Shown here: positions 1-21,532 of the stretch, piece by piece
Numbering within the stretch: the first letter of the stretch is position 1
Layout: each line of letters starts with the position of its first letter
Source of the DNA: Desulfurococcaceae archaeon
GTDB lineage: Archaea; Thermoproteota; Thermoprotei_A; Sulfolobales; Desulfurococcaceae
Assembly (NCBI GenBank): GCA_038824035.1
Contig: JAWBBW010000021.1
Location: 1-21,532 of the forward strand
Length of the DNA: 21,532 bases
Direction: 5' to 3'
Notes under the pieces: model-generated
The model's database searches: none
What the model was told of the DNA's origin: nothing
The model's input: the letters and a program-made list of their open reading frames with translations, nothing else
Position numbers and translations under genes: made by a program

Positions 1-873
1 TCCTTTATCATCTTCGAGCGTCATGTATTCATTCCAAAATGTTATCTCGTATAGCCCTTTCAACCCCTTGACAACGACTTTCCCTATATCATATCCACCG
101 CGTGTTTCAAGAACCACGTCTTCCACAACGCCTTTGTCGACAATGCTACCACCCCTAAGATACTCTATGATCTTCATACAGGCTTCCTCAACATCGCCGG
201 TGTACCTCATCAATATCGAACCTATCTCCATCGCTTTCTTCAAGGCACCTGGAGCAGCATTGGCTTCTAGGTAACCAGGTGTCACGGGGTTTCTCGTGAC
301 AGCCACCATTCCTCCTGCCTGCACAGCGGCTTCCCTGACGAGCTTGTCTACGCGGTCTAGGCTACCGCGTGCCACGATCTCCACGTACATGCCTCTCTCC
401 TTGTCTCCCCCTACTGCCACCTGTATGGATACATAATTCCTCAATTTATGTAAGCCCATGGACCCCATTACGCCTGTTGGATGAGCTCTCCCATCTGCTG
501 GGGCATCCACGACTGGTATTCCAAGAGCCGATGCCGGGATCCATCCATTTGTGGATGATGTGCCACCGTTTTCCGAGGATATAAAACCGGCTATTTCCAC
601 GTCGCTGTTTTTCATAAATAGCTCGGCTGATCTAATCATGTGGGCTGGCTTAACGTACTTATCCTTAGCAGCGGGGGCGCCTACTAGCGACGCTGTCACA
701 ACAATGTCTGTTATCTTCAACTCATCAAGGCTGACTATGTATAGGTCTCCGAACTCAAGGGCTAGCCTCGCTATTGATAGACCGGTCTTGATATCTCCCC
801 CTCCACCACCACCTAGAAACGACCCGCCTAGGACTATTGACTCAGCTATTTTCTCATCAACTCTTAGCCTCAA
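1..873 (-). CDS. DUF917-family protein (S-methyl thiohydantoin desulfurase-like); 3' end beyond the left window edge
   Basis: Not in the ORF track; translated by hand. TTG start at 873 with GGGTGG about 5 nt upstream and an in-frame TGA just before. Open frame to base 1: LRLRVDEKIAESIVLGGSFLGGGGGD...VGAP...SSENGGTSSTNGW...VVDAPADGRAHPTGVMGSMGL...RGGYDIG...FWNEYMTLE. The LGGGGG, E-x-GG, D-x4-GRA-x-P and F-x-NEY motifs fit DUF917. Confidence 0.85.
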   Translation of the reverse strand, partial: MRLRVDEKIAESIVLGGSFLGGGGGGDIKTGLSIARLALEFGDLYIVSLDELKITDIVVTASLVGAPAAKDKYVKPAHMIRSAELFMKNSDVEIAGFISSENGGTSSTNGWIPASALGIPVVDAPADGRAHPTGVMGSMGLHKLRNYVSIQVAVGGDKERGMYVEIVARGSLDRVDKLVREAAVQAGGMVAVTRNPVTPGYLEANAAPGALKKAMEIGSILMRYTGDVEEACMKIIEYLRGGSIVDKGVVEDVVLETRGGYDIGKVVVKGLKGLYEITFWNEYMTLEDDKG

Positions 874-885
874 TCAAACCACCCA

Positions 886-1554
886 TTAGGCCTTGATCAA
901 ACAACTACGTTGTCTAAGGACACTGAGGGTCACTGCACCACTTGCTATTACTGGGTCCACTACCGGTATCCTGGCTATCTCCTCTGCTATTTTCGCAAAC
1001 CCTATTGTTGAGTAACCAGTACAGCCCAGGAGGATTACATCTACGTTGTTATCGAGCAATTCTTCAAGGGCTTTACGCGCTGCACTTTTACCCTGATCTG
1101 TCAATAGATCAAGAGTGTTCTCCACGCCACGTGGCTTAGCCTCTGCCACGAGGTGTTTCCCGAGTATTCTCTTAATAACCCCTGGTGTTTCCTCAGTGAG
1201 ATTTAAAACCCCTATTCTCTCGCCGAGAGAGAGGGCTATAGAGGCTGCAGCCGATCCAGCCCCTATGACGGGTATTTTCAGCTCTTTCCTGGCCTCTGCC
1301 ACAGCTGGATCGGCTGCACAGCTGATCACGACTGCCTCAACGCCCTGTTTCTCAAACTCCCTTGCAAGCCTAAGTATTTTAGGCTTCGCTTTCTCCTCCG
1401 ATTCTCTGTCATATATGCCTTTTGGCTGATCCTCAATGCTTCTACTGATGACCCTTAATTCCGGAAAAGCCCGTTCTATGAGTTTTCCATGGAGATTTAA
1501 CAACTCCTCGTCGTTGATGGTTATAACCCTAATAAGTCCGATCAAGTGTGCCAT
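886..1554 (-). CDS. Asp/Glu/hydantoin racemase family protein (hydantoin/allantoin racemase-like)
   Basis: 222 aa with the two catalytic-cysteine motifs ISCAADP and LGCTG plus IPVVDPV; GAGGTGG ribosome-binding motif upstream. Confidence 0.88.
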   Translation of the reverse strand: MAHLIGLIRVITINDEELLNLHGKLIERAFPELRVISRSIEDQPKGIYDRESEEKAKPKILRLAREFEKQGVEAVVISCAADPAVAEARKELKIPVIGAGSAAASIALSLGERIGVLNLTEETPGVIKRILGKHLVAEAKPRGVENTLDLLTDQGKSAARKALEELLDNNVDVILLGCTGYSTIGFAKIAEEIARIPVVDPVIASGAVTLSVLRQRSCLIKA

Positions 1555-1566
1555 GCCCCCACCTCT

Positions 1567-2511
1567 TCACATAGGCATACTTCTTTTCAATACATGCGAG
1601 ATCGATCCATGGATCTTCGTTATGATATCCCATTCCTCTGGGTCATAAAACCTCGCCCTGCCCATTGTGAAGTCCTTAGCCACCTCGACTACGAACCTGG
1701 TTGCTTGTTCAAGTGCAATGAAATTGGTGATGCCTGTGCCAGAACCAGGGAGGGCTAGTCTAGCGGTTATGGCCACACCCACTACGGGTGCGCTGGTGTA
1801 TAGCCATGGTTGCATCATGCTATTGATATGATATATCGGCGTTGAGAACGGAGTTATGTCCTGCATCGTTATCGGCACTATTACAGGTGGTTCACCAGTG
1901 ACCCTCATGTATATGTCTATTAAATCCTGGCTAACCTTGAGAATCCAGCCCTCCTTAACCGTAGGCGTGATCGCGAACCCTGTGTGCTTTATAACCCAGT
2001 TGGCCTTAGTGGCGTCAACTGAGAGAACCGCGTCCATGTCGGCTGTGACCTCTTTTCTCAGCAATGTGAATATATCAACCGGGGATTCCATCATTGGGAC
2101 CGGCTTATGGGGCCTAGTCGGCGCGTTTGGACATATATGGGTTGTTATGACCACGTCTCCTGGCAATATATCGCCTCTCTTACCCATCTCGGCAATCTTG
2201 TATGCAGACGCTAACGCAACTATTGCACCATCAGCATCGGAAACCATGCCTATGTAAGCCGGCCGAGCCCCAATACCACCAAGTCTCCCAATAACCCCGA
2301 GAGTCGGGGCTGACCCACCCCTTGTTTTGCCCGATGCCCCTGGGATTCTTATTTCAATGAAATCCGTGGACCCCTTTGGGCCTTGTAATGTCTCCACCTT
2401 GATCTCCATTGAGAGGTCCTTTTCCTCGAAGAATTTCTTAACACCCATGCCATTGATTTTGGGGTTTTCGAGGAGATCTATTATCTCCAATACATGTTTA
2501 AGAGTGGACAT
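1567..2511 (-). CDS. DUF1177-family protein
   Basis: 314 aa with GSTDFI, PTLGVIGRLGGIGARP, VSDADGA, THICPNAPT.PH.PVP, SVDATK, QDITP and YHINS motifs; family recognised from memory and from the neighbouring DUF917/racemase/OPT genes. Confidence 0.85.
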   Translation of the reverse strand: MSTLKHVLEIIDLLENPKINGMGVKKFFEEKDLSMEIKVETLQGPKGSTDFIEIRIPGASGKTRGGSAPTLGVIGRLGGIGARPAYIGMVSDADGAIVALASAYKIAEMGKRGDILPGDVVITTHICPNAPTRPHKPVPMMESPVDIFTLLRKEVTADMDAVLSVDATKANWVIKHTGFAITPTVKEGWILKVSQDLIDIYMRVTGEPPVIVPITMQDITPFSTPIYHINSMMQPWLYTSAPVVGVAITARLALPGSGTGITNFIALEQATRFVVEVAKDFTMGRARFYDPEEWDIITKIHGSISHVLKRSMPM

Positions 2512-2606
2512 GGTCTCGCCGATTCATAGGTATATGTTCTCTGAGGTAATATTTTTATTTTCACGCCCAGAAATAGTTATACATGTCAACATATAGAGGT
2601 GTCCAC

Positions 2607-4256
2607 ATGGTTAATAGCTCTAAAGTGGGGGAGAGGGAATATCACCCCAGAATCTACGAGCCCATAGTGCTAGGGATGGGGCTGGTGCTTGCGATATTCG
2701 GGGCAATCATTGGCATGGAGTTAATAAGCAGAGTGGGCATTAACCCCAATACATCGATAATAGGGGCATTAATAGCGATAGCGTTCTCGTATATACCAAT
2801 AGAGATCGCAAGACGCGTGAGAAATATCCACAGAATAAACCTGATGCAAACAGTGATCTCGGGGGCCACTTTCCAAGCTGGTAATGTTATATTGCTAACA
2901 ATAGCTGTTCCATATTTACTAGGCCTAGTTGAGGGAGCTTATTTCTACGGCGTTGTAATCGGTGTTTTGATCGCAGGGCTCATAGACATATTACTAGCTA
3001 ATTGGATATTTGACTCGCCTTTCTACCCAGCTAGAAATCCGTGGCCACCTGGCGTGGCAACAGCTGAGGCTATAAAAGCCGCCATAGGCAAGGGCAAGAG
3101 AGCTCTCTTATTACTATATGGCATGATATTTGGAGGTGCATTGACATATCTAGGTTATCCAGGAGATGTCGTTGGAATAACACTCATAACCCAAATAGTG
3201 GCCATAACGGCCTTTGGAATAGGACTAATACTCAGGGCTTATGGACCGCAATTAATTGGCATAGATCTCTTCAAGATATATGCACCACAGGGGATAATGG
3301 TTGGTGCCGGTATAGCAGCCCTCATACAATTCGTCATATTATATATGAAAGTAAGAAAAGAGGGTAAAAAAGCCTCTCAAAACACACCTGGATCAGCACT
3401 TGTCACAGGCATTTCCACAACAATTGTCACAGCCGATGTAGCCCTGAGAAGAATGGTCCTTGCACTAGTCATGTGGATTATCGGGGCGTTTATAACAGGG
3501 GTTTTAACGGGGTTGAACGGCTCAATGAACCCTGTATTGTTTATTATATGGGCCCTGTACACTGGTTTCCAAGCATGGTTCACGACACTTATATGTGGTT
3601 TATCAGGTATGTATGCTGGGTGGTTTCCCGCATTCGCCACGGCGTTAGCTTCGCTGGTTATAAGCCTACTCCTAGGGTTCCCACCTCTGGCGGCTGGCAT
3701 TAGTGTCGCATATGTGGCTGCCACTGGGCCCGGCATGGCCGATCTAAGCTACGACCTCAAAACAGGTTGGATACTTAGAGGCGAGGGCAAAGACCCTGAT
3801 TTCGAGAGAATTGGTAGGAGGTGGCAATTCTACGCAAAGGTGTTATCCCTGGCAATTGCATTGATACTAGTCATGATATTTTACCGCGCATATTTCGAAG
3901 CATTGAAGTTATTCCCACCGGCATCCAGGACATTAGCGGCAACAGCCGAGGCCGTTGCAGACCCCCAACTAGCTCGCTGGTTATTGACCTGGGCACCGCT
4001 AGGTTTCATACTACAGTTAATAGGTGGGCCGGAGAGACAAATAGGCATCTTGCTCGCTACGGGACTAATGATCATGAATCCACCCGCTGGCATAGCTGTC
4101 TTGGTGACAGTGGCTGCTAGGCTCATCCTTATCAAGATCTATGGTGTTGAGAAACTCAGAGATATATTCTATGTAGGCGGCGCCGGCGCTGTGGGAGGCT
4201 CAGCCATAATCTCGTTCATAGTGTATACGCTGAGGGCTTACCTAGGGCTTAAATAA
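2607..4256 (+). CDS. OPT/YSL-family oligopeptide transporter
   Basis: Long polytopic membrane protein with PNTSIIGA, N.MQT.ISGATF, PWPPGVATAE, DL.YDLKTGW and GGP.RQ.GIL motifs. Start moved from 2583 to ATG 2607, which has GAGGTG upstream. Confidence 0.85.
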   Translation: MVNSSKVGEREYHPRIYEPIVLGMGLVLAIFGAIIGMELISRVGINPNTSIIGALIAIAFSYIPIEIARRVRNIHRINLMQTVISGATFQAGNVILLTIAVPYLLGLVEGAYFYGVVIGVLIAGLIDILLANWIFDSPFYPARNPWPPGVATAEAIKAAIGKGKRALLLLYGMIFGGALTYLGYPGDVVGITLITQIVAITAFGIGLILRAYGPQLIGIDLFKIYAPQGIMVGAGIAALIQFVILYMKVRKEGKKASQNTPGSALVTGISTTIVTADVALRRMVLALVMWIIGAFITGVLTGLNGSMNPVLFIIWALYTGFQAWFTTLICGLSGMYAGWFPAFATALASLVISLLLGFPPLAAGISVAYVAATGPGMADLSYDLKTGWILRGEGKDPDFERIGRRWQFYAKVLSLAIALILVMIFYRAYFEALKLFPPASRTLAATAEAVADPQLARWLLTWAPLGFILQLIGGPERQIGILLATGLMIMNPPAGIAVLVTVAARLILIKIYGVEKLRDIFYVGGAGAVGGSAIISFIVYTLRAYLGLK

Positions 4257-4378
4257 AGGTCTAACCCTGGATCGTTTTTTACCCGGCATCACTTTACACC
4301 CTTATAATAAAGAGTATTGTTATATTAAGCGAGGACACGACATTAATAAATCATGTTAAAAAACCATGCCGATAGTGG

Positions 4379-5659
4379 GTGATGGCCCTGAAACCCATAG
4401 TATTGATCCCGTTTGCATCGGAAATACATGAAGAAAAGTACTATGGTAATGTATTCGAGTTCTTCAAAAAGCTTTTCACAAACCGCGGCGTAGTGGTTTA
4501 CGAAGGAGTTATCACATCGAGCAGTGATGCTGTAAAGGTTGCTGAGAAATACAGGGATCACTTGCCAATAGCCCTTGTTCTAACGGGGGGTACCAGTGGA
4601 TTCGTATACGATTTCGCCACTAGTGCCCCCTTTGACAAGTTGTTTATACTGGGGCATATCGAGCACAATAGCCTGGCATCCGCTATATCCATTAGAGGGA
4701 AGATCGAACGTGAGGGGTTTTCAGCGGGGATATATTGGTGTGATATCAATGACCCAGTTAACTGCGAACTAGTCGTCGATAAGTTGACGCGGATTACGCG
4801 TGCAGTGTCATTCATGATTGGATCAAGGGTCCTCGTCGTAGCTGATAAGGATAAAGGAGATGTAGAAGAGGCTTTTGAATCAAGGTTTAACTCGACTGTA
4901 GACATGATGTCGATCTCCGAGTTAGCCAGGTTTATGGAGACCATTAACAAAGACGAGGTCAGGGAGACTATAGCGGAGATCGAGGATAAATACATCATAG
5001 AGGCACCACGTAATTCCCTGGAGAAAGTATCAAGGCTTTACCTAGCACTTGGGAAAATAGCTAGAGAAAGAGGCTATGACGTTGTCACCATTGATTGTTT
5101 CCCATTCATAGTTAAATACAAAGTAACGCCGTGTCTACCGCTCTCATTGCTCAATGACAAGGGACATATAGCTGTATGCGAGGCCGATCTCACGGCCGTC
5201 GCTGGAATGATGTTAGCCAGGGCATTGACTGGTTTAAGCGGGTGGATCGGCAATGCCGTGTGGTTTAAGTCGAGACAAGCGATGTTCGCTCACTGCACAA
5301 TAGCCCTGGACATCGCTCTTGGCAAACCCAGGCTCATATCGCATTTTGAATCTAATTACCCATACGCTGTCGCATCACCTATGAAGTGCCATGTAGTCAC
5401 AGCCATATCAATGGACAGGGATTTCACATACATTGCGATTGAAAGGGGGAAAGTGGTTAAATCCGGGTTAATGGTAAATAACACTTGTAGAACACAGGTA
5501 TTGCTCGAGTTCGATCAATCCATGGATCATGTCCCGGTATATGCCCCTTCAAATCACCATGTCCTAATACCCGGGGATCATGTAGAAGAGTTATTGGAAA
5601 TAGCCCGTATATTCAACATGGATGCAGTGATGTACAGGGAGCTACCTGGGATCACTTAG
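4379..5659 (+). CDS. L-fucose/L-arabinose isomerase family protein
   Basis: 426 aa with DCFP...TPCL.LS.LND.G...CEAD, AHCT, HFES, CRTQ and NHH motifs typical of the FucI/AraA-like C-terminal region; substrate not determinable. Confidence 0.75.
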   Translation: MMALKPIVLIPFASEIHEEKYYGNVFEFFKKLFTNRGVVVYEGVITSSSDAVKVAEKYRDHLPIALVLTGGTSGFVYDFATSAPFDKLFILGHIEHNSLASAISIRGKIEREGFSAGIYWCDINDPVNCELVVDKLTRITRAVSFMIGSRVLVVADKDKGDVEEAFESRFNSTVDMMSISELARFMETINKDEVRETIAEIEDKYIIEAPRNSLEKVSRLYLALGKIARERGYDVVTIDCFPFIVKYKVTPCLPLSLLNDKGHIAVCEADLTAVAGMMLARALTGLSGWIGNAVWFKSRQAMFAHCTIALDIALGKPRLISHFESNYPYAVASPMKCHVVTAISMDRDFTYIAIERGKVVKSGLMVNNTCRTQVLLEFDQSMDHVPVYAPSNHHVLIPGDHVEELLEIARIFNMDAVMYRELPGIT

Positions 5660-5728
5660 CAATATTATTTTTTTCAAAACGGAGTCGCCATTTCATTAAC
5701 TTTTTTAAGGCCTCTGCATATCAAATAA

Positions 5729-5736
5729 TTTTTATG
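5729..5736 (+). promoter_or_regulatory. Putative TATA box of feoAB
   Basis: TTTTTATG preceded by A-rich CAAATAA, about 36 bp upstream of the preferred feoA start and directly next to the palindrome at 5738-5759. Confidence 0.45.
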
Positions 5737-5737
5737 A

Positions 5738-5759
5738 AGATTTAGATATGTCTAAATCT
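5738..5759. promoter_or_regulatory. Palindromic operator, probable DtxR/MntR-family binding site controlling feoAB
   Basis: AGATTTAGA-TATG-TCTAAATCT: perfect 9-bp inverted arms. The TTTAG-N6-CTAAA core resembles DtxR/SirR/MntR-type boxes, and it lies between the TATA-like box and feoA. Confidence 0.7.
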
Positions 5760-5771
5760 GGTGTGCTTACA

Positions 5772-6005
5772 ATGAAACATGGATATATTAGTCTCGACTC
5801 GGTTTCAACGGGGAGGAAAGTCGTTGTCAAATCCATTGATGGGAAAGGATGGGTTAAGAGACTATATCAATTGGGCATAACACCTGGCGCGGTACTCGAA
5901 GTAATTGCCAACAATGCCCATGGCCCCGTGATCGTGAGAGTCGGGGACACAGAGGTGGCGATAGGAAGGGGTATTGCGAAGAGGATATTTGTGGAGGTGA
6001 ATTAA
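5772..6005 (+). CDS. feoA: Ferrous iron transport protein A
   Basis: KRLYQLGITPG...GPVIVRVG.TEVAIGRGIA.RI.V FeoA signature, 4 bp upstream of feoB. ATG 5772 (GGTGTG upstream) preferred over 5748, which lies inside the operator. Confidence 0.93.
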   Translation: MKHGYISLDSVSTGRKVVVKSIDGKGWVKRLYQLGITPGAVLEVIANNAHGPVIVRVGDTEVAIGRGIAKRIFVEVN

Positions 6006-6009
6006 CCAG

Positions 6010-8091
6010 GTGAGACGACTGAGGGTTGCTTTAGCTGGTCAACCCAATGTGGGTAAATCAACGCTTTTCAATGTATTGACCAAAGGACACGTGCTCGTAG
6101 TCAACTGGCCCGGTACCACTGTTGAACTCCACGAGGGCAGGTTGACTCATAATAACTGTGAGATAATCCTCGTAGATCTGCCGGGCATATATGGCTTATC
6201 ATACTTAACACTCGAGGAGAGAATAGCCCGTAGGTATATAGTTGAGGAAAGGCCCGATGTAATAGTGGTGTTGGTTGATTCCTTAGCCCTCGACAGGACT
6301 CTGCACTTGGCAATAGAGATCATGGAGCTCTCCTCCAACATCATTATAGCTATCACTAAGATCGATATCACTCATAGCAAGGGCATACACGTGAATTACG
6401 AGTTAATGGCCAGGAAACTCGGTGTCCCAGTGATCCCGTTGTCGGCTATAAAGGGGATTGGCATTGAGAGATTACTCCACGAGATCGCGAGATTTCACAT
6501 CATTCGTGGAGAACCATTGGTAATAGATTACGGCGTTTTAAACAACACCATTGAGAAAATGATATCGATGTTAAAGCCCGTAGAGCACTTGTTTAAATAC
6601 CCCTTGCGCTGGATTGTTGTCAAGTTCCTAGAAGGAGATGTAGAAATAGAGTCCTTGTTGAGAAACACCGTCATGGATTTATACGTTGATTTAACCGGGT
6701 TAAGGGAAAACGCCTCAAGGCTCGTAAACGAAGACCTCGCTGCTTACATATACAAGCGGAGATCAGCGTTTATCGAGAACTTGCTCCGAGATGTAGTGGT
6801 TAAAACAAAACTGGCTTTGACCAGGGAGAGTGGTTTATCCAAGTTGTTCTACAAGCAATATATAGGCCCATTGTTCTCGTTCATTTTCCTCATACTAGTG
6901 TTCTCGGTGGCGTTCTTCATCAATACAGGGTATCCATTGACAGCTTTACTGGAGTCTCTCGGCCGCGATGATCTAGCCGAATTGATCCACAGGTACACTC
7001 TTGGAGGCATTGTCGAGAAATCACTGGAAACCCTGTCAGAGTATTTGTATAGCCAGTTCAGTGAAACCCCTTTGACAAGGCTAGTTGTAGAAGGGGTTTT
7101 GGGTGGTGTCAGCGCCTTGTTGTTGTTTATACCACTCATAGCCATTGTGCTATTGTTCCTAGGAATTATCGAGGACTCTGGCTTATTGCCGAGAATCGCC
7201 GTTGGAATACATGGTTTAACCCAGTGGATTGGTCTATCCGGCCACGCGCTGTTACCTGTGACCGTGTCGCTTGGATGTAATGTACCCGGTGCTTTATCCA
7301 TAAGGGCTATTCCCAACAGCCTTGAGCGATTCAGGTTATTGGTGCTTATCCCATTCATACCATGTCAGGCAAGACTAGTCGTCTTACTTGCTTTATCGAC
7401 ATTTGGCGGAATCGCCGGTGTCTTATTAACACCGATCGCATATATCACAGCGTTCATGGTTTTCATCGTACTCAACTACTTGCTATACAGGTTATCGACT
7501 AAGCGCGGAGAGGAGACAGGGGTTGAATTATTACTGGAAATCCCTCCACTTCATAGGCCACATCCACGTGTCTTATGGTGGTTTACATGGTCTAATTTAA
7601 AGCACTTCATCATGAAGATAGGCTTATTGCTAGTTGTGTTAAATGTATTGACATGGCTATTGGCTAATACAACGCCTCAGTTAAACCTAGCCAACGATGT
7701 CGATGAGAGCATAGCTGCACATATCTCGAGGATTTTCACACCGTTATTAAGCCCACTGGGCATTCAAGGCGCAAATGCCTGGATAGTAGTGTTCGCGTTG
7801 ATTATGGGTTTCTTTGCAAAGGAGATCTTCATTTCAACACTACTCGTAGTGACCAAGAGCTACGGCGTGAAAGAGGCATTAATGGTTTTAAACATCACGC
7901 CTGCATCACTCGTGGCATTAGGGGTTTTCACAGTGCTCTATGTACCATGTGTTGCAACAGTGTTGACAATTTACGACGAGACGAGGAGCCTGAAGACAGT
8001 GCTGGCGAGCATAGCCATTATGTTAATAGTGGCATATTCATCATCGATCATAGCATACCACGTCTCAGCACTAGTAATGCCGGTTAAGTGA
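6010..8091 (+). CDS. feoB: Ferrous iron transport protein B
   Basis: G-domain motifs GQPNVGKS, NWPGTTVE, DLPG and TKID; membrane domain with EDSG..PR.A, GCNVP, PFIPC.ARL, LEIP, AKE and LY.PCVAT. Confidence 0.96.
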   Translation: MRRLRVALAGQPNVGKSTLFNVLTKGHVLVVNWPGTTVELHEGRLTHNNCEIILVDLPGIYGLSYLTLEERIARRYIVEERPDVIVVLVDSLALDRTLHLAIEIMELSSNIIIAITKIDITHSKGIHVNYELMARKLGVPVIPLSAIKGIGIERLLHEIARFHIIRGEPLVIDYGVLNNTIEKMISMLKPVEHLFKYPLRWIVVKFLEGDVEIESLLRNTVMDLYVDLTGLRENASRLVNEDLAAYIYKRRSAFIENLLRDVVVKTKLALTRESGLSKLFYKQYIGPLFSFIFLILVFSVAFFINTGYPLTALLESLGRDDLAELIHRYTLGGIVEKSLETLSEYLYSQFSETPLTRLVVEGVLGGVSALLLFIPLIAIVLLFLGIIEDSGLLPRIAVGIHGLTQWIGLSGHALLPVTVSLGCNVPGALSIRAIPNSLERFRLLVLIPFIPCQARLVVLLALSTFGGIAGVLLTPIAYITAFMVFIVLNYLLYRLSTKRGEETGVELLLEIPPLHRPHPRVLWWFTWSNLKHFIMKIGLLLVVLNVLTWLLANTTPQLNLANDVDESIAAHISRIFTPLLSPLGIQGANAWIVVFALIMGFFAKEIFISTLLVVTKSYGVKEALMVLNITPASLVALGVFTVLYVPCVATVLTIYDETRSLKTVLASIAIMLIVAYSSSIIAYHVSALVMPVK

Positions 8092-8138
8092 TAGCTTTTA
8101 ATACCAAGATATAGATATATCAAACACTGAACTTGATA

Positions 8139-8213
8139 GGGCCCGTCGCCTAGCCAGGATAGGGCGCCGGCCTCCTAAGCCGGAGGCCCGGGGTTCGAAT
8201 CCCCGCGGGCCCG
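8139..8213 (+). tRNA. tRNA-Arg(CCT), intronless, CCA not encoded
   Basis: Acceptor stem GGGCCCG/CGGGCCC, anticodon arm CCGGC-CTCCTAA-GCCGG (CCT at 8174-8176), T arm CGGGG-TTCGAAT-CCCCG, discriminator G at 8213; short T-run follows. Confidence 0.97.
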
Positions 8214-8832
8214 TGGCTTTTTCCATTTATATAAACGCTCATGCAATGATTTAGATCGATGACGACATGGTCTTGGAAAACCCGTTAATATGGAGCCCTT
8301 GGATCACTTGTTTTAAATGCCATTGAAATAACATTTACTCTCAACACTTATTTAACGCAATAAACCCGGCACGTCGACTTATAGGCCTTGATCCTTGAAA
8401 AACGTTCACTCGGTTTCCTAGAATCGCTCTTTCTAATATACCTGTTACAGGGTTTTCACAACAAGGCCAGCATTACAATATCCATTCTGATAAGATACCG
8501 ATACCATGTTGTAAACTTCGAAATATGCACATCATCCGGTTTTTAAACAAGTCTAGGTAAAATCCACTTCACCTGATTTACATCCCTATTCGCGGAGCAG
8601 TGTATTGAAAACACGTGGCATTAATACTGCTTATTCGTCGTCCATCACCTTGATCACAAATCTCTCCATTACCTCGGATATCTCTGAACACCGGAGGAGT
8701 TATCAAACCAATTCTCCTAGAACACCTTGTTACAAGCAATATAGAGAGGAGTTGTGAACAACTAGGTGTATAATAGTGGAGTAAATATATCCAGGGCTAT
8801 ACATAGAATCGAGTGTCACGGGGACAGGTGGA

Positions 8833-9603
8833 TTGCCCTCGTGGGATGTTCACAGGGGCATCACTCTTGCGGCTTTATCAATGCTAGGGGATAATAAGCT
8901 GAGCGAGGACATGGTAAAACACCTGCTTGAAGGAGTAGTGGATCCTGATCGAGTGCCTGACAAGGAGCCGCGTCTACGCCTATCTAGGAGAGGAAATATC
9001 TACGCGTCGATGAGCTATGCGAGACATCATGGATATCAACGCGATCTCGTGGACTACTATTTTAATCTAGCACTCTATTATCACAGGAGAGGTGATGGGA
9101 GGAAATCAATGTTAATGCTCGGCAGAGCACTACACTATGCCCAGGACAGCTCACTGAGTAGGAGAAAACTCCTAGTAATCGATGTCCACGAGATCGAGGA
9201 GGATGTGATGAATAAGCTGGCCAACACTCCTCAGAGAGTGTTAGACCTGTGTAAAGGGGTTGTTGTGGATAGGAAAGAGATGTCTTCTCGAGGAGACGAA
9301 GCAGTATGCATAGCTCTCGAGAAAACAAAATCCATGCTCAAACGCTTCACCGAGGAGATAGGTAAAGCGATAGATATTCGAGCCCTGAGGAATAAAGTGA
9401 TAAAGATAAGGTTGTTGAAGACTCTCCTGGTTCTTGCCCTAACCATACCAGCGTTCATCAACCAGTTTGATCCCATGTTCATAGGAATGGCGTTTATAAC
9501 GTGCATAGCTGTATACGTATATAAACCAAGGACATATTACGAAGCAATGAGAGCTGGATTGATGATCGTGAAACCCATTGGGTATAAACCAGCGTATCCA
9601 TAG
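8833..9603 (+). CDS. Zn-dependent phospholipase C / P1-nuclease superfamily protein with C-terminal membrane hairpin
   Basis: N-terminal W-x-x-H (MPSWDVH), G-x3-PD (GVVDPD), HH, LGRALHYAQD and a later H-x3-E (HEIEE); two hydrophobic segments near the C-terminus; TTG start after AGGTGG. Confidence 0.65.
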   Translation: MPSWDVHRGITLAALSMLGDNKLSEDMVKHLLEGVVDPDRVPDKEPRLRLSRRGNIYASMSYARHHGYQRDLVDYYFNLALYYHRRGDGRKSMLMLGRALHYAQDSSLSRRKLLVIDVHEIEEDVMNKLANTPQRVLDLCKGVVVDRKEMSSRGDEAVCIALEKTKSMLKRFTEEIGKAIDIRALRNKVIKIRLLKTLLVLALTIPAFINQFDPMFIGMAFITCIAVYVYKPRTYYEAMRAGLMIVKPIGYKPAYP

Positions 9604-9711
9604 GCCTCCACGACCACGTAGAAACAATACACCAAGTCGTCTCAGAGGAAAAAGATGTTTACAGGGTGTTAAAGCACTCCACTGGTTTAGTGCCCCATGT
9701 ACTAAAGATCA

Positions 9712-11772
9712 TTACGACGACAATATCAGTTCAACGGGGTAATACACGCATGCGCCTTGTCCACCCAGAGCTGTGCATAGTTCTAGTTTCAGCTTCACCA
9801 CCGCCATTTCATTCATTGCCGTGAAATACCCAGAGAGAGCTATGAAATTGTTACCGCCAAGGTTCAACTGCACTATACTCGTGAAGGTAGATACTGGTAC
9901 ACCGTTCCTGATGCTTATATTCGTAGAGCTCGTAATGCCCTCAATCCACATATCCAGGTTCAAAGCATATGAAGTGGTAAAAGCATCGAGTATTAGCCTA
10001 GCATACAAGACCTGGGTGGTGTTTAAACGTAGAAATCTAGTTGTCGTGTTAAACAACGATGCCCCCGATACTCGTAACGATACATTAGCACTAGTCTTAT
10101 TGGATCCCAGGTTTATGGATATCGAGCTCGTCGCCAAGGCGTAGACATCCCCACCAAGCACAGCATTGTCCAGTGGAACACTTAACCCCCCGCAAAGATA
10201 TGTATCGGGATATCTCACCAATATCTTTCCATCAATACCCGTGCCCACAACAAGGTCTCCAGTAACATTGAGGATGAATGCTGATGCCGGAGCCGTTGTC
10301 GAGTTAACCAAGTATCCCAGGTTATCCCAGACCTCAACCCTCATACCCGTGTAGAAACCCATGAAGTACAGGGATCGTGGGTCCACCGTGGATACTATGA
10401 AATCCTCGAACCTGAACCATCGGGGTGGAACAGCGTCTATTGTTACACCTGCGTAAGCTGGGGTGAACCTTGTATCCCCCGTATCGCTGGCTGTTAGGGT
10501 GGCTACTAGTGCTCCGGTATCGTCGTATATCCATAATGTGAAGGTGACTGCAGTTGCTGTTACAGTGTAGTTCAGTACGAGCGTGTACCACCTGGTAGCA
10601 CTGTAGCCTGGAACACTCGTACTGCCTATTAGTCTCCATCCTCCATCCCACTTCCAAACCTCGGCTCTGCTAGCGTAAACCGATATCTCGTAGAGTCTGC
10701 TCCTGTCAGCGTTCAACAGTCCTATTCCCTTGTAGCCATCCCATGTCTCTGCTCTAACCTTAACAGAGACCCAGAGAGAGGTGTAACCATCTATCCTCGT
10801 GTTCCAGTAGTACTGTGATGCCCTACCCACGCCACCGTCGTTGTCTCTTCCTCTGAGCGCATTCCCCTTGAAGCCTCCACCAGCTGATAACCCCCATACA
10901 CCCCCGTAGCTCGTCCACCCGGATACGGGGTATTCTTCGAAGTCCGTGTAGGTGAGTGCTCCTCTACTTGTTCTTGTGAGCGCTGTGCAGGTATAATTAT
11001 ATGGTAATGTTTCAAGTGTTGCTGGAGGTGGTTGTGGGAGTATAGTTAGAGTGGAGGGATAGTAGATGAAAACCGAGGCAAGGGATGAAAAGGCTAAGGT
11101 AATGATCATTGCGTAGACCAGGCCTTGCCTGACCTTATTGTATTGTGTATTGTGGCTTAAGATGTGTTTGGACAACTTCATTGAAACCAGCATGATGGAT
11201 GCGTAGGAAGTCGTGATTGCAGTGGCTACTAGTGTCAGCATCAACCAATTATTCAACGCTAACCCGAGGACACTTGTCCGCTCTAGCCTGATCCCAATGA
11301 ACGTTATGTCTCCAGCCAATGTCCTCAATGTAATGAAGTCCCCGATAAGGCTTTGAAACCTAGCCAAATCCATCATCATAGCCCTGTATATATAGCCGTT
11401 GAAAACTCCGTAAAGGAGAATTAGTGCTGTGGCACATCCAGAGACAAGCCCCGCTGTTAGCTGGAGTCTTTTCCTATAAATAATTGACAAGAATGAAACA
11501 ACTAGTATCGTGAGTGATGATATCGTAAATGATAGGGATACATGTCTTATGTAGTCTGTGTGAGGCATGTAAACTGGCTGTTGATCCACGAGATAGTATA
11601 GCCTGTAATCGAGGATTGAGTAATAGCCTTGTATATAGCCGTGGAAGTAATAGACAGGGAGCAAAGCCACCAGTAAATAAATAGACGATGCTATGACACA
11701 CGTCAACCCCGAGGTCAAAATAAGCCACTCGACTAGTCTTTTTAACCTGTTTTCACTTGTAGCCCAACCCAT
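9712..11772 (-). CDS. Membrane protein with internal pilin-like cleavage site, lectin-like beta-sandwich insert and split pilin domain; putative minor pilin / tip adhesin
   Basis: About 5 hydrophobic segments in residues 1-232, then SLA|SVFIYYP (233-239) matching ATA|SVFVYYP of the 194-aa protein; Trp/Tyr-rich domain at about 275-461; ISINLGSNKTSA matches IKVDIGANKTSA; ends CVYYPVELILSS. The CDS is secure, the function is inferred. Confidence 0.6.
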   Translation of the reverse strand: MGWATSENRLKRLVEWLILTSGLTCVIASSIYLLVALLPVYYFHGYIQGYYSILDYRLYYLVDQQPVYMPHTDYIRHVSLSFTISSLTILVVSFLSIIYRKRLQLTAGLVSGCATALILLYGVFNGYIYRAMMMDLARFQSLIGDFITLRTLAGDITFIGIRLERTSVLGLALNNWLMLTLVATAITTSYASIMLVSMKLSKHILSHNTQYNKVRQGLVYAMIITLAFSSLASVFIYYPSTLTILPQPPPATLETLPYNYTCTALTRTSRGALTYTDFEEYPVSGWTSYGGVWGLSAGGGFKGNALRGRDNDGGVGRASQYYWNTRIDGYTSLWVSVKVRAETWDGYKGIGLLNADRSRLYEISVYASRAEVWKWDGGWRLIGSTSVPGYSATRWYTLVLNYTVTATAVTFTLWIYDDTGALVATLTASDTGDTRFTPAYAGVTIDAVPPRWFRFEDFIVSTVDPRSLYFMGFYTGMRVEVWDNLGYLVNSTTAPASAFILNVTGDLVVGTGIDGKILVRYPDTYLCGGLSVPLDNAVLGGDVYALATSSISINLGSNKTSANVSLRVSGASLFNTTTRFLRLNTTQVLYARLILDAFTTSYALNLDMWIEGITSSTNISIRNGVPVSTFTSIVQLNLGGNNFIALSGYFTAMNEMAVVKLKLELCTALGGQGACVYYPVELILSS

Positions 11773-12854
11773 CTCCTATCACCCTGGTTGAACCAGTACA
11801 CGTAGGCGTATGCGTACTCGGCTTGCACTGGTGGCTCAATAACAACATATGAGAAGCCCTTGACGATCACTGTCTTATTGCTCCATGCCCAGGTGTTGTT
11901 GACAAGGTATCTCATCGCGATATCTATTACTACTGGGAAACAATTGGGGTTTTTCGCGATGAGAACGCCGTTCACTACGCTCAGCTCTGGGCTCAACCCA
12001 CCGACCAATAACTCGTATCTACCGCTGAGCCAGGCCACGTTGTTGAACTCTCCTTCAACCCATATCTCCAGGGGCACGCCGTTCTCAAACGCTCTCCGTA
12101 ATAACTCGTGATCAGGCTTCACGATCACGGTCTTATCGAGCACTGAGATTATTTCCACTGGTGTCGAGTTCACAACGACTCTTGCACTTGTCAATGACAA
12201 AGCACCTGTGTATTTTATGCTCACAGTGCACGTGGTGTAGTCCATGTAAACACCAGCCAGGTTCACAACTCGTACAATCAATTGCGATGGCATCACCGTT
12301 CTTGGAACAACTGCATAGACAGATGTCACTAGGAGAATCCAAACACACAACACGACGATATATAAAGAACCGATGACAGGTGTTTTAATGAAATCGCGGA
12401 GCGTATAGGCGATCACGGCTATTATCAAGGGTATCCAGAGCTCTCTGTGAATTATGAAAACAACTTTCCCCTTAACCATGTCCATGGAGATGGGGCTATC
12501 AGGCATATCTACGTTATCACCCTTTGTTACAACCATGGTTTTATCTCCACTAACTGTGTTCAAGTGTAGAAAACCCACAACCCTGTGAACCACGCAGTGG
12601 CTAGGAGTCACACAGTAAACCACTACATCGCCAACATTGAAATCCATGTTTAAGTAGATAACCATGTCTCCAATCCTAACGACCGGTTCCATGCTATCCG
12701 AGATAACCACTGACATCCCCATGATGTTCAAGTAACCGAGCCTCGAGAGAAGCGTAAACACAATGACAAGCATGGATAACAAGAAAAAGATACTTGAAAC
12801 AAGGTAAAGGGATTTAACAAAAAAACTTTTAAATCCAGCAAACCTAGCCTGCAT
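11742..12854 (-). CDS. Signal peptidase I, archaeal/ER/SipW type (S26B), with long C-terminal extension
   Basis: TM segment then SDSMEP (catalytic Ser), GD, VVHRV (His general base) and TKGDN..PD; followed by two more TM segments and about 185 aa of beta-rich sequence. Overlaps the next gene by 31 bp. Confidence 0.9.
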   Translation of the reverse strand: MQARFAGFKSFFVKSLYLVSSIFFLLSMLVIVFTLLSRLGYLNIMGMSVVISDSMEPVVRIGDMVIYLNMDFNVGDVVVYCVTPSHCVVHRVVGFLHLNTVSGDKTMVVTKGDNVDMPDSPISMDMVKGKVVFIIHRELWIPLIIAVIAYTLRDFIKTPVIGSLYIVVLCVWILLVTSVYAVVPRTVMPSQLIVRVVNLAGVYMDYTTCTVSIKYTGALSLTSARVVVNSTPVEIISVLDKTVIVKPDHELLRRAFENGVPLEIWVEGEFNNVAWLSGRYELLVGGLSPELSVVNGVLIAKNPNCFPVVIDIAMRYLVNNTWAWSNKTVIVKGFSYVVIEPPVQAEYAYAYVYWFNQGDRRWVGLQVKTG

Positions 12855-12860
12855 TCTAAA

Positions 12861-13445
12861 TTACCTTCCCACGGCTGGGTTCGCGGGCGGAGTCTCCGTT
12901 GACGGCGTGTACACCAGCTTAGCGCTCGCTGTGTAAGATGTCCCTGCGATGACTGTTCCCTCCGGTATTTTGACGTAGATGTCGATTTGCCAGACCTTAG
13001 TAGCTCCCAGTAGACCAATGCTTATTGGCTGGTTAATGCCTGGATTGGTTACATCGAGCTCTCCGACCTTGGTGTTATCTTCGTAGACGAAGAGCTTCAC
13101 GGTGCTATCTGCTGGCAGGTTGTTCGACACGGAGGTGAAAACAATGTAGACGTTCATCGCGTTGTCATCGTTGTTCACTATCCGTAGTACATCCTTGTAG
13201 TAGTTCTCCTGGTATGTTGGGTGGATCTCGATGCTCGCCGATGTCTTGTTGGCTCCAATGTCTACCTTTATCTGGTTTCCTGTGCCGATGTCGGGTTGAC
13301 CAGCGTTGCTACCCTGCTCGAACACGACTCCCGGTTCCACAGGTTGAGCCGTGATATTTAATGGATAGTAGACGAAAACCGATGCTGTTGCTATTGTCGT
13401 TGCGAGTATTAGTAATAAGGGGGTTATTAATGTCTTTTTATCCAT
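12861..13445 (-). CDS. Secreted beta-rich protein, putative major pilin of TasA/archaeal bundling pilus type
   Basis: 21-aa signal peptide (MDKK, hydrophobic core, A-T-A), mature start SVFVYYP, about 173-aa beta-strand-patterned body with no membrane anchor; 6 bp upstream of a SipW-type peptidase. Confidence 0.7.
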   Translation of the reverse strand: MDKKTLITPLLLILATTIATASVFVYYPLNITAQPVEPGVVFEQGSNAGQPDIGTGNQIKVDIGANKTSASIEIHPTYQENYYKDVLRIVNNDDNAMNVYIVFTSVSNNLPADSTVKLFVYEDNTKVGELDVTNPGINQPISIGLLGATKVWQIDIYVKIPEGTVIAGTSYTASAKLVYTPSTETPPANPAVGR

Positions 13446-13505
13446 GTTATCTATCCCTTGGTGGTTTATTTAATTCCCCGCTAAGATATATGAGGCATTG
13501 ACGTG

Positions 13506-13514
13506 TATATAAAA
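13506..13514 (-). promoter_or_regulatory. Putative TATA box of the pilin-peptidase-adhesin operon
   Basis: Minus strand reads TTTTATATA about 60 bp upstream of the ATG at 13445. Confidence 0.5.
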
Positions 13515-14110
13515 GCGGGGGTTACGGATTTCTCATATTTATATATCTAGCTAGGCCTAGAGACACGTGTCTTGCCTAGTTTTTACATATAACCGTGTCA
13601 GCTATGATCTAGGCTGTTCCCAATAAGCCATCACCATCTATATCCAAATACATAGCTATATCCCCTTGTTCACCGAGACTCGAAAACATCACTAAAACAC
13701 CTACAGAACGTTCCATCGCTTCTTATATCGGAGACCAACTCGCACGATCACATGAACTGATGTAGCTCTTAGGGCGTTTGAAGCGAATAACGCATCGGAT
13801 TCCACGTAATCGTGGCGTACATCTCCAGAAGGCCTGGGGGTTAAAGGGGTTGGATTCCTCTTTCACCGTTTCTAGCCCAGTAGCATTTTAGACAGCCGAT
13901 CACATCTGGGTTTCAAGGACAACAGTCGAGGCACCGTGGTGGTAGGTGTACCTTGGAACCTCGTGTATCTTTTCTTCGATAATGCTTCAGGCCCCCTCCT
14001 CGGGAAGTCTCTAAACAACAATACGATCGGAGATCGGCTTGAACACTATCACGGCGAGGTATTCATCGATTTTTTACCTAACAGCGCATACATTGAGAAC
14101 GGTGTTTGGT

Positions 14111-14530
14111 ATGGGTGACTGGGCGATCTATGCATTGATGAGCGCATTCACAGCGGCATTGGCGACTATTCTGGCTAAGATTGGATTACAGGGAGTCGAC
14201 TCTATTACAGCCACTGCGCTTAGATCTATTGTCATGACATTCCTAGCTTTCACTGTGCTGTATTTTCACAGAGGGCTTAGGGACGTGTTCAACCTAACTC
14301 AGAGAGAATACTTATTCATAGTGCTGAGCGGGGTAGCGGGTGGGGCTTCATGGATATTTTACTTTACAGCTCTACAGAAAGGAGAGGCCAGTAAAATCGC
14401 GTTGATCGATAGAGCGAGCTTGTTATTTGTGCTGGTATTATCTATTTTAATATTGAGCGAGGAAATAACCCCTAGGAAATTGATCGCCACGTTATTGATA
14501 TTCACAGCATTAGTGATACTCGTGGCATGA
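14111..14530 (+). CDS. EamA/DMT-family membrane transporter (single domain)
   Basis: About 139 aa; W..YAL.SA..AAL..I.AKIGL.GVDS..ATALR and SG...G.SW.FYF.AL..G.AS motifs. ATG 14111 preferred to TTG 14039. Confidence 0.88.
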   Translation: MGDWAIYALMSAFTAALATILAKIGLQGVDSITATALRSIVMTFLAFTVLYFHRGLRDVFNLTQREYLFIVLSGVAGGASWIFYFTALQKGEASKIALIDRASLLFVLVLSILILSEEITPRKLIATLLIFTALVILVA

Positions 14531-14645
14531 CCTCTGGTCAACCCTTAAACGAATAAAGTACCAAGTACTTGTTTAAACACGGATGGTTAGAAAACGTGAT
14601 CGCCGCTGAGATATGGGAGGAATTATTTAGTTTTAAAACCGGGTT

Positions 14646-14822
14646 TTAGGAGAGATGATATCTAATAATGGATTCCAATATCACTACAACTCCTACAAGT
14701 GCTATTATCCACGGCCAGAGTGCATGGAAATAGAACAATAGCGTTAATCCCACTAGGAACGATCCAGCAATCACTCCGTGAATTACTTGCCTGGATTTCT
14801 TTTCACGCTCTTCTTCGCCCAT
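14646..14822 (-). CDS. Small two-TM membrane protein (58 aa)
   Basis: ATG at 14822 directly preceded by GGGGTGAT; MGEEEREKK followed by two hydrophobic helices containing LWPWII. The upstream part of the 102-aa track ORF looks non-coding. Confidence 0.6.
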   Translation of the reverse strand: MGEEEREKKSRQVIHGVIAGSFLVGLTLLFYFHALWPWIIALVGVVVILESIIRYHLS

Positions 14823-14950
14823 ATCACCCCCTAGATGCTGATGATTTCCAACCCTTAATATATTTAGTGGAATTTTCATGAAAAGCGAGATCAGTGAATG
14901 CATTGGTATCCTAGCGCTAAGAGGGCTGGGAAATAAGGGGGAAGGAGCAC

Positions 14951-16264
14951 TCAATGCCCACGACGCAACTTAATCACCACAAGTATCATTGCTATCACAG
15001 CCACTAATACCCCTATGAGTATTAACATCTCTAGCCGCATATACCACGGTCTCTCGTATTCCAGGATAATCAATGTTAAGTGATATTCTTTCGTGGTATT
15101 TCCACTAGCCGCTATAAGCACTAATGTATATGACCCGCTTACCGCTTCCCGGGAGATATTGATGAGTAGCGTGGTCGATGCCGGCGGCATGACTGATTCC
15201 GGGTTGAAAGTGTATGAAACCCCTTTAGGTGTGTTTGTAATGCTCAGTGAGACTGGTTTCACGGGCTCTCCTTCACTTAAAACCACTACTCCTATGATAG
15301 CTGAACTGCCTCTGTAGACCTGGATATTACTGGGCTCTACTTGGATATTGAAATCAAATGGCTTCATCTCTCTGAAATTCGCTCTTAGACTTATCCGGCC
15401 ACATATAAAGAGCTCTGTTGGGTTAACATGTCTATCGTATGTCGAGCACTCTGCGTATATATCTGACCATTCCTCGAATACATATCCCTCACTCGGTATA
15501 GCCGTTATATATACATGTGTTCCATTATCAATCCAGTACTCGCCAGGAGAGGGATTGGTGATACCATCGCCCCTGCCAATCCCTATGTAAACCAGGTATT
15601 CCACGTGGTAATACCCTGTTAAAACACCGGGACCTGTTACTATTATAGTGGTGCAACCGGCCTCGTGATTGGCATATCTCTTATACCCAGTTGATTCCAT
15701 GAACTCCTCGAAACAATAAGTGTGTTGAGAACCCTTATCCCACCAATATGAGAATGGAAGGAGATCTATGTCTATGAATGCCCCGTCAACGGATACAGGT
15801 GCACGTGGAAATGCTATGTCGAGTCCAAGCCCCCTGGTCTCTATAACCCATAGGTATTGTACCCGGTACTCAGCTGTGATAACGCCGTCGACCTCGGGGA
15901 CAGATAACACGCCTCCCATCTCGGTTGCGATCCCATTCGTGGATCTCCAGGCATAGCGTTTATTCCCCGTGATCGATGGTATATATTCAGCCCATTGATA
16001 TGAATGTGTTGAACCAATACTCCAATTAAAGCTCACTGGCAAATCCACGACACGGTAATCCACGTCATCAATGGTTAGGACAATGGTATCTGGTGAAACA
16101 TCTACCCCGACCCCGGTGATTGAGAAAGTTATAGTTACCACCTCTTGTTGAGGTATTGCCAGGCATCCATGTATCTGTAACACTAATACATGTAACAGGG
16201 AAAGGCAGATCAGCAGATTTAGAAAACAGGCAATGGTTTTAGACAAATTAAGCCCCTTGTACAT
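14951..16264 (-). CDS. Cell-surface protein with tandem beta-repeats (divergent InlB B-repeat-like), Ig-like domain and C-terminal membrane anchor
   Basis: N-terminal hydrophobic signal; repeats LPVSFNWSIGSTHSY / LPFSYWWDKGSQHTY; G.TNPSPG.YW...GT.V.ITAIP.EGY.F..WS motif; terminal TM helix plus KLRRGH basic tail. Confidence 0.72.
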   Translation of the reverse strand: MYKGLNLSKTIACFLNLLICLSLLHVLVLQIHGCLAIPQQEVVTITFSITGVGVDVSPDTIVLTIDDVDYRVVDLPVSFNWSIGSTHSYQWAEYIPSITGNKRYAWRSTNGIATEMGGVLSVPEVDGVITAEYRVQYLWVIETRGLGLDIAFPRAPVSVDGAFIDIDLLPFSYWWDKGSQHTYCFEEFMESTGYKRYANHEAGCTTIIVTGPGVLTGYYHVEYLVYIGIGRGDGITNPSPGEYWIDNGTHVYITAIPSEGYVFEEWSDIYAECSTYDRHVNPTELFICGRISLRANFREMKPFDFNIQVEPSNIQVYRGSSAIIGVVVLSEGEPVKPVSLSITNTPKGVSYTFNPESVMPPASTTLLINISREAVSGSYTLVLIAASGNTTKEYHLTLIILEYERPWYMRLEMLILIGVLVAVIAMILVVIKLRRGH

Positions 16265-16434
16265 GGGGGTGATAAAGCCCTTATTATAACTTCATGCAAT
16301 TGATTACGACCAATTCGTCACGGTGAACGATAAGTGCTGGGTCAAGAGATCGAGTTTGATTGATTAACAACTGATTACTTTATCCAAGTAATGCTTAAAT
16401 ATACAACCCGGCATTTCACAGGCAAGGGGGCGTT

Positions 16435-16719
16435 ATGAGACCTGGTGGAAACCTCGCCTGGGCTTTAATCACATTCCTGATCATGTATACAATGACGTTG
16501 GCTGTTTCCAACGCCTTTTACGTATTTATAGCGGCGTTGAGGCTTGTTTTGCCCTGGATACCAGAGACATTTGATCTCTCTAAATGGCTCTCCTATCTAA
16601 GATTCTCCCTGTGGTTCTCGTTCATAGTGTCGGGGGTCTTAATGATATTATCTCTTGTTTATTATAAACGGAGAAGAGAAGCCAAGGATTACATAGAGGA
16701 GGTTGTGAGAAAACTATAA
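16435..16719 (+). CDS. Hypothetical small membrane protein
   Basis: 94 aa, two hydrophobic segments and a charged C-tail; AGGGGG upstream of the ATG and TTAAATA further upstream; occupies its own intergenic gap. Confidence 0.6.
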   Translation: MRPGGNLAWALITFLIMYTMTLAVSNAFYVFIAALRLVLPWIPETFDLSKWLSYLRFSLWFSFIVSGVLMILSLVYYKRRREAKDYIEEVVRKL

Positions 16720-16789
16720 AAACCCGTGACTTGGTATCAGGGCAGGAATCACACAAGAGGTGGTCATCGTCTTTATTGTTATTATTATT

Positions 16790-17461
16790 TTAATCAATGC
16801 ATTTAACGAAAATAAACCTGGCAACTTGAACCGGGATCTCGACGATATCTTTTCCCACTTGTTTTACGCGAATGGCTTTTTCATCTTTATTGACAACTTC
16901 GAACACCGATTCCAAAGTGATGTGTATTCCACGTAGATATTCCAAGGCGCTCAGGAACTCACCTGCTATCTTCTTGACAACACACATAACTCCTTCATCC
17001 ACATCGTTTAGATTAACTAGCTCTGCCTCGTCCTCCACGTCTATGCCCGGTATTTTATTGCCATGTGGACAATGCTTGGGCTTCCCCAGCACGTTGTAAA
17101 TTCTCTCGATAATGATATCCGGCAAGTGCTCCAGGCTGTGAGCGTAGATATGGGATTCAACTAGGTCAAAGCCGAGCATCGTGTTTAGAAATGCCTCAGC
17201 GATCCTGTGTTTCCTAATTATCTGCTCCGCGATATCTTTGCCCTTTTCCGTTAAAACAGTGTACTTGTACTTAATCCTTTTAACCAACCCCTTTGACTCA
17301 AGACCCTTTATCACCTTGGAAACCGTTGCAGGCGTGACGCCCAGTTCGCTGGCTATGTCGGTTGTCCTAGCGTATCCAAACACCTCTTTAAGCCTATATA
17401 TAGTGACAAGATAATCCTCGTAACGTATATGCTTAGAGCCCTCTTTTCTTATCGAACCCAC
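16790..17461 (-). CDS. DtxR/MntR-family metal-dependent transcriptional repressor with C-terminal FeoA-like domain
   Basis: EDYL..IY.L, winged HTH (TTDIASELGVTPATVS), RKHR.AE.FL, LEH and CPHGN.IP motifs, followed by an SH3/FeoA-like tail. Confidence 0.93.
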   Translation of the reverse strand: MGSIRKEGSKHIRYEDYLVTIYRLKEVFGYARTTDIASELGVTPATVSKVIKGLESKGLVKRIKYKYTVLTEKGKDIAEQIIRKHRIAEAFLNTMLGFDLVESHIYAHSLEHLPDIIIERIYNVLGKPKHCPHGNKIPGIDVEDEAELVNLNDVDEGVMCVVKKIAGEFLSALEYLRGIHITLESVFEVVNKDEKAIRVKQVGKDIVEIPVQVARFIFVKCID

Positions 17462-17708
17462 AGTTCACACCACTGGTTTCGAATACCAGTTATTGCCCAA
17501 TCTCATTATAATCACCAATTAAGGGCTATTTAATGATGAGGACATGGATGTGAATAAGGAGAAACCATGTAAGGCTATCGTAAAGAACGAGAAGAATACA
17601 TCGAGTGAGTGCCGTGGCCAGTGATTTATAGCAAATCAGGGTTCATGTGGTTATAAATACCTCGACGAGGTAGAATATATTGATATAGCGCTAGCATAGG
17701 GGTTATCC

Positions 17709-18053
17709 GTGTCGATCTCTAAACTAGAGGAGTTGAGAAAAGAACTACTCGAACTTGTAAATAAAACACCTGAACTCCAGTCCTTTATAGAGTATATTGA
17801 GAAAGCTGAGTCACCGAAAACTCTTGACAGGAAAACCAAGGAATTGATGTCACTGGCCATAGGGATAGCTATAAGATGTGAACCCTGTATCCTATGGCAT
17901 GCCGCCGAGGCCATTAAAGCCGGTGCCTCAATGGATGAGATACTTGACACGATAAAAGTAGCCGTATGCATGGGTGGGGGGCCAGCGCTCGCTTACAGTG
18001 TGAAGGCGTATGAATTAGTTAAAGAACTTTACACGTCTCTCAAACAACAGTGA
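17709..18053 (+). CDS. Carboxymuconolactone decarboxylase / AhpD-like protein
   Basis: LD.KTKEL.SLA......CEPC...H...A...GA...EI......A..MGGGPA motif with CxxC; TTATAAA at 17651-17657 upstream. Confidence 0.9.
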   Translation: MSISKLEELRKELLELVNKTPELQSFIEYIEKAESPKTLDRKTKELMSLAIGIAIRCEPCILWHAAEAIKAGASMDEILDTIKVAVCMGGGPALAYSVKAYELVKELYTSLKQQ

Positions 18054-18603
18054 TTCCATAAATCACGCATATTTTTTCCCCGAAACAACTCCATTGCCTC
18101 GCCACGATTACAACGCGACATGAAGCATGTGATGAAGAGACTTGAAAAGCCTGAAGCCCACAGAAAGGTGACAGATTTGTAAAGAAATCATCGAGGTGCG
18201 AAGAGCTTGTTAAAGTGTTTGATAGGCTCACATGGAGTCTAAGAATTATGTCATGGTTTTTAATAGGCTTGAGGACGAGGGATCGCAAGCCGTGGAGTGA
18301 TCACAACGTAGTGGGGATGAATGATTTCAAAGAGAAATAACTGGGTGGAATAGACATGATCCTGGAATTATTAAATTATCGAGGAGTAGACAGAAGTGTT
18401 TTTGAAATGCCGAGGAAAAAGGATTTATTAATCGTAAAGGCTGTTTCTAAGTTGCACAGAGAGTTATCGGCTACGGGGATTTAGGAACAGGGGCATCAAT
18501 CATAGCTCTGTTTACATAAATGGGAAAACATTGCAATGTAAAATAAATAAAAATAAATAGAGATTAAAGTATATACCGTGAAACTTGTAAATACTTGATT
18601 GAG

Positions 18604-19266
18604 CTAGACAATCCATTTCTCCATTTTATAGGACATATCCCAGAACATGTATTCAAACCTACTTGCCGTTATGAATAAATACCTAGCTGTTTTACGGTCA
18701 ACTCTGTGAGAATTATCATCGATCACTTTTCTCAATCTCTCTACCAGGTCACGGTATTCCTTGGATAAATACACTTGTGCCCATTGCACGTATAGATCGT
18801 TTCTATTGTTCGCTAGCTTGTCTCTATGTTTCTCGGCGATCTCCATGTAACTCCAGAAACACGGAAGCAATGAGATGAGGGCCTCAATGGGGTTTGCGAG
18901 AGCACATGTTGATAATAGGAAACTCATATAGGCCACGTTCGTCGGAGCTGGCTCTATCTCCAAGACATCCCTTAGACGCAGCCCGATTTTCTCCAGTATT
19001 TTCTCGTAATTGGACATCTCGGTTATGGCATCTAGATAAGCTAGCTCTAGTGCTATACGAGAGATCTCGTACTCCGACTTAGCCGATATCAACGAGAAAC
19101 ACTTCGCCATGGTTACAAGGTAATTGTAATCCTGTATCAAGTAATATATAAACTTCTCAATTGGCAACACACCGGTATATAACTCGATTACAAAGGGATG
19201 TTCAAAGATCATTTTCCAGATATCGTCAGCCTCTCTTCTCAACTCAAGGGTTAAACCCAACGCCAC
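18604..19266 (-). CDS. tenA: Thiaminase II / aminopyrimidine aminohydrolase (TenA_C type)
   Basis: HPF...L..G.L...F..YL.QDY.YL, PT..AY, LLPC.WSY (catalytic Cys), Y..W...Y and E..FWDM motifs. Confidence 0.93.
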   Translation of the reverse strand: MALGLTLELRREADDIWKMIFEHPFVIELYTGVLPIEKFIYYLIQDYNYLVTMAKCFSLISAKSEYEISRIALELAYLDAITEMSNYEKILEKIGLRLRDVLEIEPAPTNVAYMSFLLSTCALANPIEALISLLPCFWSYMEIAEKHRDKLANNRNDLYVQWAQVYLSKEYRDLVERLRKVIDDNSHRVDRKTARYLFITASRFEYMFWDMSYKMEKWIV

Positions 19267-19484
19267 CCCCCAATTACCAAGTAATGACTTGAATTGATAT
19301 TTTTAAATTTGGCGATGTCGTGTTTAATACTCCCCTTTTTCTTGGGGTTCAAGCCCCTTGATTACACGGCCTCGTGGTTTGAACAAGCATAATGATTGCT
19401 CTTCACGATACGTATTTAACCCCATCCCCATGTAATTTGTTCCAAGACATTGCATGGTTATAACTAATTACGTAATATAACCCA

Positions 19485-20213
19485 GTGATCGATATGTTGA
19501 AGGCTGTCTTGCTGGATCTATGGAATACTTTGATTTACGGAGAACCTGAGCCAATAGAGTCATCATATACCTCGCTGAGATTGAAAGCCCTGTGGAGAGT
19601 ATTCAATAGTGTGGGGAGAGTGGAGTATAATGAATTGGTGAAAATATACAACAAGTTATATCGTTACCGGGGTTTCCTACCACCTCGTTCATTCATTAAA
19701 ATGCTCGCGATGTTCCTAAATCTCGATGTAGATGAAGACTTCGTGGACAAGGTAATAGAAATATATGAATCGGCAACATCGAGTTATATCCCTAAACCAA
19801 TGCCGGGTACAAAGGAGTTGTTGGAGTATGTGAAGAAAAATGGATTAAAAACCATCATTGTCTCTAATACCTCGTTTACCTCCAGGTCTGTGAAAGAGGT
19901 GCTTGACAACATAGGCCTAGGCTCTTATGTGGATCATGTCGTATCCTCCTGTGAAATAGGTGTTCAAAAACCACATCCATTGATATTCCAAACAGCACTC
20001 AAATTGGCTAATGCCGAGCCCGAGGAGGCGATACACGTAGGGGATTCATGTATAAATGATGCAATCGGGGCTTTATTAATCGGTATAAACCCGGTCTTAG
20101 TCTCTAGGGATAGGGAATCAGTCGAGATCTGTAGTAAATTTTCACGAGTAGTTATAGTAAGGGATCTCGAGGAAGTTATCCATGTAATAAAACGGTTAAT
20201 TGTCAATCAATGA
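19485..20213 (+). CDS. HAD-superfamily hydrolase, subfamily IA
   Basis: Motif I DLWNTL, motif II VSN, motif III KP.P.IF, motif IV HVGDS..ND..GA. The start may be ATG 19494. Confidence 0.9.
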   Translation: MIDMLKAVLLDLWNTLIYGEPEPIESSYTSLRLKALWRVFNSVGRVEYNELVKIYNKLYRYRGFLPPRSFIKMLAMFLNLDVDEDFVDKVIEIYESATSSYIPKPMPGTKELLEYVKKNGLKTIIVSNTSFTSRSVKEVLDNIGLGSYVDHVVSSCEIGVQKPHPLIFQTALKLANAEPEEAIHVGDSCINDAIGALLIGINPVLVSRDRESVEICSKFSRVVIVRDLEEVIHVIKRLIVNQ

Positions 20214-20250
20214 GAGTGAAAACTATGTATAGGTTTTAATTAAAGCCTAA

Positions 20251-21360
20251 TTAAATAGGGCAGTAAGAAAACCTGTAGTTGTATGGGCAAAACGAGCAAT
20301 TAGGTGTATTACCCCAGCAATCGGTCTCCGTGCTCAGTGTGTAACTACAGTATCTACGTAATTCGCAGTCAAGGCAAGATGGCATATAATTGAATGATAA
20401 CTTAAAGATCATGTTACTTTGTCGTCTCCATATCTCGGATAAGTTTTCCTCGAGCGCATTGCCTATTATGAATTCCCTGATGGATCTCCTGGTATCCTCA
20501 ATTAATACATCCCAGTTATATGCAAGAAACATACAAGGCGAAACCTTGCCATCCACCCTTATATATAAAGCCCGGTTACTTACAAATGGGCATTCCCTTG
20601 ATGTATATGACTCTATGTTAGGTAGCCATATCCTTAGAGGAGAGTTCATCAACTTTATGCTTAGTCTCTCCAAGTTGTTTCTAAGCCCGGAGAGACATTC
20701 ATCATTTCTTATACAATCTACACCATGAACTCCTCTCGGATGATGTATGTATAGGCTTAGATATATCTCTTGAATACCTATATTCATGGAATATTCTACG
20801 AGTTTATCCAATTGATCCTGGTTGAATTTTGTAAGAGTGAATATGGTTTTAACAACAGGTTTTCTAGAGGCTTCACGTTGCTTCAGATCCGTTATTCTAG
20901 CAATGCTCTTTGAGACAGATGAGAGATCTCCGAGCCTTCTTATCTTACCATATAACTCCATGTCAACGGCGTCTATGCTCACGTAGAGCTCGTCAAGCCC
21001 TATTTTGACTAATTCCTCGGCGAGATCTATGAGCATGGTTCCATTGGTGTTTAATACAACATATAGATTCTTGGATTTAACATACCGTATCATATCAAGT
21101 ATCCTTGGATTTGCCATGGGTTCGCCCCATCCACTAAACACTAATTTCTTGACACCACTATTGATGGCGTTATTGACGATCTTTACGAAATCACTAAGTG
21201 GCATGTCCTTGTACATAAATCCATGTGCAGATTGTCTAAAACAATGTACGCATTCTAGATTACAACGAGTTGAAACCTCGATGACTACTTCATGTGGATG
21301 TGAATTTTCACTTAAATGTATTATCCAGTCACTTATCTTCAGCGCTCTCAATAAAGACAC
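20251..21360 (-). CDS. Radical SAM/SPASM protein, probable tungsten-cofactor oxidoreductase maturase
   Basis: CNLECVHC radical SAM motif, SGWGEP, TNG; C-terminal CPF...DG.VSPC and PSCLDC....C.........DCWGN.P.C..CPY cysteine array; directly downstream of an AOR-family gene. Confidence 0.85.
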   Translation of the reverse strand: MSLLRALKISDWIIHLSENSHPHEVVIEVSTRCNLECVHCFRQSAHGFMYKDMPLSDFVKIVNNAINSGVKKLVFSGWGEPMANPRILDMIRYVKSKNLYVVLNTNGTMLIDLAEELVKIGLDELYVSIDAVDMELYGKIRRLGDLSSVSKSIARITDLKQREASRKPVVKTIFTLTKFNQDQLDKLVEYSMNIGIQEIYLSLYIHHPRGVHGVDCIRNDECLSGLRNNLERLSIKLMNSPLRIWLPNIESYTSRECPFVSNRALYIRVDGKVSPCMFLAYNWDVLIEDTRRSIREFIIGNALEENLSEIWRRQSNMIFKLSFNYMPSCLDCELRRYCSYTLSTETDCWGNTPNCSFCPYNYRFSYCPI

Positions 21361-21429
21361 CTCTCTTGGATAAACAATGATATGAGGGTAAAAAGGGATG
21401 GGAAAAACAATTATAGTTAAAGGGGTTAT

Positions 21430-21532
21430 CTATATAAGTCCCTCTTCCTCCAACTTATCGGCCAACCACTTCAGATCTAGCTCTTCGAGCTTGGCCCTTG
21501 TTGGCCTACCCCTTACCCATCCACGAGCTTTA
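21430..21532 (-). CDS. C-terminal end of an aldehyde:ferredoxin oxidoreductase (AOR/FOR) family tungstoenzyme; partial
   Basis: Hand translation: KARGWVRGRPTRAKLEELDLKWLADKLEEEGLI-stop (TAG at 21430-21432), matching the RGW..G.PT..KL.EL.L C-terminal signature of the family. Only 33 aa are visible. Confidence 0.75.
   Translation of the reverse strand, partial: KARGWVRGRPTRAKLEELDLKWLADKLEEEGLI

What the first reader, a model, noticed from the sequence alone, without database searches (positions are those of the whole stretch)
11056..11772. Internal signal-peptidase site: a ~230-aa polytopic membrane domain acting as a giant signal peptide
Seen: after about four TM segments and a basic loop (MKLSKH...NKVRQ), a fifth helix ends in SLA|SVFIYYP (residue 233). 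Its DNA (11056-11076) is 19/21 identical to the major pilin's SVFVYYP DNA (13362-13382). The predicted topology puts this site on the outer face. Inference: the operon peptidase cleaves internally, releasing a minor pilin/adhesin and leaving a membrane protein that may serve in assembly. Alternatively the protein stays uncleaved and anchors the filament, or two genes have fused.
Basis: partly seen in the sequence, partly recalled or inferred. Interest (0 to 1): 0.75.

Follow-up and report, generated by a model that had tools for sequence, protein, structure and literature searches.

The report
Thread-pilus cap fused to membrane partner
In a hot-spring archaeon, the large lectin-like end subunit of a thread-type surface filament is encoded as one protein with a four-helix membrane protein that elsewhere is a separate gene beside the filament's own signal peptidase, and a retained signal-peptide cut site suggests the two halves are cut apart in the membrane.

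Summary
The 686-aa ORF (11772..9712, minus strand) has four membrane helices, a basic linker and a short fifth helix ending in SLA|SVFIYYP. Its DNA is 19/21 identical to the pilin's SVFVYYP DNA. At family level, residues 214-256 are homologous to the pilin's signal peptide plus donor-strand tail (hhalign E 1.2e-10).

It is not a "giant signal peptide". It is a natural, conserved gene fusion. Residues 1-200 belong to an unannotated 4-TM protein family that is usually a separate ~200-aa gene lying directly after a dedicated SipW/Sec11-type signal peptidase in thread-like (Saci_0406-like) filament operons. In this lineage the precursor of a large tail-bearing, lectin-domain subunit, complete with its signal peptide, is fused behind it. 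Short homologues start with an ordinary signal peptide at the same site.

The fused forms keep signal-peptide features:
- a 16-residue h-region;
- Ala/Gly/Ser at -1 in 45/45 sequences;
- a variable basic linker;
- an inferred outward-facing site.

Internal cleavage by signal peptidase is therefore the best reading (about 0.6) but is unproven. An uncleaved membrane anchor remains possible (about 0.2). I rate it a new variant of a known kind. It also points to the 4-TM protein as a candidate part of the unknown thread assembly machinery.

The parts
12861..13445 (-). Major pilin precursor (194 aa): signal peptide residues 1-21, then mature ATA|SVFVYYP... with an N-terminal donor-strand tail. It is thread (Saci_0406)-like.
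   Evidence: ORF. AlphaFold2 pLDDT 91.3. Foldseek 7pnb_A E 9.2e-9, TM 0.59/0.62, and 7ueg_A E 3e-6. VIA 7pnb_A Z 15.2, rmsd 3.3, 162 aligned, model 22-192 = chain 24-206. A4 profile against the PDB: only 7pnb_A, E 0.0077.
11742..12854 (-). Dedicated archaeal/ER-type signal peptidase I (370 aa). It has an N-terminal TM helix, a catalytic domain (S54, H90, D113, D119), two further hydrophobic segments and a C-terminal domain of about 180 aa with a conserved NPNCFP motif.
   Evidence: TIGR02228 E 1e-16, 61.2 bits against a cut-off of 51.85; SipW model E 4.6e-9, below its cut-off. S54, H90 and D119 are invariant and D113 at least 90% conserved in 22 sequences. It is one of three SPase I genes in the genome.
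11182..11772 (-). 4-TM membrane module (residues 1-197). Inferred N-in topology, with two conserved outer loops that each form three beta strands in the model. It is homologous to stand-alone ~200-aa proteins encoded directly after the peptidase gene in other genomes.
   Evidence: AlphaFold2 block-mean pLDDT mostly 76-91 over this part. A2 profile search: 110 representative proteins at E<=1e-3, of which 89 are shorter than 260 aa and 19 are 500 aa or longer. G023 206-aa and G028 195-aa free genes. Synteny in 29 of 30 loci. No Pfam family.
11125..11181 (-). Basic, variable, disordered linker (residues 198-216), equivalent to the n-region of the retained signal peptide. Inferred to be cytoplasmic.
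   Evidence: pLDDT below 50 at 201-214. Mean net charge +3.72 in 40 long forms. It is the least conserved segment: 0.26, with 0 of 19 columns at 0.8 or above.
11077..11124 (-). Fifth hydrophobic helix (residues 217-232), equivalent to the h/c-region of the retained signal peptide. It ends in S-L-A, and the predicted cut lies between A232 (11079-11077) and S233 (11076-11074).
   Evidence: Mean length 16 aa against 21-27 for TM1-4. The -1 residue is A in 41, G in 3 and S in 1 of 45 sequences. A232 is the only position conserved at 0.8 or above. Homologous to the pilin signal peptide.
11005..11076 (-). Donor-strand-like tail (residues 233-256), SVFIYYPSTLTILPQPPPATLE.., homologous to the pilin tail.
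   Evidence: BLASTP 10/22 identical, E 0.006. hhalign E 1.2e-10. S233 and F235 are invariant in A1 and at least 90% conserved in A3.
10378..10965 (-). Concanavalin-A-like lectin / carbohydrate-binding-module-like beta sandwich (residues about 270-465).
   Evidence: VIA wide search: 4b1m_A (CBM66) Z 18.6, rmsd 2.3, 154 aligned; many lectin and CBM domains at Z 13-17. Foldseek gives lectin-like hits. Block-mean pLDDT above 90.
9712..10377 (-). Further all-beta domains (residues 466-686) plus the stop codon. A short patch at 549-567 (IxLGSNKTSA) resembles pilin 57-75.
   Evidence: Block-mean pLDDT 81-97. BLASTP patch 7/19 identical, E 0.006, a hint only. The fold of this part was not tested on its own (note).

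Best explanation
The 686-aa protein is a natural fusion of two components of a thread-like (Saci_0406-like, TasA-superfamily) donor-strand filament operon.

**Part 1 (residues 1-197)** is a 4-TM membrane protein. In most genomes it is a separate ~200-aa gene lying directly after the operon's own SipW/Sec11-type signal peptidase I.

**Part 2 (residues 198-686)** is the complete precursor of a large accessory subunit. It consists of:
- a signal peptide (basic n-region 198-216, 16-residue h-region 217-232, S-L-A);
- a donor-strand tail like the pilin's (233-256);
- a lectin/CBM-like domain;
- further beta domains.

**Proposed course (inferred).**
1. The 4-TM part inserts N-in/C-in.
2. The fifth helix then acts as an internal signal peptide that takes the ectodomain across the membrane.
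3. Signal peptidase, most likely the one encoded just upstream, cuts after Ala232 on the outer face.
4. The released 454-aa subunit, starting SVFIYYP, gives its tail to the open groove of a pilin. It thus caps or nucleates the filament as proposed for TapA, AbpB and Saci_0405, with its lectin-like domain as a likely adhesin.
5. The 232-residue remnant stays in the membrane and does whatever the free 4-TM protein does beside the peptidase.

**Shown here by computation:** the continuity and conservation of the fusion, the split forms, the synteny, the folds, the catalytic residues and the conservation of the site.

**Inferred:** topology, cleavage, strand donation and the role of the 4-TM part.
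For: **(1) Split and fused forms.**
- In G023 the gene order is pilin (AFA|SVFVYYP), 491-aa large subunit with its own N-terminal hydrophobic leader, peptidase, then a free 206-aa 4-TM gene.
- G028 has pilin, large subunit and peptidase, with a free 195-aa 4-TM gene 2.3 kb further on.
- In the alignment the free proteins end right after TM4.
- 8 of 45 homologues (P0038-P0045, 449-501 aa) cover only the C-terminal 65-69%. The five I aligned begin with an ordinary signal peptide directly before A|S[VTA]FVY.

**(2) The 4-TM family is mostly free-standing.** Of 110 representative hits, 89 are shorter than 260 aa, 19 are 500 aa or longer, and 2 lie between. In 251 genomes of the order there were 68 matches in 64 genomes, 13 of them in frames of 680 aa or more.

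**(3) Synteny.** In 29 of 30 loci the 4-TM coding region, free or fused, starts at or overlaps the end of the peptidase gene. The order pilin, peptidase, fusion also holds in 5 of 5 loci from outside the order.

**(4) Signal-peptide features kept in the 40 long forms as in the 5 short ones**.
- h-region about 16 residues, against 21-27 for TM1-4.
- -1 is A in 41, G in 3, S in 1 of 45.
- +1 is S in 41 of 45.
- -3 is S/A/T/G in 31 and L/V/I in 14 of 45.
- The linker is basic (+3.72) and is the least conserved segment.
- A232 is the only conserved residue of the fifth helix.
- A short h-region is what sets cleaved signal peptides apart from signal anchors (abstract of PMC2120157).

**(5) Homology to a site with known mature ends.**
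- Residues 214-256 match the pilin's signal peptide plus tail (hhalign E 1.2e-10).
- The pilin model aligns from its residue 22 to residue 24 of 7pnb_A and residue 25 of 7ueg_A.
- Those are the first residues seen in the solved filaments (passages of PMC9715654, and PMC9245690).

**(6) Topology.** K/R minus D/E is +0.85 for the N-terminus, +2.17 for loop 2 and +3.72 for the linker, against +0.25 and +0.17 for the two long loops. All 9 N-x-S/T sequons lie after residue 233 and none before. An odd fifth helix puts the site outside.

**(7) The peptidase looks active and is an extra copy.** S54, H90 and D119 are invariant in 22 sequences, and it is one of three SPase I genes in the genome.

**(8) The released part looks like an extracellular adhesin.** ConA-like lectin/CBM fold, Z 18.6.

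**(9) Precedent.** TapA's N-terminus resembles TasA's donor strand and is thought to nucleate fibres after SipW processing (passages of PMC9674648).
Against: - No experiment or read-level data bear on cleavage.
- No dedicated predictor (SignalP, DeepTMHMM) was available, so topology rests on charge counts, sequons and the model.
- Internal signal-peptidase cleavage behind a polytopic domain is documented mainly for viral and eukaryotic proteins (listing). A bacterial cytochrome b/c1 precursor is only recalled.
- The -3 residue is L, V or I in 14 of 45 sequences, which is less typical for a cut site.
- The conserved +1..+7 motif can be explained by strand donation alone. Only the -1/-3 pattern and the h-region length speak for cleavage itself.
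- The G023 short form has a poorly matching site (..TGLD|SLFFVFNY).
- The thread hallmark that needs a free N-terminal amine (Asp24-Asn57 isopeptide) cannot be invoked, because +1 here is Ser.
Confidence: 0.6

Rival explanations
1. The fusion protein stays uncut. The fifth helix and the 4-TM bundle hold the subunit in the membrane, and its tail, just outside the membrane, plugs the groove of the cell-proximal pilin. The protein would then be the filament's membrane anchor or terminator.
For: The polarity of thread filaments is unknown, and a cell-proximal cap is one of two published models (passages of PMC9715654). Membrane anchors are proposed for Tafi (TafF; passages of PMC12337348). Fusing a cap to a membrane protein would be a simple way to anchor a filament. 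Nothing computed here shows cleavage.
Against: The fifth helix keeps a 16-residue h-region and Ala/Gly/Ser at -1 in 45/45 sequences, while the rest of the helix and the linker drift freely. A permanent anchor has no evident need for that pattern. In the solved thread the tail is partly buried in the next two subunits (legend quoted), which leaves little room for a helix attached to residue +1. The split forms make a secreted subunit with an ordinary signal peptide. A lectin-like domain sits oddly at the membrane-proximal end.
Confidence: 0.2
2. Cleavage happens at Ala232|Ser233, but it is done by the housekeeping signal peptidase and not the operon's. The operon peptidase and the 4-TM protein would have another task, for example processing only the pilin, or assembly.
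For: The genome has a 157-aa-frame SPase I of housekeeping size on another contig. For the Pyrobaculum ABP locus the authors assume the generic peptidase does the job (passages of PMC9245690).
Against: The peptidase gene lies next to the pilin, and next to the 4-TM or fusion gene, in 29 of 30 loci. Its end overlaps the start of the fusion gene by 31 nt. In Bacillus the operon-encoded SipW processes both TasA and TapA (passages).
Confidence: 0.1
3. Two proteins are made from one ORF without proteolysis. Translation (or transcription) also starts inside, at Met194/Met198 (11193/11181), giving a normal precursor with an N-terminal signal peptide, so the long form would be a minor or non-functional read-through product.
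For: ATG codons lie at residues 194 and 198, just before the basic linker. A contig from an RNA library covers 11033-11242, but contigs cannot show starts.
Against: Only 17 of 40 long forms have any Met between window residues 190 and 218, and at non-aligned positions. No stop codon separates the parts in any of the long forms. By my reading of the sequence printed, there is no A/T-rich box or purine-rich ribosome-binding stretch upstream of 11181. This reading is by eye and not a tool result.
Confidence: 0.05
4. The long ORF is an assembly or sequencing artefact that joins two neighbouring genes.
For: The window comes from a metagenome-type assembly (29 contigs).
Against: 33 of 45 database homologues from many assemblies cover at least 94% of the ORF at 39-98% identity. 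Fused frames appear in 13 matches within the order and in further lineages of the phylum. Contigs of three runs from three studies bridge 11056-11181 without gaps: X1 10936-11751, X11 11033-11242, X4 10984-11237.
Confidence: 0.01

Closest known systems
Archaeal thread filament of Sulfolobus acidocaldarius (Saci_0406 pilin, Saci_0405 putative cap; PDB 7PNB; PMC9715654, passages read)
   Same: The pilin fold is the best structural and the only sequence-profile match. Both have an SPase I site directly before an aromatic-rich N-terminal tail used for donor-strand complementation. Both have a second, tail-bearing subunit in the operon that is proposed to cap or nucleate. The assembly machinery is unknown in both.
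   Different: Here +1 is Ser, not the conserved Asp that forms the thread's isopeptide bond. The operon carries its own signal peptidase and a 4-TM protein. The tail-bearing partner is large (454 aa mature) with a lectin-like domain and is fused to the 4-TM protein.
Bacillus subtilis tapA-sipW-tasA (PMC9674648 and PMC9245690, passages read)
   Same: A three-part logic: a fibre subunit, an accessory protein whose N-terminus mimics the subunit's donor strand, and an operon-encoded ER-type signal peptidase that processes both.
   Different: There is no Pfam TasA/camelysin match for the pilin, and the structural similarity to the TasA fibre is only Z 5.5. TapA has an ordinary N-terminal signal peptide. 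No 4-TM partner is described.
[quoted passage not shown]
   Same: It is the second-best fold match for the pilin (Z 12.1). AbpB is a multi-domain beta protein next to the pilin, proposed to give the first donor strand and act as an adhesin. The operon holds three proteins with four predicted TM helices of unknown role.
   Different: No dedicated peptidase was found there. The authors describe those 4-TM proteins as having N-terminal signal sequences, and their relation to the family here was not tested. No fusion is described.
AbpX and Tafi loci with SPase I plus DUF5305 accessory protein (bioRxiv 10.64898/2026.01.04.697558 and PMC12337348, passages read; supplements not seen)
   Same: These are TasA-superfamily filament loci with a dedicated SPase I, an accessory membrane protein thought to assist it, and predicted tip and anchor proteins. 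The preprint's Zestosphaera example may lie near this family, since P0026 and P0179 are from Zestosphaera sp..
   Different: The 4-TM module is not DUF5305 (no Pfam hit). It is not related to the polytopic N-terminus of the AbpX-type peptidase present elsewhere in this genome (hhalign probability 1.2%). The passages I read mention DUF5305 fused to the peptidase, not an accessory protein fused to a substrate.
Internal signal-peptidase cleavage of membrane polyproteins (viral glycoprotein precursors and astrotactins, listing; bacterial cytochrome b/c1 precursor, recalled from memory with no call)
   Same: A hydrophobic segment behind earlier TM helices acts as an internal signal peptide, and signal peptidase separates two functional membrane or secreted proteins.
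   Different: Those cases are eukaryotic or viral, or respiratory enzymes. Here it would be an archaeal filament subunit fused to a protein that is genomically coupled to the peptidase itself.

Membership tests
Thread (Saci_0406-type) donor-strand filament locus | Pilin with the 0406 beta-sandwich head fold | tested here: met
   Foldseek 7pnb_A E 9.2e-9, TM 0.59/0.62. VIA Z 15.2, rmsd 3.3, 162 aligned. A4 profile against PDB sequences: only hit 7pnb_A, E 0.0077.
Thread (Saci_0406-type) donor-strand filament locus | SPase I site directly followed by a conserved aromatic-rich N-terminal tail | tested here: met
   A|SVFxYYP: F24 and Y26 are invariant, and A21, S22, V23, Y27 and P28 at least 90% conserved, in 40 pilins. 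This is pattern only; no SignalP was run.
Thread (Saci_0406-type) donor-strand filament locus | N-terminal Asp whose amine forms an isopeptide bond with Asn of subunit n-2 (PMC9715654) | tested here: not met
   The mature residue 1 is Ser (occasionally Ala) in the pilin alignment and Ser in 41 of 45 large subunits. I therefore call the locus thread-like, not a thread in the strict sense.
Thread (Saci_0406-type) donor-strand filament locus | Second operon protein with a pilin-like tail (cap, Saci_0405-like) | tested here: inconclusive
   The tail homology to the pilin is clear. Homology to Saci_0405 itself was not tested because no sequence was held.
Thread (Saci_0406-type) donor-strand filament locus | Filament built by donor-strand complementation | not testable with these tools
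   This needs cryo-EM of filaments. No multimer model was obtained.
Archaeal/ER-type signal peptidase I (TIGR02228; SipW/Sec11-like) | Score above the curated cut-off | tested here: met
   61.2 bits against a cut-off of 51.85, E 1e-16. The SipW equivalog model scored only 36.1 bits against a cut-off of 190, so it is not SipW itself.
Archaeal/ER-type signal peptidase I (TIGR02228; SipW/Sec11-like) | Catalytic Ser (S-M-x-P) and His conserved | tested here: met
   S54, M55, P57, H90 and D119 are invariant in 22 sequences, and D113 is at least 90% conserved.
Cleavable type I (Sec) signal peptide, applied to residues 198-232 | Positively charged n-region | tested here: met
   Mean K/R minus D/E is +3.72 in 40 long forms. 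The window has K199, K202, K215 and R217.
Cleavable type I (Sec) signal peptide, applied to residues 198-232 | h-region shorter than a membrane anchor | tested here: met
   Mean 16.0 residues against 21-27 for TM1-4. The uncharged run is 15-17 residues in most long and all short forms.
Cleavable type I (Sec) signal peptide, applied to residues 198-232 | Small residues at -1 and -3 | tested here: met
   -1 is A in 41, G in 3 and S in 1 of 45. -3 is S in 13, A in 11, T in 5 and G in 2, but L in 7, V in 6 and I in 1. The -3 rule is met in 31 of 45.
Cleavable type I (Sec) signal peptide, applied to residues 198-232 | Lies at the N-terminus of the polypeptide | tested here: not met
   It starts about 197 residues into the ORF in the 40 long forms and is N-terminal only in the 5 short forms.
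Cleavable type I (Sec) signal peptide, applied to residues 198-232 | Is actually cut | not testable with these tools
   This needs N-terminal sequencing or mass spectrometry.
TasA/camelysin family (Pfam) | Pfam match of the pilin | tested here: not met
   0 Pfam families at E<=0.1. One homologue carries a source name 'DUF1102 domain-containing', but the window's pilin did not hit it.
DUF5305 SPase-accessory proteins (TafG-like), applied to the 4-TM module | Pfam PF17231 match | tested here: not met
   No such hit in 17 proteins of the 4-TM family at E<=1. A true DUF5305 gene lies at another locus of the genome (E 3.1e-15).
Concanavalin-A-like lectin/CBM fold, residues about 270-465 | Fold match well above background | tested here: met
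   4b1m_A Z 18.6, rmsd 2.3, 154 aligned, and 49 further rows at Z 12.9-17.8. Sugar binding itself cannot be tested here.

The most novel reading that the evidence does not exclude
The free 4-TM protein is the missing membrane platform of thread-type filaments. It would be a partner of the dedicated signal peptidase whose conserved outer beta-sheet receives freshly cut donor-strand tails. In the fused lineages the first (capping or nucleating) subunit is delivered as part of the platform itself. Each peptidase-platform complex would then cut its own tethered substrate once and nucleate one filament on the spot. This would be an archaeal membrane 'polyprotein' in which a substrate is fused to the processing and assembly machinery.
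Probability: 0.3. Interest if true: 0.75.

Novelty: new variant of a known kind. Interest (0 to 1): 0.6.

Why it matters
- **A candidate for the unknown machinery.** How archaeal threads and related TasA-superfamily filaments are assembled and held on the cell is an open question. The passages I read in the 2022 and 2024 thread papers say the machinery is unknown. This locus offers a concrete candidate: an unannotated 4-TM family tied to the dedicated signal peptidase in 29 of 30 loci examined.
- **Rosetta-stone evidence.** The natural fusion links that protein to the tail-bearing cap or adhesin subunit.
- **A rare processing route in archaea.** If the internal cut is confirmed, it would be a natural archaeal case of signal peptidase splitting a polytopic membrane protein into two working parts. 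I found no description of that in four literature searches.
- **Directly testable.** It can be checked with a Ser54 peptidase mutant and N-terminal mapping.
- **Annotation.** It warns against trimming such ORFs to an internal start.

Tried and rejected
- **Complex prediction never ran.** The job was peptidase alignment A5 plus residues 1-250 of A3.
- **Known families for the 4-TM part.**
  - Pfam on the whole ORF and on residues 1-200 and NCBIfam on the whole ORF gave nothing over the N-terminal part.
  - Pfam on 14 database and 2 locus-derived free homologues gave only sub-threshold chance hits.
  - ESM Atlas gave only unnamed ~200-aa archaeal clusters at 0.86-0.87, below the level that counts.
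  - hhalign against the polytopic N-terminus of the genome's AbpX-type peptidase gave probability 1.2%.
- **Single pilin sequence against PDB sequences:** 0 hits. Only the profile reached 7pnb.
- **Fold search of the full 686-aa model** tested only residues 269-466. I make no statement on the folds of 1-232 or 466-686. Botulinum and tetanus toxin binding-domain entries are generic lectin-like jelly-roll matches with low TM scores and carry no functional meaning.
- **Nucleotide-level signal.** I rejected the idea that the 19/21 DNA identity marks gene conversion or a nucleic-acid element, because other loci show 13-17/21.
- **Sequencing runs.**
  - Only contigs were available, so no RNA starts, ends or levels could be read.
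  - The RNA-library contig over the junction does not prove transcription.
  - Parts without cover mean nothing.
  - The joints 10995->12862 (X1) and 10974->11764 (X2) have unknown letters between and probably come from relatives with other gene orders or diverged DNA.
- **Tree of the 4-TM domain.** The careful search did not finish in two runs, so only the quick tree (SH-aLRT) is reported. Four rows shorter than 150 aa were dropped first.
- **Supplements of the AbpX preprint** (locus tables, Fig. S16) could not be read. They may already list a homologue of this protein as a 'tip protein'.


Full report
**1. What is in the sequence**

On the minus strand the window holds three tightly packed ORFs:
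- 13445..12861, 194 aa;
- 12854..11742, 370 aa;
- 11772..9712, 686 aa. This ORF overlaps the end of the second by 31 nt.

The neighbours on both sides are unrelated housekeeping genes, including FeoB, an EamA transporter and a DtxR-type regulator.

The 370-aa protein is an archaeal/ER-type signal peptidase I. It scores 61.2 bits against the TIGR02228 cut-off of 51.85, and it gives a weaker, sub-threshold match to the SipW model. In an alignment of 22 such peptidases from related loci, S54 (in S-M-x-P), H90 and D119 are invariant and D113 is nearly so.

Window 11076-11056 encodes SVFIYYP (residues 233-239) and 13382-13362 encodes SVFVYYP (pilin residues 22-28). The two DNA stretches are 19/21 identical. 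This is the best 21-mer match between the two genes, and none of 100 codon-shuffles of the pilin gene reached it (best 15-18).

The nucleotide identity is not itself the signal. The same pair of motifs is only 13, 17 and 14 of 21 identical in three related loci. What is conserved is the peptide.

**2. The filament system**

The pilin family has 78 database homologues at E<=1e-3, and I aligned 40 sequences, including the window's pilin and three from related loci, as A4. It has no Pfam match.
- Its profile finds one solved structure, the Sulfolobus acidocaldarius 0406 thread filament (7pnb_A, E 0.0077, over the full length).
- The AlphaFold2 model has pLDDT 91.3.
- Foldseek matches 7pnb_A best (E 9.2e-9). 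VIA gives Z 15.2, rmsd 3.3, 162 aligned.
- The Pyrobaculum bundling pilus 7ueg_A comes next (Z 12.1). Everything else is at Z 7.4 or below.
- The structural alignment starts at model residue 22, opposite residue 24 of the thread subunit and residue 25 of AbpA. Those are the first residues seen in the solved filaments (passages).

So this is a thread-like member of the TasA superfamily of donor-strand filaments. One thread hallmark, the N-terminal Asp that forms an isopeptide bond, is not met, because +1 here is Ser. I therefore say thread-like.

**3. The 686-aa protein is two proteins in one**

Its AlphaFold2 model, built on 45 sequences, has mean pLDDT 88.3. It shows:
- a confident 4-helix membrane bundle (helices 6-37, 76-98, 103-137 and 175-204);
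- two long loops (41-60 and 146-165) that each form three beta strands;
- a disordered linker (201-214, pLDDT below 50);
- a low-confidence fifth helix (212-232);
- a coil (233-249);
- a confident all-beta ectodomain (250-686).

Residues about 270-465 have a concanavalin-A-like lectin/CBM fold (CBM66 4b1m_A Z 18.6, with many lectins and CBMs at Z 13-17). The other parts were not tested separately.

Residues 214-256 are homologous to the pilin's signal peptide plus tail (hhalign probability 97%, E 1.2e-10; BLASTP of the tails 10/22 identical).

**4. Homologues settle the "fusion" question**
- Of 45 database homologues, 33 cover at least 94% of the 686 aa at 39-98% identity. Four are fragments. 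Eight (P0038-P0045, 449-501 aa) cover only the C-terminal two thirds.
- I aligned 23 sequences (A1) and later 45 (A3). The 40 long forms all carry the N-terminal module with shared motifs. The 5 short forms begin with an ordinary signal peptide directly in front of A|S[VTA]FVY.
- In genome G023 the order is pilin, 491-aa large subunit, peptidase, then a free 206-aa 4-TM gene that overlaps the peptidase gene's end.
- In G028 a free 195-aa 4-TM gene lies 2.3 kb beyond the peptidase.
- In the alignment the free proteins stop right after TM4.
- A profile of the module (A2) searched against 1.84 billion representative proteins found 110 at E<=1e-3. Of these, 89 are shorter than 260 aa, 19 are 500 aa or longer with the module always at the N-terminus, and 2 lie between.
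- In 251 genomes of the same order, 64 had a match (68 matches). Thirteen matches lie in frames of 680 aa or more and the rest in frames of 80-266 aa.
- In a sample of 401 genomes of the phylum, 38 had a match. This includes fused frames outside the order, where 5 of 5 loci show pilin, peptidase, fusion.
- On a quick tree of the module (106 rows, after 4 rows shorter than 150 aa were dropped), 16 of 19 fused forms fall in one clade with SH-aLRT 99. Three lie elsewhere, and well-supported branches force at least three changes. The careful search did not finish.
- A sequencing-error fusion is excluded. Contigs from three runs of three studies also bridge the junction without indels.

**5. The module belongs with the peptidase**

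In 29 of the 30 loci fetched around module matches, the module's coding region, free or fused, begins at or overlaps the end of the peptidase gene. The exception is G028.

The position of the large subunit varies:
- between pilin and peptidase (G023 and G028; apparently also L041, L043, L044, L046, L053 and L055, where only its C-terminal end is visible next to the peptidase gene);
- fused behind the module;
- not adjacent at all (L037 and L048, which read pilin, peptidase, 4-TM, then unrelated genes).

The fusion therefore looks like a relocation of the large-subunit gene to the end of the operon, with loss of the module's stop codon.

The module has no Pfam or NCBIfam family and no named Atlas neighbour. 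Among the 40 long forms its most conserved parts are the two long loops (0.62 and 0.53 mean conservation, against 0.43-0.60 for the helices).

**6. Is it cut?**

Nothing here can show cleavage, but the retained features are those of a signal peptide and not of an anchor.
- The fifth hydrophobic stretch averages 16 residues, against 21-27 for TM1-4.
- Its only conserved position is Ala232 at -1.
- -1 is A in 41, G in 3 and S in 1 of 45. +1 is S in 41. -3 is small in 31 and aliphatic in 14 of 45.
- The linker is basic (+3.72) and is the least conserved segment (0.26).
- That h-region length separates cleaved signal peptides from signal anchors is what the abstract of Nilsson, Whitley and von Heijne states (PMC2120157; only the abstract is held).

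Charge counts give an N-in topology with the site outside. The values are N-terminus +0.85, loop 2 +2.17 and linker +3.72, against +0.25 and +0.17 for the long loops. All nine N-x-S/T sequons lie after residue 233.

The fusion is topologically seamless. A protein with both ends inferred to be inside is followed by an N-in/C-out signal peptide.

An internal translation start is not a general answer. Only 17 of 40 long forms have a Met anywhere in or near the linker, at varying positions.

The genome has three SPase I genes. One is of housekeeping size, one is an AbpX/Tafi-type enzyme with a polytopic N-terminus followed by a DUF5305 gene, and one is the peptidase in this window. So the operon's enzyme is an extra, dedicated copy.

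**7. Most likely mechanism, and rivals**

My best reading (0.6) is an archaeal membrane "polyprotein".
1. The 4-TM part inserts.
2. The fifth helix exports the ectodomain.
3. The adjacent peptidase cuts after Ala232.
4. The 454-aa subunit, with a free SVFIYYP tail, caps or nucleates the pilin polymer, as proposed for TapA, AbpB and Saci_0405.
5. The remnant works like the free 4-TM protein.

The main rival (0.2) is an uncut membrane anchor. It fits the unknown polarity of threads. It does not explain the conserved -1 Ala, the short h-region, the buried tail seen in the thread structure, or a lectin-like head at the cell-proximal end.

Minor rivals are cleavage by the housekeeping peptidase (0.1), an internal start (0.05) and an artefact (0.01).

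**8. Comparison with what is known, and novelty**

Thread, ABP, TasA/TapA/SipW, AbpX and Tafi loci all share the logic of pilin, tail-bearing accessory subunit and signal peptidase.
- Tafi and AbpX loci add a DUF5305 accessory protein that is sometimes fused to the peptidase (passages).
- The Pyrobaculum operon holds three uncharacterised 4-TM proteins.
- The thread papers state that the assembly machinery is unknown.

I found no description of a 4-TM family coupled to the peptidase in thread-like loci, nor of its fusion to the cap subunit. That rests on four full-text searches and on the passages read. The supplements of the AbpX preprint could not be read and may list a homologue as a "tip protein".

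I rate it a new variant of a known kind, interest 0.6. The boldest reading that survives (0.3) is that the 4-TM protein is the peptidase-associated assembly platform, and that the fusion delivers the nucleating subunit as part of that platform.

Noticed in passing
L062 (G000 contig C8, about 13246-16629): The same genome has a second filament-type peptidase locus. It holds a 399-aa SPase I with a polytopic N-terminus of about 250 aa, followed by a DUF5305 gene (E 3.1e-15). This matches the AbpX/Tafi-type peptidase plus accessory pair described in the 2025-2026 papers. Its membrane part is not related to the 4-TM module (hhalign probability 1.2%).
   Followed up: partly
L061 (G000 contig C7, 46943-47347): A third SPase I lies in a 157-aa frame and is the best TIGR02228 match in the genome (103.4 bits). 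It is presumably the housekeeping enzyme.
   Followed up: no
window 11742-12300 (peptidase residues about 190-370): The operon peptidase carries two extra hydrophobic segments and a C-terminal domain of about 180 aa with a conserved NPNCFP motif and conserved Cys and Tyr. No family was assigned. By topology it should lie outside the cell and could be a chaperone-like or accessory domain.
   Followed up: no
L008 (G028), about 2850-2975, minus strand: The large-subunit gene of this complete genome has its signal-peptide region (..LALSISLVYA|SVFIYYP) in frame but no start codon before it. A TTG-started frame (MRHIHKPNNFF..) runs into it across a run of seven T. This suggests a one-base frameshift, either a sequencing error or a real break.
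   Followed up: partly
L058 (G426), 2-2130, minus strand: Here the fused gene is split into a 341-aa frame (module plus the start of the large part) and a 393-aa frame (the rest). It is a frameshifted or broken copy.
   Followed up: no
window 10995 and 12862 (joint in run X1); 10974 and 11764 (joint in run X2): Hot-spring contigs join the start of the mature large subunit to the end of the pilin gene, or to the end of the peptidase gene, with unknown letters between. This may reflect relatives with the pilin, large subunit gene order, or simply diverged N-terminal modules in the same communities.
   Followed up: no
window 10072-10128 (residues 549-567) vs 13221-13277 (pilin residues 57-75): A second short similarity between the large subunit and the pilin (IxLGSNKTSA; 7/19 identical, 15/19 similar, E 0.006) hints that the C-terminal domain is derived from a pilin head. 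hhalign did not report it.
   Followed up: partly
window 14951-16264, minus strand: A 437-aa protein with an N-terminal signal-like segment, an InlB B-repeat-like domain (PF18998, E 3e-6) and a C-terminal membrane helix. It is another probable surface protein, 1.5 kb from the operon.
   Followed up: no
L009 (G034), 1495-2997, minus strand: A short-form large subunit (500 aa, ..LIAIA|SVFVYDP) stands next to a large membrane protein, without a pilin or peptidase gene within the fetched 4.4 kb. The subunit can therefore occur outside the operon.
   Followed up: no

Follow-up and report, generated by a model that had tools for sequence, protein, structure and literature searches.

A probable archaeal thread-type filament locus with a signal peptidase of its own and a predicted lectin-bearing minor pilin in a Desulfurococcaceae archaeon

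The window, that is the whole 21,532-nucleotide stretch of DNA that was analysed, contains three genes on the minus strand, which also carries all other features of the window described below, coding for proteins of 194 aa (12861-13445), 370 aa (11742-12854) and 686 aa (9712-11772). The first two genes are separated by 6 bp (12855-12860) and the second and third overlap by 31 bp (11742-11772), in line with the three tightly coupled genes that a sequence-only reading of this DNA had described. An AT-rich stretch with TATA-like runs directly upstream of the first gene (13446-13570) reads as a candidate promoter, and a search for RNA runs that contain the locus listed none. The same reading had predicted that automated annotation would yield little more than a signal peptidase between two hypothetical proteins, and the public records indeed give hypothetical, signal peptidase I and hypothetical.

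The 194-aa protein has a single N-terminal hydrophobic segment (residues 5-29, Kyte-Doolittle), which includes most of a predicted signal peptide (residues 1-21, 13383-13445), and lacks a C-terminal anchor. AlphaFold2 modelled it as all-beta beyond residue 40, with a mean pLDDT of 92.6, so that the description as a small, anchorless, secreted beta-protein holds. The sequence alone found no match in the PDB and no Pfam family at E values up to 1. A profile of the 72 family members matched 7pnb_A, the Saci_0406 thread subunit, with an E value of 3.4e-12 and 49.9 bits, and this alignment covers the full length (profile positions 3-186 with residues 2-199 of the 7pnb chain). The structural searches with the model agree with this assignment: 7pnb was found by Foldseek (E 3e-8, TM-scores of 0.64/0.68) and was the best of 986 chains in VIA-align (Z 15.4, rmsd 2.6, 161/183 residues aligned), followed by AbpA (7ueg, Z 11.5), after which the scores fall to Z values of 7 or below. 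The fold shared with the thread pilin consists of an N-terminal tail and a two-sheet beta head. Judged by these profile and model comparisons, the 194-aa protein is a probable donor-strand pilin, and its nearest solved relative is the Saci_0406 thread subunit. The sequence-only reading had spoken of a TasA-fold subunit and had proposed a comparison of the model with TasA and AbpA. The comparison, made with the monomer model, upholds a donor-strand pilin fold and places AbpA second, but the TasA fibre subunit 8aur_A is remote (Z 5.1, rmsd 3.4, 119 residues aligned, rank 46) and lies in the range common to beta-sandwiches. In addition, PF12389 (TasA / Peptidase_M73) is absent from the 25 listed of the 36 Pfam families matched by the 72 pilin members. 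As TasA is at most a fold-level relative, the term 'TasA-like' reaches no further here than membership of the TasA superfamily as published.

In the HMM alignment, the thread cleavage site coincides with Ala21|Ser22 of the pilin, and the thread sequence A|DVIYYYQ sits on the family sequence A|sVFVYYP. The mature pilin is predicted to begin at Ser22, with a donor-strand segment of approximately residues 22-37. The six commonest residues at position +1 of the 72 pilins are Ser (30), Gly (17), Ala (16), Asn (4), Thr (2) and Trp (1), and Asp, with which the mature thread subunit begins, is not among them. A common A|SVF(V/I)YYP sequence in both outer proteins had been noticed before, and the likeness goes beyond chance. 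ASVFVYYP occupies residues 21-28 of the pilin and ASVFIYYP residues 232-239 of the 686-aa protein, each following a hydrophobic helix, and the profiles of the two regions (pilin 3-45, large protein 212-256) were aligned by hhalign with a probability of 95.9% and an E value of 6.5e-9. Ala is found at position -1 in 65/72 pilins and in 31/32 long-form and 19/26 short-form homologues of the large protein. In the long, fused forms, position +5 is always Tyr and position +7 always Pro (32/32), and their -3 residue is small or aliphatic.

The 370-aa protein scores 61.2 bits against TIGR02228, the archaeal signal peptidase I model (cut-off 51.85), and at least 90% of the 31 homologues aligned with it share the motifs S-M-x-P (Ser54), H-R (His90/Arg91) and TKGD (Asp), which confirms the proposed Ser/His signal peptidase. 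The designation as SipW-type has to be dropped, since the score with the SipW model NF046067, 36.1 bits, is far below the cut-off of 190 and the enzyme is not a SipW orthologue. The protein is composed of a first TM helix, a catalytic domain (approximately residues 45-135, 12450-12722), two further TM helices (residues 130-188) and an extracellular C-terminal domain (residues 186-370, 11745-12299), for which no known family was matched. Three SPase I genes are present in the genome, coding for the 370-aa copy, a 155-aa form (103 bits) and a 399-aa form. As the 155-aa SPase I is a separate gene, the 370-aa copy is an extra one. Based on the TIGR02228 match, the conserved motifs and the synteny described below, it is most likely a dedicated Ser/His SPase I, and it is predicted to serve the pilin and the large protein. 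One might regard the locus as orthologous to the Bacillus tapA-sipW-tasA operon, as both comprise three genes, one of them for a Ser/His-type peptidase that acts, or here is predicted to act, on the two other products, and as the accessible part of the literature assigns the thread family to a 'TasA superfamily'. We consider this extremely unlikely given the low SipW score, the pilin's lack of a Pfam match and its distance from the TasA fibre. TapA is likewise absent among the Foldseek matches listed for the large protein, and searches with Pfam, curated models and VIA-align detected no orthology to tapA-sipW-tasA for any of the three proteins.

The 686-aa protein contains five hydrophobic segments (residues 13-44, 77-100, 103-125, 168-196 and 216-239). 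It had been described as a large membrane protein, and the membrane segments are there, but it is a fusion of a 4-TM accessory module with a predicted lectin-bearing minor pilin. The 4-TM module (residues 1-212, 11137-11772) is modelled by AlphaFold2 with a mean pLDDT of 91.2 as four helices and two extracellular beta-hairpin loops (residues 41-60 and 146-165), in which P..G...G..Y and T.AG motifs are kept; it has no conserved catalytic-type residues and no match to Pfam or other known families. The fifth helix (residues 213-232, 11077-11136) aligns with the N-terminal signal peptides of short-form homologues of 450-500 aa and with the pilin signal peptide; the short forms thus have an ordinary N-terminal signal peptide where the helix sits in the fused form. 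From these alignments, we infer that the fifth helix is an internal signal-peptide-like segment with a predicted cleavage site at Ala232|Ser233. The predicted donor strand of the minor pilin, which starts with SVFIYYP, follows at residues 233-250 (11023-11076); in the monomer model this stretch has a low pLDDT (64-71) and no strand is assigned. The next domain (residues 271-464, 10381-10962) resembles the carbohydrate-binding module CBM66 (4b1m; VIA-align Z 19.2, rmsd 2.1, 153 residues aligned) and legume lectins (Z ~16), and the Foldseek matches of the large protein include adhesin lectin domains, for example those of Aap and SraP, and CfaE/CfaB fusions. This suggests that the minor pilin carries a concanavalin-A/CBM66-like lectin domain with a putative role in sugar binding. 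The C-terminal beta-sandwich (residues 560-686 and the stop codon, 9712-10095) looks pilin-like and packs against the major pilin in the complex model described below. The pilin HMM matches the region equivalent to this domain in 7/29 tip/large ORFs, and in the window's own 686-aa protein it gives a weak match (i-E 0.0034, residues 546-568).

Synteny, which the sequence-only reading had proposed to check, was counted over 36 related loci (L013-L048). The peptidase gene lies downstream of the pilin gene on the same strand in 32 of them, and in the remaining four the contig stops within the pilin or tip gene or shortly beyond it. Among the 32 peptidase-bearing loci, 27 have the 4-TM module. It is fused to the tip in eight cases, forms a stand-alone gene of 170-231 aa directly 3' of the peptidase gene in 18, and is a separate ORF immediately before the tip ORF in one (L014), so that the module and the minor pilin are two distinct genes in most related loci. 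Pilin, peptidase and membrane module are therefore co-conserved, which supports the earlier view of a self-contained filament module with a dedicated Ser/His peptidase. The system occurs in genomes labelled as Desulfurococcales-like, Acidilobaceae, Zestosphaera, Nezhaarchaeota, Methanomethylicia and Nitrososphaeria; its distribution is patchy, as a single-protein query found it in only 4/16 further genomes of the genus. The cultured relatives Ignisphaera aggregans, Thermogladius calderae and Fervidicoccus fontis encode homologues of the large protein, which makes the predictions testable.

A complex of the predicted mature pilin (residues 22-194) with residues 233-686 of the large protein was modelled with a score of 0.91 in all three runs, while the best of three controls scored 0.00. 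The score mark was reached by 58/80 solved complexes and by 2/110 mismatched pairs, figures that serve only as a rough guide here because our own alignments were used. The runs share at least 98% of their contacts and the pLDDT of the partners is at least 92. All of residues 233-250 of the large protein contact the pilin, sitting between its strands 68-84 and 168-182, and the modelled interface also includes the C-terminal residues 556-561, 586-588 and 667-679 of the large protein. The pilin N-terminus (residues 22-37) lies outside the interface and would thus be free for a further subunit. The model might partly remember the solved thread filament, a homologue, and the complex-model pass may in part reflect this. 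The strand insertion, together with the conservation of the motif, supports the prediction that the shared N-terminus acts as a donor strand. It is highly improbable that the two proteins are secreted or surface glycan-binding monomers that form no filament and have a specialised signal peptidase in common. Residues 22-39 of the pilin are placed fairly confidently in the monomer model (block means of 84 and 96) with no strand assigned, which would permit self-complementation, and filaments have not been observed in this clade; against this stand the full-length homology to a solved polymeric pilin, the strict conservation of the N-terminal strand motif in both proteins and the inserted strand in the complex model.

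Taken together, we consider it quite likely that the three genes of this hot-spring archaeon code for an archaeal thread-type surface filament assembled by donor-strand complementation, along with its own processing enzyme. The filament would most likely be thin and adhesive and related to the Sulfolobus thread. We propose that the 194-aa major pilin is exported by the Sec pathway and cut after Ala21, and that the freed SVFVYYP... N-terminus occupies the open groove of the subunit that follows. The 370-aa SPase I would recognise the common A|S-V-F-x-Y-Y-P site on both substrates. In the 686-aa precursor, the fifth helix would serve as an internal signal peptide, and a cut after Ala232 would release a 454-aa subunit composed of the same donor strand, the lectin domain and the pilin-like C-terminal domain. 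In the model, the donor strand of this minor pilin docks in the groove of the major pilin, and the minor pilin would accordingly sit at the end of the fibre, where it would prime assembly and bear the adhesin. A more tentative suggestion, which extends to the polarity of the filament and to the roles of the 4-TM module and the peptidase C-terminal domain, is that signal-peptide cleavage is the assembly switch. The internal cut by the dedicated peptidase would free the lectin-bearing first subunit from the polytopic protein, and later pilins would stay tethered by their own signal peptides, with an open groove, until they are cut. Since each cut pilin would then insert its freed N-terminus into the next tethered subunit, the fibre would grow from its base and display the adhesin at its tip, with the 4-TM module and the extra domain of the peptidase forming a membrane platform.

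The same geometry suits base and tip alike, as the large protein donates the strand and pilin residues 22-37 remain free in the complex model. The 686-aa protein might accordingly stay uncleaved, so that its donor strand is tethered to the fifth helix and the protein acts as base anchor and nucleator to which secreted pilins are added distally, with the lectin domain lying close to the glycosylated envelope of the same cell. A fibre could be anchored simply by being fused to a polytopic membrane module, and thread anchoring and polarity are given as unknown in the accessible part of the thread paper. We nevertheless regard this as rather doubtful in view of the Ala at -1 in 31/32 fused forms with their small or aliphatic -3 residue, and of the normal cleavable N-terminal signal peptide that the short forms have at the position of the fifth helix. 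As the 4-TM module is separate in 18 loci, tethering cannot be the general mechanism.

For the thread-type filament that we favour, the closest known system is the Sulfolobus acidocaldarius thread itself (Saci_0406; PDB 7pnb, 8rzl). The pilins are homologous over their full length and share a Sec/SPase I signal peptide, an aromatic-rich N-terminal strand, which is the donor strand of the thread and the predicted one here, and N-glycosylation sequons, of which there are two in the pilin and nine in the tip here. The two groups are split by a long branch in the tree (SH-aLRT 99), and they differ in their mature start, which is Ser, Gly or Ala here and Asp24 in the thread, where, according to the accessible text of the thread paper, it makes an isopeptide bond and is kept in all thread homologues. 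The present family has a peptidase, a 4-TM module and a lectin tip, whereas the solved thread locus has no homologue of any of the three within approximately 6 kb. This locus was recognised by its pilin, which matches 7pnb at 433 bits over residues 1-206 (L053), and at the thread-type loci L053-L057 our clade-specific HMMs for the peptidase, the 4-TM module and the tip found nothing within approximately 6 kb of the pilin at E values up to 0.1. Likewise, hhalign gave a probability of 18.6% for the pilin family with the 179-aa thread-locus neighbour and of 0.3% for the tip family with the 442-aa one, and, judged by this clade's families against the thread loci, the thread neighbourhood (orthologues of saci_0405, 0407 and 0408) is not found here. 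The thread paper, in the part available, assumes a generic peptidase for the processing of threads and gives their assembly pathway, anchoring and polarity as unknown. In the clade described here, a thread-type pilin is accompanied by three more conserved components, namely a peptidase that is most likely dedicated to it, a 4-TM protein of small size and a minor pilin with a predicted lectin domain, and the clade thereby offers concrete candidates for the missing thread machinery as well as a natural gene fusion that links the first subunit to the membrane module. If true, the cleavage switch would provide the assembly pathway and polarity that are missing for the thread. Donor-strand fibres that come with a signal peptidase of their own have already been published for TasA, Tafi and AbpX, and the advance is thus an extension to the thread family and no new principle.

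The bundling pili of Pyrobaculum calidifontis (AbpA/AbpB, 7ueg) are the second-best structural match and also donor-strand fibres. As far as the accessible text goes, the larger secreted partner AbpB is proposed as assembly initiator, the operon encodes 4-TM proteins, which are similar to ours by description only, AbpB is TapA-like, and no dedicated peptidase is reported near the operon. Our locus differs by its dedicated peptidase and by a partner with a concanavalin-A/CBM66-like domain instead of a TapA-like one. The Tafi system (TafA/E, TafD and the DUF5305 protein TafG, with Sec-type relatives in Thermococcales and Archaeoglobales) combines a donor-strand pilin with a dedicated SPase I that has additional TM helices and, like ours, a further domain outside the cell, and, in the available description, with variable tip or minor subunits in the cluster; TafD is reported there to be genetically required for pilin processing and fibres. 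In AbpX loci (Pyrodictium abyssi, Zestosphaera tikiterensis and others), a TIGR02228 peptidase follows the pilin, and predicted tip/minor subunits co-assemble by donor strands, according to the accessible part of the preprint. Our two-domain peptidase with its extra TM helices resembles TafD as described, and one might therefore assign the locus to a Tafi/AbpX-type system of TasA-like pilin, multi-TM signal peptidase and DUF5305 accessory protein. We think this very improbable. DUF5305 was not found in the three operon proteins, its place being taken by the 4-TM module, and the genome has its own pair of this kind on another contig, a DUF5305 gene (E 3.1e-15) beside the 399-aa SPase, which corresponds to the ten-TM peptidase and DUF5305 partner of the AbpX description. 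In addition, the pilin, for which the Natrinema Tafi pilin (9p0a, Z 6.8) is a far more distant structural match than the thread, has a Sec instead of a Tat signal, and the Zestosphaera homologue A0A2R7Y817 differs from the AbpX pilin of the preprint, from which it is set apart by accession only.

Two more distant systems share the principle of assembly. In Bacillus subtilis, as far as the available account shows, a Ser/His-type peptidase gene lies between those for the major subunit and the minor partner of a donor-strand fibre, and the enzyme processes both. The chaperone-usher tips FimH and CfaE are a lectin and a pilin domain in one subunit at one end of such a fibre; whereas FimH has a groove and no donor strand of its own, the large protein described here, encoded without chaperone or usher, keeps a conserved predicted donor strand beside its lectin and pilin-like domains.

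The operon on the minus strand of the window (9712-13445) is best explained as encoding a fibre of the thread type, that is, a relative of the Sulfolobus acidocaldarius filament made of Saci_0406 (PDB 7pnb), with two subunits that would both be processed at a shared site by a dedicated Ser/His peptidase. The ORF listing confirmed the exact coordinates of the three genes, which code for a small protein (194 aa, 12861-13445), a peptidase (370 aa, 11742-12854) and a large protein (686 aa, 9712-11772), all on the minus strand, and which are separated by a 6-bp gap and joined by a 31-bp overlap, respectively. As predicted from the sequence, public records list the three proteins as hypothetical, signal peptidase I and hypothetical. 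The proposal of a self-contained system also held, as the neighbouring genes, coding for FeoB (6010-8091, plus strand), a DtxR/FeoA-type repressor, an EamA transporter, tRNA-Arg (CCT; 8139-8213) and others, are housekeeping genes unrelated to the filament module. FeoB and the iron-dependent repressor with a FeoA domain (16790-17461, minus strand) stand on either side of the operon region. Some 1.5 kb upstream of the operon lies the gene for a 437-aa surface protein (14951-16264, minus strand), which starts with a signal-like helix, ends in a TM helix and contains a divergent InlB B-repeat domain (PF18998, E 3e-6). The EamA gene lies between the two on the opposite strand, and apart from one weak match in locus L046, the surface protein showed no co-conservation with the filament module. 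Convergent with the end of the operon is a gene for a 256-aa protein (8833-9603, plus strand) with a hydrophobic segment at its C-terminus and a match to the Zn-dependent phospholipase C model below threshold (20.1 bits, cut-off 26.8). The genome comprises 29 contigs and 1.33 Mb. The only sequencing runs containing the operon stretch carry hot-spring metagenome labels, their assignment as DNA being the guess of the tool, and no RNA runs were found among the runs listed.

Profile and structural model comparisons place the small protein among the donor-strand pilins of the thread/ABP group. Used as a single query, it had no match in Pfam, NCBIfam or PDB, whereas an exhaustive HMMER search at E <=1e-3 returned 107 cluster representatives, of which 82 had E <=1e-10. 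We aligned it with 71 near-full-length matches (72 sequences), and conservation was strongest at the site A|S-V-F-V-Y-Y-P, a GSNAG loop, the motif HPTYQxxYY and the C-terminal LIYSP..ETPP. The resulting profile matched Saci_0406 over its whole length (E 3.4e-12) and superposed the thread cleavage site A|DVIYYY on the A|SVFVYYP of the pilin family, a link that the sequence searches reached with the family profile alone. The confident AlphaFold2 model of the small protein (mean pLDDT 92.6) retrieved 7pnb at rank 1 (E 3e-8) and AbpA, the Pyrobaculum bundling pilin, at rank 2 (E 2.8e-6) in Foldseek, and VIA-align gave Z 15.4 (rmsd 2.6, 161 aligned residues) for 7pnb and Z 11.5 for AbpA, followed by a fall to Z ~7 for Hyper2, Tafi and CanA. 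With Z 5.1, the TasA fibre came at rank 46, and the earlier label 'TasA-like' is hence appropriate in no narrower sense than membership of the 'TasA superfamily', which is proposed in the accessible parts of two preprints (10.64898/2026.01.04.697558; 10.1101/2024.12.30.630787); the nearest relative is the thread. We make no claim for a thread-like isopeptide role of the nearly invariant Asn47, as an insertion near Asn57 of the thread leaves the equivalence unfixed. A pilin paralogue (195 aa, 54% identity) with a divergent N-terminus past the signal peptide is encoded elsewhere in the same genome as a solo gene (contig C17:23808-24332; L052:6797-7384, plus strand), and none of the ORFs listed for this locus codes for a peptidase, tip or 4-TM protein.

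The peptidase reached the cut-off of the archaeal SPase I model TIGR02228 (61.2 bits, cut-off 51.85) and fell far under the SipW model (36.1 bits versus 190), so that its designation as SipW-type has to be abandoned. Across 31 homologues, conservation of Ser54 (S-M-x-P), His90-Arg91 and the TKGD motif is 90% or higher. Past the catalytic domain, the protein has two further hydrophobic helices and a domain of ~185 aa, for which a PDB profile search gave 0 matches and the ESM Atlas no usable match. The idea that this C-terminal domain is pilin-like and acts as a chaperone was dropped at the sequence level, given these results and an hhalign probability of 0.3% against the pilin family. The genome has three SPase I genes, coding for the 370-aa protein of the operon, a 399-aa form and a 155-aa form, which shares 37% identity with the catalytic core of the operon peptidase and is presumably the housekeeping enzyme.

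We scanned one genome per species with a pattern from a 17-row pilin alignment and mapped the 36 loci found to encode a relative, using HMMs made in this analysis for pilin, peptidase, 4-TM module (aa 1-212 of the large protein) and ectodomain, or tip. A peptidase gene lies downstream of the pilin on the same strand in 32 of the 36 loci, and the remaining four (L019, L031, L045, L048) are truncated by the contig end, which falls within the pilin or tip gene or shortly past it. Among the 32 peptidase-bearing loci, 27 have a 4-TM module. In 18 loci it is encoded by a gene of its own that directly follows the peptidase, in one (L014) by its own ORF just before that of the tip, and in eight (L013, L015, L016, L018, L020, L022, L023, L024) it is fused to the tip; these counts overstate independence, because several loci are near copies of one another. 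The five loci lacking the module are L017, L028 and L043, which end at the peptidase, and the near-identical L041 and L042. In the latter two, labelled Nitrososphaeria and Geothermarchaeota, the peptidase ORF has 137 aa (8702-9115) and comprises the catalytic core alone, the pilin is accompanied by a 402-aa protein whose N-terminus resembles that of a pilin, and the downstream sequence, although present, showed no 4-TM module. The commonest gene order is pilin, tip, peptidase and 4-TM, and that in the subclade of the window is pilin, peptidase and 4-TM-tip fusion. Every fused locus in a quick maximum-likelihood tree of 40 pilins, which leaves out L018, L019 and L048 with their partial pilin ORFs, sits in one 11-row group (SH-aLRT 95). 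The pilins of L022 and L023, which come from a Desulfurococcaceae-labelled and a Nezhaarchaeota-labelled bin, are nearly identical, with end branches of 0.076 and 0.09, which reflects either a recent transfer of the module or a mis-binned contig.

The large protein was modelled confidently (AlphaFold2, mean pLDDT 91.2) as five helices and two outside loops bearing beta-hairpins (aa 1-234), a low-confidence stretch (aa 235-250), a beta domain with a concanavalin-A/CBM-like fold (aa 271-464), a small beta domain (aa ~467-555) and a terminal beta-sandwich (aa 560-686). Residues 271-464 align with CBM66 (Z 19.2, rmsd 2.1, 153 aligned residues) and legume lectins (Z ~16), and the Foldseek matches include adhesin lectin domains; TapA, TasA and AbpB were absent among the matches listed, which says little, as the lectin domain filled the lists. 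The 4-TM module had no Pfam match and, in the ESM Atlas, matched only unnamed archaeal clusters (0.80-0.81, below the lead level of the tool). An enzymatic role is unsupported, and a function as scaffold or platform is more likely judging from its sequence, because it has no conserved catalytic-type residues. With residues 225-686 as query we found 103 homologues, including proteins of Ignisphaera aggregans, Thermogladius calderae and Fervidicoccus fontis, which fall into long forms of ~685-750 aa, as in the window, and short forms of ~450-500 aa that have an ordinary N-terminal signal peptide at the exact place of the fifth helix. A|S-[VI]-F-x-Y-Y-P is kept in both groups. Signal peptide and donor strand of the pilin align with the large-protein family (95.9% probability, E 6.5e-9), and a match of the pilin HMM to the terminal domain is found in 7 of 29 tip or large ORFs, but is only weak in the large protein of the window. 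The view that the ectodomain is a pilin with a large lectin-bearing insertion is thus only partly supported.

Since Ala occupies position -1 of the internal site in 31 of 32 fused forms, the fifth helix is homologous to real signal peptides and most loci have the separate-gene arrangement, we infer that the large protein is probably cleaved at this site. Were the single chain of 4-TM module and tip to remain uncleaved, it would instead be a membrane anchor at the base of the fibre, which, set against the same three observations, we consider less likely. In the preferred reading, with cleavage, the dedicated Ser/His peptidase would mature the pilin and the lectin-bearing subunit at the common site, and the latter would then complement the first major pilin with its strand and therefore occupy one end of the fibre. 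One complex prediction, combining residues 22-194 of the pilin with residues 233-686 of the large protein and supplied with an alignment for each, favours binding of this minor pilin to the pilin. All three runs scored 0.91 and the best of three controls 0.00, a result that may partly reflect memory of a solved structure, because a homologous polymer has already been solved. In a benchmark, 58 of 80 solved complexes and 2 of 110 mismatched pairs attain that score, a comparison that is only rough here, as own alignments were used. The runs share at least 98% of contacts, with a partner pLDDT of at least 92. All large-protein residues from 233 to 250 touch pilin strands 68-84 and 168-182 in the model, a predicted geometry of donor-strand complementation, and the N-terminal segment of the pilin lies outside the modelled interface and would thus be free for a further subunit.

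In an order-wide sample, the profile matched at E <=1e-5 in 112 of 301 genomes and 43 of 92 genera, the genome count taking in weaker and partial matches. Five weak full-length pilin matches in larger genomes form a thread-type set, one of which (L053, the solved-thread locus) matches 7pnb with 433 bits over residues 1-206, and the pilin tree separates them from the 35 others across a long branch (SH-aLRT 99). No peptidase, 4-TM or tip homologue is encoded within ~6 kb of the pilin in these five loci; the solved thread locus differs in this from loci of the window type. Two genes downstream of the L053 pilin (4825-6153, minus strand) lies a gene for a 442-aa protein with a signal peptide and an aromatic-rich N-terminus resembling a donor strand, which could be a minor thread subunit; profile comparisons link neither this protein nor a 179-aa thread-locus neighbour significantly to the tip or pilin families (0.3% for the 442-aa protein and the tip family).

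The sections available of the thread paper assume a generic peptidase, report that saci_0405/0407/0408 co-occur and term the assembly pathway unknown (PMC9715654), and those of the ABP paper describe no dedicated peptidase near the ABP operon (PMC9245690). According to the accessible text of the AbpX preprint, the genes for AbpX, AbpA, TafE and TasA often adjoin an SPase I gene, in a sentence that omits the thread family (10.64898/2026.01.04.697558), and the corresponding text of the cannula preprint maps thread homologues over archaeal genomes (10.1101/2024.12.30.630787). Among the matches listed from the literature on Saci_0406, the TasA superfamily and bundling pili, as far as their available text goes, no locus of the thread family is described as carrying a peptidase, 4-TM module or lectin-tip fusion of its own, and supplementary synteny figures may show such loci. 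For Tafi, the accessible portions of the papers show the requirement for the peptidase TafD genetically and report Sec-type relatives in Thermococcales, Archaeoglobales and Sulfolobales (PMC11821415; PMC12337348). A word-based search with the operon peptidase found 27 close relatives only and no bridge to TafD. In the 399-aa SPase I of the same genome, a long hydrophobic N-terminal part precedes the catalytic domain, which lies at the C-terminus, and a 348-aa DUF5305 protein (E 3.1e-15; contig C8, L050:379-2628, minus strand) is encoded directly after the peptidase. This is the arrangement described for the Tafi and AbpX loci, and the organism may therefore make two different donor-strand fibres.
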